Shown piece after piece: positions 1-64,000 of a stretch of DNA of 64,000 bases (positions are counted from its first letter, which is position 1; every line of letters begins with the position of its first letter). Made by a program: the position numbers and the translations under genes. Location of the stretch: the IMG/VR virus record IMGVR_UViG_3300032282_004772. The stretch is one strand, 5' to 3'. The notes beneath the pieces were generated by a model. The model was not told where the DNA came from. It ran no database searches and saw only the letters and a program-made list of their open reading frames with translations. This stretch comes from a virus.

Positions 1-1
1 T

Positions 2-2335
2 AAATCCTGAAATTCCGTTAGGTGTAAATGAACTACCAATAGAATCCGAATATCCATTACCTGAGAACGATAAACCATTTTTCAAATACCTAAATTGGTA
101 TGTTGTATAAGTTAACGCCTCATAAGTAATGTCGCAACTTGGTATTTCTGTTGGAGTAGGGGTTGGTAGTGGAGTTGCGGTAGGTACAGGAGTATCACAA
201 TTAGGACAATCGTAACTAAATAAATCAAAAGTATCTTTTAATATTTGATAATTGTGTTTGATTACATCCGCACCTAATGGAATTGTGTACATTCTAAATT
301 GAGATATTCCTCCGTCAAATGTTCCTGCAAAATTTTGTTCAATTTGTATGTTTGTTGTTAAAGCCGAAAGAGATGTTCCACTTAAAATATTATTTGGAAA
401 TAATTCAGGGTCTTGTTGGTAGGTATTACCTGTCAATGTTGTAGGACATTCAATAAAGGTTAAATTATTGTGTAACCCCTGACTACCTCCACCCCAAGAA
501 ACGTTAAAAGGAACTCCAACTTGTTTTTCCTTATCAGTACTTAATGCTCTTGGAATTATTTCTTCAACATTTTCTACTTTGTAGAAAATTCTACCGTTTA
601 TATAAATTTTAAGTGTGCCTTTTCTATAATCTTTATCCCTTAACCATTTTTCATTTAAATTAATTAACTCTATTTGAGTTGCAGTAGAACACCCGTGAGA
701 AATTGGAGGAGTTATCAACTCAACAGAATTGTTAGCCAAAGAATCCAAATAAACTAATTCAGTTATATCACCTAAACCACCTCTATAGTATAAATCACAT
801 GTATCAAACCAAGTATATCGTTCCCAAACAATATCAATTAAAAACCAATGTTCTAATTCAAGAAACCCAGGATTTTCGGTTTCACAAGGATATATTGGAG
901 GGCTACAGTATTCATCTATAGTATATCCTGTTTGATATGTGATTCCTGTTGTTTCACAACTACCCGTAGTTACACAATCACCCGTGAATCTTAAAATTCT
1001 AATACCAATTTGAGGATTACCAGGTTCACCGCAAAGTTTTAATGATATCACATTTGACATTGAATCAAAAAGAGGGTCAGATTCACAAGTGTTTTCTATT
1101 GAGGTTGTCTCTGTTGAATCACATGTGTCACAAGTATCGCAAGTCGCAGTGTTACAAGTATTACATGAAGCAACAACCGGAGTTGGGGTTGGGGTTGGTA
1201 CAGGTGTTGCAGTTGGTGTAGGAGTTGTTAAAGACTCGACAATTCCTATGTCGCAGTTTGGCGCTTTTGGAATACAAGAGTGAATTTGACATTCCCACCC
1301 ACAAGTTGCAACTTCTTGACATTCACAAGTACAACAAGTTGATGTGTCAGCAGTAACCGATTTACTTCCTCCACATACATTACATGCGTAATTAATATGA
1401 CTATCATGAATATCATTAACCGACCTTGGAGGGTACGCGTATATACATCTTGAATTTGTGACTCCTGAATTACAACATGCACATGTTTCTAAACAAGTTA
1501 ACCCTGATGTAACTCTTGTATATCCCGTATCTCCTGTCGGTGACCCGTCAGCGTGATGATAAAACTTATTTTCTGCTCGTGTCCCAAAATAAAAAAACAT
1601 ATCCTTATTATTCGGATATAATTCGTTTAAAGTTATTTTTCCAGGAGGGGGTGTATATTCATCAACAAGTCTTGGTTTTAATAGTAATTCTACAGACCAA
1701 CCTTTATTAACTCTACTTGGGAATATTTCATAATCATATCCAAATAATTTATAAAATCCTTGGTAGAATCCACCGTATAATTCATGGTACACACCAACTT
1801 TAGGGTCTAATTTAGATACTACTTCATATGCAATATCATTTGGTAATCCTGAAAATCTTATATTTGGACTTTGGGTAAACCCTGTTACTTGATGAAGTTT
1901 TAAACGTCTATCAAAATCAAGTCTATTAAATTTTTGAGAATCGGGTAATAACCCATTGGTTACGGTTATTGTTTGGGCGGTCATTTCAGTAACCAATCCA
2001 TTATCAATTCCTGTTAGACCTATGTCACAAATAGTTTCTGATGAAAAACAAGTTAAATCTTTGTTCTCTGGGTTATAATAATTTAATGAAACTAAGTTAT
2101 TGTCAAAGTTATAATCACCATAATTAAGAACAAAAAGTTCACTACTACCAGAATTATTTAAGTCAAAACTAAATGGTAAAACATTACCATCGTTAATTCC
2201 TATAATGTATGGAGAAAAAATAACATCTTGATTGTAATCCCTCTCATCTGAAGCCAAACAAAAATCTTGGATTTCAGACCTATTAAGTAGGTACAATTTT
2301 TTAAAATTATATTGATTTATATTTTGGTACGACAT
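2..2335 (-). CDS. Large Cys-rich virion structural protein with Pro-Thr linkers and LamG-like motif (runs off the left edge; missing from ORF track)
   Basis: Hand translation from ATG 2335 (MSYQNINQYNFKKLYLL...) stays open towards the window edge; CxxC-rich tracts, TPTPTATPVPTPTPTP linkers, GTFDGGISQFRMY LamG-like tail; TATTTAT motif upstream. Confidence 0.75.
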   Translation of the reverse strand, partial: MSYQNINQYNFKKLYLLNRSEIQDFCLASDERDYNQDVIFSPYIIGINDGNVLPFSFDLNNSGSSELFVLNYGDYNFDNNLVSLNYYNPENKDLTCFSSETICDIGLTGIDNGLVTEMTAQTITVTNGLLPDSQKFNRLDFDRRLKLHQVTGFTQSPNIRFSGLPNDIAYEVVSKLDPKVGVYHELYGGFYQGFYKLFGYDYEIFPSRVNKGWSVELLLKPRLVDEYTPPPGKITLNELYPNNKDMFFYFGTRAENKFYHHADGSPTGDTGYTRVTSGLTCLETCACCNSGVTNSRCIYAYPPRSVNDIHDSHINYACNVCGGSKSVTADTSTCCTCECQEVATCGWECQIHSCIPKAPNCDIGIVESLTTPTPTATPVPTPTPTPVVASCNTCNTATCDTCDTCDSTETTSIENTCESDPLFDSMSNVISLKLCGEPGNPQIGIRILRFTGDCVTTGSCETTGITYQTGYTIDEYCSPPIYPCETENPGFLELEHWFLIDIVWERYTWFDTCDLYYRGGLGDITELVYLDSLANNSVELITPPISHGCSTATQIELINLNEKWLRDKDYRKGTLKIYINGRIFYKVENVEEIIPRALSTDKEKQVGVPFNVSWGGGSQGLHNNLTFIECPTTLTGNTYQQDPELFPNNILSGTSLSALTTNIQIEQNFAGTFDGGISQFRMYTIPLGADVIKHNYQILKDTFDLFSYDCPNCDTPVPTATPLPTPTPTEIPSCDITYEALTYTTYQFRYLKNGLSFSGNGYSDSIGSSFTPNGISGF

Positions 2336-2385
2336 ATTACAATGATAAATACCTTGTATCGCAGTATTTATATGTAAAAAGAAAT

Positions 2386-3252
2386 ATGATTCAGCTAGAT
2401 AAAGAATATTTTTTTAATCCCTATTATTTTTTTCTAACAGAAAAAAGTGATAGAGTGTCCCTATACTACTCAATTGCCCAAAATTTAACAGAATCTAGAA
2501 AAAAAGATGATAAGTTAGATTTTGATAAATCGCAAACTGAAAAGATTAAAAAAGGTATTGGCGACATTATAAAAAATAAAAAATTAAAGACCAAAGAACA
2601 AATAAAAAAATATTTCAAATCAATTTCTACTGATAAAGAAAAAGGTGAAATTGATGAGTTAATTGATTATGACGGAACTTTAACAAATTCAAAAATTCCA
2701 TTTTTAAACATGGGATTAACTCCTAAAAAAACAACTGACCAAACTGTTGTTATGGGAAGAATGACCAATAATCCTGTAACAAGAGGATATAGAAAATATT
2801 ATGGAGAATCTACTGAAGAAGATAGTGATGTTGTAAATGAAGTAGATTATTCAGATGCTTTTGGATATGAAGAAACTAAAGACATGGATGGTAAAAAAAC
2901 ATATAACTATCTTGTTAAACAGATGGGTATGAATTCCGATGAAGCAAAAGAAAGAACAAAACAATTTGGAAAAGACCCTTCAGGACAAAGGACTCAGAAA
3001 GCTCCAAAATCAATTAGAAATAAAAAAGGTTTTATTGATAGAATGACTATTTCTGAAATAGAAAGAGAGAAAATGATAAAGATGGTTGAGGATATTTTAT
3101 TGAACAAAAAAAATAAAGAATCTGAAATTGAGGAGAGAGCTAAAGCTTCGAGTAAAATAATAAAAAAGAATATAGATTCTTTAAAGAAGATGGCCGAAAA
3201 AGAAGGAATAACAATAAATCAACTAATTAAACTTTTAAAAAGTGAACAGTAA
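2386..3252 (+). CDS. Hypothetical protein, putative head-associated
   Basis: 288 aa ORF, TATTTATA upstream, several L/I/V-x-E motifs. Confidence 0.6.
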   Translation: MIQLDKEYFFNPYYFFLTEKSDRVSLYYSIAQNLTESRKKDDKLDFDKSQTEKIKKGIGDIIKNKKLKTKEQIKKYFKSISTDKEKGEIDELIDYDGTLTNSKIPFLNMGLTPKKTTDQTVVMGRMTNNPVTRGYRKYYGESTEEDSDVVNEVDYSDAFGYEETKDMDGKKTYNYLVKQMGMNSDEAKERTKQFGKDPSGQRTQKAPKSIRNKKGFIDRMTISEIEREKMIKMVEDILLNKKNKESEIEERAKASSKIIKKNIDSLKKMAEKEGITINQLIKLLKSEQ

Positions 3253-3655
3253 TTTATACGGAAATCAATATCAAATCCCAAATCCGCAATTTGAAAATTT
3301 AAAAAAATATGCGGGAGAAGAGACTATTGATAATCTATTGTCCACAAAAACAATATCTTATTCTAATTTAAAAAAAATTAAGAATAGGATGGAGAACGGA
3401 GAAAAAGACAAATTAGGCGGAGATTCGTTTTATAGTTGGGTCGATGGAATGTTAAAATCAAAAAGAGGTGAAATTGACACTTCCAATAAGGCTAAACATG
3501 AAGCTGGAGTGTCCAATGTTTATATAAAACAACATAAAAAAGACAATGTGTCCAATTTAAATAGACCAAGTAAAAGTCATCATAGACACAATGACGAAAT
3601 TAGAATTAACGAAACCTTAAAAAGGATAAATGAAATAATATCAAAAATAATTTAA
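3242..3655 (+). CDS. Hypothetical protein
   Basis: 137 aa ORF overlapping the upstream stop. Confidence 0.6.
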   Translation: MNSNLYGNQYQIPNPQFENLKKYAGEETIDNLLSTKTISYSNLKKIKNRMENGEKDKLGGDSFYSWVDGMLKSKRGEIDTSNKAKHEAGVSNVYIKQHKKDNVSNLNRPSKSHHRHNDEIRINETLKRINEIISKII

Positions 3656-3657
3656 TT

Positions 3658-3948
3658 ATGCCACAACAAGAACCAATTGATTTAGCACAAAACGAACAAA
3701 ACACGTTATCTTCAGTTGCGGAACAAGAAAGAAGGAAGTTGTTCCCTAGAAACGATTATAACACAACAAATCTATATTCAGCAACTAACCCAGACGCTCT
3801 CGCTACAGGTGATGAGCAAGGAAAGGGGACAGGAGGAGATTTAGATGTTTATAATGATATTGCAGGAGGATTAACTGACAATATTGAAAGAAAAAAAGAA
3901 GTTGTAATTAACAAATATAACTCAAGCAAAACCTATCCTGATTTTTAA
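3658..3948 (+). CDS. Hypothetical protein
   Basis: 96 aa ORF in operon. Confidence 0.6.
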   Translation: MPQQEPIDLAQNEQNTLSSVAEQERRKLFPRNDYNTTNLYSATNPDALATGDEQGKGTGGDLDVYNDIAGGLTDNIERKKEVVINKYNSSKTYPDF

Positions 3949-4361
3949 TGAAATTAAAACTGTTATCAACAATCAAAACTATTATTTCTGAGCAATACGC
4001 TCAGCAAGACATTGTTGATGCAATAAAAAAAAGGAAAAGAGTTGTAATATACTATGATGGCGATGAGCCAGGTGGTAAAGGTCTGAGAGAAATTGAACCT
4101 GTTTGTTTAGGAATAAGTAAGGCAAACAATAAAATATTACGAGCTTGGGATATGGAAGGCGCGTCTCATACCGATTATAAAGGAGAACAACCTTTGCCGG
4201 GATGGAGGATATTCCGAGTTGATAAAATTGTATCATTTAAACCTACCGGTGAAATTTACAATGAACCAAGACCTGACTATAATTTTAATGGAGATAAAAC
4301 AATGGCTAGTGTTATTTTAAACGCAAAGTTTAATGACCAACCAGAACAAAACGTAGCATAA
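3948..4361 (+). CDS. Stand-alone WYL-domain protein
   Basis: AIKKRKRVVIYY...REIEPVCLG...LRAW...GWRIFRVDKI fits the WYL pattern. Confidence 0.75.
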   Translation: MKLKLLSTIKTIISEQYAQQDIVDAIKKRKRVVIYYDGDEPGGKGLREIEPVCLGISKANNKILRAWDMEGASHTDYKGEQPLPGWRIFRVDKIVSFKPTGEIYNEPRPDYNFNGDKTMASVILNAKFNDQPEQNVA

Positions 4362-4362
4362 T

Positions 4363-4929
4363 ATGAATAATTTAATGGAAAAATTGGCGATATCCAAAGC
4401 CATAATGGACAAACATAACGGAATTAAACGAGGAAGTAATGGGGGTGAGAGTATAAACATATCATCACCTGAATTACAATCTTTTGAAACCCCTAATGCT
4501 AAATATAATTTACCACAAGAACTTGTTTCAGAAACAAAAACCATTAATAACAATCCTCAATTACCAACAAAAGACAGAATTCTAAATTCTAAATTACCTG
4601 ATGAGATTAAAAAATTAATGATTGAAAATCCAATTGCTCCTGTTAGTCCTTTAATGGGTGGAGGACCTGTACTTTCAGACGAATTGATTGAAAAGGCATC
4701 TAAATTGATGGGAACTCAAAGACCTGTTGAGACTCAAATCGAATCAAAAAAACAAACTATTGGGGAATCTTCAGAATTAAAGAAAATGATGAAAGAAGTT
4801 GTTGAAGAAGTTTTAAGAGAAAATGGGTTATTATTAGAATCTGCGTCAAAGGCGAATGAAAATATTTTAATAAAAGTGGGACAACACGTTTTTGAAGGTA
4901 AAATTTCAAAAATCAAAAAAGTTAAATAA
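4363..4929 (+). CDS. Hypothetical protein
   Basis: 188 aa ORF in operon. Confidence 0.6.
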   Translation: MNNLMEKLAISKAIMDKHNGIKRGSNGGESINISSPELQSFETPNAKYNLPQELVSETKTINNNPQLPTKDRILNSKLPDEIKKLMIENPIAPVSPLMGGGPVLSDELIEKASKLMGTQRPVETQIESKKQTIGESSELKKMMKEVVEEVLRENGLLLESASKANENILIKVGQHVFEGKISKIKKVK

Positions 4930-4983
4930 AACAGCTTTCTTTATAGTATTTTTTTTGTTATTCTTTATTAAAAAATATTAAGA

Positions 4984-6204
4984 ATGGCAAAAATTAACGT
5001 ATTAGTAATTCCCTCAGATAAAACAGGTGTCGGTAAATTTAGGTCTGTAGACCCACACATTTTTTTACAAAAATTATATCCTGACGATTTTCACGTAGAC
5101 ATTGAATATGAACCAAAATTCAACGAAGGTCCTAATTATTGGAAAAAATATCAAATAGTACACATACATAGAAACATTGGTGCAAACTATGAAAACACCC
5201 CAAAAATTGTTGATTGGTTAAAATCACAAGGAATTGTTGTGATTATTGATATTGACGATTATTGGTTACCTGGAGTTGAGCATCCTATCCATAATTTAGT
5301 TAAAGTTAATAAGATAAATGAAAAAATTATGGAGAACTTGAGACATGCGTCTTATGTAACTACAACTACTTCAATTTTTGCAAATGAAATTAAAAAATTG
5401 AATTCTAATGTTGAGATTTTTCCAAATGCGATTGACCCGAATGAATCCCAATTTAAAGAACCTACATTACCTAGTGAAAGGTTAAGAATTGGATGGTTAG
5501 GTGGTTCGTCTCACTTACACGATTTAATGTTATTAGACCAATCTTTAGTTAAATTAGATGACTTAGATAGAAATCAAATCCAATTTTATTTGTGTGGATT
5601 TGACACAAGAGGTACTGTGACCGAAGTAAACCCACAAACAAAAGAACAAAAACAAAGACCAATAAAACCTGAAGAGACTGTTTGGAACAAATATGAAGAA
5701 ATCATAACTTCAAACTTTAGAGGGATAACAGAAGATTATAGAACATTCCTTAGAAAATATAAGGAAGAAGATTTTCCTAACATGTATGACCAACCATATG
5801 TTCGAGTTTGGACAAGACCTGTACAATCATACGCTAAAAACTATTCAAAGTTTGATGTTTCTTTGGCTCCAATTAAAAATCATATTTTTAATAGGGTTAA
5901 ATCTCAACTAAAGGTTATTGAGGCAGGATTTTATAAAAAAGCGTTAATCGCATCTAATGTCGGTCCATATACTATTGACTTAAAACACGCATTGAAAAAC
6001 GGTGAATTTACTGACGGAAACGCCTTGTTAGTTGATGAAAATAGAAATCATAGTGATTGGAATAAAAACATAAAAAAACTTATTTCTAATCGTAACTTTG
6101 CAATTGATTTAGGGGAAAGACTGTATGAAACAGTAAAAGACACTTATGACTTAAATAATGTCACTAAAGCAAGAGCTGAGTGGTATAAAACTTTAGTAAA
6201 ATGA
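4984..6204 (+). CDS. Glycosyltransferase, GT-B fold
   Basis: IIDIDDYW, RIGWLGGSSH, DVSLAPI..HIFNRVKSQLKVIEAG, ALIASNVGPY. Confidence 0.8.
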   Translation: MAKINVLVIPSDKTGVGKFRSVDPHIFLQKLYPDDFHVDIEYEPKFNEGPNYWKKYQIVHIHRNIGANYENTPKIVDWLKSQGIVVIIDIDDYWLPGVEHPIHNLVKVNKINEKIMENLRHASYVTTTTSIFANEIKKLNSNVEIFPNAIDPNESQFKEPTLPSERLRIGWLGGSSHLHDLMLLDQSLVKLDDLDRNQIQFYLCGFDTRGTVTEVNPQTKEQKQRPIKPEETVWNKYEEIITSNFRGITEDYRTFLRKYKEEDFPNMYDQPYVRVWTRPVQSYAKNYSKFDVSLAPIKNHIFNRVKSQLKVIEAGFYKKALIASNVGPYTIDLKHALKNGEFTDGNALLVDENRNHSDWNKNIKKLISNRNFAIDLGERLYETVKDTYDLNNVTKARAEWYKTLVK

Positions 6205-6902
6205 TAAAGATACCTATTACTAAAATATTATTTTTAGATATTGAAACTGTTGGTGGATGTAAGAATTATGAAACCTGTAAAACATCAAATCCAAAAGTTG
6301 CGGAGCAATTCATAAAATATATTGATTGGTTTCAGAAAAGATTTCCTGAAGATTCTACACTATCATTGGATGAAATATTTGCACGTAGAACATCTTTAGT
6401 TCCTGAATTCGCTAAAATTATATGTGTTAGTGTTGCATTTGTTTTAGACAATGGAGATGTAAAAAAGCAAACATTTTATGGTGATGACGAGAAAGTTTTG
6501 TTACAAGACGTTCAAAAATTACTAGACCGTTGTGGTAAACTTGATTTTTTTCTTTGTGGACATAATTTAAAGAATTTTGACATTCCTATGTTGGCAAAAA
6601 GAATGATTATTAATGGATTACTACCACCATCTATATTGCCAAGTTACGATACAAAACCTTGGGAAATTAAAGCTATCGATACTAAAGAAATTTGGCAATA
6701 TGGTGCATATACCGCAATTGGGTCTTTAGATTTAATGTGTACTTGTATGGATGTTCCTTCTTCAAAAGAAGGTGAAATCACAGGAGATAAAGTACATCAG
6801 GCGTATTGGGTTGAAGATAAATTAAAAGAAATTGCCGAGTATTGTGAAAAAGACGTTGAAGTATTAATTGATGTAATAAAAAAATTAAAAAATTTAAAAT
6901 GA
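6201..6902 (+). CDS. DEDD 3'-5' exonuclease (PolB-exonuclease-like)
   Basis: FLDIET, GHNLKNFDIP, YCEKDV (Exo I/II/III motifs). Confidence 0.85.
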   Translation: MIKIPITKILFLDIETVGGCKNYETCKTSNPKVAEQFIKYIDWFQKRFPEDSTLSLDEIFARRTSLVPEFAKIICVSVAFVLDNGDVKKQTFYGDDEKVLLQDVQKLLDRCGKLDFFLCGHNLKNFDIPMLAKRMIINGLLPPSILPSYDTKPWEIKAIDTKEIWQYGAYTAIGSLDLMCTCMDVPSSKEGEITGDKVHQAYWVEDKLKEIAEYCEKDVEVLIDVIKKLKNLK

Positions 6903-7465
6903 TGAGTATTAACAATTTAGAAGATTATTTTTCGGAAGACGAATTAGAGTTAAAAAAGCTAGTAAAAGAAATGGGCGTCGACTTAGATGAATTGGAGAAA
7001 CAATTTAACAATTATAATCCAAAAAGAAGCCTAAAATATGAGGTAATAAGTGAAGACGCGGTAGAACCAAAGTATAATTATCCGTCTGATTCCGGATTTG
7101 ATTTACATTCTACAAAGGAGATTACAATACCGGCTTTTGGTAGGGCTTTGGTTCCAACAGGGTTAAAATTTGATATTCCTGATGGTACAGAGATTCAAGT
7201 AAGACCTAAAAGCGGGTTGTCCATCAAACAGGGGATTACGGTTTTAAACACGCCTGGAACTATTGATAGTGGATATAATGGTGAAGTACAAGTTATTGTT
7301 TTTAATACAAATAATTCTGAGTTTACAATTGAAAAAGGGATGAAAGTTGCTCAAGCAGTGTTTTGTCCTGTAATTAATGGTAAATGGGTTAGTTTGGATA
7401 AAGTAGAATCTGTAGATGAAAAAGACAGAGGTAGTAATGGATTTGGTTCAACAGGAATAAAATAA
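6899..7465 (+). CDS. dut: dUTPase
   Basis: SGFDL, RPKSG, GTIDSGYNGE, AQAV, RGSNGFGSTG. Confidence 0.95.
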   Translation: MMSINNLEDYFSEDELELKKLVKEMGVDLDELEKQFNNYNPKRSLKYEVISEDAVEPKYNYPSDSGFDLHSTKEITIPAFGRALVPTGLKFDIPDGTEIQVRPKSGLSIKQGITVLNTPGTIDSGYNGEVQVIVFNTNNSEFTIEKGMKVAQAVFCPVINGKWVSLDKVESVDEKDRGSNGFGSTGIK

Positions 7466-7466
7466 A

Positions 7467-8978
7467 ATGATTACAATAGTATATTCAACACATAAAGATA
7501 AAAATTATAACGAAAACTTTAAATCTCACTTAAAAAAGACAATTGGGGTTAAAGATTTTCAAATTTTGGAGTATGAAAACTTCAATCAATATTCTCTGGC
7601 TCAAGTTTATAATAAAGGAATATCAGAATCTATTTATGATATTGTAGTATGTTGTCATAATGATATAAAATTAGAAAATGGTTGGGGTAAAAAATTAATC
7701 AACGACTTTGAAAACAATCCTGATTATGGAATAATTGGTAAGGCCGGTAGTTGTTATTTTCCGGAATCTGGCATTTATTGGGAAAGAATGCAACAAACAA
7801 TGGTTGGTCAGGTTTATCATCATCCACAAGGAAAATCAAAATGGTTAAGTAGATACTCAGCAAAATTACCTTTTTTAATTCCTGTGGTAACAATAGATGG
7901 TCTTTTTATTTCATTCAATAAAAATAAAATTAATCATGTATTTGATGAGACAATAGGTAAATTCCACTTTTATGACCATTTATTTTGTTTACCTAATTAT
8001 TTGGATGGAGTTAAAATTGGTGTTACATCGTCATTTGAGATAACTCATGAGTCAGTAGGACAACCAAATCAAGAATTTTTTGATTCTAAAGTAAAATTTT
8101 TAGAAAAATTTGGTAAAAATCTACCATTGGATTTGAAACCTAATTTTGTATATAAAGAAGATATTAAAAAATCTGAATTTAAAAAAATAAAAAAAGTAGC
8201 AATTATAATTCCAACTAAAGGAAAAACACATTTACTATTTAATTGTGTTAGTTCATTCATTGATAATTGCGACACTAAAAAGTTTGATTTTTTTATTGCA
8301 GATACGGGGTCAAATGAAGAAGAAAAAGATTCAATAAAAAAATTCATATCCGATAATAAAGATAAAACACATATTAATTTTATCGAATACGATTACTACA
8401 ACTTTGCTAAAATTAATAACGATGTAGTTAAAAATCATATCAATGACGAATATGAATTTATATTGTTTTGCAATAACGATATTGTAGTGTTAAATAATGT
8501 GGTCGATGAAATGTTATCTACGTTTAAAGACAAGGCAAACGCTGGAACTGTAGGATGTAGACTTCATTTTGAAGATAACACCATCCAACATGATGGGGTG
8601 TTTATGGGAATTCAACAAGGAAGATTATTGTTATCACATGTTGGATTTAAGAGTTACTACAACTATTCAACATCGATTAAAACCGTGATAGGTAATACTG
8701 CTGCTTTGATGATGGTCAGAAAAAATGTTTTTATAAGATGTGGAATGTTTAATGAAGAATATGTTTCTTGTTTTGAAGATGTTGAATTAAATTTAAAATG
8801 TATTATAATTGGATTAGAGAATTATTTTTCAGGGAAATCAGTCGCATATCATTTTGAATCTCAAACAAGAAAAGATGACCCTGAAACACAAATAAATCAA
8901 TCTAAAGATTACATGAGGTTAGTACCTTTTGTTAATCAAAATATTGAAAAAATAAAAAGTAAAATTAATTTAATTTAA
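7467..8978 (+). CDS. Two-domain GT-A (family 2-like) glycosyltransferase
   Basis: CCHNDI...TIDG...FHFYD N-domain; IIIPT, FCNNDI, FEDVELNL, AYHFES C-domain. Confidence 0.85.
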   Translation: MITIVYSTHKDKNYNENFKSHLKKTIGVKDFQILEYENFNQYSLAQVYNKGISESIYDIVVCCHNDIKLENGWGKKLINDFENNPDYGIIGKAGSCYFPESGIYWERMQQTMVGQVYHHPQGKSKWLSRYSAKLPFLIPVVTIDGLFISFNKNKINHVFDETIGKFHFYDHLFCLPNYLDGVKIGVTSSFEITHESVGQPNQEFFDSKVKFLEKFGKNLPLDLKPNFVYKEDIKKSEFKKIKKVAIIIPTKGKTHLLFNCVSSFIDNCDTKKFDFFIADTGSNEEEKDSIKKFISDNKDKTHINFIEYDYYNFAKINNDVVKNHINDEYEFILFCNNDIVVLNNVVDEMLSTFKDKANAGTVGCRLHFEDNTIQHDGVFMGIQQGRLLLSHVGFKSYYNYSTSIKTVIGNTAALMMVRKNVFIRCGMFNEEYVSCFEDVELNLKCIIIGLENYFSGKSVAYHFESQTRKDDPETQINQSKDYMRLVPFVNQNIEKIKSKINLI

Positions 8979-8979
8979 G

Positions 8980-9621
8980 ATGGCGGTTGGAGCACATAAA
9001 ATTACAGAGGACTTTGAAAGTGCGTTGTCTAAATACACAGGGGCACCATTTGTGGTAACAGTAGATAACCAAAGTAATGCGATTTTTTTGGCACTTATGT
9101 ACGAAAAAGTAAAAGGCATGGAAATTGAAATTCCAAGTCGAACTTACCCTTCAGTACCTTGTGAAATAATACATGCCGGTGCTAAAGTAAAATTTAGAAA
9201 AGTTGATGGGAGTACTATAAAAGGGGCATATCAACTAATCCCAACTAAAGTTTGGGATAGTGCATTAAGGTTTACTGTTGGTATGTATATACCAAACACT
9301 CATATGTGTGTATCGTTCACAGGCCCTTACAAACATTTAAAACTTGGTAAAGGTGGAGCAATACTAACTGATGACGAAAACGCGTATAAATGGTTTAAAA
9401 AAGCAAGATTTAGTGGGAGAGATGAATGTAGTTATCATGAAGACAACTTTGATGTAAATCCTGTAGTTGGGTGGAATTTTTACATGATGCCAGAAATATC
9501 GGCTAGAGGGTTATTACTAATGACTCAGTTTTATAATAGACAAGGTGAAGGATTGGAAAATGAAGATTTAGAATTACCATACCCTGATTTATCAAAATTT
9601 AAAATTTATACGGAACAATAA
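8980..9621 (+). CDS. DegT/DnrJ/EryC1/StrS-family aminotransferase (short form)
   Basis: FESALSKYTGA, PSRTYPSV, SFTGPYKHLKLGKGGAILTDD PLP-lysine region; only 213 aa. Confidence 0.8.
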   Translation: MAVGAHKITEDFESALSKYTGAPFVVTVDNQSNAIFLALMYEKVKGMEIEIPSRTYPSVPCEIIHAGAKVKFRKVDGSTIKGAYQLIPTKVWDSALRFTVGMYIPNTHMCVSFTGPYKHLKLGKGGAILTDDENAYKWFKKARFSGRDECSYHEDNFDVNPVVGWNFYMMPEISARGLLLMTQFYNRQGEGLENEDLELPYPDLSKFKIYTEQ

Positions 9622-10325
9622 TGAAAAAAATTGCAATTATGCAACCATATTTTTTTCCGTATATCGGATATTTCCAATTATTTAAGGAAATCGATGAGTT
9701 TATAATTTATGATAGAATAAAATACACAAAAAAAGGTTGGATAAACAGAAATAGGATTTTAACTACTAATGGGGTTGACCATATAAGTTTGCCAATAAAA
9801 AAAGATTCTGATTTTTTATATGTGTATGAGAGAAGTTTGAGTGATTCGTGGGAAAAAGAAAAAATAAAGTTAATCAATAAACTCAAAAATTCTTATAATA
9901 AAGCCCCGTTCTTTAAAGAGCATTTTCCAATCGTATTAGAATGTCTAAATCAAGAAGAAAAAAATTTATTTGAATTTATTTTTAATACAATAAAAATCAT
10001 TAATTCTTTTTTAGACTTAAAAACACCAATAATAAAATACTCTGAATTAAATATTAATGATGAATTAAAGGGCCAAGATAAGGTCATTGAAATTTGTAAA
10101 AAAGTTGACGCTAAGATTTATGTAAACCCAATTGGAGGGGTATCGTTATACTCAAAAGAAAATTTCAATAATGAAAACATTAAACTTAATTTTTTAAAAG
10201 TTAATAATGTTTTTTATAAACAAAGAAATAGTGATTTTATTGAGAGTCTTTCAATTATTGATGTTTTAATGTATAATTCATTATTTGATGTTAAAGAAAT
10301 CTTAAAAAAATATATTTTAATATGA
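9621..10325 (+). CDS. WbqC-like protein
   Basis: AIMQPYFFPYIGYF, WINRNRI, SYNKAPFF, LSIIDVL. Confidence 0.9.
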   Translation: MKKIAIMQPYFFPYIGYFQLFKEIDEFIIYDRIKYTKKGWINRNRILTTNGVDHISLPIKKDSDFLYVYERSLSDSWEKEKIKLINKLKNSYNKAPFFKEHFPIVLECLNQEEKNLFEFIFNTIKIINSFLDLKTPIIKYSELNINDELKGQDKVIEICKKVDAKIYVNPIGGVSLYSKENFNNENIKLNFLKVNNVFYKQRNSDFIESLSIIDVLMYNSLFDVKEILKKYILI

Positions 10326-11281
10326 AATGGAAAAAATTAGGTAGGATTTATAATCCTGAAGAACACTATAGCCCGAATAAAGAATGGAGAAAACACTTTG
10401 CTCAGAGTGTTAGTACATTAGTTTTTGATGATTTTATTAGAGTTTATTTTTCTTGTCGACCAGATAATGATTCTGAAGGACAGGCCAAATCATATACAAC
10501 ATACCTCGATTTAGATAAAAAAAATTTATTTAAAATTATTAAAATATCAGATAACCCTGTTATGGATTTAGGGGGTATTGGTGATTTTGATGAGTTTGCA
10601 GTTTATCCTACCTCGGTTATTAAAGAAAACGACAAAATCTTAATGTATTATGCGGGGTGGAGTCGATGTAAATCAGTACCATTTAATACTTCAATAGGTC
10701 TTGCAATAAGTGATGATAACGGTATGACCTTTAATCGAATAGGTAAAGGTCCAATTCTTTCTTCTTCTTTAAATGAACCATTTGTAATTAGTGGTCCTAA
10801 AATAAGAAAATTTAACGATAAATGGTATCTTTTTTATTTGGCGGGAAAAAAATGGATTAAAGATAATGGTACTCCTGAAATAATATATAAAATAAGGATG
10901 GCAACTTCAACAGACGGCATTAATTGGGTTAGAGTTGATAAAGACATAATATCTGACTTAATCGATGAAAATGAGTGTCAAGCAGGTCCTGATGTTTTTT
11001 ATTTAGACGGACAATATCACATGTACTTTGTTTATAGACATGGATTGAATTTTAGAAAAGAAAAAAATAGAGGATATAAAATAGGGTATGCAATATCTAA
11101 AGATTTAATTAATTGGGAAAGAAAAGACGATGAATGTGGTATTGGGTATTCTGAAGAAGGATGGGATAGTGAAATGCACCATTATCCACATGTTTTTTCT
11201 ATTGGAGATGATTACTATATGTTATATAATGGAAATGAATTTGGAAAAAATGGATTTGGGATTGCAATTTTAGAAAAATAA
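10322..11281 (+). CDS. Five-bladed beta-propeller glycosylase/hydrolase-like protein
   Basis: Repeated IGLAISDDNG / IRMATSTDGINW / IGYAISKDLINW blades; ends YNGNEFGKNGFG. Confidence 0.75.
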   Translation: MKWKKLGRIYNPEEHYSPNKEWRKHFAQSVSTLVFDDFIRVYFSCRPDNDSEGQAKSYTTYLDLDKKNLFKIIKISDNPVMDLGGIGDFDEFAVYPTSVIKENDKILMYYAGWSRCKSVPFNTSIGLAISDDNGMTFNRIGKGPILSSSLNEPFVISGPKIRKFNDKWYLFYLAGKKWIKDNGTPEIIYKIRMATSTDGINWVRVDKDIISDLIDENECQAGPDVFYLDGQYHMYFVYRHGLNFRKEKNRGYKIGYAISKDLINWERKDDECGIGYSEEGWDSEMHHYPHVFSIGDDYYMLYNGNEFGKNGFGIAILEK

Positions 11282-12438
11282 TGGACATAACATATAAAAT
11301 AAATGAATCAGATATCAACTTAATTAATAATCATTTAAATGAGTGTAATGACCATTTTATACCAAAATTAGAAAAGTACGTAAAAATATCTGAATACTCA
11401 GAAAAAATATTTAATAATTCTAAAAGATTTGAGTCTTATCTTGGAAAAGAATTAATTGGTTTAATTGCGGTATACGAAAATAAAAATAATAAACTTTTCA
11501 TTACAAATGTTAGTGTAATACCAACATTTCATGGAAAAGAAATTTCAAAAAAACTATTAGATTTTTGCGTCGAGTATTATAGACAACAAAAATTTTCAGA
11601 AATAGAACTAGAGGTTGATGAAAAAAATCTAAAAGCAATAAAATTTTATGAAAAAAATAATTTTAAAATAAAAAAAATAGATAAAAAAATTTTAATGACT
11701 ATGAATCTTAAAAGAGATTATAATGAAGAGTTTAAAGATACTCAAGACCATAAATATTCTTATGATTTTGATTTTGATGTTATGCATGGATATATGATAG
11801 ACTCCATGACACCATTTTTTAATGGGGATAATGTATTGGAATTAGGCAGTTATAAAGGTGATTTTACAAAAAGATTGATTCCATTATTCAATAATATTAC
11901 ATGTGTTGAGGCATCAGACGAAGCAATTAACATCTCTAAAACAAAATTACCAAACAATGTAAAAATCATTCATTCATTATTTGAAGATTTAAATTTAGAT
12001 GAGAAATTTGATAATATATTATTAACACATGTTTTAGAACATATTGATGAACCAACTCAATTATTAAAAAAAATAAAAGATAATTGGATATCAGACAATG
12101 GATATCTCTTTATAATTTGTCCTAACGCTAATGCGGCTTCAAGACAAATTGCGGTTAAAATGGGTCTTATTGAAAATAATTTTTCAATAACTAATTCAGA
12201 AAAATTACATGGACATAGAATAACTTACTCTTTAGATACATTAGAAAAAGACGCGGTAAACGCAGGATTAAAGGTCGCATATCGAACTGGTATATTTTTT
12301 AAAGCGTTAGCTAACTTTCAGTGGGACGAAGTCATAAATAAAAATGTAGTATCTAAAGAATATTTAGATGGATGCTATAAATTGGGACAACAATATCCTG
12401 ATTTATGTTCAAGCATAATGATAATCTGTAAAAAATAA
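11281..12438 (+). CDS. GNAT acetyltransferase fused to class I SAM methyltransferase
   Basis: NVSVIPTFHGKEIS..LEV...NLKAIKFYEK (GNAT); VLELGSYKG, HVLEHI (MTase). Confidence 0.85.
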   Translation: MDITYKINESDINLINNHLNECNDHFIPKLEKYVKISEYSEKIFNNSKRFESYLGKELIGLIAVYENKNNKLFITNVSVIPTFHGKEISKKLLDFCVEYYRQQKFSEIELEVDEKNLKAIKFYEKNNFKIKKIDKKILMTMNLKRDYNEEFKDTQDHKYSYDFDFDVMHGYMIDSMTPFFNGDNVLELGSYKGDFTKRLIPLFNNITCVEASDEAINISKTKLPNNVKIIHSLFEDLNLDEKFDNILLTHVLEHIDEPTQLLKKIKDNWISDNGYLFIICPNANAASRQIAVKMGLIENNFSITNSEKLHGHRITYSLDTLEKDAVNAGLKVAYRTGIFFKALANFQWDEVINKNVVSKEYLDGCYKLGQQYPDLCSSIMIICKK

Positions 12439-12443
12439 ATTTT

Positions 12444-13154
12444 ATGAAAATTGGAATTATTATATCAACGTATCAAAGGGAAGACGGAAAAACCCCAGTG
12501 TATTTAAATAGGACTTTAGATTCTGTTTTAGCCCAAACATATAAAAATTATAAAATATTTTTAATTGGGGATAGATATGAGAACAATGATGAGTTTGAAT
12601 CTTATGTCAAAAAAATAAATCATGTCGAGCATTATTTTGAAAATTTACCTATTGCTCATGAAAGAGATGTTTATGGTAGTAATAAAAACGCATTATGGTC
12701 TTATGGAGGAACTAATGCAACTAATTACGCTATGGACTTATGTGAAAAAGAAGGTATTGATTTTGTTGTAACTTTAAATCACGATGATTGGTGGTATGAA
12801 ACACATTTAGAAGAGTTCTACAATTGTTATGAAATGTTTAAATGCGATTTTATGTGTACAAAATCCACATTTTTTAATCCAAATAATTTTTTACCGATTG
12901 TGAATTCTAAAGAATATTATAATAGTTTTTTCCCTAGCTATGGAGCGTTGATACATTCTTCGGCAATCATTAATATAAAAAACATACCATTAAGATATAT
13001 TGATTTATTTAAAACAACGGGTAAAGTAGGATTACCCGGTGATGGAGAATATTGGAATAGGGCCACAAAATTTATGAGAGAAAATAAATTATGTGGAATT
13101 ATGATTAACAAATTAACCTGTAGACACGATGAAGAAGGATATGTCAAAAGATAA
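12444..13154 (+). CDS. Glycosyltransferase family 2-like
   Basis: IIISTY..LDSVLAQTY, LNHDDWW. Confidence 0.8.
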   Translation: MKIGIIISTYQREDGKTPVYLNRTLDSVLAQTYKNYKIFLIGDRYENNDEFESYVKKINHVEHYFENLPIAHERDVYGSNKNALWSYGGTNATNYAMDLCEKEGIDFVVTLNHDDWWYETHLEEFYNCYEMFKCDFMCTKSTFFNPNNFLPIVNSKEYYNSFFPSYGALIHSSAIINIKNIPLRYIDLFKTTGKVGLPGDGEYWNRATKFMRENKLCGIMINKLTCRHDEEGYVKR

Positions 13155-13794
13155 TAAAAAAATAACATTTGAAATTACTGAAGAATCAATTTCATTAGTA
13201 AATGAAATATCAAAAAATATGAATGGTAAAACATTCCATAATCATTATCATATTTTGTACGATATTACAAATTCGATAAATAAAGATGATTTAATTTATT
13301 TAGAAATAGGTGCGTATGCTGGAGGTTCAGCATCATTAATGAGCTCAAATCATAAAATATCTAAATCATATAGTGTTGATATTGGTTATCCTATTAATAA
13401 AGAAACTGCAATTAATAATGTTTTAAAATTTAAACACAAGGATTGTGAATATCATTATTTTCACGGTAGTTCCATGGATAAAAAAATAATTGAAGAAGTA
13501 AAATCGAAAATTAATTATGTAGATATTTTATTTATCGATGGAGACCACGCTTACAATGCGGTATTATCTGATTTTAAAAATTACTCTGATTTAGTTGTTA
13601 AAGGAGGATATATTATTTTTGATGATTACTTAGATAATGTTCATAGTCCTGGCGTAAAACCTGCAGTTGATTCGTTGTGTGAAACCATAAATGAAGAATA
13701 TGAAATAATTGGCTCATTAAATTATGATTTATTAAAAAAAACCGATAATCCTAATTTAAATGGAAGTAATGAATTCATATTAAAAAAAAAATAA
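13141..13794 (+). CDS. Class I SAM methyltransferase (Methyltransf_24-like)
   Basis: LEIGAYAGGS, DILFIDGDHAY, GGYIIFDDY; start placed at the second Met. Confidence 0.85.
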   Translation: MSKDNKKITFEITEESISLVNEISKNMNGKTFHNHYHILYDITNSINKDDLIYLEIGAYAGGSASLMSSNHKISKSYSVDIGYPINKETAINNVLKFKHKDCEYHYFHGSSMDKKIIEEVKSKINYVDILFIDGDHAYNAVLSDFKNYSDLVVKGGYIIFDDYLDNVHSPGVKPAVDSLCETINEEYEIIGSLNYDLLKKTDNPNLNGSNEFILKKK

Positions 13795-13799
13795 TTTAA

Positions 13800-14552
13800 A
13801 TGGGAATTAATCCTAATAATCTTAAAAGTGTTAACAAAAGTTTTCATTCTAATTCAGATTTAATAAAAGACATAGTCGATAAAAAAAATTCTGAATCTAT
13901 TGTAAAAAATGATTCGTCACCTAATTTGGTTACGGAGTCAAAAAAAAGTAAAATTTTTGTTATAGGTCATAATAAAACCGCAACGACCAGTGTTATAAAA
14001 AACATTGCGGATTTTGGATTTAAAGTTGGTCATCAGATGACTGGAGAACTTATGTTATATGAGTACTTAAATAATAATTTTAATCCAATAATTGAACATT
14101 GTAAAACCGCTGACGCTTTTAAAGATGTACCATTTTCATTACATAACACATACAAACACTTAGATATCGCCTTCCCAAACTCTAAATTTATATTAACAAT
14201 AAGAGATAATGAAGATGAATGGTATGATTCTATAGTTAGATTTCATACTAAAATTTTTAAGGGTAAACTTCCTGACGCAAAATCTTTAAAAGAGTCTAAA
14301 TATATTAAAATTGGTTGGCAATACCTCGTTCACGCAAAAACATATAACGTAGAAGATAACGATTTATATAATAAAGAAAAATTAGTTATGTATTATAAAA
14401 AACATAACGAAGATGTTGAAAACTATTTTAAAGATAGACCTAACGATTTACTCATATTAAATGTGAAAGAAATAAATGGATATAAAAAATTTTGTGTTTT
14501 TTTAGGAGTGGAAAAAAAAGGTAAATTTTATCATCTTATGAGGTCAAAATAA
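13800..14552 (+). CDS. Sulfotransferase-family protein
   Basis: KIFVIGHNKTATTS 5'-PSB loop, DVP, FPNSKFILTIRD..W..S. Confidence 0.8.
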   Translation: MGINPNNLKSVNKSFHSNSDLIKDIVDKKNSESIVKNDSSPNLVTESKKSKIFVIGHNKTATTSVIKNIADFGFKVGHQMTGELMLYEYLNNNFNPIIEHCKTADAFKDVPFSLHNTYKHLDIAFPNSKFILTIRDNEDEWYDSIVRFHTKIFKGKLPDAKSLKESKYIKIGWQYLVHAKTYNVEDNDLYNKEKLVMYYKKHNEDVENYFKDRPNDLLILNVKEINGYKKFCVFLGVEKKGKFYHLMRSK

Positions 14553-14621
14553 TCTAAAATAATAAAATCATTTCCATTTCACAATAAAAATGTATTATTA
14601 ATATATAAAAACATTAATTAA

Positions 14622-15365
14622 ATGACGGATACTAAAAAAAGAAAACCTTCGACTCATCCCCAAAAGGAAAACGAGTACAGACCACAAATGAATAAAAAAG
14701 AATTAATATCACAAATTGTTAAGAAAAAGACAAAAGATAAGTTTTTAAGTGAAAGTCAAAAAATATATTATGATATATTAAAATCAAATCAAATTACAAT
14801 TTGTTCAGGGCCCGCAGGTGTTGGTAAAAGTTATGTTTCCATGAAAGCAGCGGTTGACTTATTAATTGACCCACTTACCCCATATGAAAAATTGATAATT
14901 GTTAGACCGGCAGTTGAGGCAGAAGAGAAATTAGGTTCATTACCCGGTAATGTTGAAGAAAAATTAGACCCATATATTTTCCCATCTTATTATCTGTTAA
15001 ATAAAATTATAGGTAAAGAGGCAAGAGAAAAATTAAAAGAAATTGACGTTATAGAGGTTTTTGCGTTAGCATATATGAGAGGAATGAATATTGATAATTC
15101 AATATTAATTTTTGAAGAAGCTCAAAATTCTACGCCAAATCAAATGAAGTTATTGTTAACAAGAATTGGATATAATAGTAAGTTTTTTATTTCAGGTGAT
15201 TTAGAACAATTTGATAGACATAAAGACAAGACACAGACAGGTCTTTGGGATGTAATTAAAAAATTTGAAGGGTTAGATGATATTGGTATTTTTGAATTTA
15301 AAGATGGAGATGTAGTTAGAAATCCAATCATTAGTAAAATTTTAAGGAGGTACGAAGATAAATGA
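14622..15365 (+). CDS. phoH: PhoH-family ATPase
   Basis: GPAGVGKS, RPAVE..LGSLPG, AYMRG, EEAQN, GDLEQ, VVRNP. Confidence 0.95.
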   Translation: MTDTKKRKPSTHPQKENEYRPQMNKKELISQIVKKKTKDKFLSESQKIYYDILKSNQITICSGPAGVGKSYVSMKAAVDLLIDPLTPYEKLIIVRPAVEAEEKLGSLPGNVEEKLDPYIFPSYYLLNKIIGKEAREKLKEIDVIEVFALAYMRGMNIDNSILIFEEAQNSTPNQMKLLLTRIGYNSKFFISGDLEQFDRHKDKTQTGLWDVIKKFEGLDDIGIFEFKDGDVVRNPIISKILRRYEDK

Positions 15366-15958
15366 GGATTGGTGTTGAATTAAATGGTGTTTTAAGAAAC
15401 ACCATTGGTAAATTAGAACTAGTATATAATAAATACTTGATTGAAAAAACCGATGGTATTGAGTCAGATACTGACTTTGAATACAGAATGGACTTACCGG
15501 TTACAAGTTTACAATTAGAGAATCATTTTAAATTTAGAGATAAAGAAGAGATGTACTCTTTTTTATTTGAAGAATTCCCAATGGAGATTTTCGGACATGC
15601 AGGGTCAACCGAAACTATGACATTTAATGACTTAAATGATTTTTACATTGACTTTAGAGACAATCACGATATATTAATCGTATCAGATGAAATTGGAAAA
15701 TCTAAACCTGCGTCTTTGTTCTTTTTATCAAAATTTGGATGTCTTATTGAAAAAGTTAAATTTTATAGTCACTTAACAATAAATTCAATGTGGGATGAGG
15801 TAGACATTTTACTTACATCAAATCCTGACTTATTATTAAATTACCCTAAAAATAAAACAGTAATTAAATTTAATACTGAATATAATAAAAACATAAACTC
15901 ACAATTTGAGATTTCATCAATCAAAGAATTAAAAGAAAAGATAAAAGAAATACTATGA
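15362..15958 (+). CDS. HAD-like 5'(3')-deoxyribonucleotidase homologue, possibly degenerate
   Basis: RIGVELNGVLR replaces the usual DxDGV; C-terminal FNTEYN. Confidence 0.5.
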   Translation: MRIGVELNGVLRNTIGKLELVYNKYLIEKTDGIESDTDFEYRMDLPVTSLQLENHFKFRDKEEMYSFLFEEFPMEIFGHAGSTETMTFNDLNDFYIDFRDNHDILIVSDEIGKSKPASLFFLSKFGCLIEKVKFYSHLTINSMWDEVDILLTSNPDLLLNYPKNKTVIKFNTEYNKNINSQFEISSIKELKEKIKEIL

Positions 15959-16239
15959 CAAACATGCTTAAAATAATGAATGAACATTACTTTTTAGATT
16001 TAGATGAAATCGACAAGTATATTCAAATAGAACAAACTCAGCCTACAACAGGTTCAACAGGGGATAATCATATAAGCATTGTTAAATATGAAACCGTAAA
16101 ATTAATGTTAGAGGTATTAATGGACGAACATGAAGATGTCGATGATGCACTTGGAGCTAAAGGAGCAAACCATTTATCAATACCATTTAAAATTGCATTC
16201 AATACTTTAGTAAGTAAAAAAATATTAAAATCATTCTAA
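15955..16239 (+). CDS. Hypothetical protein
   Basis: 94 aa ORF in operon. Confidence 0.6.
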   Translation: MTNMLKIMNEHYFLDLDEIDKYIQIEQTQPTTGSTGDNHISIVKYETVKLMLEVLMDEHEDVDDALGAKGANHLSIPFKIAFNTLVSKKILKSF

Positions 16240-16244
16240 AAAAT

Positions 16245-17303
16245 ATGGAACAAAATAGAATAGAAAAATTAGAAAAATCAGTAGAGAGCTTAAAAAATAA
16301 AAGTTCTAGAATTTACCTATTTGTACAAGACACAAAAGGTAATCCTAAAGCGGGCGTTAGATACATGTATCAAATGGGCCTTGCTTTAAAAAATAAAGGA
16401 TATAACCCTGTTATATTACACGAAAAACCTGATTATATTGGTGTTGAAGAATGGTTAGGTCCTGAGTATATGGAAATACCACACAAACCTATTGAAGGTC
16501 AAAATTTAGAAATTTCGCCAGATGATTTTTTAATTATCCCTGAAATCTTTGGGTTTATTATGGAACAGGTAAAAGATTTACCGTGCGCAAAAATTGTATT
16601 GTGTCAAGCGTATGACCATATGATGGAAACATTACAACCAGGTTATGGGTGGGCAAATTATGGATTTTTAAAATGTATAACTACTTCAGAATTCCAAAAA
16701 GAATATATCTCATCTGTAATGAGAAATGTAACATTTGACATTTTACCTCCATACATCTCAAAAAGATTTACGAAGACGGAACAAACTCAAAAACCAATTG
16801 TTGCGGTTCACTCAAGAGACCAAAGAAAATCGGTTAATTTTATTAAATCATTTTATCTAAAATTCCCACAGTATAGATGGATTACTTTTAGAGATATGAG
16901 AGGATTAAGTGAAGAACAATTTGCAAATAGTTTAAAAGAATGTTTTTTAAGTATTTGGATTGATGAAACTAGCGGATTTGGAACTTTCCCATTGGAATCA
17001 ATGAAATCTGGCGTACCATGTATTGGAAAAGTCCCTTCATTATTTCCTCATTGGATGAACGAAGCTAATGGACTTTGGTTAGCAGAAGAAACTAAAATTG
17101 CGGATTTTGCGGCAGACTTTATCCAAAATTGGTTAGAAGATAACATTAAACCTGAGTTATACGAAGAGATGGACAAAACTTCTGACAGTCTATCAACCGA
17201 AGAACAATTTGTTGAGAACGTAACTGAAATATTTTCAAGATACTTTGAAACAAGATTAAACTCATTTGAAGAACAATTAAATAAATTAACACCTGTAGAA
17301 TAA
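16245..17303 (+). CDS. Glycosyltransferase, GT-B-like
   Basis: DFLIIPE, SGFGTFPLESMKSGVPCIG (GT4-like E-x7-E region). Confidence 0.7.
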   Translation: MEQNRIEKLEKSVESLKNKSSRIYLFVQDTKGNPKAGVRYMYQMGLALKNKGYNPVILHEKPDYIGVEEWLGPEYMEIPHKPIEGQNLEISPDDFLIIPEIFGFIMEQVKDLPCAKIVLCQAYDHMMETLQPGYGWANYGFLKCITTSEFQKEYISSVMRNVTFDILPPYISKRFTKTEQTQKPIVAVHSRDQRKSVNFIKSFYLKFPQYRWITFRDMRGLSEEQFANSLKECFLSIWIDETSGFGTFPLESMKSGVPCIGKVPSLFPHWMNEANGLWLAEETKIADFAADFIQNWLEDNIKPELYEEMDKTSDSLSTEEQFVENVTEIFSRYFETRLNSFEEQLNKLTPVE

Positions 17304-17304
17304 T

Positions 17305-18108
17305 ATGGAAAATAAATTTGACGTTTCGGTAATATTACCAATTAAAACAGCGACCGCAAAAGAATTTACTGAATATTTCACTAAATCAATTGCGTCGTTA
17401 AAAGAACAAAAAACTAGTATAAATGAATTAATTATCGTTCATACTGATGAAGAACTTCTTACATCAGTTTTAAATGAATTTGATTTTGGAACATTAAATG
17501 TTAAAAAATTAATTTGGACGGAAACTCCGAATTTTTCTGACCAAGTAAATTATGGAATTAAAAATTCATCGTCAGAATGGGTTTCAATTTTAGAATTTGA
17601 TGATGAATATTCTAATATTTGGTTTAAAAATGTAAAAAAATATTCGGAAATATATAAAGATGTTTCAGCATTTATGCCAATTGTCGTTGATGTTGACGAT
17701 AAGGGAATGTTTGCCGGATTTACGAACGAAGCAACATTCGCCTCAAACTTTTCCCAAGAAATGGGTTATTTGAGTAACGAAACTCTTCACAATTTCCAAA
17801 ATTTCCAAACTTCAGGTATGGCTTTCAAAAAATCTTTAGTGGATGATTTTGGAGGTATTAAATCAAATCTTAAACTGACATTTGTTTATGAATTTCTACT
17901 AAGACTGACATTCAATTCTGTAAAAATGATGACAATCCCTAAAATTGGGTATAAACACATTAACCTCAGAGAAGGGTCTATCTTTTGGAATCATAAATAT
18001 GGTACAGACATATTATCCGAAAATGAGGTTAGATTTTGGATTGATTCTGCAAAGAAAGAATATTTCTTTAAAGATGAGAGACCAATTCATTTCGAACCAA
18101 CTATTTAA
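17305..18108 (+). CDS. Glycosyltransferase family 2-like
   Basis: VSVILPI, VNYGI, ILEFDDEY, YEFLLRL. Confidence 0.7.
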   Translation: MENKFDVSVILPIKTATAKEFTEYFTKSIASLKEQKTSINELIIVHTDEELLTSVLNEFDFGTLNVKKLIWTETPNFSDQVNYGIKNSSSEWVSILEFDDEYSNIWFKNVKKYSEIYKDVSAFMPIVVDVDDKGMFAGFTNEATFASNFSQEMGYLSNETLHNFQNFQTSGMAFKKSLVDDFGGIKSNLKLTFVYEFLLRLTFNSVKMMTIPKIGYKHINLREGSIFWNHKYGTDILSENEVRFWIDSAKKEYFFKDERPIHFEPTI

Positions 18109-18860
18109 TGCTCGTTAAATCAGGTGTAACTTCAGATGCGGGAAATATTGATTCAAGAAAAAGAGGAAGAAAGTCAAAACAAAAAAATTATTTTGATGTA
18201 CGAGAAGAAAATGCGGTAAGAATGTTTCTTCTAGAACCTTCCTGGGAAGAAAGGAATAAGATTTACAATCAATACTTAAGAGACCCTTTAGATAAAATGA
18301 TATCGTCTATTATTAGACGATATAAACTTTATCGTAAAGATATGGATTTTGATGAAATCCATACGGATACCCATTCTTTTTTGATGACTAAAATTGAAAA
18401 ATTTAAACCATCTAAAGAGAAAAAGGCTTATTCATATTTTGGTACAATATGTAAAAATTATTTGATGGGACAAATAATTAAAGACCAAAAAGAGATGAAT
18501 AGGAAAATATCATACGAAGATATTTCTTCTTCAATCGAAGAAAATATTGAATTTTCATATTCAATGGAAACCGATGATTTTGATGCGGATTCAGTAATTG
18601 ATAGATTTAAATCTGAACTTAAAGAATTTGTTGAGTCTCAGAATCTAAACGATAATGAGAAAAAACTTGGTTTTGCTCTTTTAGAATTATTTGATAATTA
18701 CGAAAACATATTCATGGGGGCTGATAATAATAAGTTTAATAAAAATGTAATTTTATTGTCACTTAGAGAGATGACGAATTTATCAACCAAAGAAATCAGA
18801 AATTCTATGAAAAAATACAAAAAATTATATGGTTCGGTAATAACATTAATTTTAAAATAA
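18108..18860 (+). CDS. Phage sigma factor, T4 gp55-like (late sigma candidate)
   Basis: Region-2-like KFKPSKEKKAYSYFGTICKNYL, N-terminal KNYF; lies just before structural genes. Confidence 0.6.
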   Translation: MLVKSGVTSDAGNIDSRKRGRKSKQKNYFDVREENAVRMFLLEPSWEERNKIYNQYLRDPLDKMISSIIRRYKLYRKDMDFDEIHTDTHSFLMTKIEKFKPSKEKKAYSYFGTICKNYLMGQIIKDQKEMNRKISYEDISSSIEENIEFSYSMETDDFDADSVIDRFKSELKEFVESQNLNDNEKKLGFALLELFDNYENIFMGADNNKFNKNVILLSLREMTNLSTKEIRNSMKKYKKLYGSVITLILK

Positions 18861-18881
18861 ACAAGATTAGTATTTATAGTT

Positions 18882-19250
18882 ATGAGCAGACCAAAGAAAA
18901 AAGAAATAAAATTTACTAAAGATTCAATACTAACAGTATTACAAGAAGTTTACAACGAAATTGTAGAACAAAGAAATACTGCAATTAGAATTCAAAATAA
19001 AATGTTGGCAATGATGAAAGACCCCGAAGATATGCAAACAATAGGTCCTGTAATCAAAGAACAACAAAAAATAATTAATGATTGTGTTGAAAAAAAACTA
19101 TCTCTATCTAAATTACAATCTTCAATTTGGGAGAAGACACAAAATGAAAAATCCGATTTTACATTAGATGATTTAGATGATGATTTAATTGATTCGTTAA
19201 TGAATAAAGATGTTTCAAAAGTTGATGAAACATATAAAATAAAGAAATAA
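18882..19250 (+). CDS. Hypothetical coiled-coil protein
   Basis: 122 aa ORF, TATTTAT 4 nt upstream. Confidence 0.6.
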   Translation: MSRPKKKEIKFTKDSILTVLQEVYNEIVEQRNTAIRIQNKMLAMMKDPEDMQTIGPVIKEQQKIINDCVEKKLSLSKLQSSIWEKTQNEKSDFTLDDLDDDLIDSLMNKDVSKVDETYKIKK

Positions 19251-19255
19251 TTTTC

Positions 19256-21151
19256 ATGGCAACTGATTTAAGTCAAAGTTACAATAACGTTGAGCAAAAA
19301 ATTAAAGCATCTAGAACTTATTTAGAGGTTAAACAAGATGCGAATAAAATTCAAAAAAATTTAGGGGATAATTTAGCTCAGGGTAAACAACTTGTAACGA
19401 CAACAGTTGACCAATTAAAAGACCAACAAAAAAAATTTCAAAGACAAGTTAAGACTCAACTTGATGAGATGTTGAGTATGGTTCAATTTAATAGTGGCTC
19501 CGGTTCAGGAACTATGAGATATATTAAATCAAAGTTTATTGAGGCGGCGTTAAGAGTAGAACCAAAAATTTTTGAGATTTTAAATAAGGAAACTATAAAA
19601 GCATTAGGTTGTTCTCAACAACAGGCATATAATGCTCAAACAATCTATATAAAAGTAAAAAGTACGGACTTACAAAGATTGTTAACTACAAGCCCTGAAG
19701 AACCATACGCGAGAGTTGCGTATGAAAAACTTCCACCGGTTACTAATCAAATACCATATAGTATGAATCGAGAGATGTGGGAAAGATTACAAAACTTAAA
19801 TCAACCTGTTGATTTTTACGGTGCATCAGGACAAAAACTTTTTACAATTACTTACGTACAATCTAACGGAGCTATTACAGGCGATTTTTATAAGATAGAT
19901 TTAGTTGACAGAATTGTCGGACTAAATAAAGTTGCAAATTTTATTGTAGATTATTATAGGTCGATAAAAGTTATTGATACAAGTAATTTATTTCAACAAC
20001 TTATGGACCAAATAACCGGTGCGGTATCATTTGAGGCCAAAATTGGTTTTGGAGAACTAGACGATAAGAATAAATTTCTTTTATTATTACAAAGAATTTT
20101 AGGGTTATGTTTTGATAGTAAAAGAGAAATTGATGTTAGCGGTAACTCTAAGGTTGCGGAATTAGATGGGGTGGACGATAGTTTTTTTGAGTTTACTGAC
20201 ATGGACCTCAGATATATTGAACAAAAAATTTCTGACACTCAAACAGGGGTTGTTGAGTTTGAAGATTGTCAAAATGTAAAGTTACCTGTAAATTCAAAAT
20301 CAATTTTAGATTCATTAAATAAATTAAATGAAATTATTAATGTCGAAGACCAACAGACCTTTGCTGAATCTTTAACGAGTTCTTTAACAGAAGACGAAAA
20401 ATGGAAAATATTAATTCCAAACTCGGTAGACATTAATCTATCAATTGATTTGAGTTTTTTAACTAATTTACCTAAAGCAATAATGATGGCGTTGTTGTCT
20501 CCTAAAATAGTATTACCATTATTAATAATGGCAAAGGCTATTGGTCAATTAGCCGGAGACGCAATTGAATCCTTGATGGATTTTATAAAGGCGTTTAAAA
20601 ATTATGTATTAAATATAATGTCAAAAATTGGGGCTTTGTTTGTCCAAGAATTATTTGACATAATTAAAAAAGATATTAGAAATTTAATTCACCAAATCGC
20701 AGTTGACTTAGCAAAAGAAAAAGTATTAAAAAAATATGCAATGATTTTGAAATTAGTCGAATTACTTTTGATTATTATAAAATTTGTCGATGATTGGAGA
20801 AAATGTAAAAGTGTTGTTGATGAAATATTAGCGTTATTGAATTTAGCTCTTCCTGATATTGGTGGAGGTATACCCGCACCGCTTTTGGCGTTATCATCAA
20901 TATTACCGGGGAGTTCTCCGACTAGGTCATTTATTAATACTATTGAAGAATTTCAAAAATCAGGATTACCAACAGGACCTATGCCAGATGGAAGTCCTAA
21001 TTTAATGTTACAGTCCATATTTGGACAAATGAAAGGACAGGATAAAGAAGATGCTGAGAATGGAAAAGTACAAGTATTTGTACCTCCATTAACAGTACTT
21101 CCGGCCGGAGTGACTTTGCCTTCAGGTAGCGGAACAGGTAAAAAATCATAA
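19256..21151 (+). CDS. Hypothetical structural protein, baseplate region
   Basis: 631 aa ORF co-transcribed with the spike gene. Confidence 0.55.
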   Translation: MATDLSQSYNNVEQKIKASRTYLEVKQDANKIQKNLGDNLAQGKQLVTTTVDQLKDQQKKFQRQVKTQLDEMLSMVQFNSGSGSGTMRYIKSKFIEAALRVEPKIFEILNKETIKALGCSQQQAYNAQTIYIKVKSTDLQRLLTTSPEEPYARVAYEKLPPVTNQIPYSMNREMWERLQNLNQPVDFYGASGQKLFTITYVQSNGAITGDFYKIDLVDRIVGLNKVANFIVDYYRSIKVIDTSNLFQQLMDQITGAVSFEAKIGFGELDDKNKFLLLLQRILGLCFDSKREIDVSGNSKVAELDGVDDSFFEFTDMDLRYIEQKISDTQTGVVEFEDCQNVKLPVNSKSILDSLNKLNEIINVEDQQTFAESLTSSLTEDEKWKILIPNSVDINLSIDLSFLTNLPKAIMMALLSPKIVLPLLIMAKAIGQLAGDAIESLMDFIKAFKNYVLNIMSKIGALFVQELFDIIKKDIRNLIHQIAVDLAKEKVLKKYAMILKLVELLLIIIKFVDDWRKCKSVVDEILALLNLALPDIGGGIPAPLLALSSILPGSSPTRSFINTIEEFQKSGLPTGPMPDGSPNLMLQSIFGQMKGQDKEDAENGKVQVFVPPLTVLPAGVTLPSGSGTGKKS

Positions 21152-21152
21152 T

Positions 21153-21362
21153 ATGAACGATATTGAGAAAGTAAGAAAAATAATAAATGAGATTTCTGAT
21201 AGTTCTAATAGTGAACTATTGTTTGCATTGAAATTCTTAAATGAAGATTATGAACAAACCAAGAAACAAATAATAGATTTAACTAAACGTTTAGATAATT
21301 TAGAAATTGTTTATAATAAAATTTTAAAAGAACAAGAAAAGAGATATAATGTCAATCGTTGA
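21153..21362 (+). CDS. Hypothetical coiled-coil protein
   Basis: 69 aa ORF in operon. Confidence 0.55.
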   Translation: MNDIEKVRKIINEISDSSNSELLFALKFLNEDYEQTKKQIIDLTKRLDNLEIVYNKILKEQEKRYNVNR

Positions 21363-22905
21363 TTCAAAAAGACATCTTTGGTTTGCACAGGTTGTAGATA
21401 TTGAAGACCCTTTAATGTTAAATAGAGTTAGGGTTAAGTTCGATACCTTAAACAATATTGCAATATTAAATGCAATACCAAATAAAGTTAATGGGAAGGA
21501 GACAAAATCAGGGGATGATTTATTACCGGAATTTAAATGGACAGAAATTGATTCATTTTGTTGTTTACCATTATTACCTATTTTTTTAAACATCACACCA
21601 AAAAGCGGAGAAACGGTTAATATTATATTTCCAAATAATGAATATAAATTTGATGAACAATATTATATACAAGGAACATTAACTTCTCCTTTATCTTCAT
21701 ATCAAGAAAACTTTAATGCCCAAAGAATGTTTGCGGCAAAAAATAGGATTGAAAATCCAAAACTATTAAAAAATCCCACAAACAATGAATATTATATAAC
21801 AAAAACAAAAGGTGTTTTCATTGAACCAAAAGATATGGGGATTGCTGGTAGAGGTACCGCAGATATTATAGTAAAAGATAGACACGTTTTATTGAGAGCC
21901 GGAAAAAGTACTACTCTACCTGACAACCCAAAAAAAGAAATAAATGTTAATCAAAAAAGAAGTTTTATACAACTCTCAGATTTTTCACAAAGAGAAACTG
22001 AAGAATCTCCAATAGAATCAGTTAGGTTACAACAGGATATTCAATATGTTAAGAGTTTAGTTGAGTGGCACATAATTAATCCTGAAAATAATTTTAATAA
22101 GTTTGATTTTTTTATTTCTTTATATGGAATACCCCCAAGTAGTGCAACAACAAGTTCCACATTACAAATTGATAGTAATGTTCCTCAGTCAGATAAAAAA
22201 TTAATTACAAGAATAAATTTTACAAATAAAAGTATTACGGAAATAGGGATTGAGGTATCAAAATTTTTAAAACAATGTAATGATGGTGAAATAAATTTCC
22301 CACCTAATCCGATTGTTAATTTAGAAAGTGCTGGCCAAAGTCAATTTCCTTTATTTTTTAGACCTTCACCTGAAACTTACGCATATATTGAATCTCCCTC
22401 ATCAGGAAAAGAGTATGTTAATGTAACCGCAGCTGCGTTATCAATTGATTATGGTACTCAAAAAAATGGTGTGGGGTTATTATGGTCTAAAAATAAGACA
22501 GGTCAACAATTTACATTAAGAAAAGATGTACTTAAACAAAAAAGTATCGATAATAATTCTCCAATTACTTATAATATTCACGGTGGAGATAAAATATTAT
22601 TATTATCACATGAAAGTAGAATTCCTTCAAAACCGAAAATTGATTTAAATGATAATACAGTATACGGTATTGAACAAAAATACATTGTTGATAATGTTTT
22701 ACCCGGTACTGACCCTATGGTTAGAGGAGACGAACTTATGAAATTTATGAATACGGTTGTACGATTTTTAATTTCTCACGTACATCCATTTCCTGGTCTA
22801 CCTCCAGTACCTGTTTCTACCGATGGTACTAATGTCGCAGACATTCTTTCGCAATTACAAAATGCTTCAGAGACAATTCTAAATCAAAACATCAGAATTA
22901 ACTAA
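21349..22905 (+). CDS. Baseplate central spike/hub (gp5/VgrG-like OB fold)
   Basis: FAQVVDIEDPLMLNRVRV...PKSGETV OB-fold; C-terminal HVHP HxH tip motif. Confidence 0.7.
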   Translation: MSIVDSKRHLWFAQVVDIEDPLMLNRVRVKFDTLNNIAILNAIPNKVNGKETKSGDDLLPEFKWTEIDSFCCLPLLPIFLNITPKSGETVNIIFPNNEYKFDEQYYIQGTLTSPLSSYQENFNAQRMFAAKNRIENPKLLKNPTNNEYYITKTKGVFIEPKDMGIAGRGTADIIVKDRHVLLRAGKSTTLPDNPKKEINVNQKRSFIQLSDFSQRETEESPIESVRLQQDIQYVKSLVEWHIINPENNFNKFDFFISLYGIPPSSATTSSTLQIDSNVPQSDKKLITRINFTNKSITEIGIEVSKFLKQCNDGEINFPPNPIVNLESAGQSQFPLFFRPSPETYAYIESPSSGKEYVNVTAAALSIDYGTQKNGVGLLWSKNKTGQQFTLRKDVLKQKSIDNNSPITYNIHGGDKILLLSHESRIPSKPKIDLNDNTVYGIEQKYIVDNVLPGTDPMVRGDELMKFMNTVVRFLISHVHPFPGLPPVPVSTDGTNVADILSQLQNASETILNQNIRIN

Positions 22906-22934
22906 TTATTGATATTTATTATTAAAAAGTAATA

Positions 22935-24551
22935 ATGTCAATACACAGGTCTTATTTCAGCAAGAATAATACGATATTTCTTGATTCAAATGTTAACACA
23001 GGAAGAAATCCTGTAGTTGACTTATATTTCGGAACAAATATAAATGGATTATCTCAAAGTGGATACTCAAGATTTATTTTTGATTTGGACCTTCAACCTT
23101 TGTTAGATAAAATTTCAGATGGTACTATAACTACACAATGTGTGAACAATATGACACACATATTAACAATGACAAATACAATCAGATTTGATGAAGATTT
23201 GTTAAACACTCTTAATTCTGATGAAAGGAAAAGAGCGAGTTCATTTGATTTAATTTTATTTAGGTTACCTAATATTGTTTGTTCTGCCGATACATCATTA
23301 GCTCCTTTACCACCTACTCCAACACCGACACCCGGAGGAAATCCTTGTGAAACAGTAACTACCACAATAGCGCCTGTAACAACAACTACAACTACATGTT
23401 ACCCAGGATTACAAGAATGGGATGAAGGCGTGGGGTATGATTATAGAAACCCTAAAAAAGGAATAACATTTTTAGATGGTGACGCAAAATACCAACCTCC
23501 TTTAATTGATAATAGTTACTCAACTAGACCATCTAATTGGTTTCAAAACCAAAATATGGAATATTGGTCTGAGCCAGGAATCTATTCAAATACTAATACT
23601 TCCAATGCCGTTAATTTTACTGATTTGGTTATTGTTGATATTCAACATTTTGACCACGGTAATGAAGATATAAATTTTGATATGACGAATGAAATCAACG
23701 GGATACTAAATGGTTCCATAACAAATGTTACAGGATGGGGTATTGCGTATAGACCTGAATTTGAGTTAGCAACAGGGCTGACTTCAAATTATAGTGTTTC
23801 ATTTTTTTCTAGACATACTCAAACTTTCTATGAACCATATCTATTAACAAACTATGATGATTTGATACAAGATGATAGAGACTTATTTGTACAGAATATA
23901 CCTAATAAATTATACTTATTTGCATACGTGGATGGAGATTTGGTTAATTTGGATTCAAATCCTATCGTATCAATTTTAGACCCTAATGGAGACCCAATTC
24001 CTTCATTAACAGGACTAACAACTTGTCCAAGGACAAAAGGAATATATGAAGTAGAAATACCATCATTAACAGGATATACGACTCCTTGTCAGTTTAACGA
24101 TATATGGTCAAATTTAAGCTTAAACGGAGTTCCTTTACCGGATGTTGAAAATGAATTTGTGTTACAACCATATAAGAATAGAATAATGGTCGGACCTCAA
24201 TCAAAAGAACCTTCAATTTTTGGTTTTGATTTTTACGGTATAAAACAAGATGAGAAAATTTTAAATACAGACGTTAGAAAGGTTGGGGTTGTAATTAAAA
24301 AGGCTTATACCACAAAACAACTACTACAAAATGTTGATGGATATTATAGAATTTATGTAAGAGAAGGTACAACAGAAGTACAAATACAAGATTGGACCAA
24401 ACTTAACAGAACACCTAATGAGTATTATTTTATTTTTGACACTAGAGATAAAATCCCTAACGAATATTTTATAGATATAAGGGTAAATACTAGTGGTGAA
24501 AAAGATACCTATAAAAGAACTGTTAAGTTTTTAATAGTTAACAAAAAATAA
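22935..24551 (+). CDS. Virion structural protein with Pro/Thr linker
   Basis: 538 aa; PPTPTPTP and TTTTTT insert; late motif upstream. Confidence 0.6.
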   Translation: MSIHRSYFSKNNTIFLDSNVNTGRNPVVDLYFGTNINGLSQSGYSRFIFDLDLQPLLDKISDGTITTQCVNNMTHILTMTNTIRFDEDLLNTLNSDERKRASSFDLILFRLPNIVCSADTSLAPLPPTPTPTPGGNPCETVTTTIAPVTTTTTTCYPGLQEWDEGVGYDYRNPKKGITFLDGDAKYQPPLIDNSYSTRPSNWFQNQNMEYWSEPGIYSNTNTSNAVNFTDLVIVDIQHFDHGNEDINFDMTNEINGILNGSITNVTGWGIAYRPEFELATGLTSNYSVSFFSRHTQTFYEPYLLTNYDDLIQDDRDLFVQNIPNKLYLFAYVDGDLVNLDSNPIVSILDPNGDPIPSLTGLTTCPRTKGIYEVEIPSLTGYTTPCQFNDIWSNLSLNGVPLPDVENEFVLQPYKNRIMVGPQSKEPSIFGFDFYGIKQDEKILNTDVRKVGVVIKKAYTTKQLLQNVDGYYRIYVREGTTEVQIQDWTKLNRTPNEYYFIFDTRDKIPNEYFIDIRVNTSGEKDTYKRTVKFLIVNKK

Positions 24552-24577
24552 AAATATTTATATATAAAAAATACAAA

Positions 24578-27500
24578 ATGGGAAATTTAAAAAAAGATAG
24601 CAATAATTTTTGGTCAGGAAAAACCAAATCTTTTATTGAAACGATTTTTGGTGGAAAAACCATCGAAGAAATAAAATCTATGTCGATAGAAGATAGAAAA
24701 TCTCTTTTAATAAAAAAAGAAACTCCTACGACAGGACATACTTCAAGTATGAGCGGTCGTACATCATTTGATGTTCCAAAAAGAATGTCAAATGATAAAC
24801 ACAGGAGTGTAAGTCTTTCGGGAAAAACAACTTCTAATGTTAAACCAAAATCGGCACCAGAACCATTAAGGATAAAACCTTCAAATCTAAAAAAAGAGGC
24901 TCACGAATATAGAAAATCCACTCCGACAAAATATAGTGGTTCTACCTCAAATAATATAAAAAGTTTAAACACACTTAGTTTTAATAACAATATAAACTCA
25001 AACCCAAATTCAGTGGCAGGAACTGTAGATTATAGTTTTCCTGCAGGAGTAAATTTTATTGGCTCAATTTATGGATTTGATGGTGAGGTATATGCAATTG
25101 AAATACAAAAAGACGGTAAAATATTAGTAGGGGGTGATTTTGGTACTTACTATAGTTATGATTATCCTGAAGGTTATAGTGCAGCGTATTTAATCAGATT
25201 GAACTCTGATGGAACTGTTGATGATACATTCTCGACAGGTAATATAAATGGAGATGTTTTCACAATTGCAATACAACCGGATGGTAAAATATTATTAGGT
25301 GGTAATTTTGGTTATTATGATGGATTAAATCCTAATAATATTATAAGAATTAACCCTGATGGTAGTCCTGATTATTCATTTGTGTATGGTTCAGGATTTA
25401 ACGCACCGGTTAATGTAATTACATTACAGTCTGATGGTAAAATATTAGTTGGTGGTATCTTTGGTCAATATAATAGTAATACCGCATATTATTTGATTAG
25501 ATTAAACTCTAATGGTTCAATTGATAATTCATTCGTATATGGTAACGATGTCGTATCGTTTAATGGCGCGGTTAATGACATCAAAGTACAATCAGATGGA
25601 AAAATATTAGTTGTTGGTGAATTTAGTACTTATGCAGAGAATAGTTCAAATTATATAATTAGATTAAATAGCGATGGTACAAGAGATACTACATTTGTTA
25701 TTGGTACAGGATTTAGTAACATAGTATATTCAATTGATTTACAATCAGACGGAAAAATAATTGTTGGTGGTGATTTTTACGATTATGGTTATTATAACGG
25801 AAATTTATGTAATTCCATCGTTAGATTAAATACTGACGGTTCCTTAGATAGTACATTTGGATATGGTGTTTATGGAGGAGTTTATAAAGTTAAAGTTCAA
25901 TCTGATGATAAAATTTTAATTGGGGGATATTTTTATGATTATTACCCATATTTTAATGATTGGACCTCATTTAATGTTGACAAATTAATAAGATTTAATC
26001 CTGACACAACTTTTGATTATAACTTTTATTATAAAGACATAATTAATTATGATACATATGCGATAAATTTACAATCAGATGGTAAAATATTAGTTGGGGG
26101 AAGTTTTTATAATGATGGGGATGCTTCGACATACCCTTTAAATCGTTTTGGTAGATTAAACAATACTATCTCTTTATACAAATATGTTTATTCAATACTT
26201 AGTGATTGTTATGAAAACCCAAAAACATATTCAATGGGTTCAAATACTCTTCTAACTGAAGATGATTACTATAATGAGTGTGTTGTTTCGGCAACTGAAT
26301 TAGGGGGTGCGTCTAATACCATTACAGGATATATTATATTAGATGGAGACAATCCTTTATTCACAAAATCAAAACCTGATTGTGAATTTGTTAAAAAATA
26401 TAATAGTTGTTCTGAATCTATTTTAGATAACTACAAATATGTTGTTGCGTATTCATTACTTGAAAATGAATGGGATTATTTTACAGTCGATAGCAGATAT
26501 GAAGTTGGAGACATATTCTTCATTAACGAAAAATTTGAGGCAGATGAATTTGAAGTTAGGTCTTGTTTTAGAATAACAGAAATAATAACAAATGATTATG
26601 GTAATTATTACCAACCAATAAAATACATTCCTTATAAAACTTGTGAGGAATGCGTTAGAGCAAATGGAGTTCCTTATCGATTATATTCTTACACAAATGA
26701 CTCTACACAAAAAGTTATAAGTTATCAATATTTTAACTATGATGGATATGTTAATGACTTTTTTGTAAAAACTAGCTTTTTATTAACACCAAGTTCTTAT
26801 GATTATATTAATTTCGTAAGTGATAGTCCGGCATTTCCAAACATGTATGAATATGGATTAGTTCCAAAAATTTATAGTACGGTATCAATAGATAGTAATA
26901 ATAATTTTTTTGGTACTGCGGCAGAATTAATGTCTAAAAAAGGAAGTGGTGAGTATGACTACCGATTTAATCCATATTACGGTTCTTACCAAGGATTTAA
27001 CGATTATGTGTTTTCAACATATGAATTAAAAAATGGTCAAATTTTAGTTGGTGGAACTTTTGATTATTATAATAACGAACCATTAAATTCATATGGAATT
27101 GCAAAATTAAATGTAGATGGATTATTGGATAATAAATTTCAACCAAATTTATTTGGTGTTAATTCTATTTATACATTTGCAGAACAATCAGATGGAAAAA
27201 TTTTAATTGGTGGCAATTTTGAAGGGGCAGGTAATTTAGAATCATATTATTTAGTTAGAGTAGATAAAAATGGTATTTTAGATTCAGAATTCACCAATAA
27301 CATAATGAAAGATGGAGGATTAGATGGTTCTGTACATAAAATCGTGATTTTACCTTCAGGAAAAATTTTACTTGCAGGTGAATTCTACCAATTAGGTAAT
27401 GAAGTGGTCTATGGATTTGTAATGTTAAATTCTGACGGCACAATAAATCAAAAATTCTTACAAACTAAAGTACAACCTGATTGGTATTCTTACGAAATTT

Positions 27501-29209
27501 GTTTAGACTCAAACGGTAAAATACTTTTAGGAGGTGGATTTCAGTATGTGTATAACCCAAAAGAAGATAGTAATTATGAAATAACAAGTATTATTAGATT
27601 AAATTCTGATGGTAGTCTTGATACCGATTTTAGTTTTGGAGCGGGGTTATACAATGATGAGTTTGAAACTTTTGTAACAAGAATAGTAAAAGACAATAAT
27701 GGTAAAATCTTAGTTTCAGGAGCGTTTAATTATTATAATGGTGACTATGTGGGATTTGGTCTTGTAAGGATAAACCCAGATGGAACTTGGGATGATAGTT
27801 TATCTATCGGAAATGGATTTAACTATCAACCTGTATATTCTGTAGTAGTCCAACCTGATGATAAAATTATTGCGGGAGGGTTCTTTAGTTATTATGCGGC
27901 TTATGACGGATATAACGCACCATATATATTTAGATTGAATAATGATGGTACCCCTGATTTAACGTTTTTCCCTGTTAAATTTGGGTCTGGTTTTAATGAC
28001 CCAGTAACAACTTTAAACACATCAAAAGACGGTGAATTAATTGTTGGTGGATTTTTTACTTCTTATTTGTGGTTTGCGTTTGGAAGTGACGGAGCGGTTG
28101 TGAAATTATTCATAGCAAATGATTATGATTCTTATGATTTTAACACATGTTCAACATCTGAATCTTCTTTAATTTATTTACCAAGTAGTGTAAACACATC
28201 AGATGATTTTTTAAAAGGTAATGTCAATAATTCTCCTTCAGTTTGCGGACAATATGGTAATGTTGTTTCAGGTTCAAGTGTTGAATCAGGTAGCAATTAT
28301 TTTAGTGGTGATGATTATTTAGTTGTTTCCGACTCAACAGATGAAGACTTTTTATTAGCAGATGAAGATTTTACAATAGAATGGTATCAAAACTATAATT
28401 ATGATGGACAAAGTCCTATTGTATTCTCAAAAGGTGTTGAGAATGATGTTGACATTATGTTTTCAATAGAAAATGGTAATAGGATATATCTTTGGATTAA
28501 AAATTATTATTATGATTTTGGTTATTTTTATGGTTTAGATTATTGGAATCATTTTGCAATAACCAGAAACAATAATATTATAAGATTATTTAAAAATGGA
28601 ACTGAATTGAAAGCTATTGGTTCAAGTAACGATAATTTTTGGGCAGGACAAGATATATTATTCCAAGGAAGTTTAGTAAGCACGGGTTATCCTCTCATAA
28701 TCGGTAATGCAGGTTCTTCAAGTAGTAATAGACAATATTATGGTGCGATAACAAACTTTAGATGGATTAAAGGAACTTGTTTATATGACGCTAATTTTGA
28801 TGTTTCTACCTCACCTTTGAAAAACTTACCTAATACAAAATTATTATTACTTTCTAAAAATGAAACAGATTTATTGTTAGACTCTAGTTCAGAAAATAAA
28901 ACAGTTACCCAAGGAGGTTCAGGACCTACTGATTGGAGTGATGATTCTCCTTTTGTAGGAGGTAATGCTCTCTACTCTTTATTTAATTCTGATGCGACAA
29001 TAACATATTCATCTTGTAATTCATGTTCAGAAACTGAATATTTAAACGTTACAACATTCGCATTTAATGGAGTTAAATCTGTGGTTGAATCAACCCAAAT
29101 GAAATGGTCTACAATACAAAATGTATTACTTAATGGACCGTATTTTAACACCACAATGGCAGGTGAAGTAAGTCCATATATTTATGGAATAATGAATTAT
29201 TACAGATAA
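24578..29209 (+). CDS. Delta-60-repeat double beta-propeller plus LamG-like protein (adhesin/fiber)
   Basis: Two blocks of seven (Q)xDGKILxGG...RLNxDG repeats; DFTIEW...WNHFAITR...GAITNFRW LamG. Confidence 0.8.
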   Translation: MGNLKKDSNNFWSGKTKSFIETIFGGKTIEEIKSMSIEDRKSLLIKKETPTTGHTSSMSGRTSFDVPKRMSNDKHRSVSLSGKTTSNVKPKSAPEPLRIKPSNLKKEAHEYRKSTPTKYSGSTSNNIKSLNTLSFNNNINSNPNSVAGTVDYSFPAGVNFIGSIYGFDGEVYAIEIQKDGKILVGGDFGTYYSYDYPEGYSAAYLIRLNSDGTVDDTFSTGNINGDVFTIAIQPDGKILLGGNFGYYDGLNPNNIIRINPDGSPDYSFVYGSGFNAPVNVITLQSDGKILVGGIFGQYNSNTAYYLIRLNSNGSIDNSFVYGNDVVSFNGAVNDIKVQSDGKILVVGEFSTYAENSSNYIIRLNSDGTRDTTFVIGTGFSNIVYSIDLQSDGKIIVGGDFYDYGYYNGNLCNSIVRLNTDGSLDSTFGYGVYGGVYKVKVQSDDKILIGGYFYDYYPYFNDWTSFNVDKLIRFNPDTTFDYNFYYKDIINYDTYAINLQSDGKILVGGSFYNDGDASTYPLNRFGRLNNTISLYKYVYSILSDCYENPKTYSMGSNTLLTEDDYYNECVVSATELGGASNTITGYIILDGDNPLFTKSKPDCEFVKKYNSCSESILDNYKYVVAYSLLENEWDYFTVDSRYEVGDIFFINEKFEADEFEVRSCFRITEIITNDYGNYYQPIKYIPYKTCEECVRANGVPYRLYSYTNDSTQKVISYQYFNYDGYVNDFFVKTSFLLTPSSYDYINFVSDSPAFPNMYEYGLVPKIYSTVSIDSNNNFFGTAAELMSKKGSGEYDYRFNPYYGSYQGFNDYVFSTYELKNGQILVGGTFDYYNNEPLNSYGIAKLNVDGLLDNKFQPNLFGVNSIYTFAEQSDGKILIGGNFEGAGNLESYYLVRVDKNGILDSEFTNNIMKDGGLDGSVHKIVILPSGKILLAGEFYQLGNEVVYGFVMLNSDGTINQKFLQTKVQPDWYSYEICLDSNGKILLGGGFQYVYNPKEDSNYEITSIIRLNSDGSLDTDFSFGAGLYNDEFETFVTRIVKDNNGKILVSGAFNYYNGDYVGFGLVRINPDGTWDDSLSIGNGFNYQPVYSVVVQPDDKIIAGGFFSYYAAYDGYNAPYIFRLNNDGTPDLTFFPVKFGSGFNDPVTTLNTSKDGELIVGGFFTSYLWFAFGSDGAVVKLFIANDYDSYDFNTCSTSESSLIYLPSSVNTSDDFLKGNVNNSPSVCGQYGNVVSGSSVESGSNYFSGDDYLVVSDSTDEDFLLADEDFTIEWYQNYNYDGQSPIVFSKGVENDVDIMFSIENGNRIYLWIKNYYYDFGYFYGLDYWNHFAITRNNNIIRLFKNGTELKAIGSSNDNFWAGQDILFQGSLVSTGYPLIIGNAGSSSSNRQYYGAITNFRWIKGTCLYDANFDVSTSPLKNLPNTKLLLLSKNETDLLLDSSSENKTVTQGGSGPTDWSDDSPFVGGNALYSLFNSDATITYSSCNSCSETEYLNVTTFAFNGVKSVVESTQMKWSTIQNVLLNGPYFNTTMAGEVSPYIYGIMNYYR

Positions 29210-29234
29210 ACAAATTAAAAAAAAAAATAATACA

Positions 29235-29459
29235 ATGATACCAAATAACTTATTCCCCAATTTAGCAAGAGGTTTAGCCCCGTTATCGGCAGGAACCTTT
29301 GTATCTTACATTTGTGTTGTATGTCAATTACCTGATGGTTCTTGGGAAGCAGTACAAGCACAAGACACTCCTCATCCTGTTTATACAAATGGGTTAGGAA
29401 AAGATATAGTTCAAACACAAATGGTAACAATCGGAGGGATTGACGGATTAAATAATTAA
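29235..29459 (+). CDS. Hypothetical protein
   Basis: 74 aa ORF in operon. Confidence 0.55.
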   Translation: MIPNNLFPNLARGLAPLSAGTFVSYICVVCQLPDGSWEAVQAQDTPHPVYTNGLGKDIVQTQMVTIGGIDGLNN

Positions 29460-29463
29460 AGAT

Positions 29464-29913
29464 ATGAAAAAGATAGTAAAACTTACAGAAAGAGATATTA
29501 ACGTTATCTTAAATAAAGTTATCCAAGAACAAAAAACCGACCGATATATGTTCTTTTCTAATTTAGAACAAATTAAAAGACAATGTGATTTGTTGTTAGA
29601 AATGGATGAGGAAGCTATACATAATGTTTTAGAAAATGGGCATGATTGGGCTCAAGACCATATTGCAACGGCCAAAGAATCAATTGACCAAGTTTTTGAT
29701 TTTTTAATGAATGAATCAAAAACTGATTATGATATGATGAGTGAAGGTAAAAAGAAATCAGGAACAAAACTATGTTCAAGAGGTAAGGCGGCAGCAAAGG
29801 CTAAATTTAAAGTCTATCCAAGTGCATACGCTAATGGATATGCGGTACAAGTATGTAAAGGTCGGATGCCAGGTTCTGATGGGGAAAAAAGATGTTCACC
29901 ACCTTATTGTTAA
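29464..29913 (+). CDS. Putative internal head protein with YPSAYAN module
   Basis: N-terminus MKKIVKLTE; C-terminus KFKVYPSAYANGYAVQVC. Confidence 0.55.
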   Translation: MKKIVKLTERDINVILNKVIQEQKTDRYMFFSNLEQIKRQCDLLLEMDEEAIHNVLENGHDWAQDHIATAKESIDQVFDFLMNESKTDYDMMSEGKKKSGTKLCSRGKAAAKAKFKVYPSAYANGYAVQVCKGRMPGSDGEKRCSPPYC

Positions 29914-29919
29914 AAAACA

Positions 29920-29945
29920 AAAAACCCCTCATAAGAGGGGTTTTT
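29920..29945. terminator. Bidirectional rho-independent terminator
   Basis: AAAAACCCCTC-ATAA-GAGGGGTTTTT between convergent genes. Confidence 0.85.
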
Positions 29946-29947
29946 AA

Positions 29948-30397
29948 TTACTTACTTTCTTCGTTTACTTCTTCGTCTATGGATAAAAGTTCCAATTCAA
30001 AAGTCAAATTTTTACCTGCCATAGGATGATTGTGGTCAAGTTTAGCCGTCTCTTCTCCAATTTCCAATACTTTTACCAAAAACATTCCTTGAGGTCCCGA
30101 ACCTTGTAACGTCTGACCTACTTCAAGGTCAGCTGGTAGTTGTGATTTAGGTACGTCAACAATCGCTTCAGGATTAATTTCTCCGTATCCTTCAGATGGA
30201 TTAAGAGTGATTGTCTTTTTTTCTCCTACGGACATATCAATTAATCCGTTTTCAAAACCTTTAATTAATTGTCCTTTACCTAAAGTTGCCTTTAATGGTT
30301 CTCTACCTTCGTTTAAAGAACTATCGAAAACTGTTCCGTCTTCAAATTTACCTGTGTAGTGAACAGATATTGTATCACCGTTTTTAACTTTGCTCAT
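29948..30397 (-). CDS. FKBP-type peptidyl-prolyl isomerase (SlyD/FkpB-like)
   Basis: VHYTGKFEDGTVFDSS, GQLIKGFE, LDHNHPMAGKNLTFELE. Confidence 0.95.
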   Translation of the reverse strand: MSKVKNGDTISVHYTGKFEDGTVFDSSLNEGREPLKATLGKGQLIKGFENGLIDMSVGEKKTITLNPSEGYGEINPEAIVDVPKSQLPADLEVGQTLQGSGPQGMFLVKVLEIGEETAKLDHNHPMAGKNLTFELELLSIDEEVNEESK

Positions 30398-30475
30398 TTT
30401 TTATTTGTTTTGATTAAAAGATACCAATATATTTTATTAATATCAATACATCATAAAAAAAATTTTTTAATAAAG

Positions 30476-30507
30476 TTTGTATTAATTATGAATTAATCTT
30501 ATCTTTG
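30476..30507 (+). promoter_or_regulatory. Bacteroidota sigma-A promoter (-33/-7)
   Basis: TTTG-N20-TATCTTTG. Confidence 0.75.
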
Positions 30508-30528
30508 TCAAAACAAAAAAAAATAAAT

Positions 30529-30942
30529 ATGAGTTTATTTAAAAACCTAACGTCTAAAAGAATACCCGTTTTATTTCGTAAATTCAAAAATAGATTGGCA
30601 AAAAAGATTGATGATGCCAAAAATTTAGATGAGATTCAAATACAAACTATTAAAAACATTAGGATTATGATGTCAAAAAAAGATGCAATCCTATTAATCG
30701 CTCCAATTTCAGGAGTTTGTCATATTGAATGGGAACACTATTTTGTTAAGATTGGAGATTCTTCAATCACCATAACCAACGGTAAATTTTCATATTATAT
30801 ATGGTTACCAGTTACTTCTATGACATACCTAAAAGATATGTTCTACAGACAAGTAGAACACCGTAGGAAGACGCTTGAGTCTAAGTATGATGAATCTACC
30901 TTAAGTAACCTAAAATCGATTTATACCCAACTTATGCCGTAA
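30529..30942 (+). CDS. Hypothetical protein (early)
   Basis: ORF; start moved to the ATG downstream of the promoter. Confidence 0.6.
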   Translation: MSLFKNLTSKRIPVLFRKFKNRLAKKIDDAKNLDEIQIQTIKNIRIMMSKKDAILLIAPISGVCHIEWEHYFVKIGDSSITITNGKFSYYIWLPVTSMTYLKDMFYRQVEHRRKTLESKYDESTLSNLKSIYTQLMP

Positions 30943-31864
30943 TATCCCTATTTGATACTACCTCAATTAAAATATCAAGTAATCTATCTTTAAACGACTC
31001 ATTCTTTTTCTTTTTTGGTTCATAATGAACCATTTTCGGAGAGTTTCCTGTTCCTGTTTTTGAATGAGTTTTTTCTGCCTTTCTTTTTTGTTGACACGCA
31101 GCTCTTTTCTGAGAGTCACTCATTTTCCCCGCAACTCCTGCTGCACGACATTTTGGATACCCTCTATCTGAAGCTTCAGGTCTTCCGCAAGGTGGATGTT
31201 TTCCATTGACTTTACGACAAATATTCACCCAAGGACCTTTTGGTTGTTTACTCCCCTTTGGTTTTTTTTTAGTTCCAAACCAAACTGCTAAATCTTCATT
31301 TAATTTATTTTTGGTCAATTTTTTTAATGTCTGTATATCCTCAATAAATTTATCTTTATACATCCCCCCACAATAAATGGTTAAAAAATCAAAAACATCT
31401 TCATCACCATTTTTTATTTTATGTAATATGTCTTTTTTTGCATCATCGACTGAAAAATATTTCCCACTTCTAAACTGAATTTTTGACGCTTTAATAATAA
31501 TTGGATAAATATCTTTAATTAACTGACCTATGTTTGCTTTGTCTGATTCAACAATTTTACCGACACCCTGATTTAAGATATCCCCATCATCATCATTTCC
31601 TGATGGATGTTTTTCAATAAATTTAGATATTTTCAATGCTTTTTTTTCAATTTTTTGTGCAGTTTTTTTAGACACATCCAACTTACCATCATAACTATCA
31701 TAAGCAAGTTCAGCGTCATTATATTTTGAAACATTGACTATAAATGGGTCTAATTCCTTCTTTTTAAATATTCTTACACCTGGAGATAATGGAACTGTAA
31801 ATCTACCTGAAGACATTCCTGCTCCTGTGGCTTCATTTATATTGTTGGGAGTTTCTATAGACAT
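30932..31864 (-). CDS. Putative internal head protein with basic Cys-containing module
   Basis: INEA/IVES/LNED motifs; LAVWF...WVNIC...PCGR...YPKCR. Confidence 0.55.
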   Translation of the reverse strand: MSIETPNNINEATGAGMSSGRFTVPLSPGVRIFKKKELDPFIVNVSKYNDAELAYDSYDGKLDVSKKTAQKIEKKALKISKFIEKHPSGNDDDGDILNQGVGKIVESDKANIGQLIKDIYPIIIKASKIQFRSGKYFSVDDAKKDILHKIKNGDEDVFDFLTIYCGGMYKDKFIEDIQTLKKLTKNKLNEDLAVWFGTKKKPKGSKQPKGPWVNICRKVNGKHPPCGRPEASDRGYPKCRAAGVAGKMSDSQKRAACQQKRKAEKTHSKTGTGNSPKMVHYEPKKKKNESFKDRLLDILIEVVSNRDITA

Positions 31865-31905
31865 TTTAAAATAAAACAGTTATTTTTATTATAAATACCT
31901 TGTAA

Positions 31906-32148
31906 ATGGAAAATAATCAGTCACAAAACCCAATAGGTTCTTTATTTGATACCGTTAATTATTATAACTTAGATGATTTAGATAAGTTTATTACATCTAT
32001 GAGTTATGAGCAGGCTATGTATTTTTTGGTGGAGGCGGTTCAATCGGCATACAGAAGAAACTCATTTACAATGGCCGAGTCAGAAGTGATTTCAAAATCA
32101 ATAAGAACTCTGTCAAAACCTATTACACCAAAAGAACCCACTGAATAA
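31906..32148 (+). CDS. Hypothetical protein
   Basis: 80 aa ORF. Confidence 0.55.
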   Translation: MENNQSQNPIGSLFDTVNYYNLDDLDKFITSMSYEQAMYFLVEAVQSAYRRNSFTMAESEVISKSIRTLSKPITPKEPTE

Positions 32149-32161
32149 TTTTTTAAAAAAG

Positions 32162-32192
32162 TTTGTAGATTTAATTTTTATATGTATCTTTG
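32162..32192 (+). promoter_or_regulatory. Bacteroidota sigma-A promoter
   Basis: TTTG-N19-TATCTTTG. Confidence 0.75.
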
Positions 32193-32214
32193 TAGAACAA
32201 AATCAAATAAATCT

Positions 32215-32439
32215 ATGAAAAATCTATTGTCTATCGTAATTGTAATTTGTTTTATGACCTCTTGTGCTCCAAAAGTAGTTCAACTAACCGATGGAAGAAT
32301 GATTACAAAGAAAAAAGAGACAAGGATGATTCATAAAGCGATGAAAACCGCGTATAAAAGTTTGTCAAAAGACCAAAAACAACTTTTATTTGAAGATGTT
32401 AATATTACTGTTGATACGCTTCATGTATCAGGAAATTAA
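32215..32439 (+). CDS. Small lipoprotein
   Basis: MKNLLSIVIVICFMTS-C lipobox-type signal peptide. Confidence 0.65.
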   Translation: MKNLLSIVIVICFMTSCAPKVVQLTDGRMITKKKETRMIHKAMKTAYKSLSKDQKQLLFEDVNITVDTLHVSGN

Positions 32440-33662
32440 ATTAATTTGAATATTTCGTCTTTCTTAACTCTAGTTGATTGTTTATTAAAGTAAAAGTCAA
32501 TTGGCATTAAAGCTTTAAGAGACCCATCATTATTTTTTATTACTTTCTTTTTCTCAATAAGATAATTAATATATCCATCTAAAGTTCCTGTACCTGTTGT
32601 AGAGTAGTATTTTATTTGTTTTATACTCCCTGTTGTTCCACTTGTGGTTCCACTTGTAGTTTGTCCTGCGGCATTTGGTTCTTCATCACCGGCATTCGCC
32701 TTTTCTGTTCCTTTTAGTATTGGGTTTCCGCATGGGTCTAAAACTAAAATAACTTTAGGTCCGTGTTCACCTCTATCCGCTCTAATTTCAGGGGTACATC
32801 CATCATATAAAACAGTACTTCCTTTTGATACTTTAACCCTTGGAGTACTAGAATGGCAATCACCTTCTTTATTTTGACAAACTGTTATTATTTCAATGTT
32901 TCTTGGGGTTTCTCCTATAACTTGCTTTGCCAATTCATTACTAACTTGTAATGGACCACTTGTTCTTGCACCGCCATCTTTCTTGTTGTTTAAATTTGCG
33001 ATACCAATTTTTGTTTGATTTAAATATACATCAAATAGGGCCGCATCACAAATATGTCGTTTACCACAAAGTTGTTTTGGGTCATAATAAACCTCAATTG
33101 TTAGTCCAACAATACATTCTGCGGGCGCTTGTATTTTTAATTCGACCTTAACAAATCTTTCTGTACTATATTGTTGTGATTTTGTAGGGTCATTCAAATC
33201 TTGAGGTCCCTTATATTCTGTTTGTCCTATTACAATCTCAGGAGCTTCGAATATTGGCATCTTGTCAATGTTTTTATTTGTAATCAAAGTTTCAAAATAT
33301 TTTGACAAATATTGTTTCATAGTCTCAGCTCGTTTTTGAGACAAATATCCTTGACCTACTTGTACTTTTGGTGATACTTCAGTATCATAATTTGTAACCT
33401 GTGATTCTCCTGCGGTTATTTTAATATAAACCACACTACCTTTATTTGCAATTAAAAATCTTGCGGCATTTTCAAGTTGTGGATTTATTTCATTTAATCC
33501 TTGTTGTGATATACTTTTCCATTTACCATTATCAAAAAAAGTTTGTCCTTGTATGGTTATTTCTTGTCGAGCCCCAGTAGGTTCATCTTCTTTTAATAAC
33601 CCATACATAGAAAGAATATCATTTCTTTCCTCTTCAGTTATTAAAAATCTTTTATTTTTCAT
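32436..33662 (-). CDS. Putative head protein with OmpA-C-like domain
   Basis: N-terminus RFLITEEER; FFDNG...IKITAGES...LSQKRAETMKQYL resembles OmpA/MotB C-domain. Confidence 0.5.
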   Translation of the reverse strand: MKNKRFLITEEERNDILSMYGLLKEDEPTGARQEITIQGQTFFDNGKWKSISQQGLNEINPQLENAARFLIANKGSVVYIKITAGESQVTNYDTEVSPKVQVGQGYLSQKRAETMKQYLSKYFETLITNKNIDKMPIFEAPEIVIGQTEYKGPQDLNDPTKSQQYSTERFVKVELKIQAPAECIVGLTIEVYYDPKQLCGKRHICDAALFDVYLNQTKIGIANLNNKKDGGARTSGPLQVSNELAKQVIGETPRNIEIITVCQNKEGDCHSSTPRVKVSKGSTVLYDGCTPEIRADRGEHGPKVILVLDPCGNPILKGTEKANAGDEEPNAAGQTTSGTTSGTTGSIKQIKYYSTTGTGTLDGYINYLIEKKKVIKNNDGSLKALMPIDFYFNKQSTRVKKDEIFKLI

Positions 33663-33700
33663 CACTTAATATATAAATATCAAGATTTATTAAAATACGT

Positions 33701-33733
33701 AAAAAAAAAAGGAGACAATTTCTTGTCTCCTTT
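33701..33733 (-). terminator. Terminator after major capsid gene
   Basis: GGAGACAA/TTGTCTCC stem with 10-nt U tract on the minus strand. Confidence 0.85.
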
Positions 33734-33753
33734 GTTATGATTTTAAGAATTAA

Positions 33754-35574
33754 TTATCTTAACTCTCTTAAATCGAATGTACGAACACCGTCCACTTGAA
33801 TACGTCCATAGAACCTGTTGTTCACCATTTTCTTAGCGTATCTAGTCATGATACCTTTGATTGGTGTAAAGTTAAATGGATTGTACATTGTAGGTGTTAA
33901 TTGTAGAGGTACATACGGAGCGTAGATGTAACCTGTGTCTAACAATGACGTACCTTTGTGTCCCATTAACACTGTGTTAGGTGGGAAATAAGGGTCACGA
34001 TAAACTTGGTAACGACCAGCTAAAGTACCTACTCTCTCAATACCCATGTTGTATTGGTCTTGCTCAGGTGAAGCGTTAGAAACGTGGAAGTATTCTAAGT
34101 CATCAAAGATAGCACTAATTTCAGATGATACAACAATCCAGTTAGCTCCACCACGAAGTGTTGACTTGTGAATTTGAGCAGATACTTGGTTGATTGCAGT
34201 AATCAATGTCTGATTCCAATCCTTCTGAGTATAAGAAGTTGTTTGAGATAATCTCTTCCATCCGTTGTAATCCCAACGTAATGTCCAAGCTGCACCTTTA
34301 CGTAAGTCACGTAAAATTTCACGGTCGATTTCAGCCGCCACTTGTTCAGACAATAAAGCCGTTAATTCAGCCTCAGCGTCGATGTTGTGGAATGCCGCAA
34401 CGTCCTGTGCTAATTCAGGTGACCATTGTGCTCTAAGTTTTCTTTCTGTAACAGAAACTGTTACTGACTCAAGGTCAAAAGAAACCTCACCAATTTTATC
34501 TTCAAACTCAAGTTCTTCATAACGTCTGTAAACAGCCGTGAAAGAACCTGTAGTTGCTACCGATGTTACACTTGTTCCAGTGTATCCGTCTAAAGAATCT
34601 GCTCCACAAGAAGCACATACAGGACACTGTAAATCTACTTCAAGGTAGATACATCCATCAGCTCCACAGATGTCGTAGAATTTACCACCATTTCCTGTAG
34701 AAGCGAAGTTAGTTTGATTCCATTGTCCATACTGAACAATACCTTTACCATATTGTTGTGTAACAACACGGAAAGGAAGTGCCGATGCAGTAAGGTCAGT
34801 ACATCCTGTTGCTGCATCTAATCCTGATGCCGCAATGATATAAAGGTCAGAAAGAAAAGCTTCAGAATCCATTTCATTACCGTCAGGTCCGATTAATTTA
34901 CCAGCACCTGTGTCAGCAAATCCACACATTTTGATAAGGATTTTTCTTACGTTTTTACCATCATATTCACCATCAGCATCAACTAATGAACCACCACTCC
35001 AAACCATAACAGTTGTATCAGAAGTGATAGCTGACCAACGACCTTTTGAATAATCAAAAAGACCTGCTGGGTCTAATGTAGGTTCAGCACCTTCATAGAA
35101 TAAATCATAAAGATTTTTCTTGTAATAGTTAGAACCACCGCCTGCAGGATATCCAGCATCTGGGTCTCCAGGGTAGTTACCAGGAGAACCTACAGGAGCG
35201 TAATGTTCACCTGAATAGTAAGTGTCAGCACTTACATAACCTTGGATACGTGGAACGAAGTAGAACAATTTACCGATAGGTAAGTTCATAGCTTGTACCG
35301 ATACGATATCGTTAGCTAAAAGTTTAGAGAATACCCTTCTTACGATAGGGAAAACTACTGTTTCAAACGAACCAGATGAATCTGTCGCTGAAGCTTCGTT
35401 GATTAAGAACGATGCTTGGTTTTCATATAACTGAGCAATGTTCTCTTTTAAGTGACCTTTAAGACCCTCAAGGAATCCTAATCTGTCCCATTTGTTAATT
35501 GTGTCTTCTTTGATAACCTTAAGGTGTTTCAAACCTATATTACCAACAAGACCGCTTTCTAATAATGCACCCAT
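33754..35574 (-). CDS. Major capsid protein (T4 gp23-like)
   Basis: VSVQAMNLPIG, RKLRAQWSPELAQD...DAEAEL, YAPYVPL, GIMTRY. Confidence 0.95.
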   Translation of the reverse strand: MGALLESGLVGNIGLKHLKVIKEDTINKWDRLGFLEGLKGHLKENIAQLYENQASFLINEASATDSSGSFETVVFPIVRRVFSKLLANDIVSVQAMNLPIGKLFYFVPRIQGYVSADTYYSGEHYAPVGSPGNYPGDPDAGYPAGGGSNYYKKNLYDLFYEGAEPTLDPAGLFDYSKGRWSAITSDTTVMVWSGGSLVDADGEYDGKNVRKILIKMCGFADTGAGKLIGPDGNEMDSEAFLSDLYIIAASGLDAATGCTDLTASALPFRVVTQQYGKGIVQYGQWNQTNFASTGNGGKFYDICGADGCIYLEVDLQCPVCASCGADSLDGYTGTSVTSVATTGSFTAVYRRYEELEFEDKIGEVSFDLESVTVSVTERKLRAQWSPELAQDVAAFHNIDAEAELTALLSEQVAAEIDREILRDLRKGAAWTLRWDYNGWKRLSQTTSYTQKDWNQTLITAINQVSAQIHKSTLRGGANWIVVSSEISAIFDDLEYFHVSNASPEQDQYNMGIERVGTLAGRYQVYRDPYFPPNTVLMGHKGTSLLDTGYIYAPYVPLQLTPTMYNPFNFTPIKGIMTRYAKKMVNNRFYGRIQVDGVRTFDLRELR

Positions 35575-35597
35575 TGTGTATTTTTTTTTAGTTTAGT

Positions 35598-37229
35598 TTA
35601 TTTAATCATTTTAGACATTAAGTCTTTCATTCTCATGAATTGAGGATTTTCGTATGTTTTTGACTCAATTAAATTAGCAGCTGAACCTGAAGATGGAGTT
35701 CTTTCCATTTTTTCTTGAAGTGACTCCTTCACTACAGTTGCACTGCCCTGAGATGATAACTCGTCTTTTATTGTTTTGTAAAGAGATTTAGACTCTTTTA
35801 AAGATTCAACCGAATCAAATCTTCTTAAGATGTTGATTTTTTCTTGCTTAGTTGTAGAATGTTCAGTAAACAATCTTGTTGCATATGCAAGATTTGAGTT
35901 AAATACCGCAACTTCAGTCAATTTATCTCTGAAAACATTTAATGCTTTTCTATATTCCTCATTTCTTTCTCTTAGAATATTTAATTCATTATCAACATTT
36001 TCAACACGTAAATGACGTGGAGCTGCTTTTGGTTTTGGTAAACCTTTCTTTCCAAAGAATTTGCCTGAACCTAGAGTTCTTGAAGCCTCAGCAGTTTCAC
36101 CACCTTTTTTAACTGGTTTCATTGTCATTTTCTTAACCTCTTTGTATTCGAATTTTGGTTTACCCATTCCAACACCTTTTGGTTTAATAGACTTCATTCC
36201 TTCTTTAGTTTCAATCTTTTTGGATTCTGTGGTTTCTTTTTCAGTAACTCCGTGTTTTAAAGTTTTAGGATATACCTTTTTAGGTTTACCCATTCCAACA
36301 CCTTTTGGTTTGAATCCTTCTTTTGTTTCAAATTTTATCGCTTCGGCGACCCTTGACCACGTTTCGTCCATGTCTTCATCCATTTCTTCGTCCATGTCTT
36401 CATCCATTTCTTCGTCCATGTCTTCATCCATTTCTTCGTCCATATCTTCGTCCATATCTTCACCTAATTCGATTTCATAAACGATTTCGTCATCGTCAAA
36501 CATTTCGTTATCATCATCGGATGTGAAAATATCAGAGAAATCAACTGTCTCTCTGCTCCAAGGTTTCATTTTTTTAGAGTCTTTGCCTAAAGGTTCGTCA
36601 CCATCTTCATAATATTGTTCATCCATGTCTTCTTCTAATTCAGAATTTTCCATGTACTCTTCTAAACCTTCTTCAGTTGGTTCAGAATCATTAGCAAGAC
36701 CACCCTCAGCAGAAGGTAGACTTTCGCCCAATGAAATTTTATAATGAACATCTTCATTTTCATCGTCTAAATCGATTGTGTCTCCGTCTTTTGTAACAAT
36801 GATTCCGTCCTCATCTTTCATTCGTTTGAAAACTTTTAATACTTCTTCAGGAGAAGCATTTCTCAAATCAACATAAGAATCGTCATCATCAGACATCATA
36901 CCCATATCTGACATATCCATGTCAGACATATCGGACAAATCATCTTCATCATCGGATGGTAATTCATCATCTGTATCCTCTAAATCAGTATCCTCTAAGT
37001 CTTCGTCACCGATTTCGGTTTCGTCCTCATCTTCTTCAAGAGAGTTATAAGAGTTATCCAATTCAAGGTCAGAATCTTCTTCAGTTTCAGTCAATGACTC
37101 TTTTACTAGTTCGCCGATTTCTTCCTTCATAGTTGAAGCAAGTATTCCTTTTGCATTTTCAGCAACTACTGTTTCCAAACTTTTCATTTGGATTAGTGCC
37201 TCTTCTACAAGATTTTGTTTTTCTGCCAT
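35598..37229 (-). CDS. Prohead core scaffold protein (gp22-like)
   Basis: Highly acidic, coiled-coil C-terminus, many x-x-E cleavage-like motifs, immediately upstream of the capsid gene. Confidence 0.75.
   Translation of the reverse strand: MAEKQNLVEEALIQMKSLETVVAENAKGILASTMKEEIGELVKESLTETEEDSDLELDNSYNSLEEDEDETEIGDEDLEDTDLEDTDDELPSDDEDDLSDMSDMDMSDMGMMSDDDDSYVDLRNASPEEVLKVFKRMKDEDGIIVTKDGDTIDLDDENEDVHYKISLGESLPSAEGGLANDSEPTEEGLEEYMENSELEEDMDEQYYEDGDEPLGKDSKKMKPWSRETVDFSDIFTSDDDNEMFDDDEIVYEIELGEDMDEDMDEEMDEDMDEEMDEDMDEEMDEDMDETWSRVAEAIKFETKEGFKPKGVGMGKPKKVYPKTLKHGVTEKETTESKKIETKEGMKSIKPKGVGMGKPKFEYKEVKKMTMKPVKKGGETAEASRTLGSGKFFGKKGLPKPKAAPRHLRVENVDNELNILRERNEEYRKALNVFRDKLTEVAVFNSNLAYATRLFTEHSTTKQEKINILRRFDSVESLKESKSLYKTIKDELSSQGSATVVKESLQEKMERTPSSGSAANLIESKTYENPQFMRMKDLMSKMIK
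36363..36461. repeat. Tandem 24-nt repeat (DMDEEMDE) in scaffold gene
   Basis: TTCGTCCATGTCTTCATCCATTTC x3 plus 12-nt variants. Confidence 0.9.
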
Positions 37230-37395
37230 TTTTGGTTTTTATTTTTTATATAAATATTTCCAAATAACAAAAAAGTATGATTTTTGCATATTTGCAATCA
37301 AAACTTTTTTATTACCTCATTTATTTTGAAATTTTTGAACTTTTTATATATAAAAAAAATTCATAGTTTCTAATAGAATAAATATTACTGAAAAT

Positions 37396-37423
37396 AAAAA
37401 AGGAGGGTTATGACCCTCCTTTT
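37396..37423. terminator. Rho-independent terminator
   Basis: AAAAGGAGGGT-TATG-ACCCTCCTTTT. Confidence 0.8.
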
Positions 37424-37443
37424 GTTAAAAAATATATAATTTT

Positions 37444-37653
37444 TTATTCTATGACCTCATCGATTTTACTTTCAGATACTGATGTTATTCTCCATTCTTG
37501 GGAGAACCCTTCATATCTTTTTGTGATTTTAGCCTCAACATCAGTTACAGAATATCCTTTAACTAATTTTTCTTCTCTAATTTTTTTTATTTTTCCAGAA
37601 TCTTCATCTGGCATGGTGTACATGATTTTTGCGATAAAATATTTTTCGTCCAT
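37444..37653 (-). CDS. DUF4494-like small protein
   Basis: YFIAKIMY...GKIKKIREEKLVKGYSVTDVEAKI resembles the Bacteroidota DUF4494 repeat. Confidence 0.6.
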   Translation of the reverse strand: MDEKYFIAKIMYTMPDEDSGKIKKIREEKLVKGYSVTDVEAKITKRYEGFSQEWRITSVSESKIDEVIE

Positions 37654-37701
37654 AGTTTTTTATTTTAAATATAAAATAACCAAACTTAAAAGTCAAATAT
37701 C

Positions 37702-38430
37702 TTATTTACCTAAATAATCAGTTAATCTTTTCATTAAGTCAACGGACTTATCTATCGACTTAGATTCCATACCTGTTGTACGAGACATTTTAAATTTATT
37801 TTCTTCTTCTAAATTCTCATCATATTTTACTCTGTCATCAGGATTTAAAAACAAATAAGCACCAGGAGTAGACGGAGAAGAAACCAAGTCAAAACAAATT
37901 AACTCAAAATCATCCTGTACTTCATTTTGGTCGCCTTTTTTCGCTAAAGAACCAACACCTCTTGAAGATATACCTAATGTAACTCCTTGTCTTAAATAGT
38001 TCGCAGCCATATCACCTTTACATGATATAACACCTCTTTCATGAAACCCTGGTGAAGTTAAAAGTTTTAATTTTCCCATTAAAACATTTCCTTCCCACCA
38101 TACGTCTGTAATAACATGAGAAACTCTATCCAAATCAATCAATGAAGATTCAGGGTGATTTAATTCGGATAGAGCGGTTCCTTTCTTTATTGCATTTTTA
38201 TAATTTTCCGCCTCTCTTTTTAATATTTTTTCAGGGTATACCCTTCCATTTCTATTTGGAGTATTATATTTTTGTAGAACTGCGTAAAACTCAAATGGTT
38301 TTGAGTAATCTAAAAAATTTTTAGATTCTTTAATTACTTTAGAATTTAATTCATCGTTTGGTGATACATACCCTGCATCCCATTCAATTAACAAACCTTT
38401 TCCTATATCGTTTGGACCTAGTATATTCAT
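37702..38430 (-). CDS. Prohead core protease (T4 gp21-like)
   Basis: NRNGRVYP, SELNHP, VSH, GISSRGVGS, FDLVSSPS. Confidence 0.95.
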   Translation of the reverse strand: MNILGPNDIGKGLLIEWDAGYVSPNDELNSKVIKESKNFLDYSKPFEFYAVLQKYNTPNRNGRVYPEKILKREAENYKNAIKKGTALSELNHPESSLIDLDRVSHVITDVWWEGNVLMGKLKLLTSPGFHERGVISCKGDMAANYLRQGVTLGISSRGVGSLAKKGDQNEVQDDFELICFDLVSSPSTPGAYLFLNPDDRVKYDENLEEENKFKMSRTTGMESKSIDKSVDLMKRLTDYLGK

Positions 38431-38480
38431 TATTTTTCTTTATAAATAAATATACCTAATGTGGAGTATTGTAACTTATT

Positions 38481-38921
38481 TTAAACGATTTGTTTTTTTG
38501 TTAATGAAAATGTGAAATTTTGGTTTCCTCTAAATATATTTTTTACGACACCTGTGGTTATTTTTTTTATTGATGATTTAATTTCCTTTGACTTAAAATC
38601 TAATTTTGGATTCTTTACATAAAAATAGCATTCCAAATTTAAAAATGATTTTTTTCCTTTTTGTATCCCACTAGACCTTAAATCCAAATCTACTATAAAA
38701 TTTTCATCAAAAATTTCTTTATCTATATAATCTAAAATTGATATTTTTATTAATCTTGATAAATTATTTACAACTCTATTTGCGTTCTCTATTTCGTGTT
38801 TTGGCTCTGCCCAAGTTTGTATATTTAAATAAATTGATTTTAAATTTTTGGAATCGACTGTTCCATAATTAACTTTGTAAGTGCGATATCCTGATAGTTT
38901 CGAGCTCTTCCCTTTTTTCAT
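38481..38921 (-). CDS. Hypothetical protein
   Basis: 146 aa ORF. Confidence 0.6.
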   Translation of the reverse strand: MKKGKSSKLSGYRTYKVNYGTVDSKNLKSIYLNIQTWAEPKHEIENANRVVNNLSRLIKISILDYIDKEIFDENFIVDLDLRSSGIQKGKKSFLNLECYFYVKNPKLDFKSKEIKSSIKKITTGVVKNIFRGNQNFTFSLTKKQIV

Positions 38922-39019
38922 GCTTTTTCATATTGTTCACGTTTATTTTTTAAAAAAATAATCAATAAATGTTATCTTGTCAAAAAAATTTTGTAATATT
39001 GCCTATATAGGTATACAAT

Positions 39020-39208
39020 ATGTTAATAGTAAAAATAGAAAACAAACAGACTTTAGAAAAAGTCTTAAAAAATTTAAAAGGTAAGGTAATTAAAACTAAG
39101 CAAAATGAACAGCTTAAGGAAAGAAAAAATTATACTCCTAAATCCGTAAAAAAAAGAAACAATAAATTAAAATCGATTTATAGACAAAAATTTATAGATT
39201 TTCATTAA
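39020..39208 (+). CDS. rpsU: Ribosomal protein bS21
   Basis: MLIVKI..LEKVLK..K.K..KT...LKERKNYTPKSVKKR...Y54; 62 aa, basic; antisense within the head module as in known bS21 phages. Confidence 0.85.
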   Translation: MLIVKIENKQTLEKVLKNLKGKVIKTKQNEQLKERKNYTPKSVKKRNNKLKSIYRQKFIDFH

Positions 39209-39902
39209 GTCCTTTTAATTTTAATAAAGATAATGAATCTACCTTATCAGATTTGATTTTAGTAACAGTTTCTTGAATTCTATTTTTAACTTCTAATTCA
39301 GATTCATTAGATATTTTTTCCAATTTTTCAATGACCATTTCACTTAAAAATTCATATCTTTGATTTAAATCATCTTGACTTAAAGTTGCATATTTTTGTA
39401 TCTCCTTTAATTCAGACTCATTAAGATTAGATAAATAATTTTTTAAAGTAGTATTTGCCACCTCAACCATTTTATTCAATGGAATTTTAATTGGTTCCGA
39501 TTTAGATTCTTTTTTTGTTAAATTTGAAATTATATTATTTTTTGCCGAAATAATATTTTCAACTATAAATGTATTCTTAGAAAACACTGTATCAATATCT
39601 TTATATTGGTTTTCACATTTAATTCCTTTTACCCAATTTTCAAGTCTTAATATTTTTTTTGGATTAACTTTAACTAAGTTATATAAACTTATTGATTCGT
39701 CTAAAAAGTCTTCAGCAAAAGATTCTTTAAATCCTTTTTCTTTGCTTAGCTCATTATAGAGATGATAAATTTTACTAATTTCTTTATCTTCTAAAACTAA
39801 CTTTTTAAAAGTTTTAATTTCTTTGTTGAAAGTTTTATTTTTATAAGATTCAACAAGTCTTGTCTCTATTTTTGATTTTAATAATCCGAATTCCATAGTC
39901 AT
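39192..39902 (-). CDS. Hypothetical head-module protein
   Basis: ORF downstream of portal; start placed after the TATTTAT motif. Confidence 0.6.
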   Translation of the reverse strand: MTMEFGLLKSKIETRLVESYKNKTFNKEIKTFKKLVLEDKEISKIYHLYNELSKEKGFKESFAEDFLDESISLYNLVKVNPKKILRLENWVKGIKCENQYKDIDTVFSKNTFIVENIISAKNNIISNLTKKESKSEPIKIPLNKMVEVANTTLKNYLSNLNESELKEIQKYATLSQDDLNQRYEFLSEMVIEKLEKISNESELEVKNRIQETVTKIKSDKVDSLSLLKLKGLNENL

Positions 39903-39919
39903 AAGTTTAATAATAAATA

Positions 39920-41743
39920 TCAACTTCTGAGTATTTTATTCAATTGTTCTTCCATATCGCCTAAAGAAGTTCTTGCTTTTGATAAATCGATATAAGAATC
40001 CTCTTCTAACATATCGTTAGACTCTAATAAAATATTCAAATCTCTCTTTGAAATTGACTCAGGGGTTACTCCCGCTTCACCTCCTGGAGGGGTTTCTCCT
40101 CCCGCTGGCGGGGTAGGACCTGAAGATGTTGGTGTTGCACCTGCAGGCTCACTTTCTCCTCCAACTGAGGTTTCTCCACCCGTTGTGCCTGATGTACTTC
40201 CATATAGTTTATCTATATTTGCAAATATTCCTGTTTTTTGAATAACATTAGGAGTATTCTCAAGTTCTTTAGCAACCGCTCTTTCTATTCTTTGTTGTTG
40301 TAAATCAAGTTTAATTTCTTCATCAGAAAATCCTAAAACATGTTTTTTAGCCCACGATGTAGATACAGGTGCGATTCCTTCAATTGCGGTAACTGCGTCT
40401 TTGTATAATAATATTTTTTCTTTCCAAACGTCAACTTTTAATAAATCTGCCTGAGTTGAAGGATTTGTTAATGATAATGTAAAGTTTGATAGTTCATCCT
40501 CAAATCCTAATAAGAATAAATGAATGATGGCAATCTTATTTAATTCTGCCAACATACTTTTTTGAATTCTATTTATAGTTCTTGCAAATCTAATATCTTG
40601 TAATGATAAATTTTTTCCATCTCCGGTTGTTTCTTCAAAACCTAAAAACGCCTTTGGTACTCTTAACGCGGTTAATAATTTCTTTTGAATGTATTCTATA
40701 TCGGCAATCTCAGATAAATTTTGAGCGCCAGGAAGAGTATCAATTGGGTTTGGTTGTGCCGGGTCTCTAACGGGAACAAAGTAGTCTTGGTCTACCGCCA
40801 TTTGATTAAACCTCAAATCAACATTACCTGTTTTATTGTCAACAACTTGGTCTCTCTTAAATTTATTTGCAACACGTTGTACATACGCTTCAACATCTTT
40901 GTCGTCCATATTTCCAACAAACACTTTAAAGATTCTTCTTTCAGGAGCTCTTGATGTTCTATAAATCAACATGGCGTCTTCCGAGAGTAACAATTGTTTC
41001 CAAATTCTTCTCGCCTTTTCTAGCATTGAAGTTCCATATGGAAGTTTTCTATCATCACCTAACAAACGGAAATGAGCGATTTCCCATGTGTTAAAATCCA
41101 TATCTCTATTTTTCCACGCAAATTTTAACGCCTTTTGTTCGGATTCATTTTTTTCCATATTGGTTTTACCCTTCATTCCTCTCTCAATCCTTTCTATCTC
41201 AATGTTAGGTAATTGCATACATCCGACAACACCTTTTTCAGGGTCTAATTTTAAGTAGACAAAGTTGTCACCATATTTACAAGTATTTCTTGTCCACATG
41301 GCTAAATTTGTATTAATATCTAATGAATTATTAAATAAGTCAGTTAAAACTGATTTAATACGTTTTGACTCTGAATATATCTGTAAAATATAACCATTTT
41401 GGTCTGCCGTTGTTGATTCCTCTGCGTATATATCCAAAGCAGCTGAAATCTCAGGAGTATATTCCATAGATTCATAATCATAATAAGATGCCAATCTTGT
41501 TGGCTCAAAATAAACACCTTGGGTATATAGATTATTTTCTACTTTAGTCCATTGATTCGCTAAATAAAAGGTTTGTTGAGCCTGTAATTTGGACTTTTCA
41601 TACTCTTGTTTGTTTGTGGTTTTAAGTAACTCTTTTCTATCGTATTTAAAAACAGGATAATCTTGTCCGAGTAAAGAATTTGGGCCAAAAGTTTGCGATA
41701 ACCTTTGCCAAATCGTTAAATTATTTTTATTATCTTCAGCCAT
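39920..41743 (-). CDS. Portal protein (T4 gp20-like)
   Basis: PEISAALD, EDAMLIYRTSRAPERRIFKVFVGN, IDTLPGAQNL, DIRFARTI. Confidence 0.95.
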   Translation of the reverse strand: MAEDNKNNLTIWQRLSQTFGPNSLLGQDYPVFKYDRKELLKTTNKQEYEKSKLQAQQTFYLANQWTKVENNLYTQGVYFEPTRLASYYDYESMEYTPEISAALDIYAEESTTADQNGYILQIYSESKRIKSVLTDLFNNSLDINTNLAMWTRNTCKYGDNFVYLKLDPEKGVVGCMQLPNIEIERIERGMKGKTNMEKNESEQKALKFAWKNRDMDFNTWEIAHFRLLGDDRKLPYGTSMLEKARRIWKQLLLSEDAMLIYRTSRAPERRIFKVFVGNMDDKDVEAYVQRVANKFKRDQVVDNKTGNVDLRFNQMAVDQDYFVPVRDPAQPNPIDTLPGAQNLSEIADIEYIQKKLLTALRVPKAFLGFEETTGDGKNLSLQDIRFARTINRIQKSMLAELNKIAIIHLFLLGFEDELSNFTLSLTNPSTQADLLKVDVWKEKILLYKDAVTAIEGIAPVSTSWAKKHVLGFSDEEIKLDLQQQRIERAVAKELENTPNVIQKTGIFANIDKLYGSTSGTTGGETSVGGESEPAGATPTSSGPTPPAGGETPPGGEAGVTPESISKRDLNILLESNDMLEEDSYIDLSKARTSLGDMEEQLNKILRS

Positions 41744-41779
41744 ATTGTAATTTTAATCAAATATTATTATTTATAAAGG

Positions 41780-43546
41780 TTATCTTGGTTTTCCGAATAA
41801 CCATAAATACTTTTGGTAATCACTTTTTGTTGATTCATTTTGTGTTGATATGTTTCTTGTTATTCCCGCTGGTAATACAGGGTTAAAACCTATATTTTTT
41901 GAAACATTTTCATTATTATTTACCTGCCAAGAATCAATCATTGCTTTAGTTTGTTCAGTGACTTTATTTAATTGAGTAAACGAATTTTCCCCAACATAAA
42001 TCGCCATACCAATCGCCATTATTAAATCATCATGATGTCCTTTTTGGTGGTCAGGTCTTCCATTAATATAAATAAAAGTATTCATCTCATTAAACAATCT
42101 ATTACTATAGATTTTAAATCCATGTCTCATTGCTTCTTCAAATGAAGAAATAATCTGAACTCTTTTATTATTAAAATTTATACCCGGTATTTTATCTAAC
42201 GCTTTTGCATCATATTTCCATTTATTTCCTAACTCAATTCCATCGACATATAAGTTTTTATACCCCATCTCTTGTAGTTTTCTTGATGTGGAAACCCCCA
42301 TTCCTCCTGTTATATCAACAACAATAAATGAATTATACATCATACCCCACTTGTATGCGACCTCTGCCGCAACATCAGGAGGGATTTTACCGACATATTC
42401 GGCAACCTGTTCTCTCTCATCAAAATCCACAATAATAAAAGACGTAAAGTCTTCAGAATCCCCTCTTGAAACATCGACTCCCATAATGTATTTGTGACCC
42501 GGTATTGGCTCTTTCCAAATCCATAATGAACCTCCCATCATTTTATTAACGGGTTCTTTTAACATATTATGATGTATAGACTGTAATTGTTTTGAATCAA
42601 AAACATTATCTCCCGAACCTAAAAAATTACACTCCAACTCTTGAGAAACTTTTCGTTTATCAAACTTTAATTTTTTAACCATCCCCTCAAACCAAGATGA
42701 AGTTGGTTTATATCCGTTTGCAATATGGTTTTTTATTTCATCAAAATTTCTTTCTCTTGGGTTAGTGTCGGCATAGTCTATGGTCTCAATGACACCATAA
42801 TCTTCTCGATTAAGATAATAATGAATCAAATCTTCAACTTTAATTAATTTTAAATCTTTTGTATATCTAGGGTCTTTAAACCAATAAAATTCAGATATTT
42901 TAAATTCATTCATACCTCTTAAGGCTTGGTCATATATTTCATAGTAGATTGGGTCGTATCCATTTGGAGTAGAAACAACAATAACTTTACCTCCTGTTGA
43001 TAATGATGCCATACATGCTGACCAAAAATCACTATCGGCCTCAATATAGGCAGCCTCATCAAAAATTAATATTGTTGGAGTATATCCTCGTAAAGCATCT
43101 TTAGATGTTGCAACGGCTTTTACTTCACATCCATTACTTAATTTATAATGTCTTTGTGAGTTTTTTTCTTTTGAAAATTCTACACCAGTCCAAGATGGCC
43201 ATTGTTCAGTAAATCCTCTTATTTTATTAGCCATCTCAACTGCCGTGTCTAATTTGTTGGCAATAATCAATATTTTTTCAGGTTTCTTTTTTGACGCAAA
43301 AACTATTTTCTTTGATGCCCAAGCCGCGGTTACGGTTGATACTCCCGCTTGTCGGTATTTCAATGCAATGTTTTCATTGTATTTTTCGTAATCTTCCAAT
43401 AGATTAATTTGGTCATCAAAAAGGTCTAACGGAACATATCTTGATACTAAGTTGTCATATGTTTGCAAGTATGTTCTAAGAGCATATGGCGTATTTAATA
43501 TACATTTTTTATACTCTAATATTAATTGTTCTTTAGTTAAGCTCAT
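41780..43546 (-). CDS. terL: Terminase large subunit
   Basis: LKYRQAGVST (deviant Walker A), LIFDEAA, STPNG, MGVDVSRG, HDDLIMA. Confidence 0.95.
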   Translation of the reverse strand: MSLTKEQLILEYKKCILNTPYALRTYLQTYDNLVSRYVPLDLFDDQINLLEDYEKYNENIALKYRQAGVSTVTAAWASKKIVFASKKKPEKILIIANKLDTAVEMANKIRGFTEQWPSWTGVEFSKEKNSQRHYKLSNGCEVKAVATSKDALRGYTPTILIFDEAAYIEADSDFWSACMASLSTGGKVIVVSTPNGYDPIYYEIYDQALRGMNEFKISEFYWFKDPRYTKDLKLIKVEDLIHYYLNREDYGVIETIDYADTNPRERNFDEIKNHIANGYKPTSSWFEGMVKKLKFDKRKVSQELECNFLGSGDNVFDSKQLQSIHHNMLKEPVNKMMGGSLWIWKEPIPGHKYIMGVDVSRGDSEDFTSFIIVDFDEREQVAEYVGKIPPDVAAEVAYKWGMMYNSFIVVDITGGMGVSTSRKLQEMGYKNLYVDGIELGNKWKYDAKALDKIPGINFNNKRVQIISSFEEAMRHGFKIYSNRLFNEMNTFIYINGRPDHQKGHHDDLIMAIGMAIYVGENSFTQLNKVTEQTKAMIDSWQVNNNENVSKNIGFNPVLPAGITRNISTQNESTKSDYQKYLWLFGKPR

Positions 43547-43560
43547 CATATATAAATAGT

Positions 43561-43594
43561 AAACCCCTCCTGAATATTACTAAAGGAGGGGTTT
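43561..43594. terminator. Rho-independent terminator
   Basis: AAACCCCTCCT...AGGAGGGGTTT. Confidence 0.75.
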
Positions 43595-43612
43595 AAGTAA
43601 ATAAGTTGTTTT

Positions 43613-44911
43613 TTATCTAGGTTTTTGTATACCTAATCTTGTAAAAAAGTCATCATCATCGTCATCGTCTCCTCCATCATCGCCACCACCATCATCCTCG
43701 TTCGGGTTAAAGTTTTCATAATCTTCCTTCATTTTTTTAGCTTCTTTCATAATAAGATTAAACTTAGACTTAACTCTATTTTCTTTCGATGCGTCACCAG
43801 ACATTAAATCACCCATAATTTCTAAAAATATTTTAGCCTCAGTCTTATAAAGAACCATTTCAAACCAATTAATTAAACCTTTATTTTCAGGTTCAAAAAT
43901 TTCATCAGGTAGTAACAATCTTAATTTCTCAACAATTTCAGGTCCAATTCTCAATTGCATTGGTTCATTTGATAATATATCAGTTTGTCCTAAAACTTTT
44001 TGCGCCATTTCTTCATCTTCAGGGTATCCATGTCTAGAATTTGCTTCTTTAACACCCTTAACTAATTCATGACATAGTATTGGAAAAATTAATCCGTATG
44101 CTTTAATTACAGTATCAGATTCTTCCGAACTAGGTTCATCTTCATCTTCTTCAGGGTCTTGTGTTGGATACTGGCCTAATTGTACTTTACCTGCAACACC
44201 GTTACCTGTTGCACTCATTTGTTCAATCATTTGTTCCATCGTAAAATAAAGAAAGTCATTTGTTGCCATTATTTTAAGATATGCAGGATATAAACGAGGG
44301 TCAATTGCGTCTAATTTAGACTTAATTTCAGGTTTTTGAAAAAGATAATGTGATTTTTTTGCAGAACCTTGTACAATCGCATTAATTAAATTTCTTTTAT
44401 GTTTTTCTAATTCAAACTGTTCTTCATCGGTTAAATCTTCAATATCAAAAGACATTTGTGGAGAGATTTTAGGTTGTTCTTTTTTTTCTTTTTCTGGTTT
44501 AAATTTAAAATTAGAAATATCTATTGGAGCTCTATTTAAGTAAGCCTCTAATTTAAACCAATTTTCAGGAACTTCAGTTTCTTCTAATGCCGCCTCAATT
44601 GCCAATTGTTCAAGTTCGTCTTTATGCCTTGATTCTATATTCACAATCGATGGAACCATTCCAAAACTTTCTTGCATTATCATAGATTGGACTTGTCTTG
44701 AACTTAAATTTTGAATTCCACTAACCTCTCTTAGTTTGTCCACAACTTTTTTAAATCTTGTTGAAACAAGTCTTTCGACATCCGCAGGACCTTTTCTCAT
44801 TGCAGGGTTCTTACCATACAAATTTTCAGGACTTCCTAATTTTCGTTCTAAATTAGGGTCCATCCTTTCTGGGTAATTACCGTAATCTATTTGTTCTCTA
44901 ATTTTTTTCAT
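43613..44911 (-). CDS. Hypothetical (putative head) protein
   Basis: 432 aa; MKKIREQ N-terminus; HELVKG motif; acidic tail. Confidence 0.6.
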   Translation of the reverse strand: MKKIREQIDYGNYPERMDPNLERKLGSPENLYGKNPAMRKGPADVERLVSTRFKKVVDKLREVSGIQNLSSRQVQSMIMQESFGMVPSIVNIESRHKDELEQLAIEAALEETEVPENWFKLEAYLNRAPIDISNFKFKPEKEKKEQPKISPQMSFDIEDLTDEEQFELEKHKRNLINAIVQGSAKKSHYLFQKPEIKSKLDAIDPRLYPAYLKIMATNDFLYFTMEQMIEQMSATGNGVAGKVQLGQYPTQDPEEDEDEPSSEESDTVIKAYGLIFPILCHELVKGVKEANSRHGYPEDEEMAQKVLGQTDILSNEPMQLRIGPEIVEKLRLLLPDEIFEPENKGLINWFEMVLYKTEAKIFLEIMGDLMSGDASKENRVKSKFNLIMKEAKKMKEDYENFNPNEDDGGGDDGGDDDDDDDFFTRLGIQKPR

Positions 44912-45789
44912 TATTTATTATTTATAACATTCATTATTGATTTTATCATATCAGATTTCACATTTTCGGGAGATTTTGCTTTTGGAACAGGGTTTACTCC
45001 CGGATTCGGATTTTTACCTGGATGTGAGGGTCTTGTTTTTGGAGGAGTTTTTGTGCCCGGTTTTGTACCCGGTTTTGTTGTTGGAGCGTCAATAACATCT
45101 TCGTTTGCAACTCCAATAGAACCTAATTTACCAATAGGGTAATTCATTTTCTTTTTCCCAATTAAATCCATTAATTCTCCTTTTTTCATTTTTGGTTTTG
45201 TGTATTTTTCAACCAAAGATAAAATTTTATTTTCTAAAAGAACAGCGTAAGGGTTCTTTCCTTCTGAAATAGATTTTTTAACTTGTTTAACACATCTTTC
45301 AAATTTTGCGGTTTTTTTAGGTCCTAATTGTGAATGGCAAACCGCCCAAGGATTAACTTCAGTTTTTTTTGATTTCTTTTTTTCTTCTTTAACTTCTCCT
45401 GTGGTTAAATTCATTTTCCTTGTTGTAGGATTTATTTCGGCATTTAAACCTTTATCCATCATCGCCTTATTTGCCGCTTGAGCATCTGCAACGTTAGTTA
45501 AATCAAAAGTAGTTGTTGTAGATGTTTTTGTTACCGCTTCTTTTGTTTCTTCTTTCTTTTTTGCCTTTGCGGGGGCAGGACTTACTCCCGGATTCGGATT
45601 TTTACCTGGATGTGAGGGTCTTGTTTTTGGAGGTGTTTTTGTGCCCGGTTTAGTTTTTGGGGCAGTCTTTGTTTGTTCTCCCTCAATTAAATTTTTGTGT
45701 AAAACATTAATCTCAGACTCACTCAAAGATAGTAATGTTTTTTGACTTAATCCAAACTTAATTAAATCAGAATATTTATTAGTTTTCAT
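44911..45789 (-). CDS. Basic Lys/Pro-rich putative internal head protein
   Basis: Start re-placed at MKTNK; duplicated TKPGTKTPPKTRPSHPGKNPNPGV. Confidence 0.6.
   Translation of the reverse strand: MKTNKYSDLIKFGLSQKTLLSLSESEINVLHKNLIEGEQTKTAPKTKPGTKTPPKTRPSHPGKNPNPGVSPAPAKAKKKEETKEAVTKTSTTTTFDLTNVADAQAANKAMMDKGLNAEINPTTRKMNLTTGEVKEEKKKSKKTEVNPWAVCHSQLGPKKTAKFERCVKQVKKSISEGKNPYAVLLENKILSLVEKYTKPKMKKGELMDLIGKKKMNYPIGKLGSIGVANEDVIDAPTTKPGTKPGTKTPPKTRPSHPGKNPNPGVNPVPKAKSPENVKSDMIKSIMNVINNK
44994..45651. repeat. 70-nt direct repeat (44994-45063 and 45582-45651)
   Basis: Two copies differing at one base. Confidence 0.9.
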
Positions 45790-46189
45790 ATATAACGTTT
45801 TTTTCAAATTCAAGAACGATATCTCGTTCATATAGTTTATCTTTAACTTGTTGTTCTGTTTCTCCAAATCTAAACACTAATCTTTTTGTTGTAGTAAAAT
45901 CAATGGTATCATTTTCTTTTTCCCATCCTAATGCGATGACATCATCCATACTATCCATAAAACTAAAAAAATCAGAGTTTTGAATTAGTTCCAACTCTAA
46001 CGAGGTGTTTTTCAATACTCCAACTTTTTTAATATACTCCAAACTAGGAGGTTTCGGATATCCGTTTGATGGTTTTGACTCCCAACTTTCATCCCATATG
46101 TCTTTTATGTCATCAGAGAAAATGAATTCATACATATTATCCCCTTTATAGTTAGGACCCAATCCATTTATAAAGACTAAATGGTTCAT
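45779..46189 (-). CDS. Hypothetical protein
   Basis: 136 aa ORF in operon. Confidence 0.6.
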   Translation of the reverse strand: MNHLVFINGLGPNYKGDNMYEFIFSDDIKDIWDESWESKPSNGYPKPPSLEYIKKVGVLKNTSLELELIQNSDFFSFMDSMDDVIALGWEKENDTIDFTTTKRLVFRFGETEQQVKDKLYERDIVLEFEKNVIYEN

Positions 46190-47502
46190 AGAATACTTCC
46201 AAAAGGAGAAATTTTATATTGTTTATTTCCAACTTCAAACACTAAATTTTTCTTATTTGTTTTTCCAACAAATCTTGAATTTATGTTTTCTTTAAAGAAT
46301 TTTTTTGCGTTTACTTCTTGTTGAATTGATTCTGAAAGTCTTTTTATTTCAGAAAAAATTTCAGATTTTTTTATTTTTCTTTTATTTTCTCTCTCTTGAT
46401 TAATTTTTTGATTAAATTTTTTCTCATCTTCAGATACTATAAAATATTTTAATAAAACATCTTCAATTTTAGATTCTTTAAAAACAGAGTCAGCAATATT
46501 ACCTAAATGAGTCATATCATCATCTTCACTTTCTCCAAATCTAGCAGTAGTTGCTTTAAGAGCGGTTCTTTTAGCAATTTCATCTCCAAGTTCAGGCCAA
46601 GTACCTTCTCCTAATTCACTTTCTTTTGGTTCCATTTCAGGAGACATTTCTCCTTCTTCAGATGAAGTCTCATCTTCTTCTGATGGTGACTCTTCCTCAG
46701 AACCAAATGTTTCTTCAGGATTAAATTCTTCTTCAGTACCCTCAAGTTTATTCATTACATCTTCTCTATCATCTTCATCTAACAAATTTAAATCAAGTGC
46801 CGATAAGATTGAATTTATAACATACTTAACATCTTTTGAAGACATTTGTTCCTCTTCATTTGATTTTAACGCTCTTAATTTTTGACCTAATTTTCCTGTA
46901 AGTTTTTGAATGGTTTTGAAAGTAACAACTTCGTCTCTTTCTTCGTTTGAACCCATCTCATCTTCAGGAACCTCCATATCCCCTTCTTCAGAAGGCATTT
47001 CGCTTTCTTCTTCGTCTGATGGTGGAACAGGTGGTGGAGTTGGTTCTCCCCCCATCGGGGGTGCCGGTGGTGGAGGTACATTTTCTACCTCATCAGTCGG
47101 TTCAGGATTTTTTTTTTCTAAATTTGTGGTTTTTAAAACGAATTTTTTTTGTTCAGAAAATAAAGAAACTCCTTCTTTATTTTCAAAAAGTTCATTCATT
47201 TCTTTCGCCATTAAATTTAATCTTTTTAATGCTTGTGAATATGAACTATAATATTTTCTATCTTGCATAGGTGATATATAATCAACATTAGATTCTGAAA
47301 TTGTTTTTTTAATTACATATCCTGATTTTTCTCTAATGATTTGATACTCATTTCCATCAGCAAGAGTTAATTTATATTCGCTTTTTGAAGTTTCGTTAAT
47401 ATTTGAAGGAGTAGACTCTTTATATCTTGCAATTTCTAAAATTCTTGAAATTTTATCAACTCCTGTCAATTTTTCACTTCCTAGTGGGTTTAAATTGGCC
47501 AT
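46186..47502 (-). CDS. Acidic putative head/core protein
   Basis: 438 aa, Pro/Glu-rich linkers, INET/ISES/LSES motifs, late motif upstream. Confidence 0.6.
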   Translation of the reverse strand: MANLNPLGSEKLTGVDKISRILEIARYKESTPSNINETSKSEYKLTLADGNEYQIIREKSGYVIKKTISESNVDYISPMQDRKYYSSYSQALKRLNLMAKEMNELFENKEGVSLFSEQKKFVLKTTNLEKKNPEPTDEVENVPPPPAPPMGGEPTPPPVPPSDEEESEMPSEEGDMEVPEDEMGSNEERDEVVTFKTIQKLTGKLGQKLRALKSNEEEQMSSKDVKYVINSILSALDLNLLDEDDREDVMNKLEGTEEEFNPEETFGSEEESPSEEDETSSEEGEMSPEMEPKESELGEGTWPELGDEIAKRTALKATTARFGESEDDDMTHLGNIADSVFKESKIEDVLLKYFIVSEDEKKFNQKINQERENKRKIKKSEIFSEIKRLSESIQQEVNAKKFFKENINSRFVGKTNKKNLVFEVGNKQYKISPFGSIL

Positions 47503-47588
47503 TTTATATTTTATTTAATTTTTTTATTTTTAATGACAAAAATCCAATTAGATTTTTTCTTTATAAATATATCGAACTATTGATTATT

Positions 47589-48350
47589 TCAAGACAAACG
47601 GTTTAATTCCTTTAAAGAAAGAAGATTATCCATCATTTTATTTTCAAAATCATACAGTTTTTGGATATACCCGTTTCTTCTCAATACTTTAAACACAAGA
47701 TTTTCAATAGCGTATTCTCCCCCACTTTCTAATCCTGTCTTTCTAAATTTTTTTATTTTTTCTTTAAACTTACTTATTATTTTTTTTGCCTCATCTAAAT
47801 CTTCATCGGACGCATTTTTAATAACCTCATCAATCATATTCATCCAAGACTTGCTTTTCTTATCAACTTCTTTAAAATTAATATCAATATCTTCTTTTTT
47901 TGGTTTTTTAATCCATTCATCAAAAAGTACGGAATAAACACCTGAACTTTCATGAGGTTCACTTTCATCTTGAGCGTAAAGTTCAACCTCATAATTTTTT
48001 ATGGTAATATCATGATTAGAATTAAATAATAGTTTTTTTAAATTAAAAAGTTTTTGGTACAGTTCTAAAGTTTCTTTAGGAAACTGTCCATAATCAATAA
48101 TCAAGTGTAAATCAAAGTCAGAATATTTTGACCAGTTAAAATTAGATAAAGACCCTGTTAATACTATATCTTTTACAAAAACGGGTACATCTAAAAACTC
48201 AATAAATTCGTATGCAATCTCTAATAGTCTTTCTCGTATTTCAGGTTTAATTTTTTCATCACCATCTGATTTTTTTGGAGTGTACCAAACATCAGGGTTC
48301 AAATTATCCTGTAATGCAAAACTTTTTAGAATATCGATATTTTTATCCAT
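47589..48350 (-). CDS. Pol-beta-superfamily nucleotidyltransferase
   Basis: LTGSLSNFNWSKYSDFDLH (GS...DxD), VELYAQD. Confidence 0.75.
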   Translation of the reverse strand: MDKNIDILKSFALQDNLNPDVWYTPKKSDGDEKIKPEIRERLLEIAYEFIEFLDVPVFVKDIVLTGSLSNFNWSKYSDFDLHLIIDYGQFPKETLELYQKLFNLKKLLFNSNHDITIKNYEVELYAQDESEPHESSGVYSVLFDEWIKKPKKEDIDINFKEVDKKSKSWMNMIDEVIKNASDEDLDEAKKIISKFKEKIKKFRKTGLESGGEYAIENLVFKVLRRNGYIQKLYDFENKMMDNLLSLKELNRLS

Positions 48351-48380
48351 TATAGATAAATACTCGATAAATAAAGTTTT

Positions 48381-48623
48381 TTATACTTTTTTATATTTAA
48401 AAACTTTTGAAATGTTAGAATTAAAGTATTTTCCTTGGGATTCGGCCATCCTAAATTCTGTATAAGTCCTGTGAGGTACTTTTTCGTACTCATATTTAGA
48501 ACCATTTTTAAACTCAACAATTAAAGAATTGCTTTCAACATCGTATTCAGTTTTAACCAAATTTGATGAATCAATTTCATTTATTATTTTAGTCCCTTGT
48601 ATTGTTTCTTTTTTTATTCCCAT
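48381..48623 (-). CDS. KTSC-domain protein
   Basis: SSNL...YD...LIVEFKNGSKYEY..VP...AESQGKYFN. Confidence 0.9.
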   Translation of the reverse strand: MGIKKETIQGTKIINEIDSSNLVKTEYDVESNSLIVEFKNGSKYEYEKVPHRTYTEFRMAESQGKYFNSNISKVFKYKKV

Positions 48624-48924
48624 TTTTTTTGTTATTTGTATTTAATGGAGTTTCGTCATTAATACGACTCATCTCTTTTCTAAGATAAACAACAAAATCA
48701 TTGTGGTCAATATCAAAAAAAGATTTAACTTCATTAAATAACTTACTATGTTCATTACTATACTCTTGGAAATATTTCATAATATCTTGTGGATAATATG
48801 GTGGATTTTCTAACTGTTCTTCAGTCCATCCTTCTCTTTGGAAACATTGCCTTAATTTACGATATATTGACATTAGATTCTTATCCGCGTCAAGTTGTTT
48901 AATAAATTTTTCAAATGGTTTCAT
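48589..48924 (-). CDS. Hypothetical protein
   Basis: ORF; TATTTAT 4 nt before this ATG. Confidence 0.55.
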   Translation of the reverse strand: MKPFEKFIKQLDADKNLMSIYRKLRQCFQREGWTEEQLENPPYYPQDIMKYFQEYSNEHSKLFNEVKSFFDIDHNDFVVYLRKEMSRINDETPLNTNNKKNGNKKRNNTRD

Positions 48925-48945
48925 ATTCATAAATACATCTTAAAT

Positions 48946-48976
48946 AAAAAACCCCCAATTAATGGGGGCCTTTTTT
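48946..48976 (-). terminator. Rho-independent terminator
   Basis: CCCCCA-ATTAA-TGGGGG flanked by A/T tracts. Confidence 0.7.
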
Positions 48977-49424
48977 AAGATTTTAATTTTTTAAGTTCGT
49001 CTCGAATCTCAATTGCTTTTTCAAAATTATGTTCTTTAATCGCCAATTTTAAATCACTCTCAAGTGAATCAATCTTTTCTTTGTTTTTTTCCAAACTTTT
49101 TATTTGGTCTCTTAGTTTAACAGCCGACTCAAAATCTTCATTTTCTATCGCCATTTCAAGTTGGTAATTTAACATGTCAATTTTATTACCACCTTTTTTA
49201 ATTCTTTGGTTTGGTTGTCGGTCATTAGTTCTAATAAAATTAGTTATGACGGTTTCACCATCTTCTGACTTATAGGTTTCTTTAATCCAATTACCTTGTT
49301 CGTCAGAACCTTCCTCAATTGTTCTGTTTAGGTTTAAATGATTGTTAAACATAGAGTCGAATTGATTGAACATCGCATCAAAATCTCTAAAAAAATCGTT
49401 AAAATTTCTTTTTCTTCCAAACAT
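48975..49424 (-). CDS. Double UVR (UvrB/C motif) domain protein
   Basis: LEMAIENEDFESAVKLRDQI and LKLAIKEHNFEKAIEIRDEL. Confidence 0.85.
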   Translation of the reverse strand: MFGRKRNFNDFFRDFDAMFNQFDSMFNNHLNLNRTIEEGSDEQGNWIKETYKSEDGETVITNFIRTNDRQPNQRIKKGGNKIDMLNYQLEMAIENEDFESAVKLRDQIKSLEKNKEKIDSLESDLKLAIKEHNFEKAIEIRDELKKLKS

Positions 49425-49470
49425 AATGTTTTTTTTTATTTTAGTTTATTTATTTTTTTTTCGTTAAAGA

Positions 49471-49572
49471 ACGAATCCCGTGCCAAAGTAATAACATTAT
49501 AATTATTGTCATAATATAATAAATATTAATGACAAAAAGTCATTAACTTATTTTAAATATGTCATTTTGTCA
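49471..49572 (-). promoter_or_regulatory. Sigma54-like -24 box with upstream TGAC-N5-GTCA boxes
   Basis: TTGGCACG-GGAT-TCGT (49486-49471); palindrome TTAATGAC-N5-GTCATTAA 49526-49546; TGACAAAATGACA 49572-49560. Confidence 0.45.
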
Positions 49573-49621
49573 ATATTGGATTTTTAATTTAATTTTTTTA
49601 TTATTATAAAAAAGTAATGTT

Positions 49622-51640
49622 ATGATTGAATCTATGGATAACGAAAACAGAAAAGAAAATAAAAAATCTACTGAGTCTACGACACCCGCATTGGATAATT
49701 TTAGTCGTGACTTGATTAAATTGGCCGAACAAGGAAAACTTGACCCTGTAATTGGTAGAGAAAAAGAAATTCTTCGCATCGCTCAAATTCTTTCAAGAAG
49801 AAAGAAAAATAATCCTATTATTATAGGTGAACCAGGTTGTGGTAAAACCGCTATTGTCGAAGGTCTTGCAATGAAAATTTTTAATGGAGAATGTCCAAGA
49901 AATTTAGTGGATAAAAGAATTCTTTCATTAGATATGACTTCTATTGTTGCGGGAACAAAGTATAGAGGCCAGTTTGAAGAAAGGATGAAAGTAATTATTG
50001 AAGAATTACAGGCTAATCCTGATATTATTGTGTTTATCGATGAAATACACACAATTGTTGGGGCAGGTAATTCATCGGGTTCATTGGATGCTTCTAATAT
50101 TTTTAAACCAGCATTGGCTCGTGGAGAAATACAATGTATTGGGGCCACTACATTAGACGAGTATCGTAAAAACTTTGAAAAGGATGGGGCTCTTGAGCGT
50201 AGATTCCAAAAAGTAATTGTTGATGGTGCAACGAAAGAAGAAACACTAGAAATTTTAAAAAATCTAAAAGATAGATATGAAGGATTTCATAAGGTGTCTT
50301 TTTCAGATGAAGTTTTAAACACATGTGTCACTTTGGCAGAAAGATACATTACTGATAGAGAGTTCCCTGATAAAGCAATTGATATTTTAGACGAGGTTGG
50401 AGCCAGATGTCAAGTTGATATGAAACTTCCTGAAATCATTGAGGAATTAAAACTAAAGGCTCAAGAAATTAAATTAAAAAAAGTTGAGGTGGTTAAAAGT
50501 CAAAAGTATGAGGAAGCAGCTGAACTTAGAGATAAAGAAAGAAAAATTTTATCCTCATTAGATGAAGAGAAGAAAAAATTTGAACAAGATTTAAACACAA
50601 AAAAGAAAGAGGTTGAGTTGGAATTAGTTTACGAAGTAGTTTCAAATATGACAAAAATACCTGTTAGTAAATTAACTTCTGATGATACAAAAGCGCTAAT
50701 TGATTTAGACGAGATATTAAATAAAAAAGTAATTGGTCAGTCAGACGCGGTTAAAAGAATTGTTAAATCAATAAGAAGAAATAGACTTGGGATAAAAGAC
50801 CCAAGTAGACCAATTGGTTCATTTATTTTCTTAGGGTCAACTGGTGTTGGTAAAACTTATTTAGCAAAACAATTGGCTAAAGAAGTTTTTGGTAGTGAGG
50901 AATCTTTAATTAGAGTTGATATGTCTGAATATCAAGAAAAACATTCGATATCAAGATTAATTGGAGCTCCTCCAGGATATGTCGGATATGATGAAGGAGG
51001 TCAATTAACTGAACAAGTTAAAAATAAACCTTATTCGGTGATTCTTTTTGATGAAATTGAAAAGGCAAATAAAGACATTTTTTCTTCTTTATTACAAGTT
51101 CTTGATGAAGGACACATGACCGATGGTTTAGGTAGAAAAATTAATTTTAAAAATTGTATTATAATAATGACATCTAATTTAGGTGTTAAAAAATTACAAG
51201 ACTTCGGAGTTGGAGTTGGATTTAGAACAAATAATGAGTACACCAATGAAGAAATAAGAAAAGAAACATTACAAAAAGAGCTTAAAAAGTTTTTTTCACC
51301 AGAATTTTTAAATCGTATTGATGATATTGTAGTCTTTAATTCTTTAAATAAAACCAATATTGAATCTATCGTTAAGATTGAGCTTAACAAACTTAAAGAT
51401 AGATTGGATGGTCTAAAATATAACATTTCATTTGATAAGAGTATTGAAGATATGATATCTAAAGTTGGATTTGATGAATTATATGGCGCCAGACCTCTTA
51501 AGAGGGCAATACAGGAAAAGATTGAAGATTATATTTCGGAAGAAGTATTAAAAGGAAACATTAAGGAAAATACGAAATATGTTATAAAGTCTGATGAGGA
51601 TGAAAAATTAACGATAGTTAAATCTAAAAAATCAAAATAA
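49622..51640 (+). CDS. clpC: ClpC-type AAA+ ATPase lacking N-terminal domain
   Basis: GEPGCGKT/IFIDE-type D1 and GSTGVGKT/ILFDE D2, UVR middle domain YEEAAELRD, GVGF ClpP-docking-like loop. Confidence 0.9.
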   Translation: MIESMDNENRKENKKSTESTTPALDNFSRDLIKLAEQGKLDPVIGREKEILRIAQILSRRKKNNPIIIGEPGCGKTAIVEGLAMKIFNGECPRNLVDKRILSLDMTSIVAGTKYRGQFEERMKVIIEELQANPDIIVFIDEIHTIVGAGNSSGSLDASNIFKPALARGEIQCIGATTLDEYRKNFEKDGALERRFQKVIVDGATKEETLEILKNLKDRYEGFHKVSFSDEVLNTCVTLAERYITDREFPDKAIDILDEVGARCQVDMKLPEIIEELKLKAQEIKLKKVEVVKSQKYEEAAELRDKERKILSSLDEEKKKFEQDLNTKKKEVELELVYEVVSNMTKIPVSKLTSDDTKALIDLDEILNKKVIGQSDAVKRIVKSIRRNRLGIKDPSRPIGSFIFLGSTGVGKTYLAKQLAKEVFGSEESLIRVDMSEYQEKHSISRLIGAPPGYVGYDEGGQLTEQVKNKPYSVILFDEIEKANKDIFSSLLQVLDEGHMTDGLGRKINFKNCIIIMTSNLGVKKLQDFGVGVGFRTNNEYTNEEIRKETLQKELKKFFSPEFLNRIDDIVVFNSLNKTNIESIVKIELNKLKDRLDGLKYNISFDKSIEDMISKVGFDELYGARPLKRAIQEKIEDYISEEVLKGNIKENTKYVIKSDEDEKLTIVKSKKSK

Positions 51641-51643
51641 ATC

Positions 51644-51669
51644 AGGTGGGGAAACCCACCTTTTTTTTT
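51644..51669 (+). terminator. Terminator after clpC
   Basis: AGGTGGG-GAAA-CCCACC followed by T9. Confidence 0.9.
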
Positions 51670-51738
51670 AAATTATTTTTACGTTAAGACTTCTTTATTT
51701 GACCATAAAAAACTATTTATAGGTAAATAGAAAATAAT

Positions 51739-52824
51739 ATGCAAAACGAAAAAAAATGTCCGTACAGTAAGCGTAAAACTAAAGTGTTATTCATTTGTAA
51801 AAAGAGAAAACATCCATATGAATATACTGAGATTGACGATAATTTAAAATCAAACGAAAATACTAAAATTCTAAAATCTTCAGGTCTATTAAACTCAGCG
51901 AAATTTGTTTCTAAAATGTTAAATAAAAATAATATAGAATCAAAAGTTGTTGATGTTATTGATAATAATAGTATTGATAAAGTAGTAAAAGAATTTAAAC
52001 CTGATTACGTAATAATTGAAGCTCTTTGGGTAGTACCTGAAAAATTTGAAGTATTGACTAAACTACATCCAAAGGTTAAATGGATAGTTAGATTACATAG
52101 TGAAATACCGTTTTTATCTAATGAAGGAATTGCGATTGAATGGTTATACAAATACATAAAATATAAAAATGTTTACATTGGTTCAAATAGTATTGAAGCA
52201 ACAGAAATACTTGAAAATATATTAAAAACAAAATTATTCTACTTACCAAATTACTACCCAATTAAATCCGAAGGAGGATGTCCTGTTGTGGAGACTCAAG
52301 AAAATACAATCAATATTGGATGTTTTGGTGCAATTAGACCAATGAAAAATCAACTACAACAAGCAATCGCCTCTATTGAATTTGGTGACTCATTAAACAA
52401 ATCAATTAGATTTCATATAAATTCTGAGAGAATTGAATCTAGAGGGGAACCTGTATTAAAAAATATACGAGAATTATTTAAAAACAATCCAAAACATACA
52501 TTGGTAGAACACCATTGGCATGACCATCATGATTTTATAAATTTAGTTAGAAAAATGGATATAGGACTACAAGTTAGTTTTTCTGAAACATTTAACATTG
52601 TTAGTGCCGATTTTGTTTCAAATGGAATACCCGTTATAGTTTCTCCGGAAATTAATTGGGCATCCCGTATATTCAAAGTAAATCCTAACTCAAACAAAGA
52701 AATAGTAAAAAAATTAAAATTTGTTTGGAAATATAAAAAATTCGGACTAAACTTGTTTAGTTTATTTGGACTAATCAAATACAATTGGAAATCTAAAAAC
52801 GAGTGGTTAAATTATTTTTTATAA
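51739..52824 (+). CDS. Glycosyltransferase, GT-B-like
   Basis: IGCFGAIRPMKNQ, QVSFSETFNIVSADFVSNGIPVIVS. Confidence 0.7.
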   Translation: MQNEKKCPYSKRKTKVLFICKKRKHPYEYTEIDDNLKSNENTKILKSSGLLNSAKFVSKMLNKNNIESKVVDVIDNNSIDKVVKEFKPDYVIIEALWVVPEKFEVLTKLHPKVKWIVRLHSEIPFLSNEGIAIEWLYKYIKYKNVYIGSNSIEATEILENILKTKLFYLPNYYPIKSEGGCPVVETQENTINIGCFGAIRPMKNQLQQAIASIEFGDSLNKSIRFHINSERIESRGEPVLKNIRELFKNNPKHTLVEHHWHDHHDFINLVRKMDIGLQVSFSETFNIVSADFVSNGIPVIVSPEINWASRIFKVNPNSNKEIVKKLKFVWKYKKFGLNLFSLFGLIKYNWKSKNEWLNYFL

Positions 52825-52828
52825 AAAT

Positions 52829-52859
52829 TTTGCCAGAATAGTAAAATTTCATATATTTG
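52829..52859 (+). promoter_or_regulatory. Bacteroidota sigma-A promoter
   Basis: TTTG-N19-TATATTTG, 4 nt before the ATG. Confidence 0.7.
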
Positions 52860-52863
52860 CAAT

Positions 52864-53367
52864 ATGAAAAATAATCTACCATATTGTAAAACTTCTTTGG
52901 CGATTAAAGGTTATGAAGATTCTTCTATTGCCAAATCAGAAAAAAATGATTGTGTTGTTAGAGCAATTGCATCGTCTTTTGATATTGATTATGATTCGTC
53001 TCATTTTTTTGTAAAAAAAATGTTTTATAGAAAACATAGACAAGGGACTAAAAATTTTGTCTCTAAGATGTATTCTTTAATTGAAAAAGGTATTGATATT
53101 GGTGGTAAAAAATTTGAAGCGGTTGGTAAAATTAAACATGATTTTACAAAAAGACATACATTAAAATACGAAGTTAAGGTTAATGGTTCTGTGGTTGAAA
53201 GAAAAATGACCGTTGGGACATTCACTAAAAAAAACCCTAAAGGTACTTATTTGGTTGTTGTTAGAGGTCATGCGTTTACCATAAAAAATGGTGTGGTTAT
53301 TGGAAATATAGAAGACTCAGAGAGAAGGAAAAAAATCATTAATTACGCTTGGAAAGTTATCAATTAA
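52864..53367 (+). CDS. Hypothetical protein, possible Cys/His peptidase-like fold
   Basis: NDCVVRAIA...RGHAFTIKNG. Confidence 0.5.
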   Translation: MKNNLPYCKTSLAIKGYEDSSIAKSEKNDCVVRAIASSFDIDYDSSHFFVKKMFYRKHRQGTKNFVSKMYSLIEKGIDIGGKKFEAVGKIKHDFTKRHTLKYEVKVNGSVVERKMTVGTFTKKNPKGTYLVVVRGHAFTIKNGVVIGNIEDSERRKKIINYAWKVIN

Positions 53368-53372
53368 AAAAC

Positions 53373-53828
53373 ATGAAAAGAATATACCTCGATGATGTCA
53401 GAACTCCAATTGATAAGGATTGGATTGTTGTTAGGTCTTACGATGAATTTGTTTCTAAAATACAAGAAATCGGATTGTCTAAAATTGAAACAATTTCATT
53501 AGACCATGATTTAGGACGAGAAGCCATGAATGAGTACTTCAACAACGTGTCACCTAATTATACATTGGATTATAATAATTTAAAAGAAGAATTTACAGGA
53601 TACGATTGTGCAAAATGGTTAGTTAATCACTATTATGAAAAATATCACAATGACGAAACTTCATCAAAAGACAAAAAATCTTTGGGAATCTCTTTCCCTA
53701 AAGTTTATACTCATTCCGCCAACCCTATTGGAAGTGCAAATATTATGGGTTACATCAATAATTTCTTAATGAATGAACACCAATCTCAAACTTGTATAAG
53801 AGTTCAAATCGCACATAATGTTGATTAA
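53373..53828 (+). CDS. Cyclic-phosphate processing receiver-domain protein
   Basis: IYLDDVR, ISLDHDLG, TGYDCAKW, HSANPIG. Confidence 0.75.
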   Translation: MKRIYLDDVRTPIDKDWIVVRSYDEFVSKIQEIGLSKIETISLDHDLGREAMNEYFNNVSPNYTLDYNNLKEEFTGYDCAKWLVNHYYEKYHNDETSSKDKKSLGISFPKVYTHSANPIGSANIMGYINNFLMNEHQSQTCIRVQIAHNVD

Positions 53829-53829
53829 T

Positions 53830-54066
53830 ATGGAAAATTTAAGAATTAAACTAAATTCTGTTTTAAAGGTAATAATGATGATATTAATTCCTTTGGTAAT
53901 TGCCGATTCATTTTTTTACCTGATAGGTTCGTTTATTGCTCAAGATTGGAATTATGAAAATTGGTGGATGTTTACTTCTACAATTGGAAGAATTTTATTA
54001 TCTTTGATTCAAATTATGATATTAGTTAACATACCTAAGTGGTACGAACAATTTAACCAAAAATGA
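53830..54066 (+). CDS. Small membrane protein
   Basis: Two hydrophobic segments. Confidence 0.55.
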   Translation: MENLRIKLNSVLKVIMMILIPLVIADSFFYLIGSFIAQDWNYENWWMFTSTIGRILLSLIQIMILVNIPKWYEQFNQK

Positions 54067-54548
54067 ACATATTCTTTTTAGACAAAGACCCAAGAAAATG
54101 TGCTGAATATCACTGTGACAAACATGTTGTTAAAATGATATTGGAAACCGCTCAACTTCTTTGTTCTGCACACCACATGACCCCTCAAGTCACCCCTCAA
54201 GTCCCATATAAACTTTCTCATAAAAATCACCCTTGTTCGATTTGGGTTAGAGAAAGTTTATCAAACTATCTTTATCTATGTGAACTTGGCTTAGAACTTT
54301 GTAAAGAATATACATATCGTTACGGTAAAAGACACAAATCACAAGATGTTATTGAGTGGTGTCTTGTAAATAAAGTAAAAATTTGTGATAAGGGATTCAC
54401 TGAACCGGCAAAAGCAATGCCTGAATATTTTAAAGTAACAGATGTTGTTGATTCTTATAGGAATTATTATATTGGCGCAAAATCAGGATTTGCACATTGG
54501 ACTAATAGGGATGTCCCTTATTGGTTTACTAAATCATCATTAAATTAG
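54063..54548 (+). CDS. Pyrimidine-dimer glycosylase/endonuclease V-like protein
   Basis: MNIFFLD...HCDKHVVKMILETAQLL, HKNHPC..W, EY..RYGK.H. Confidence 0.75.
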   Translation: MNIFFLDKDPRKCAEYHCDKHVVKMILETAQLLCSAHHMTPQVTPQVPYKLSHKNHPCSIWVRESLSNYLYLCELGLELCKEYTYRYGKRHKSQDVIEWCLVNKVKICDKGFTEPAKAMPEYFKVTDVVDSYRNYYIGAKSGFAHWTNRDVPYWFTKSSLN

Positions 54549-54649
54549 ACTATAATTTTGTAGATAAAATAAGACAAATCATAATTTTTATTTTTTTTGA
54601 TATTTATTATTAAAAATAATATAAACTTAAATTAAAATTATCGATTTAT

Positions 54650-55255
54650 ATGTCCAAAGAGGTTATTGTGGCATTTATTACTGGTGTTTTCGGACCGGTG
54701 CTTTTACTTTTCTTAAAATACAAATTCTCTAAATTAAAAAAGACTGATATGGTCATTGACACTTTAAAAGTTAGTGAAACAGTAATGACAAAACTTGAAC
54801 AGGTAAAAGATGAGTTTGAGTCGGATAGGGTTTGGATTTCACAATTTCATAATGGTGGCAATTTTTATCCTACAGGTAAATCTATGGCTAAGTTTAGTAT
54901 ACTATATGAAGTTGTTAATCCTGGAATACTATCAATACAAACAAATTTTCAAAATATTCCTGTAAATTTATTTAGCAGGCCAATAAACAAATTATATGAA
55001 TCTGATTTAATTGAAATTCCTGACTTTAAAGATGTCACAATTGCAACATATGGTTTAAAATATGTTGCGGAAGACAGTGGATGTAAATCAGGATATCTTT
55101 TTGCAATAAAAACTATTGATAACAAATTTATTGGTATTTTAGGGATAGATTTTGTTAAAAAGAAAGTTAAACTTAATCAAGAACAAATTACTCATTTACA
55201 AGTCCATTCGGCCACATTAGGTGGAGTAATGATGGATGGTTTAAAAAAGAGTTAA
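54650..55255 (+). CDS. Membrane-anchored GAF-like protein (holin candidate)
   Basis: N-terminal TM; DRVWISQFHNG...IGILGIDF; late motif upstream. Confidence 0.5.
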   Translation: MSKEVIVAFITGVFGPVLLLFLKYKFSKLKKTDMVIDTLKVSETVMTKLEQVKDEFESDRVWISQFHNGGNFYPTGKSMAKFSILYEVVNPGILSIQTNFQNIPVNLFSRPINKLYESDLIEIPDFKDVTIATYGLKYVAEDSGCKSGYLFAIKTIDNKFIGILGIDFVKKKVKLNQEQITHLQVHSATLGGVMMDGLKKS

Positions 55256-56157
55256 GCGTAAAAATCTTGGATTTCCGCAGGAGTATCTTGAGTTATATTT
55301 TTATTTTTATATAATACTTCATCTATATCACCAGTAACTACATTAAGTAAAAAAACTCCATCTTCATGGGTTTGGTCAATTTCATCAGTATCCTCATCTC
55401 CAGCATTAACAGTAATAGTATTTAATAAAAATGTTTTTTTTGTTTTATTAAGTTCAAAATCTTTTCTTTCGACTGTATTAATAGTTGATAATACATTTTG
55501 GTCATATGATGCGTACTCATATACATCATAAGGAAGAAATTCGTTTGTATAAGTTACACCGTCCCCATTACAGTAATAACATTGTACGTTTCCGGTGCCG
55601 TCACAATTTTGACAAGTAACATCTTTTTCTCCCTTACAATCATCACAAGTAATTTCTTTGTTTCCTTCACAATAATCACAAGTAATTTTACCTCTTCCAT
55701 CACAATTACCACATTCATCCCCTTCCTCATCCACACCGTCTCCATTACAATCAGGACAATCGACAGTACCGTCTCCATCACATTCAGAACAATTGACAGT
55801 ACCTTCTCCACCACAGTTATCACAACTTACCAAGCCTCCACCATAACAATCCTCACACACCTCATTTCCACTTTCGTTACAAGAATTACACTCAATTGAA
55901 TTATTAATTTCTCCAAATTCAACTACTGAAAAAATAAAAAGATTACTATTTAATTCATTAATTAAAGACTCGACATCTTTTTCTTGGTAAACCGCATCAG
56001 CAATAAAAACTAATTTTATTATTTGGGATGGTTTCATCAGTTCTCTTATATCTTTAATATATGAATTAGACATAATTACACGATAAATTGATTCTAAACT
56101 CAAATTAGTGTCATCCATAAATGGTCTAATTGCTCTTGAAATGGAAATTAAATTCAT
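55252..56157 (-). CDS. DnaJ-type zinc-finger repeat protein without J domain
   Basis: Ten CxxC(xGxG) repeats. Confidence 0.75.
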   Translation of the reverse strand: MNLISISRAIRPFMDDTNLSLESIYRVIMSNSYIKDIRELMKPSQIIKLVFIADAVYQEKDVESLINELNSNLFIFSVVEFGEINNSIECNSCNESGNEVCEDCYGGGLVSCDNCGGEGTVNCSECDGDGTVDCPDCNGDGVDEEGDECGNCDGRGKITCDYCEGNKEITCDDCKGEKDVTCQNCDGTGNVQCYYCNGDGVTYTNEFLPYDVYEYASYDQNVLSTINTVERKDFELNKTKKTFLLNTITVNAGDEDTDEIDQTHEDGVFLLNVVTGDIDEVLYKNKNITQDTPAEIQDFYA

Positions 56158-56195
56158 AATAAATTTTATTTATAAATATCTTGAGTTTATTTAAT

Positions 56196-56226
56196 AAAAA
56201 ACCCCCTATAAAAATATAGGGGGTCT
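56196..56226 (-). terminator. Rho-independent terminator
   Basis: ACCCCCTAT/ATAGGGGGT stem with A tract. Confidence 0.8.
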
Positions 56227-56246
56227 TAACGACTACGTAGTATAAA

Positions 56247-56426
56247 TTACTTAACCACTACAGTTGTATCAACAACAGTTGTGTCCGCGGCAGTTGTGTC
56301 AACAGATAAAGAAACGGTATCAATTGAAACTGCAGTTGTATCTGTAGTTGATTCAGTTGAAGTTGTTTCAGTTCCGCAAGAAGATAACATTGTTACTACA
56401 CCGAGTGCTAAAATTACTTTTTTCAT
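56247..56426 (-). CDS. Small Thr-rich lipoprotein (59 aa, not in ORF track)
   Basis: MKKVILALGVVTMLSS-CGTETTSTESTTDTTAVSIDTVSLSVDTTAADTTVVDTTVVVK; own late motif and terminator. Confidence 0.8.
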   Translation of the reverse strand: MKKVILALGVVTMLSSCGTETTSTESTTDTTAVSIDTVSLSVDTTAADTTVVDTTVVVK

Positions 56427-56506
56427 TTTTCTTTTTTTTGTTATTTAATTTTTTATTTTCACTTATAAATATACTACATTAACCAAAAATAGTCAAATAC
56501 TATTAA

Positions 56507-56538
56507 TAAAAAAAGGGGATATTAAATATCCCCTTTTT
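56507..56538 (-). terminator. Terminator after tmRNA
   Basis: AAAAGGGGATAT-TAA-ATATCCCCTTTT. Confidence 0.85.
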
Positions 56539-56540
56539 GT

Positions 56541-56929
56541 TGGTGGAGGTAGAGGTATCGAAACCTCGTCTTGTTTATTTTGAATAACTATGACTACATG
56601 TTTAGGATAATATTCATTCTAAATATTCCAAAATATGAAGTTCAAATTTTGCCATCTGAGCTTCCAACGGTGGAAGGTTCACTTATACTGTGGTAGAACC
56701 TCTAACGAGACCAACAATCCACGGCTTCTGTTCCTGGGTTATACGCCTGCCGACCCGGACGAGGAAGTGCTTACGCTACTTCAACGAGCTCGTCTTGTTT
56801 AACAAGACCTAATAGAGCCATTTTGTTCAATACGTTGCCGATTGAGTTTTGAATCAGTTTTAACGAAGTTAATTCAGCTTCGACATGCCATTGATATACA
56901 ATAATACCAATCAATTCCAACTTACCCCC
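56541..56929 (-). ncRNA. ssrA: tmRNA
   Basis: 5' GGGGGUA pairs with UACCUCC-ACCA including G3.U; GCAUG/CAUGU helix; PK1 (CGAAG/CUUCG, UGAAUUA/UGAUUCA); tag frame 56839-56771. Confidence 0.9.
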
Positions 56930-56948
56930 ATATTTTCAAAGAACACTA

Positions 56949-56980
56949 CAAAGATATAAATATATCTTCAAATAATCAAA
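56949..56980 (-). promoter_or_regulatory. Bacteroidota sigma-A promoter for tmRNA
   Basis: TTTG-N20-TATCTTTG on the minus strand. Confidence 0.75.
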
Positions 56981-57000
56981 TTATTTGAATATTTATTGGT

Positions 57001-58056
57001 ATGAGATTAAAACTTTTTGAAGAAGTTAATGAAGATTGGCTCTATATGCAATTGCATATGTTTAAAAGAGGTATTGTTTCTGAAACACAAATTAAACGTG
57101 CGGATGATTTGATTTATGATATTAAAAAAAATGGAATCATAACTTTAAAATTTGATAATAATAATGACTATTTTAAATTATTTAAAAATAAACTTAGTAA
57201 TGATGACATTTTTATTATGGACCAAATTTTTAATTCATACTATGGAAGTATGGAATTTTTTGATAGTTATAGAGCAAATGAAGATTGGGAGTGTGGGTAC
57301 ATTGTAAGTACATTTAATGAATCTAACATGGATAAAGTAAAAGAAATTTCCATGATAATATCACCTGGAATAGATTTTGAAGATTACGCATCCACTCCAA
57401 GGGAAGATTTTTCTCAAAAATTAAATAATTTTTTTCCAAGAATTGTAGAAGATATAATTAATGAATATTCTTCATCCATAGATACCGCAATAAAAGACTA
57501 TATTTCAAATTACATAGAAAAAGATATTTGTGACGCTTTTTATAATTATGGAATTTATAATTCAAATTATTGTTTTTACAAATATCACACAACAGTTGAT
57601 AATCTTATAAAATTGTATGATACTTTTGGTGAAAAAAGTAAGCCTTTGGTGAACTTATTAAAAAAAATTGCCGATTTAACCGATATTGAAGGTAATTATT
57701 GGGAAGAATATATTGATGCAACAAGTAGCGTAAATTTTGATAGTGACTCTTTTAATAACTATGTTGGAAGAAAGTTAGATGATATTATAGAGCGATTAGA
57801 AGAGGATTCTGAAATGTTTTTATCTATTAATGAATACAAAAACATAGTAAAAAAATTATCAAAAAAATATAATTTTAATAGATGGTATGATTTACCAAAG
57901 GATAAAAAAATAATGTTTAAGATTACTCATATTGACCCCGGAACAAACAAGATTAATTTTGAAGTTAAAAACCAAAATGGTTTTTATCGTAACTCATTAA
58001 ACTTGGAAAATTTTAATTTATTTTTACATCATCCTGAAATAAAATTTGAGGATTAA
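57001..58056 (+). CDS. Hypothetical protein
   Basis: 351 aa; MRLKLFEE N-terminus; TATTTAT 4 nt upstream. Confidence 0.6.
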   Translation: MRLKLFEEVNEDWLYMQLHMFKRGIVSETQIKRADDLIYDIKKNGIITLKFDNNNDYFKLFKNKLSNDDIFIMDQIFNSYYGSMEFFDSYRANEDWECGYIVSTFNESNMDKVKEISMIISPGIDFEDYASTPREDFSQKLNNFFPRIVEDIINEYSSSIDTAIKDYISNYIEKDICDAFYNYGIYNSNYCFYKYHTTVDNLIKLYDTFGEKSKPLVNLLKKIADLTDIEGNYWEEYIDATSSVNFDSDSFNNYVGRKLDDIIERLEEDSEMFLSINEYKNIVKKLSKKYNFNRWYDLPKDKKIMFKITHIDPGTNKINFEVKNQNGFYRNSLNLENFNLFLHHPEIKFED

Positions 58057-58076
58057 AAAATTATTTATTATCTTTG
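58045..58076 (+). promoter_or_regulatory. Bacteroidota sigma-A promoter
   Basis: TTTG-N20-TATCTTTG. Confidence 0.7.
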
Positions 58077-58092
58077 TGTAAAAGATATAAAA

Positions 58093-58917
58093 ATGTCAAG
58101 AGACCTTAATTTATTAAAAGAAGTTCTTTCAGTTCCAACTCACACATATGAAGAGGATTTGATGGTTCAATTCATTTCTGATTGGTTGAGAAAAAATAAT
58201 ATAGACCATTACGTAGATGAACACTTAAATGTTTATGCGACCAAACAAACTGGTGTGTTATCAGACGATTTTATGTTTCCTTGTGTTGTATCTCATACCG
58301 ATACTGTACACAGACTTGACACTATCAATGTTGTAGAAGAAATGTTACCTAATTCACACGGTGAATTAAAATTATCACTTAAGGCGTATAATAATGATGG
58401 AGAACCGACAGGAATTGGTGGTGATGATAAATGCGGTGTATTTGCATGTTTAGAACTTTTAAAAGAATTACCTAATTTAAAAGCGGCATTTTTTGTTTCA
58501 GAAGAAACGGGGTGTCACGGCTCAAAAAAAGCAAACGAATCATTTTTTTCAAACGTAGGTTATGCAATTCAATTTGATGCACCAGAAAATTGGATGGTGA
58601 CTGAAACTTGTTTTGGAACAAGGTTGTTTGATAGAAAAAGTGAGTTTTTTGAGAAGTGTGATATCATTTTAAATGAAAACATGAATGATAAACTCAAGTA
58701 TATGACACATCCTTATACCGATGTTTATGCGCTTAAAAACAAATTTAATTTTTCATGTATTAACTTCTCAATCGGATATTATCGATATCATACAAGAAAT
58801 GAATATGTTGTTGTGGAAGATACATTTAATGGAATTGAGATGGGTAAAAAAATGATTGAGTCCTTGGGATATCAAAAATACGAGTACAAACAAACTAAGA
58901 AAGAATACTTTTTTTAA
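58093..58917 (+). CDS. M20/M28-family metallopeptidase
   Basis: SHTDTV, GGDDKCG, SEETG, QFD, YHT..E. Confidence 0.85.
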   Translation: MSRDLNLLKEVLSVPTHTYEEDLMVQFISDWLRKNNIDHYVDEHLNVYATKQTGVLSDDFMFPCVVSHTDTVHRLDTINVVEEMLPNSHGELKLSLKAYNNDGEPTGIGGDDKCGVFACLELLKELPNLKAAFFVSEETGCHGSKKANESFFSNVGYAIQFDAPENWMVTETCFGTRLFDRKSEFFEKCDIILNENMNDKLKYMTHPYTDVYALKNKFNFSCINFSIGYYRYHTRNEYVVVEDTFNGIEMGKKMIESLGYQKYEYKQTKKEYFF

Positions 58918-58922
58918 CTCAA

Positions 58923-59903
58923 TTATTGTGGAGGTATTGCGTAATAACAATATCTTTTGGTGAACCATACAAATCCTTTAAGATTAATCCATTGTTTTTG
59001 GAATGTAGTCATTCCTCCATATATGTTGTTATACGCTTGTTGTTCAATATAAAAATATGGGTTGGGGTAGTTTATAGCTGACGCTAAAGCAGGACCTGTA
59101 AAAGTATTATTAGCTCCCCAGGCTGTATTCTCAACAGATATAATAATGTATAAATCAATTCTTCTATTATTTTGTCTCGCACCTTTTGCGATAATATCCA
59201 ATCTGCCACCGGTGGCACCAGCACTTTGAGCATTAGCATAACTATAAGTAGGAATCCCATTTTGATAACAATGTAATAATATTCTGTCAGAATATCGAAC
59301 TTGGTCTTTTGCTGCAATAGTATCTATTGTTGGAGACATGTTTTTATACCACCCTTCATAAAAATCATTGTCTTGTATTGATTCTCTTGATATTTGGGAA
59401 TTTATAGTATCCCAAGTAGTCCAAGAACAAGCATTATTCCACCATTCTAATTCTAAATTAGCTCTGTTTATTTTTTTTAAATTATCTGTTTGGGAATTAT
59501 TATACCTTGTAATATTACCTGTAGACTTAAATGTTGTTGCACTTCCTGATACAACGCCCTTATATATTACTCCACTATCATTTAACTGTTTTAAAAATAT
59601 TGAAAAATTAGTATAGTTACTTGTTGATGAAACTATACTTGAGGTACTATATAGGTACACGCCATTAAATCCGTACTTTTTTAAGTATTTTGATAATGTC
59701 GAACGACCATTTAAATTATTGTATATCGTATCTGTCTTATCGATATACATATATCTTTCCCAACTATATTCATAAGGTATTAATGGTCTTGATTTTTCGG
59801 TTTTTGAGTTTAAATCAAACTCAGTTACTTCCTCTTTTTTACAGTTAGTAATTAACAAGATTAACAAAAATAAAAAACCACTTAAGATAGATTTTATTTT
59901 CAT
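58923..59903 (-). CDS. Lipoprotein, possible glycoside-hydrolase-like fold
   Basis: Signal ...LLITN-CKKEE; NLELEWWN, DRILLHCY. Confidence 0.55.
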   Translation of the reverse strand: MKIKSILSGFLFLLILLITNCKKEEVTEFDLNSKTEKSRPLIPYEYSWERYMYIDKTDTIYNNLNGRSTLSKYLKKYGFNGVYLYSTSSIVSSTSNYTNFSIFLKQLNDSGVIYKGVVSGSATTFKSTGNITRYNNSQTDNLKKINRANLELEWWNNACSWTTWDTINSQISRESIQDNDFYEGWYKNMSPTIDTIAAKDQVRYSDRILLHCYQNGIPTYSYANAQSAGATGGRLDIIAKGARQNNRRIDLYIIISVENTAWGANNTFTGPALASAINYPNPYFYIEQQAYNNIYGGMTTFQKQWINLKGFVWFTKRYCYYAIPPQ

Positions 59904-59982
59904 ATTATATCTTTTTATATAAATATAAAAATAGATTACCTAAAGTGGCTAGTTAAAACCTAATTTCATTTTGTATCCAAAA

Positions 59983-60558
59983 TTAAGTTAAAAAAGAGAT
60001 GATTTTTTCTTTAATCCCTAATTGTTTAATCCCTTCATTTTCTTTAATAGTATGGACAAAATTATTTAAACCAAAACTTTCAAATCCTCTTTTATTAAAA
60101 AATTCCTCAGACATATTTAAATCATCAATTGCGACCCAATTAGTTACACTTTTATGTTCAGATAACCAATGAGATATCTCTTTCGCTCTTTCAAATTCTA
60201 ATTCGGCTCTAAACCTTAGAGATGACCATTCTTTAGGAAAAATATCCTTAAACATCTCTGTTGTTGCAATTGGTTTTTTGATTATACCTTGATTGGTGTA
60301 ATATTCCCTTAATTCTTCAAGAGTAGCGTGGTATCTCCAATCAGATGTGATTACAATTTCCGCATCAGTTTCAGAAATAATTTCGTTTAAAAGTTTAATC
60401 GCCTTTTTGTCAAAATCATCAAATCTAACATCAACAGGTACTTGTTCAATATCGGAAGAAGGATTTTTCTTTAAATATTTTTGGCGTTTTTTAGTTCTGT
60501 TTCCCCAATTATTGGACAAACAAATTACTCCATCATGGTCTAAAAAAATAATTTTCAT
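59983..60558 (-). CDS. HAD-domain protein (Swiss Army Knife RNA-repair-like)
   Basis: IIFLDHDGV, IVITSDWR, WVAIDD; true start lies after tRNA-Cys. Confidence 0.8.
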   Translation of the reverse strand: MKIIFLDHDGVICLSNNWGNRTKKRQKYLKKNPSSDIEQVPVDVRFDDFDKKAIKLLNEIISETDAEIVITSDWRYHATLEELREYYTNQGIIKKPIATTEMFKDIFPKEWSSLRFRAELEFERAKEISHWLSEHKSVTNWVAIDDLNMSEEFFNKRGFESFGLNNFVHTIKENEGIKQLGIKEKIISFLT

Positions 60559-60574
60559 TTTAGTTTTTTTTTTG

Positions 60575-60645
60575 AGGTCAGAGGTGGATTCGAACCACCG
60601 TATATGGTTTTGCAGACCACCGCCTAACCACTCGGACATCTGACC
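60575..60645 (-). tRNA. tRNA-Cys(GCA)
   Basis: Cloverleaf GGUCAGA/UCUGACC, loop CU-GCA-AA, U73; CCA not encoded. Confidence 0.95.
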
Positions 60646-60662
60646 AATAATTATAAAAAATG

Positions 60663-60736
60663 TACTACCACCAGGACTCGAACCTGGAACCTTGACGATA
60701 TAAGCGTCCTGCTCTCACCTATTGAGCTATGGTAGC
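60663..60736 (-). tRNA. tRNA-Ile(UAU)
   Basis: Cloverleaf GCUACCA/UGGUAGU, loop CU-UAU-AU, A73. Confidence 0.85.
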
Positions 60737-60742
60737 GTGTCG

Positions 60743-60964
60743 TTACCAATGTACTATATCTCCTTGGTGATTATCCCACTCATCATCATTTTTAATCGAG
60801 TCTATAAACTCTTTAGAATTTTCCACATTCGCAGGATATACCTCACGTATAGTTTCAACATTATTTAGATTGTTTAGACCTAATTTAATGTTATCTGAAG
60901 CAGGTGCAGATGGAGACTCATCCATTAATGTAAATTTCTTGAAGTCATCAAATTGTTTGCTCAT
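60743..60964 (-). CDS. Hypothetical protein
   Basis: 73 aa ORF. Confidence 0.5.
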   Translation of the reverse strand: MSKQFDDFKKFTLMDESPSAPASDNIKLGLNNLNNVETIREVYPANVENSKEFIDSIKNDDEWDNHQGDIVHW

Positions 60965-61251
60965 TTTTTTTGTTTTTTATATACGTAAGTTATAGTATCT
61001 CCTATTTTGTAAACATCATTCCTATTTGTTGTTATTCTATTTCCACAATCAGTTATATAAACATATGTTGGGTCTATTTGCAATGTAGACTCAGGTTGTT
61101 TTGAATATTGGCTATCAATCACACATTTTACAATCTTATCACCGTCTTCAATTGTGTGATTTTTACCATTACAACTTGTAATGAAAACCGAGAACAAAGT
61201 TATAAAAATAAACCATAAGACAATACCAATAATTGTAGAATTTTTTTTCAT
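60961..61251 (-). CDS. Small lipoprotein/membrane protein
   Basis: MKKNSTIIG...VFITS-CNG. Confidence 0.55.
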   Translation of the reverse strand: MKKNSTIIGIVLWFIFITLFSVFITSCNGKNHTIEDGDKIVKCVIDSQYSKQPESTLQIDPTYVYITDCGNRITTNRNDVYKIGDTITYVYKKQKK

Positions 61252-61252
61252 A

Positions 61253-61510
61253 TTAATAATTATTTTTTTTACAGTATGTTTTTGATTGCGATTCAATCCA
61301 ATTTTCATCATTTTTAAATTCCTTCCAAGTATCAAAATCTTTCAATGATTCCAAAACTTCTGTTGGAATTAAAATAAATCCATCAGGCGCAATTCCCGAA
61401 TATTTGTAATAGTGGGAATTTTCCAATTTTTCTTTCATCATTTGACAAAATAACTCGTCTTTGATGAATTCATTATGTTCATCTTCTAAATAATTGTCTT
61501 GACTTCCCAT
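61253..61510 (-). CDS. Hypothetical protein
   Basis: 85 aa ORF; TATATTTG upstream. Confidence 0.55.
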   Translation of the reverse strand: MGSQDNYLEDEHNEFIKDELFCQMMKEKLENSHYYKYSGIAPDGFILIPTEVLESLKDFDTWKEFKNDENWIESQSKTYCKKNNY

Positions 61511-61566
61511 ATTGATAATCTTTTTACAAATATAGAATATTTTTTTATTAATAAAAAGTAAAAAAA

Positions 61567-62157
61567 TTAATTTTTTTGTTTTAAATATCTATTTTTTCTT
61601 GCGGAATTTTTATTACGAGATTTGAAAGTACTTAATTGAGAATCACAATTAGGACAAACCAATCTTAAATTATTTCTATTGTTATTGGACGCATCTCCAT
61701 CTATATGGTCTAGAACAAATACTAGAATTTTTCCCATCCATTCATCATCCATATTACAAATAGCACATTTATGATTTTGTTCTTCTAAAAATTTTTTTTT
61801 AAAACTTCTTGGATTAAAATTTTCTCTACAATATTCTTGATTATTGTTGAGGAAATGTTCATATTTTTTTTTACTTAAATCTTTATGTTGACAATCTAAA
61901 GAACAATATTTTTTAGAAAAAAGATTACATTCTTTTTCACAATACACACATTTAATTATTTCGTATTTTTTACATTTACCATAATTGTGAGGCTTATATC
62001 CTTCAGGTATTTTTTTTCTGATTTTTAATTCAATTCCTAATTTTTTTGCAATTTTTTTTATGTAAGTATCAGAAACATTATATTTTTTTGCAATTTCAGT
62101 ATAAGGTAAATTTTTATTAAAGATTAAATCTTCTAAATCTTCTTTTATATATTTCAT
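61567..62157 (-). CDS. Free-standing HNH homing endonuclease
   Basis: HTH-like N-terminus, CxxC...YCSxxC, CAIC...LDHIDGDASNN...NLRLVCPNC. Confidence 0.85.
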   Translation of the reverse strand: MKYIKEDLEDLIFNKNLPYTEIAKKYNVSDTYIKKIAKKLGIELKIRKKIPEGYKPHNYGKCKKYEIIKCVYCEKECNLFSKKYCSLDCQHKDLSKKKYEHFLNNNQEYCRENFNPRSFKKKFLEEQNHKCAICNMDDEWMGKILVFVLDHIDGDASNNNRNNLRLVCPNCDSQLSTFKSRNKNSARKNRYLKQKN

Positions 62158-62193
62158 ATCTATATTTTACTATAAATATTACTATCGAACTGA

Positions 62194-62239
62194 AAATCAA
62201 AACGAACTACAATTTTTATTTTATAGTTCGTTTTGATTT
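62194..62239. repeat. Perfect 16-bp inverted repeat at tRNA-Arg 3' end
   Basis: AAATCAAAACGAACTA / TAGTTCGTTTTGATTT with 14-nt loop. Confidence 0.85.
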
Positions 62240-62521
62240 GGTGGTCCCGGGGCGATTCGAACGCCCGACCGACTGCTTAGACATACCACTATGACTTTCG
62301 TCACCCTTTTGGTTTGTGGTCTGGACTATATCATCATCCATTTTTAGGATGCTTCCCCCTTAGTCTCTACACACTTTCCTATTTGATAGGAGTTGGCTCG
62401 GTATTACCATCAGCATTATCTGTTAAGGTTTCACCGAATTCGAGAAGTTCTATATATGAATTACTTCATATACGCCCCCTTTACTTGAGGCAGTTGCTCT
62501 ATCCAGCTGAGCTACAGGACC
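62239..62521 (-). tRNA. tRNA-Arg(UCU), intron-containing (exons 62521-62488 and 62281-62239)
   Basis: Joined exons give GGUCCUG/CGGGACC acceptor, ACUGC-CU-UCU-AA-GCAGU arm, A20, encoded CCA. Confidence 0.9.
62282..62487 (-). ncRNA. Group I self-splicing intron (IC3-like), 206 nt
   Basis: P AAUUCGGUGAA, Q AAUACCGAGC, R GUAGAGACUA, S GAUAUAGUCC; U33.G wobble in P1; terminal G; GUAA/GAAA tetraloops. Confidence 0.9.
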
Positions 62522-62526
62522 ATTTT

Positions 62527-62670
62527 TTAAATAATTTTATAACACAAATATACTAAAAGAAATATTAAAAATCCAATAAAACTTATTACCCAATAACCAA
62601 CAATTTTATTTGTCGTTTTAACGTTTTCTTCTGAACGTCCTTGCCACTTATCAGGATTCCAATTATCCAT
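62527..62670 (-). CDS. Small membrane protein (47 aa, not in ORF track)
   Basis: MDNWNPDKWQGRSEE...IVGYWVISFIGFLIFLLVYLCYKII. Confidence 0.5.
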   Translation of the reverse strand: MDNWNPDKWQGRSEENVKTTNKIVGYWVISFIGFLIFLLVYLCYKII

Positions 62671-62671
62671 T

Positions 62672-62929
62672 TTATTTATATTTTTTTACAATGTTACTAA
62701 TGATTTGTTCCTCTTCAGCAGAAATTCGATAATAATTTTCAATTAGAAATATACAATTATCTCTATGATTTTCTTCATGCAAAGACATACGGTCATTTTT
62801 TTTAAATTTGTCCAAATGACCCTCTTCATCAAGAGTATGAATAATTTCTTTTATATCATCAGATTCACACATTGATATAAATTCATTTACTGAAATGTAT
62901 TCTTCTGTTTCTATTGTTATGTATGGCAT
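62672..62929 (-). CDS. Hypothetical protein
   Basis: 85 aa ORF. Confidence 0.55.
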   Translation of the reverse strand: MPYITIETEEYISVNEFISMCESDDIKEIIHTLDEEGHLDKFKKNDRMSLHEENHRDNCIFLIENYYRISAEEEQIISNIVKKYK

Positions 62930-62948
62930 TGTTTTATTTATTTTATTG

Positions 62949-63021
62949 TAGTCCGTACGGGAATCGAACCCGTGTTTCCTCCGTGAAAGGGAGATGTCCT
63001 AGACCCCTAGACGAACGGACC
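62949..63021 (-). tRNA. tRNA-Glu(UUC)
   Basis: Cloverleaf, UCUCC-CU-UUC-AC-GGAGG. Confidence 0.95.
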
Positions 63022-63028
63022 ATTAAAA

Positions 63029-63190
63029 AATTCGTCTCTAACCTGTCGGTTTAATTTACTTTTTCACCACCAATCGCGATAAAGATGGCCGAAACCGAAA
63101 AACTTATAGGATACATTACCTACCTAAGTTGAGCTAAACCCTCATACCCCATTTTAGACTCGTGCACAAGATTGGAGTTGGGACCGAATT
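63029..63190 (-). ncRNA. Candidate structured ncRNA between tRNA-Gly and tRNA-Glu
   Basis: GC-enriched spacer whose ends pair (AAUUCG/CGAAUU) and enclose nested hairpins. Confidence 0.45.
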
Positions 63191-63193
63191 TAG

Positions 63194-63265
63194 AGCGGAT
63201 AGTCAGAATCGAACTGACATCTTCAGATTGGAAGTCTGAAGTAATGGCCGTTATACGATACCCGC
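63194..63265 (-). tRNA. tRNA-Gly(UCC)
   Basis: Cloverleaf GCGGGUA/UAUCCGC, CU-UCC-AA, U73. Confidence 0.95.
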
Positions 63266-63272
63266 ACCTTAC

Positions 63273-63605
63273 TTATTCATCATCGTCTTCGTCATCTTCT
63301 TTGGATTCGTGGAACTCAAGTTCATACGTCTCATCAAGAACTTTGTCCTTACCATAATCGGCATCCATAAGTTGGTCCCACAGATTATCGTAATACTCAG
63401 TATCTACCGAAGCCATAGTCTGAGCATTCTCTTTAACATAATTCTCAATCTCTTCTTTAGACATTCCTTTTAGTTCAGGATGTGTATCTTCATTTACTGT
63501 AATCGGACCCCTCCAACAAACGTAGTAATGACCATCGGCCATATAAACATCAAGAGATACTTTTTCGTCTTTAACTGCACTCATTTTTTTGACTTTTTTT
63601 GACAT
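63273..63605 (-). CDS. Hypothetical acidic protein
   Basis: 110 aa ORF between tRNAs. Confidence 0.55.
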   Translation of the reverse strand: MSKKVKKMSAVKDEKVSLDVYMADGHYYVCWRGPITVNEDTHPELKGMSKEEIENYVKENAQTMASVDTEYYDNLWDQLMDADYGKDKVLDETYELEFHESKEDDEDDDE

Positions 63606-63630
63606 GACTTTTAAGGTTTAAGGTTTTTAG

Positions 63631-63703
63631 TAGCGGGAGAAGGAATCGAACCTCCGACCTCCAGGTTATGAGCCTGGCGAGCTACCTCTGCTACCATCCC
63701 GCG
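63631..63703 (-). tRNA. tRNA-Met(CAU), initiator-type
   Basis: C1:U72 mismatch, CGCGGGA acceptor, CU-CAU-AA. Confidence 0.9.
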
Positions 63704-63714
63704 ATTTTGTTACA

Positions 63715-63746
63715 CAAAGATAATATGTTTTATCTTAACTATCAAA
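63715..63746 (-). promoter_or_regulatory. Bacteroidota sigma-A promoter for tRNA array
   Basis: TTTG-N20-TATCTTTG on the minus strand. Confidence 0.75.
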
Positions 63747-63883
63747 TAAAAAAAATATTTTTTTTCTATTAGATTAAATATACTTTAGGATGAATTTATC
63801 TTATTTTTTAGTATAAAAACAATCTAAAGTAGACTTCATTTGACTATTTTAAGATATTTATAGAATAGAAAAACCGTAAAATT

Positions 63884-63988
63884 ATGAAAACAACAGATAA
63901 TATGATAGGTCTTTTGGTACAGGATATTCTATTGGCATCATTACGTGTTCATAAACTGACCTTACGAAGTTTAGATAAACAAAATTAA
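63884..63988 (+). CDS. Possible 34-aa peptide
   Basis: Short ORF preceded by TATTTATA (63855-63862) and an A-rich leader. Confidence 0.3.
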   Translation: MKTTDNMIGLLVQDILLASLRVHKLTLRSLDKQN

Positions 63989-64000
63989 ATCAACTAATTT

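What the first reader, a model, noticed from the sequence alone, without database searches (positions are those of the whole stretch)
56541..56929. Phage tmRNA with a long, non-canonical tag
Seen: from a GGC resume codon after PK1, the tag reads (A)GNVLNKMALLGLVKQDELVEVA-stop (22 aa), with the stop in a GUAA-capped helix. The T-arm is atypical (U-A closing pair, 6-nt loop). Established: bacterial tags are usually about 10 aa and end in a YALAA-like degron; Bacteroidota tags also begin with Gly. Inference: this tmRNA may rescue ribosomes while rerouting tagged proteins, either evading host ClpXP or feeding the phage ClpC. No smpB is present in this window.
Basis: partly seen in the sequence, partly recalled or inferred. 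Interest (0 to 1): 0.7.

Follow-up and report, generated by a model that had tools for sequence, protein, structure and literature searches.

The report
Jumbo-phage tmRNA with conserved long tag
A large freshwater phage carries its own ribosome-rescue RNA (tmRNA) that adds a 22-residue tail, twice the usual length; at least 100 related phage contigs keep this tail and 74 sampled bacteria of the likely host phylum lack it, but which protease reads the tail is unknown.

Summary
Window 56541-56929 (minus strand) is a real one-piece tmRNA (Rfam RF00023, 73.3 bits against a cut-off of 47). Its tag, read from GGC, is GNVLNKMALLGLVKQDELVEVA-stop.

Comparison settles the frame. I found 75 distinct related tmRNAs (104 IMG/VR loci plus the window) from a lineage of about 300-kb T4-like phages, probably of Bacteroidota.
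- All keep this frame open for 21-22 codons.
- All have A at -4 before the resume codon and end in (V/L)A.
- Changes are mostly at third codon positions, and the only indel is one codon.
- RNA identity to the window is only 47-65%, yet the tag peptide is conserved.
- 35 of 47 predicted pairs covary, and G3:U70 is invariant.

The 6-nt T-loop is real (seen in two other studies' contigs) but unique to this phage. Both complete relatives encode SmpB; the window does not. By contrast, 72 of 74 sampled Bacteroidota tmRNAs have 8-11 aa tags ending in AA. ARAGORN misses 62 of the 75.

ClpC without its N-domain sits next to the tmRNA in this lineage only, and a -VA end does not exclude ClpXP.

Verdict: a new variant of a known kind.

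The parts
56541..56929 (-). One-piece tmRNA gene (389 nt), ending in an encoded discriminator A plus CCA
   Evidence: Rfam RF00023, 73.3 bits against gathering score 47, full model 1-374. It is homologous to 74 other distinct phage tmRNAs. 35 of 47 pairs covary.
56923..56929 (-). Acceptor stem, 5' strand GGGGGUA. It pairs with UACCUCC at 56545-56551 and includes G3:U70.
   Evidence: Sequence. The G:U at alignment columns 4/479 is invariant in 57 of 57, while neighbouring pairs covary (GC, CG, AU, UA).
56851..56882 (-). Pseudoknot PK1: CGAAG...CUUCG interleaved with UGAAUUA...UGAUUCA
   Evidence: Sequence. Stem 2 (A1 columns 58-63/82-87) has compensatory changes in 5 of 6 pairs.
56771..56839 (-). 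Tag reading frame: resume codon GGC (56837-56839), 22 sense codons, stop UAA (56771-56773). Product: (A)GNVLNKMALLGLVKQDELVEVA.
   Evidence: This is the only frame open in all 13 first relatives and in all 75 family members. A at -4 is present in 75 of 75. Third positions vary in 21 of 22 codons against 9 of 22 second positions, and pN/pS is 0.53. The only indel is one codon. The one strain variant inside it, 56792 G>A, is synonymous (GAC to GAU).
56764..56782 (-). Hairpin holding the stop codon (helix 5 equivalent), GUAA loop
   Evidence: Local fold of -8.9 kcal/mol. The stop codon is enclosed by a hairpin in 75 of 75 family members, built from different sequences.
56552..56567 (-). T-arm GAGGU-UUCGAU-ACCUC: 5-bp stem, U-A closing pair, 6-nt loop (one nt short)
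   Evidence: Sequence. It is unique among 75 members; the nearest T-arms read GAGGU-UUCGAUU-ACCUC. It is reproduced without indel in contigs of runs X2 and X5, from other studies.
56508..56533 (-). Intrinsic terminator directly after CCA: GGGGAUAU-UUA-AUAUCCCC followed by U7
   Evidence: Sequence. A hairpin plus T-run follows the gene in 66 of 75 family members.
56949..56980 (-). Bacteroidota-type promoter: TTTG (56977-56980), 20-nt spacer, TAtcTTTG (56949-56956). The box ends 19 nt before the mature 5' end, which implies a processed leader.
   Evidence: Sequence. TAnnTTTG lies within 90 nt upstream in 57 of 75 members against 10 of 75 shuffles. The full -33/-7 pattern occurs in 16 of 75 against 0.
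49622..51640 (+). ClpC orthologue without the N-terminal adaptor domain (672 aa). It keeps the M-domain region and a VGF ClpP-docking loop. It is a candidate reader of the tag, not a demonstrated one.
   Evidence: phmmer against S. aureus ClpC residues 148-800, E 1.4e-222; Pfam AAA_2, AAA_lid_9, ClpB_D2-small. It is found in 60 of 104 tmRNA loci at a median of 2.4 kb and 2.5-3 kb from the tmRNA in G001-G003.
57001..58056 (+). Divergently transcribed neighbour of unknown function (351 aa), syntenic with the tmRNA
   Evidence: Present in 80 of 104 tmRNA loci at a median of 378 nt, with only about 27% identity. No Pfam, NCBIfam or Atlas assignment.
58093..58917 (+). M20-like metallopeptidase-fold protein (274 aa), syntenic with the tmRNA
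   Evidence: Weak Peptidase_M20 and PepT-like matches below the curated cut-offs. Present in 74 of 104 tmRNA loci at a median of 1.5 kb.

Best explanation
This is a working, phage-encoded one-piece tmRNA. It belongs to a widespread lineage of uncultured freshwater T4-like jumbo phages of about 300 kb that most likely infect Bacteroidota.

Proposed mechanism:
1. The gene is transcribed on its own from a host-type promoter and ends at an intrinsic terminator.
2. The 5' leader is processed.
3. Host AlaRS charges the RNA with alanine through G3:U70.
4. With SmpB, which the complete relatives encode themselves, it enters stalled ribosomes.
5. Translation resumes at GGC and appends (A)GNVLNKMALLGLVKQDELVEVA.

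The 21-22 residue tag is a lineage-specific peptide under purifying selection. V3, G11, L12 and the C-terminal (V/L)A are fixed or nearly fixed.

Inference: the tag is a degradation signal whose non-polar C-terminus is read by a Clp-type unfoldase that feeds ClpP, and the conserved first 14 residues are a second recognition element for an adaptor or for a particular unfoldase.

Shown here: the RNA family, its structure, the reading frame, selection on the peptide, SmpB in relatives, and the contrast with tags of the host phylum. Inferred: expression, charging, that the tag is a degron, and which protease reads it (roughly equal odds for host ClpXP and the neighbouring phage ClpC lacking its N-domain).
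For: - Family membership: Rfam 73.3 bits, full length.
- Relatives: 12 of 22 large related contigs have a tmRNA, including both complete genomes. In all, 104 IMG/VR loci give 74 distinct sequences besides the window.
- Structure: 35 of 47 pairs show compensatory changes, and G3:U70 is invariant in 57 of 57.
- Frame: it is open in all members. A is at -4 in 75 of 75. Variation is biased to third positions, pN/pS is 0.53, and the single indel is one codon. There are 30 distinct peptides, all ending (V/L)A. The tag is identical in L144 and L126 although their RNAs are at most 65% identical to the window's.
- The stop codon lies in a hairpin in 75 of 75.
- Transcription signals: promoter box in 57 of 75 against 10 of 75 shuffles, and a terminator in 66 of 75.
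- SmpB at 143 and 138 bits in both complete relatives, each with a C-terminal tail carrying the DKR motif.
- 74 of 74 sampled Bacteroidota tmRNAs are found by ARAGORN; 72 of its 74 tag calls are 8-11 aa ending in AA.
- ClpC orthologue with a ClpP-docking VGF loop, next to the tmRNA in all three large relatives.
- An LVA end is as destabilising as LAA in E. coli (PMC9097571).
Against: - There is no expression, charging or tagging data of any kind.
- The window's own copy has a T-loop one nucleotide short, found in no relative. This could weaken SmpB binding or the T-loop/D-loop contact.
- smpB was not found in the window, and the rest of this genome could not be searched.
- The host is inferred only from promoter type, the Gly resume codon and distant capsid similarity to a Flavobacterium phage.
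- The phage tmRNAs resemble sampled Bacteroidota tmRNAs only at the 3' tRNA-like end.
- That the tag is a degron rests on analogy alone.
- The ClpC link does not hold outside this lineage.
- ClpP is encoded by only one of three large relatives.
Confidence: 0.8

Rival explanations
1. Private degradation circuit. The long tag is read specifically by the phage's own ClpC lacking its N-domain (with host or phage ClpP) and poorly by host ClpXP. Rescue products made during infection would then be handled by phage-controlled proteolysis, much as the long Mesoplasma florum tag is read by that organism's own Lon.
For: - ClpC without the adaptor-binding N-domain, but with a VGF ClpP loop, lies 2.4 kb (median) from the tmRNA in 60 of 104 loci and in all three large relatives.
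- The phages have no ClpX and no SspB.
- The tag differs in length and in its C-terminus from the tag calls for 72 of 74 sampled Bacteroidota tmRNAs.
- The first 14 residues are conserved although a C-terminal degron alone would not need them.
- There is a precedent for an orthogonal tag-protease pair (PMC9097571).
Against: - All relatives belong to one lineage with conserved gene order, so adjacency may be inherited and not functional.
- In LR756504 and LR756508 the tmRNA and ClpC lie 254 kb and 362 kb apart, and LR745206 and LR756502 have ClpC but no tmRNA.
- No binding or degradation data exist.
- ClpP is missing from two of the three large relatives.
Confidence: 0.28
2. Ordinary degron read by the host. 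The xVA-COOH end is recognised by host ClpXP (or Lon, FtsH or Tsp) like any ssrA tag. The extra conserved residues act only as a spacer or as a site for a host adaptor. The phage copy simply raises rescue capacity during infection.
For: - The C-terminus is small and non-polar in all 30 tag variants.
- The LVA variant is as destabilising as LAA in E. coli (PMC9097571).
- Bacillus phage G's tag also ends in QVA (PMC12484599).
- The usual published view of phage tmRNAs is that they maintain translation (PMC7162821, PMC9004378).
Against: - A spacer would not keep V3, G11 and L12 invariant across RNAs that are 47-65% identical.
- Among 74 sampled Bacteroidota tags, 68 end in AA plus a stop and 4 more in AA plus two stops; none ends in VA. 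The specificity of the host ClpX may therefore be narrow.
Confidence: 0.3
3. Rescue without destruction. The tag is not a degron. It frees ribosomes while marking or diverting the truncated proteins in another way, such as sparing phage products, sequestration, or recognition by the neighbouring unknown protein or peptidase.
For: - The tag lacks the AA end seen in 72 of the 74 sampled tag calls of the host phylum.
- An unknown gene (57001-58056) and an M20-like peptidase gene are syntenic with the tmRNA in 80 and 74 of 104 loci.
Against: - Every tag studied so far is a proteolysis signal (established knowledge; PMC4131195).
- The non-polar C-terminus is the classic feature of such signals.
- There is no amphipathic-helix or other targeting signature.
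Confidence: 0.12
4. This particular copy is impaired. The one-nucleotide deletion in the T-loop makes the window's tmRNA a weak or dead allele, even though the family as a whole is functional.
For: - A 6-nt T-loop occurs in 1 of 75 family members only.
- The T-loop normally contacts the D-loop and SmpB (established knowledge of tRNA-like domains).
Against: - The same sequence recurs in contigs from two other studies, so the allele persists in nature.
- The tag, PK1, the acceptor stem, the promoter and the terminator are all intact.
- The within-population change in the tag is synonymous.
- Other subgroups of the family tolerate T-loops without UUC.
Confidence: 0.12

Closest known systems
Bacterial one-piece tmRNA (SsrA, Rfam RF00023), in particular those of Bacteroidota
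   Same: - tRNA-like domain with G3:U70.
- PK1 directly before the resume codon, with A at -4.
- A short ORF ending in a hairpin, followed by further pseudoknots, a T-arm and ACCA.
- Gly resume codon, as in many Bacteroidota.
- Works with SmpB.
   Different: - Tag of 21-22 aa ending in VA, against 8-11 aa ending (L/M/V)AA in 72 of 74 sampled Bacteroidota tag calls.
- Sequence similarity to those tmRNAs is confined to the 3' end.
- The window's T-loop has 6 nt.
- ARAGORN finds 74 of 74 cellular ones but only 13 of 75 of this family.
Known phage-encoded tmRNAs: mycobacteriophage Bxz1 group and Bacillus phage G (PMC4131195; PMC12484599), huge phages with tmRNA plus SmpB (PMC7162821), two-piece tmRNA of Melnitz-like marine phages (PMC9004378)
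   Same: - Large phages carrying a complete ssrA, sometimes with smpB.
- Phage G's tag (AKLNITNNELQVA) also ends in VA.
   Different: - No DNA similarity to any of 50,697 GenBank phage records.
- A one-piece form with a tag family of its own.
- The papers found by three of my four literature searches do not analyse phage tag conservation or this lineage.
- Those surveys used ARAGORN, which misses most of this family.
Mesoplasma florum ssrA tag read by its own Lon protease (orthogonal tag-protease pair)
   Same: A long tag whose recognition has moved to a protease other than ClpXP, with recognition spread over more than the last three residues (PMC9097571).
   Different: - That pair is shown by experiment; here no protease has been tested.
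- The candidate reader here is a ClpC, not a Lon.
- There is no sequence similarity between the tags.

Membership tests
tmRNA (Rfam RF00023) | Covariance-model score above the curated gathering score over the full model | tested here: met
   73.3 bits against 47, model positions 1-374, E 1.4e-26.
tmRNA (Rfam RF00023) | tRNA-Ala-like acceptor stem with G3:U70, discriminator A and a 3' CCA | tested here: met
   GGGGGUA pairs with UACCUCC, followed by ACCA. The G:U pair is invariant in 57 of 57 while flanking pairs covary.
tmRNA (Rfam RF00023) | T-arm: a 5-bp stem with a UUCGA-type loop | tested here: met
   GAGGU-UUCGAU-ACCUC. All five stem pairs covary in the family. The loop has 6 nt and not the typical 7. 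Loop length is typical and not defining; other members of this family have AGUCGGA or GGCAGUA loops.
tmRNA (Rfam RF00023) | Pseudoknot PK1 immediately 5' of the resume codon, with the upstream A at -4 that sets the frame | tested here: met
   The interleaved stems occupy RNA positions 48-79. Stem 2 covaries. A is at -4 in 75 of 75. The role of the upstream A is discussed in PMC2481249, which I saw only as a listing and did not read.
tmRNA (Rfam RF00023) | Internal tag ORF conserved as a peptide, ending at a stop codon in a hairpin | tested here: met
   One frame is open in 75 of 75, variation is biased to third positions, and the indel is one codon. The stop codon lies in a hairpin in 75 of 75.
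tmRNA (Rfam RF00023) | Partner protein SmpB available | tested here: inconclusive
   None in the window. SmpB is present in both complete relatives. The rest of this genome could not be searched. The host's SmpB could also serve.
tmRNA (Rfam RF00023) | Alanylation and trans-translation activity | not testable with these tools
   This needs charging and tagging assays.
Canonical ssrA degron read by ClpXP (tags ending ...LAA) | Tag of about 8-14 residues ending in (L/M/V)AA-COOH | tested here: not met
   The tag has 22 residues and ends in EVA. The family ends in TVA, VVA, SVA, AVA, NVA, EVA or VLA. Of 74 sampled Bacteroidota tag calls, 72 end in AA.
Canonical ssrA degron read by ClpXP (tags ending ...LAA) | Degradation by ClpXP | not testable with these tools
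   The only analogy available is the LVA variant, which is efficient in E. coli (PMC9097571).
Orthogonal long-tag/protease pairs (Mesoplasma florum tag with mf-Lon) | A dedicated protease that recognises the long tag and co-occurs with it | tested here: inconclusive
   The phage ClpC is adjacent in this lineage but unlinked or without a tmRNA in other huge phages. No binding test was possible.

The most novel reading that the evidence does not exclude
A widespread group of freshwater jumbo phages runs its own quality-control circuit. It consists of a phage tmRNA, a phage SmpB, a phage-specific 22-residue degron, and a phage ClpC that has shed its adaptor domain and reads that degron directly. 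The circuit would be orthogonal to the host's ...AA tags (presumed to be read by ClpXP), letting the phage decide which stalled products are destroyed and recycled during infection. The tag and ClpC would then be a natural orthogonal degron-unfoldase pair.
Probability: 0.25. Interest if true: 0.8.

Novelty: new variant of a known kind. Interest (0 to 1): 0.55.

Why it matters
Why phages carry tmRNAs is an open question, and the usual answer ("to keep translation going") says nothing about the tag. This lineage offers a large natural data set. It has 75 distinct RNAs and 30 tag variants in which the peptide, not the RNA, is what selection keeps. That implies something reads more than the last three residues.

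The lineage keeps a ClpC that lacks its adaptor domain beside the tmRNA, and its complete genomes also encode SmpB. This gives a concrete hypothesis to test and a possible new orthogonal degron-unfoldase pair for Bacteroidota genetics.

There is also a practical point. The standard finder, ARAGORN, misses about five in six of these genes and mis-reads the tag in half of those it does find. Published counts of phage tmRNAs, which rely on it, are therefore likely to be too low for such phages.

Tried and rejected
- Other reading frames: GCA gives ATY*, and CAA gives QRIEQNGSIRSC* ending in the UUAAA loop. Both carry stops at varying places in relatives. Rejected.
- ARAGORN's short tag ATE[EQ]VTVA, called for 7 relatives, is an internal restart within the conserved frame. 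Rejected.
- The Rfam alignment of helix 5 to GUCUUG-UUAAA-CAAGAC: that helix is absent from most relatives. Rejected.
- Amphipathic-helix idea for the tag: the hydrophobic moment is no higher than in shuffles. Rejected.
- Adding a T to the T-loop in silico, to ask only whether ARAGORN would then detect the gene: it did not. The T-loop is therefore not why ARAGORN fails.
- blastn of the tmRNA against GenBank phages: no match.
- An exact 23-mer of the tmRNA in IMG/VR: no match.
- The two flanking proteins as probes in IMG/VR: no confirmed relative. The capsid worked instead.
- The tag-coding pattern in 185,579 species' genomes: none of the 120 returned loci has tmRNA context.
- Sequencing runs: no RNA holder is listed. 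The run labelled 'RNA?' (X12) is probably DNA, and only short pieces 90-95% alike lay on the region. This says nothing about expression.
- ORF 57001-58056: no family in Pfam or NCBIfam and no usable Atlas hit.
- Cultured relative: Flavobacterium phage immuto (capsid 42% identical) has no tmRNA, so no isolate carrying this system is at hand.
- The genome search on the window's own genome is not available.
- Complex prediction was not used, because the tag (22 aa) is below the 30-residue minimum for a chain.
Full report
**1.

cmscan against Rfam places tmRNA (RF00023) at exactly 56541-56929 on the minus strand. The match covers the full model at 73.3 bits, against a gathering score of 47. ARAGORN reports only five tRNAs in the window and no tmRNA.

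On the RNA strand the parts are:
- The acceptor stem GGGGGUA/UACCUCC, with G3:U70 and an encoded ACCA.
- An H-type pseudoknot (CGAAG/CUUCG interleaved with UGAAUUA/UGAUUCA).
- The stretch AAACUCAAUC, followed by GGC AAC GUA ... GUA GCG UAA.

This reads GNVLNKMALLGLVKQDELVEVA-stop, 22 residues, at window 56771-56839. Rfam's own alignment puts the model's resume codon on this GGC.

The stop codon lies in the hairpin GAAGU-A-GC GUAA GC-ACUUC. The T-arm is GAGGU-UUCGAU-ACCUC, with a U-A closing pair and six loop nucleotides.

**2. What the window is**

The window encodes a major head protein, a portal and a large terminase, so it is a phage. Its capsid has about 600 relatives in IMG/VR at 74-89% identity. 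Some lie on contigs of 229-321 kb, and two of those are rated complete. Earlier notes of this scan call the genome an uncultured T4-like freshwater phage of about 320 kb and 'Bacteroidota type'. No GenBank phage has similar tmRNA DNA.

**3. A large family of the same tmRNA**

Rfam finds a tmRNA in 12 of 22 larger related contigs, including both complete genomes. At least 88 of them carry the tag in tmRNA context. An HMM then gave 104 loci and 74 distinct full-length sequences besides the window.

The RNAs are very divergent: the window is 47-65% identical to them. RNAalifold on 57 sequences under 95% identical predicts 47 pairs, and 35 of them show compensatory double changes. These cover the acceptor stem, helix 2, a PK1 stem, two later stems and the T-arm. 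The G:U at acceptor position 3:70 is invariant in 57 of 57. This is a functional RNA family, not a relic.

**4. The reading frame is settled by comparison**

- In all 75 sequences only the GGC (or GAC, GGA) frame is open, for 21 or 22 codons. The other two frames have stops at varying places.
- The base at -4 is A in 75 of 75. This matches a known frame-setting determinant of E. coli tmRNA; that is established knowledge, and the paper PMC2481249 was listed but not read.
- Third codon positions vary in 21 of 22 codons, second positions in 9 of 22, and summed pN/pS is 0.53.
- The only length change inside the ORF is exactly one codon.
- There are 30 distinct peptides. V3, G11, L12 and the last A are invariant. 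G1, N2 and the penultimate V are nearly so. The consensus is G-N-V-[LI]-[ND]-[KN]-[ML]-x-x-[LVI]-G-L-[IVL]-[RK]-x-x-E-x-x-(x)-V-A.
- Two relatives (L144, L126) have a tag identical to the window's, although their RNAs are at most 65% identical.
- The one strain variant inside the ORF seen in other samples, 56792 G>A, is a synonymous GAC to GAU change.
- The stop codon is enclosed by a local hairpin in 75 of 75, built from different sequences.

The helix that Rfam matched to its stop-codon helix is specific to the window's subgroup, and its UAA is out of frame.

**5. The odd T-loop**

No other family member has a 6-nt loop. The nearest T-arms read GAGGU-UUCGAUU-ACCUC. Contigs from two other studies cover 56552-56567 without any insertion (X2 record 10 with no difference; X5 record 29 with no gap). 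The deletion is therefore real and persists in nature. Whether it costs activity is unknown.

It is not the reason ARAGORN fails. Adding the T back in silico, purely as a detection check, still gives no call.

**6. Surroundings and partners**

A Bacteroidota-type promoter (TTTG, 20 nt, TAtcTTTG) ends 19 nt before the mature 5' end. A strong hairpin plus U7 follows the CCA. Across the family the -7 box occurs in 57 of 75 upstream regions against 10 of 75 shuffles, and a terminator follows in 66 of 75.

Partner genes:
- SmpB: the window has none. Both complete relatives encode one (143 and 138 bits), each with the C-terminal tail. In the 296-kb relative it lies 7.3 kb beyond the tmRNA, which by synteny would fall just past the window's end. 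I could not look there.
- ClpC: the AAA+ protein at 49622-51640 is a true ClpC orthologue. It aligns to S. aureus ClpC residues 148-800 at E 1e-222. It starts at D1 without the N-domain, keeps the middle-domain region, and keeps a VGF ClpP-docking loop.
- ClpC position: it lies within 2.4 kb (median) of the tmRNA in 60 of 104 loci, and 2.5-3 kb away in all three large relatives.
- ClpP is encoded by one of the three large relatives. ClpX and SspB are encoded by none.
- Two further genes travel with the tmRNA: an unknown 351-aa gene read divergently (80 of 104 loci) and an M20-like peptidase-fold gene (74 of 104).

**7. Contrast with cellular tags**

I sampled 151 Bacteroidota genomes; all have a tmRNA. 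ARAGORN found the gene in all 74 that I extracted. Its tag calls are 8-11 aa for all but two (ANRDYA, 6 aa, and DQVDKLNSVP, 10 aa ending in VP, both probably mis-calls). Examples are GENNYALAA, ADDYSYAMAA and DNNYSYRLAA, and 72 of the 74 calls end in AA. The phage-family HMM matches these tmRNAs only over the last 60-80 nt.

The tag pattern found no tmRNA among 120 loci returned from cellular genomes.

**8. How it most likely works**

The shown parts support a complete trans-translation RNA that appends a lineage-specific peptide. That the peptide is a degron is an inference. It rests on the universal role of tmRNA tags and on the tag's non-polar C-terminus.

The reader of the tag is open. A -VA end does not by itself exclude ClpXP. 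The LVA variant of the E. coli tag is reported to be as destabilising as LAA (PMC9097571), and Bacillus phage G's tag also ends in QVA (PMC12484599).

On the other hand, invariant residues far from the C-terminus call for a second recognition element. The neighbouring ClpC without its adaptor domain is the obvious candidate. The Mesoplasma florum tag with its own Lon is the precedent for such a switch of protease.

Against a functional link: all relatives share gene order by descent. In other huge phages ClpC occurs without a tmRNA (LR745206, LR756502), or lies 254 kb and 362 kb from it (LR756504, LR756508).

My odds for what reads the tag:
- Host protease: about 0.30.
- Phage ClpC: about 0.28.
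- Not a degron: about 0.12.

Separately, I put about 0.12 on this particular copy being impaired by its T-loop.

**9. Known or new**

Phage tmRNAs are known:
- Mycobacteriophages of the Bxz1 group and Bacillus phage G (PMC4131195).
- About 2.3% of isolate phage genomes (PMC9004378).
- Huge phages with tmRNA and SmpB (PMC7162821).

Long tags are known in Mollicutes. The papers returned by three of my four literature searches describe neither this lineage, nor a conserved phage-specific tag family, nor its linkage to ClpC. The searched library does not hold all journals, so an earlier description cannot be excluded.

Those surveys relied on ARAGORN, which detects 13 of 75 members here and mis-calls the tag in 7 of those 13. 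I rate the finding a new variant of a known kind, of moderate interest.

**10. Limits**

There is no expression, charging or proteolysis evidence. The host is inferred. The tag-pattern bait biases the larger sample towards tags like the query. The first 12 relatives, however, were found by capsid and Rfam alone, and they show the same conservation.

Noticed in passing
L430:1501-1947 (LR756508.1 92434-92880): An unrelated tmRNA (72 bits) in a 484-kb uncultured huge phage. Its best frame, after ...ATAACT, gives a 36-aa putative tag GVNNADYES...KPAAV*. ARAGORN calls GRRKPLSW* instead. The frame was not checked by comparison.
   Followed up: partly
L437:1501-1857 (LR756504.1 280507-280863): A tmRNA (65 bits) in a 636-kb huge phage with a putative 24-aa tag DNVNSFEQSILNELFAPVEMAVAA*. 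The tag starts DNV, like the window's family. ARAGORN finds no gene. Long tags that the standard finder misses may be common in huge phages.
   Followed up: partly
G001 (296-kb relative reached through L020) 149218-152891: The ClpC gene appears split. Residues 6-74 match at 152685-152891 and residues 64-664 match at 149218-151026, with about 1.6 kb between them. This may be an intron, an intein or an inserted mobile gene.
   Followed up: no
window 56635-56722; alignment A1 columns 230-380: A strain contig in run X3 replaces this 86-nt stretch of the tmRNA's pseudoknot region with 85 unrelated letters. Across the family, the region between PK2 and the last pseudoknot looks mosaic, with modules shared between otherwise different tmRNAs.
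   Followed up: no
L090, L120, L193, L218 (T-loop AGUCGGA); L125, L187 (GGCAGUA, GGCGGUA): Subgroups of the family have T-loops without the UUC motif. Most members also lack an encoded CCA (they end ACTA, ACAC, ACAA and so on), so they need the host's CCA-adding enzyme.
   Followed up: no
window 51739-56426: The window has about 5 kb of genes between ClpC and the tmRNA that most relatives lack; their median gap is 2.4 kb. The extra genes include a GT4-like protein, a pyrimidine-dimer glycosylase, a 301-aa protein with DnaJ/BSD2-type CxxCxGxG zinc fingers, and a small lipoprotein.
   Followed up: partly
It could be a regulator or adaptor of the ClpC that lacks its N-domain. I did not examine it.
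   Followed up: no

What the first reader, a model, noticed from the sequence alone, without database searches (positions are those of the whole stretch)
61567..62521. tRNA-Arg(UCU) split by a minimal group I intron at 33/34, next to a free-standing HNH nuclease
Seen: the two tRNA halves are separated by 206 nt carrying all P/Q/R/S core elements, P1 with a U33.G wobble (GCCUC/GGGGC), P2, P8 and P9 hairpins, and a terminal G. Splicing restores the UCU anticodon, and AGA is the dominant Arg codon in this window. Established: bacterial tRNA group I introns are known in Leu(UAA) 34/35, fMet 33/34, and Ile(CAU) and Arg(CCU) 36/37; Arg(UCU) at 33/34 in a phage is not among those classic sites. The intron has no ORF, but an HNH gene with its own late motif starts about 80 nt downstream. 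Inference: collaborative homing, where the nuclease cuts intron-less tRNA-Arg alleles of co-infecting phages and the intron protects self. The intron might also shield the precursor from anticodon nucleases. Standard tRNA finders may miss this gene.
Basis: partly seen in the sequence, partly recalled or inferred. Interest (0 to 1): 0.8.

Follow-up and report, generated by a model that had tools for sequence, protein, structure and literature searches.

The report
Self-splicing intron splitting phage tRNA-Arg
A large phage's arginine tRNA gene (reading AGA, its main arginine codon) is split by a genuine group I self-splicing-type intron and followed by a mobile HNH nuclease gene; relatives show the two are separate selfish elements sharing one hot spot, not an obligate pair.

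Summary
On the minus strand, tRNA-Arg(UCU) (62239-62521) is split after U33 by a 206-nt ORF-less group I intron (62282-62487). It scores 70.7 bits against Rfam Intron_gpI, and ARAGORN finds the gene only in intron mode. The same arrangement occurs in 13 sequence clusters of uncultured phage and metagenome contigs. Compensatory changes support both the ribozyme fold (25 pairs) and the cloverleaf spanning the two exons (11 pairs). The downstream ORF (61567-62157) is an HNH nuclease.

Collaborative homing is only partly supported. The closest relatives of this HNH sit in the same position beside intron-less tRNA-Arg(UCU) genes. Near-identical introns occur with no nuclease, or with other nuclease families on either side. 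However, the window's closest syntenic relatives lack both elements, and one keeps an intact target sequence.

My reading is that two independently mobile elements share a tRNA-Arg hot spot. Whether the nuclease cuts the intron insertion site is untested.

Bacterial tRNA-Arg(UCU) introns exist but sit one base later and form a separate clade. I found no paper describing group I introns in phage tRNA genes. This scan has already noted similar cases on other DNA (Ile2, Gln, Leu).

The parts
62239..62521 (-). tRNA-Arg(UCU) gene including the intron; 77 nt after splicing, with encoded CCA
   Evidence: ARAGORN with introns allowed. Across 13 lineages the cloverleaf is 99.6% paired, with 11 compensatory pairs that span both exons.
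62488..62521 (-). 5' exon: acceptor 5' strand, D arm, anticodon-stem 5' strand, C32 and U33
   Evidence: It is 93% identical to the 5' half of the uninterrupted tRNA-Arg of L279.
62282..62487 (-). 206-nt ORF-less group I intron (core resembles IC3 tRNA introns) with P1-P9, U33.G in P1 and a terminal G
   Evidence: Rfam RF00028 70.7 bits, E 5e-18. Helices mapped. 96% of cells paired, 25 pairs changed on both sides, 0 of 500 shuffles as good, slid controls about 40% paired.
62239..62281 (-). 3' exon: U34 C35 U36 A37 A38, anticodon-stem 3' strand, variable loop, T arm, acceptor 3' strand, ACCA
62194..62238 (-). 19-bp hairpin directly after the CCA, followed by UUUU; terminator-like or a processing signal between the tRNA and the HNH
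   Evidence: strand folding -21.8 kcal/mol, z -7.5. The consensus terminator scan did not call it.
62171..62178 (-). TATTTATA promoter-like motif 13 nt upstream of the HNH start codon
   Evidence: The same motif lies within 25 nt upstream of at least 9 ORFs of 300 aa or more (for example TerL, motif at 43551). The overall count is not significantly enriched.
61567..62157 (-). Free-standing HNH endonuclease gene, 196 aa: N-terminal helix-turn-helix, Cys-rich middle, C-terminal HNH with CxxC...DH...N...CxNC
   Evidence: PHROG 10822 E 5e-21. Pfam HNH_3 is below threshold at 21.7 against 24.8 bits. Invariant C131 C134 D150 H151 N163 C168 N170 C171 in 29 homologues. AF2 model pLDDT 86.7. Foldseek top hits are almost all HNH domains but weak (E 0.03 or worse).
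61567..62179 (-). Extent of the mobile HNH cassette (promoter motif plus ORF), as shared with the closest homologous cassette
   Evidence: 71% nucleotide identity to L184 runs exactly over 62179-61567. The cassette is absent from syntenic relatives L278-L280.

Best explanation
The window belongs to a large tailed phage. Its tRNA-Arg(UCU) gene is interrupted between U33 and U34 by a 206-nt group I intron. The intron's core is most like the IC3 introns of tRNA-Leu(UAA) genes. After transcription the intron is expected to fold and splice itself: exogenous guanosine attacks after the U33.G wobble pair of P1, and the terminal G then docks for exon ligation. The product would be an ordinary tRNA that reads AGA, which makes up 74% of the phage's Arg codons. 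The intron belongs to a phage-borne family found in 13 sequence clusters, all at the same site. Selection has kept both the ribozyme fold and the spliced tRNA. The gene 81 nt downstream is a free-standing HNH homing-endonuclease cassette with its own promoter-like motif. Its family specialises in flanking phage tRNA genes, and the branch closest to the window's copy flanks tRNA-Arg(UCU) whether or not an intron is present. The intron and the nuclease are therefore two separately mobile selfish elements that share one hot spot. At least four nuclease families use this hot spot in different phages. In the window's lineage both were gained relative to the nearest syntenic relatives. Shown here: the anatomy, the conservation and covariation, and the presence/absence patterns. 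Inferred, not shown: splicing itself, nuclease activity, and the nuclease's cut site.
For: Intron and tRNA: Rfam 70.7 bits and ARAGORN intron mode. 13 clusters at 93% identity come from IMG/VR and metagenome scans. The ribozyme fold has 25 compensatory pairs and is 96% paired against about 40% when slid. The cloverleaf across the exons has 11 compensatory pairs. Intron-less colinear allele: L279. Phage identity: major head protein, portal and TerL. AGA is 74% of Arg codons. HNH identity. Independence of the two elements, four lines. (1) Window-type HNH sits 60-97 nt downstream of intron-less tRNA-Arg(tct) in L185-189, L192, L194 and L202-205, and just upstream of it in L190, L200 and L217. (2) A second HNH family abuts the 3' end of both intron-bearing and intron-less tRNA-Arg. 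(3) Within near-identical intron clusters the state varies: no nuclease (L016, L148), window-type HNH upstream (L017, L019), or the second family downstream (L151, L161). (4) A PHROG-314 homing endonuclease occupies the same spot in L143. Gain in this lineage: L278-L280 have tRNA-Arg directly followed by the homologue of window ORF 61253-61510, with no intron and no HNH. Only one HNH of these families lies in the 64 kb, so adjacency is not a density effect.
Against: There are no RNA data, so splicing and the exact junction rest on sequence rules and on colinearity with intron-less alleles. The whole-window Rfam gathering run did not report the intron. The HNH is below Pfam's threshold, has no sequence hit in the PDB, and its fold matches are weak. 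The independence argument uses homologues at 47-64% identity, whose specificity may differ from the window's enzyme. In the window's own lineage the pattern is 'both or neither', though this is a single intron-bearing genome against three relatives. That pattern is what joint mobility would give.
Confidence: 0.72

Rival explanations
1. Strict collaborative homing. The HNH cuts intron-less tRNA-Arg(UCU) alleles of co-infecting phages at or next to the intron insertion site. The intron splits the recognition site and so protects the carrier. Repair then copies the intron and the nuclease gene together.
For: The window's closest syntenic relatives lack both elements, and L279 keeps a 38-nt stretch identical to the window's ligated exons around the insertion site, so it is a ready target. 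All 13 intron clusters share the same anticodon arm. None of about 13 distinct nuclease-adjacent intron-less tRNA-Arg genes has that arm; all are divergent and AT-rich. An HNH of the same family sits inside tRNA-Leu(UAA) introns of related huge phages (L009). In L193 a window-type HNH ORF lies exactly in the anticodon loop of a split tRNA-Arg(UCU). Precedents are described in PMC3984707.
Against: The nuclease family lives beside intron-less tRNA-Arg genes in many phages, and introns occur without any nuclease. Near-identical introns carry different nucleases on different sides, which is hard to explain if each nuclease could enter only by cutting an intron-less allele. The divergent arms of nuclease-adjacent tRNAs come from phage groups whose Arg tRNA is AT-rich along its whole length, so phylogeny confounds the pattern.
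Confidence: 0.25
2. The intron is a decaying relic and the tRNA gene is dead. The phage relies on host tRNA-Arg(UCU).
For: No expression data exist. The window's intron is the most divergent member (77% identity or less to others). Its P8 is shortened, and its L6 and L9 loops are not GNRA.
Against: Every core helix is intact in the window copy. All catalytic-core columns (P7, J8/7 region, P9.0) are invariant across 13 lineages. The stems covary, including exon-exon pairs of the acceptor and anticodon stems. AGA is the main Arg codon.
Confidence: 0.05
3. The intron serves the phage. It could time tRNA-Arg supply, or protect the gene or its precursor from host anticodon nucleases or tRNA-directed defences.
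For: The intron is long-lived and widespread in phages at one site. Phage tRNA loci are known battlegrounds (PMC13096335, listed; abstract only read).
Against: The spliced tRNA is identical to what an uninterrupted gene would give, so the mature tRNA gains no protection. Close relatives manage without the intron. Presence/absence polymorphism and association with homing endonucleases are typical of selfish elements.
Confidence: 0.07

Closest known systems
[quoted passage not shown]
   Same: A small ORF-less group I intron in a tRNA anticodon loop, with P1 built from the anticodon-stem 5' strand. The core sequences are alike: about 70% identity over 160 nt to a tRNA-Leu(UAA) intron in a 735-kb phage. 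In a tree of intron cores the phage Arg clade groups with Leu/Tyr/Thr introns (support 0.95).
   Different: The host gene is tRNA-Arg(UCU), not Leu. The site is 33/34, not 34/35. The carrier is a phage, not a bacterium or plastid.
Bacterial tRNA-Arg(UCU) group I introns (Beggiatoa BOGUAY and Thiomargarita, PMC4853749; also 14 of the 120 intron-split tRNA genes classified)
   Same: Same tRNA isoacceptor, same kind of ribozyme, very similar 3' tail.
   Different: The bacterial ones are inserted after U34 (exon ends CCUU, 3' exon starts CUAAGCC). They form a separate, well-supported clade. The phage site is one base upstream. The phage junction pattern gave a single hit in 185,579 species genomes, on a 922-nt contig of a MAG.
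Collaborative homing of an ORF-less intron with a neighbouring free-standing endonuclease (two phage systems reviewed in PMC3984707; F-CphI of cyanophage S-PM2, PMC6083498)
   Same: [quoted passage not shown] The window HNH even gives a weak Endonuclease VII match, like F-CphI (PMC6083498 abstract).
   Different: The target here is a tRNA gene, not a protein gene. The comparative data show the nuclease and the intron each occurring without the other. The cut site is unknown.
Free-standing homing endonucleases in phage tRNA clusters (T4 SegB; PMC2988022, PMC13096335)
   Same: A nuclease cassette with its own promoter is wedged between tRNA genes. It shows presence/absence polymorphism between related phages, and a subfamily is tied to a particular neighbouring tRNA.
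   Different: SegB is GIY-YIG while this is HNH. No intron is involved in the T4 case.
'Enigmatic' tRNA introns of Lak megaphages (Devoto et al. 2019, PMC6784885)
   Same: Introns in phage tRNA genes, conserved across genomes, with presence/absence variation.
   Different: The Lak introns were not classified as group I, and one appears tRNA-shaped. The window's intron is a canonical group I ribozyme.

Membership tests
Group I intron (Rfam RF00028) | Covariance-model score above the curated gathering threshold | tested here: met
   70.7 bits against 50, E 5e-18, full model 1-253. Not listed in the whole-window gathering run.
Group I intron (Rfam RF00028) | 5' splice site after a U that forms a U.G wobble in P1; terminal G before the 3' splice site | tested here: met
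   U33.G45 is invariant in 13 of 13 lineages. The last intron base is G in all.
Group I intron (Rfam RF00028) | Conserved core helices P3-P8 with the P3/P7 pseudoknot, supported by covariation | tested here: met
   P3 has 4 of 6 pairs changed on both sides, P2 7 of 8, P6a 4 of 5, P8 2 of 4, P9a 3 of 3. P7 and P9.0 are invariant and fully paired.
Group I intron (Rfam RF00028) | Self-splicing with guanosine cofactor | not testable with these tools
   Needs in vitro transcription and a splicing assay.
Subgroup IC3 tRNA introns | Sequence and structure kinship with the bacterial tRNA introns that the intron database classes as IC3 | tested here: inconclusive
   Nearest relatives by BLAST and tree are tRNA-Leu(UAA)-type introns, which Williams 2020 reports as IC3. 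No formal subgroup classifier was run.
tRNA-Arg(UCU) | Cloverleaf with a 7-nt anticodon loop CU-UCU-AA after removal of the intron | tested here: met
   ARAGORN intron mode. 21 stem pairs are 99.6% paired in 13 lineages.
tRNA-Arg(UCU) | Arginine identity and aminoacylation | not testable with these tools
   Only the anticodon and A at the discriminator position are seen.
HNH (beta-beta-alpha-Me) endonuclease | Profile match above the curated threshold | tested here: inconclusive
   Pfam HNH_3 scores 21.7 against 24.8 bits. PHROG HNH families reach E 5e-21. The short homologue in L017 passes Pfam HNH at 22.7 against 21.4.
HNH (beta-beta-alpha-Me) endonuclease | Catalytic His after Asp, conserved Asn residues, two CxxC zinc-binding pairs | tested here: met
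   C131, C134, D150, H151, N163, C168, N170 and C171 are invariant in 29 sequences.
HNH (beta-beta-alpha-Me) endonuclease | Fold similarity to solved HNH nucleases | tested here: inconclusive
   Model pLDDT is 86.7. Top Foldseek hits are Cap5, PacI, GVE2 HNH, Cas9 HNH, McrA and T4 endo VII, but all at E 0.03 or worse.
Collaborative homing pair (ORF-less intron + free-standing endonuclease) | ORF-less intron and free-standing nuclease gene adjacent in one genome | tested here: met
   81 nt apart.
Collaborative homing pair (ORF-less intron + free-standing endonuclease) | Nuclease and intron co-occur across relatives | tested here: not met
   HNH occurs beside intron-less tRNA-Arg and introns occur without a nuclease. 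Only the window's immediate lineage shows both-or-neither.
Collaborative homing pair (ORF-less intron + free-standing endonuclease) | Nuclease cleaves the intron-less allele at the intron insertion site and spares the intron-containing allele | not testable with these tools
   Needs a cleavage assay on L279-type and window-type DNA.

The most novel reading that the evidence does not exclude
Phage tRNA-Arg(UCU) genes are the object of an arms race with several families of tRNA-gene-targeting homing endonucleases that recognise the conserved anticodon arm. Phages escape cutting in one of two ways. Either a group I intron splits the arm, acting as an immunity element that then spreads with the nuclease, or the whole tRNA cassette is replaced by a divergent one, as in L278 against L279. 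This would give the phage tRNA introns a selective rationale beyond pure selfishness.
Probability: 0.25. Interest if true: 0.75.

Novelty: new member of a known kind. Interest (0 to 1): 0.55.

Why it matters
A 2014 review stated that all phage group I introns then known lie in protein-coding genes, despite the many phage tRNA genes (PMC3984707). The only report of phage tRNA introns I found calls them enigmatic (Lak phages, PMC6784885). Here a canonical group I ribozyme sits in a phage tRNA gene. It is one of a widespread family with strong covariation support. Practically, default tRNA finders and a routine Rfam pass miss the gene, so tRNA inventories of large phages are undercounted, here for the phage's main Arg codon. 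The natural variants are ready-made material for testing how introns and free-standing nucleases come together. They include intron plus or minus, four nuclease families plus or minus, and an intron-less relative with an intact target sequence. The ribozyme itself is ordinary, and this scan has already seen analogous phage cases.

Tried and rejected
1. Default ARAGORN and the Rfam gathering run on the whole window find neither the tRNA nor the intron. The region had to be searched alone or with introns allowed.
2. Rfam on L001, which holds a clear tRNA-Leu(UAA) intron, returned nothing at E 0.001 or better. Negative Rfam results on loci (for example L193 and L204) are therefore weak evidence.
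3. I considered that the phage intron is a one-base-slid descendant of the bacterial Arg(UCU) 34/35 intron, because the 3' tails look alike. I rejected this because the two form separate clades (supports 0.99 and 1.0).
4. An alternative reading as tRNA-Arg(CCU), with the exon ending CCUC, is rejected. It needs a C before the 5' splice site and a U as the last intron base.
6. The sequence search of the PDB with the HNH gave only an HTH regulator at E 0.2.
7. The consensus terminator scan did not call the hairpin after the tRNA. Direct folding did.
8. Literature searches for phage tRNA group I introns found no description. Table 1 of Williams 2020 is an image, so I cannot tell whether 'Arg.2Ug' is among its 21 bacterial settings.

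Full report
WHAT IS THERE. The feature lies on the minus strand. Read 5' to 3', a 34-nt tRNA 5' half (62521-62488) ends in the anticodon-stem strand plus C32 and U33. A 206-nt insert follows (62487-62282); it begins with C and ends with G. A 43-nt 3' half (62281-62239) then begins UCUAAGC and ends in an encoded CCA. Default ARAGORN and the Rfam tRNA model do not see this gene. With introns allowed, ARAGORN calls tRNA-Arg(tct), 77 nt after removal of a 206-nt intron, with a regular cloverleaf. Searched on its own, the region matches Rfam Intron_gpI over the whole model at 70.7 bits (gathering 50), E 5e-18. The whole-window gathering run had not listed it, so routine annotation would miss both the intron and the tRNA.

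THE WINDOW IS A PHAGE. ORFs at 33754-35574, 39920-41743 and 41780-43549 match major head, portal and large terminase families. The window also carries a tmRNA and five other tRNAs. G+C is about 30%. AGA is 74% of Arg codons in ORFs of 150 aa or more, and no other tRNA-Arg is in the window.

THE INTRON IS ONE OF A FAMILY, AND SELECTION KEEPS IT FOLDED. Pattern scans of IMG/VR and of JGI metagenomes, using the intron core or the 3' junction, returned about 50 loci with the same layout: exon ending GCCU, intron, then UCUAAGC. These fall into 13 clusters at 93% identity. The window's copy is a lineage of its own, at most 77% identical to the others.

I mapped the helices on the window sequence using the Rfam alignment and comparison. 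They are:
- P1, 5 bp, including U33.G
- P2 with a GNRA loop
- P3, P4, P5, P6/P6a
- P7 with a bulged A
- P8
- P9.0, which closes the P9 domain
- P9 and P9a

On an alignment of the 13 cluster representatives, 96% of pair cells are standard pairs, against about 40% when partners are slid. 25 of 58 pairs show changes on both sides, and 0 of 500 shuffles reach the observed values. P7 and P9.0 never vary, as expected for the catalytic core. The cloverleaf formed by the two exons is 99.6% paired with 11 compensatory pairs, including pairs that join the 5' and 3' exons. This argues against a dead gene. The window's version is 'minimal' because P8 is 9 nt shorter than in most relatives.

HOW THE SITE COMPARES. 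ARAGORN in intron mode then classified the exons. The introns lie in:
- Leu(UAA) 34/35: 32
- Met(CAU) 33/34: 14
- Arg(UCU): 14
- Thr(UGU), Tyr(GUA), Arg(CCU) 36/37, Ser(GCU) and others

So bacterial tRNA introns are far more varied than the four classic cases, as Williams (bioRxiv 10.1101/2020.01.27.920355) also reports with 21 settings. tRNA-Arg(UCU) introns were already noted in Beggiatoa and Thiomargarita (PMC4853749). All 14 bacterial Arg(UCU) introns sit after U34 (exon ends CCUU, 3' exon starts CUAAGCC). The phage ones sit after U33.

A FastTree of intron cores puts the 13 phage representatives in one clade (support 0.99). That clade sits with Leu(UAA), Tyr and Thr introns (0.95). The bacterial Arg(UCU) introns form a separate clade (1.0). 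The tree rests on 194 columns and ARAGORN labels, so it is indicative only. The exact phage junction pattern occurs once in the species genomes, on a 922-nt contig of a Bacteroidia MAG. In Williams' nomenclature the window's intron would be 'Arg.2Ug'. I could not see whether his table includes it.

THE NUCLEASE. ORF 61567-62157 (196 aa) starts 81 nt after the CCA. A 19-bp hairpin followed by U's lies between them (-21.8 kcal/mol, z -7.5). The protein matches PHROG HNH families (E 5e-21). It is just under Pfam's HNH_3 threshold and gives a weak Endonuclease VII match. In 29 homologues, C131, C134, D150, H151, N163, C168, N170 and C171 are invariant. This is the two-CxxC plus DH...N...N signature of HNH enzymes. 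An AlphaFold model (pLDDT 86.7) finds mostly HNH domains in the PDB (Cap5, PacI, GVE2 HNH, Cas9 HNH, McrA, T4 endo VII), but only at E 0.03 or worse. TATTTATA lies 13 nt before the ATG, and the same octamer lies within 25 nt upstream of at least nine long ORFs including TerL. This fits a phage promoter, although the octamer is not enriched overall. Nucleotide similarity to the closest homologous cassette (L184, 71%) runs exactly from 62179 to 61567, which delimits the mobile unit.

DO THE INTRON AND THE NUCLEASE BELONG TOGETHER? Four observations bear on this.

First, homologues of the window's HNH in IMG/VR are overwhelmingly wedged between phage tRNA genes. Those most like the window's (47-57% identity) lie 60-97 nt downstream of an uninterrupted tRNA-Arg(tct) on the same strand (L185-189, L192, L194, L202-205). 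That is the window's layout minus the intron. Others lie 11-14 nt upstream of one (L190, L200, L217). More distant homologues flank His, Lys, Ile(UAU), Asn, Ser or Asp tRNAs. The very closest (L184, 64%) follows an aberrant tRNA-Arg(UCU)-like gene.

Second, among the intron-bearing loci the neighbours vary:
- window-type HNH downstream (window, L159) or upstream (L017, L019, L176)
- a second HNH family, 22% identical to the window's, convergent and abutting the tRNA 3' end in five clusters
- a third HNH upstream in one cluster
- a PHROG-314 homing endonuclease downstream in L143
- nothing recognisable in several clusters

Within one cluster of near-identical introns, all three states occur: none, window-type upstream, and second family downstream.

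Third, the second HNH family also abuts intron-less tRNA-Arg(tct) genes (L267-269). Each element occurs without the other, so neither needs the other to reside at this locus.

Fourth, and pointing the other way, the closest syntenic relatives of the window (L278, L279, L280) have an uninterrupted tRNA-Arg followed within 14-80 nt by the homologue of window ORF 61253-61510. They have neither intron nor HNH. They share the small membrane ORF upstream and three ORFs downstream. L279's tRNA is identical to the window's ligated exons over 38 nt around the insertion site. All intron-bearing genes share that anticodon arm, whereas every nuclease-adjacent intron-less tRNA-Arg has a different, AT-rich arm. 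That is what one would see if the nucleases recognised this arm. It is also what one would see if those phages simply have AT-rich tRNAs, which appears to be the case along the whole length of their Arg tRNAs.

I therefore rate strict collaborative homing at about 0.25. 'Two independently mobile elements sharing a nuclease hot spot at tRNA-Arg(UCU)' is my best-supported reading, at about 0.72.

OTHER IDEAS. The suggestion that the intron shields the precursor from anticodon nucleases has nothing for it, because the spliced product is an ordinary tRNA. A relic or pseudogene reading is contradicted by the covariation.

WHAT IS KNOWN. Hausner, Hafez and Edgell (PMC3984707) wrote in 2014 that all phage introns then known were in protein-coding genes. 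Devoto et al. (PMC6784885) reported 'enigmatic' introns in Lak-phage tRNAs and believed phage tRNA introns had not been reported before; they did not class them as group I. My searches of the held library found no description of group I introns in phage tRNA genes. Subscription journals are mostly not held, so this is not proof of absence. This scan has already recorded analogous cases on other DNA: phage tRNA-Ile2, tRNA-Gln and tRNA-Leu with group I introns and neighbouring or internal HNH genes.

VERDICT. The ribozyme and the tRNA are almost certainly functional. The nuclease is a tRNA-locus homing endonuclease. The collaboration between the two is possible but not required by the data. It is a new member (new host gene, new site, phage carrier) of a known kind.

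Noticed in passing
L193:2319-3156 (IMG/VR contig 3300045988_055655, 186 kb): A tRNA-Arg(UCU) with perfectly matching halves is split in the anticodon loop by 764 nt that hold a window-type HNH ORF. There is no Rfam group I hit and no G before the 3' exon. The insert's 3' end looks like a tRNA T arm. It may be one of the 'tRNA-shaped' HNH inserts that this scan noted elsewhere.
   Followed up: partly
L278:2842-3010 against L279:2840-3010: Two related phages have near-identical flanks on both sides but completely different tRNA-Arg(UCU) genes: an AT-rich divergent one against the window-like one. It is a clean cassette swap confined to the tRNA.
   Followed up: partly
L143:10707-11375: A 223-aa homing endonuclease (PHROG 314, E 2e-40; the N-terminus reads like GIY-YIG by eye) lies 49 nt downstream of an intron-bearing tRNA-Arg. 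This is the spot that holds a window-type HNH in the sister contig L159.
   Followed up: partly
L003:1462-1524 and L014:8419-8481 against window 62393-62455: An intron in 363-kb and 108-kb phage contigs has an upstream part that resembles the tRNA-Leu(UAA) intron of L001. It shares a 46-nt identical stretch (94% over 63 nt, P4-P5 region) with the window's Arg intron but differs elsewhere. This suggests module exchange between phage tRNA introns.
   Followed up: no
L001:2470-2740 (LR756501, 735-kb phage) and L009:10450-11250: Huge-phage tRNA-Leu(UAA) genes carry classic-site 34/35 group I introns. The L009 intron carries an HNH ORF (ARAGORN intron length 695 nt). The same L009 cluster has an intron-less tRNA-Arg(UCU) with the intact target arm.
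   Followed up: partly
L184:2320-2445: Upstream of the closest HNH homologue lies a tRNA-Arg(UCU)-like gene. By eye it has about 20 extra nt between the D arm and the anticodon stem, and a long variable region. ARAGORN and Rfam miss it.
   Followed up: no
L196, L204, L213 (HNH matches starting at 2501): Some window-type HNH homologues contain one or two in-frame stop codons. They are either decaying copies or lie in phages with a reassigned stop codon.
   Followed up: no
L022-L141 (genome contigs): Group I introns with this type of core interrupt many bacterial tRNAs beyond the four classic ones: Thr(UGU) and Tyr(GUA) in Clostridia MAGs, Ser(GCU), Leu(CAA), Arg(UCU) in Gammaproteobacteria, Neobacillus and Caldilineales. 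The ARAGORN labels were not checked individually.
   Followed up: partly
window 3 and 5 (calls); L001: Rfam's speed filters hide bona fide tRNA group I introns. The window's 70.7-bit match is absent from the 64-kb gathering run, and the L001 intron is not found at all.
   Followed up: yes
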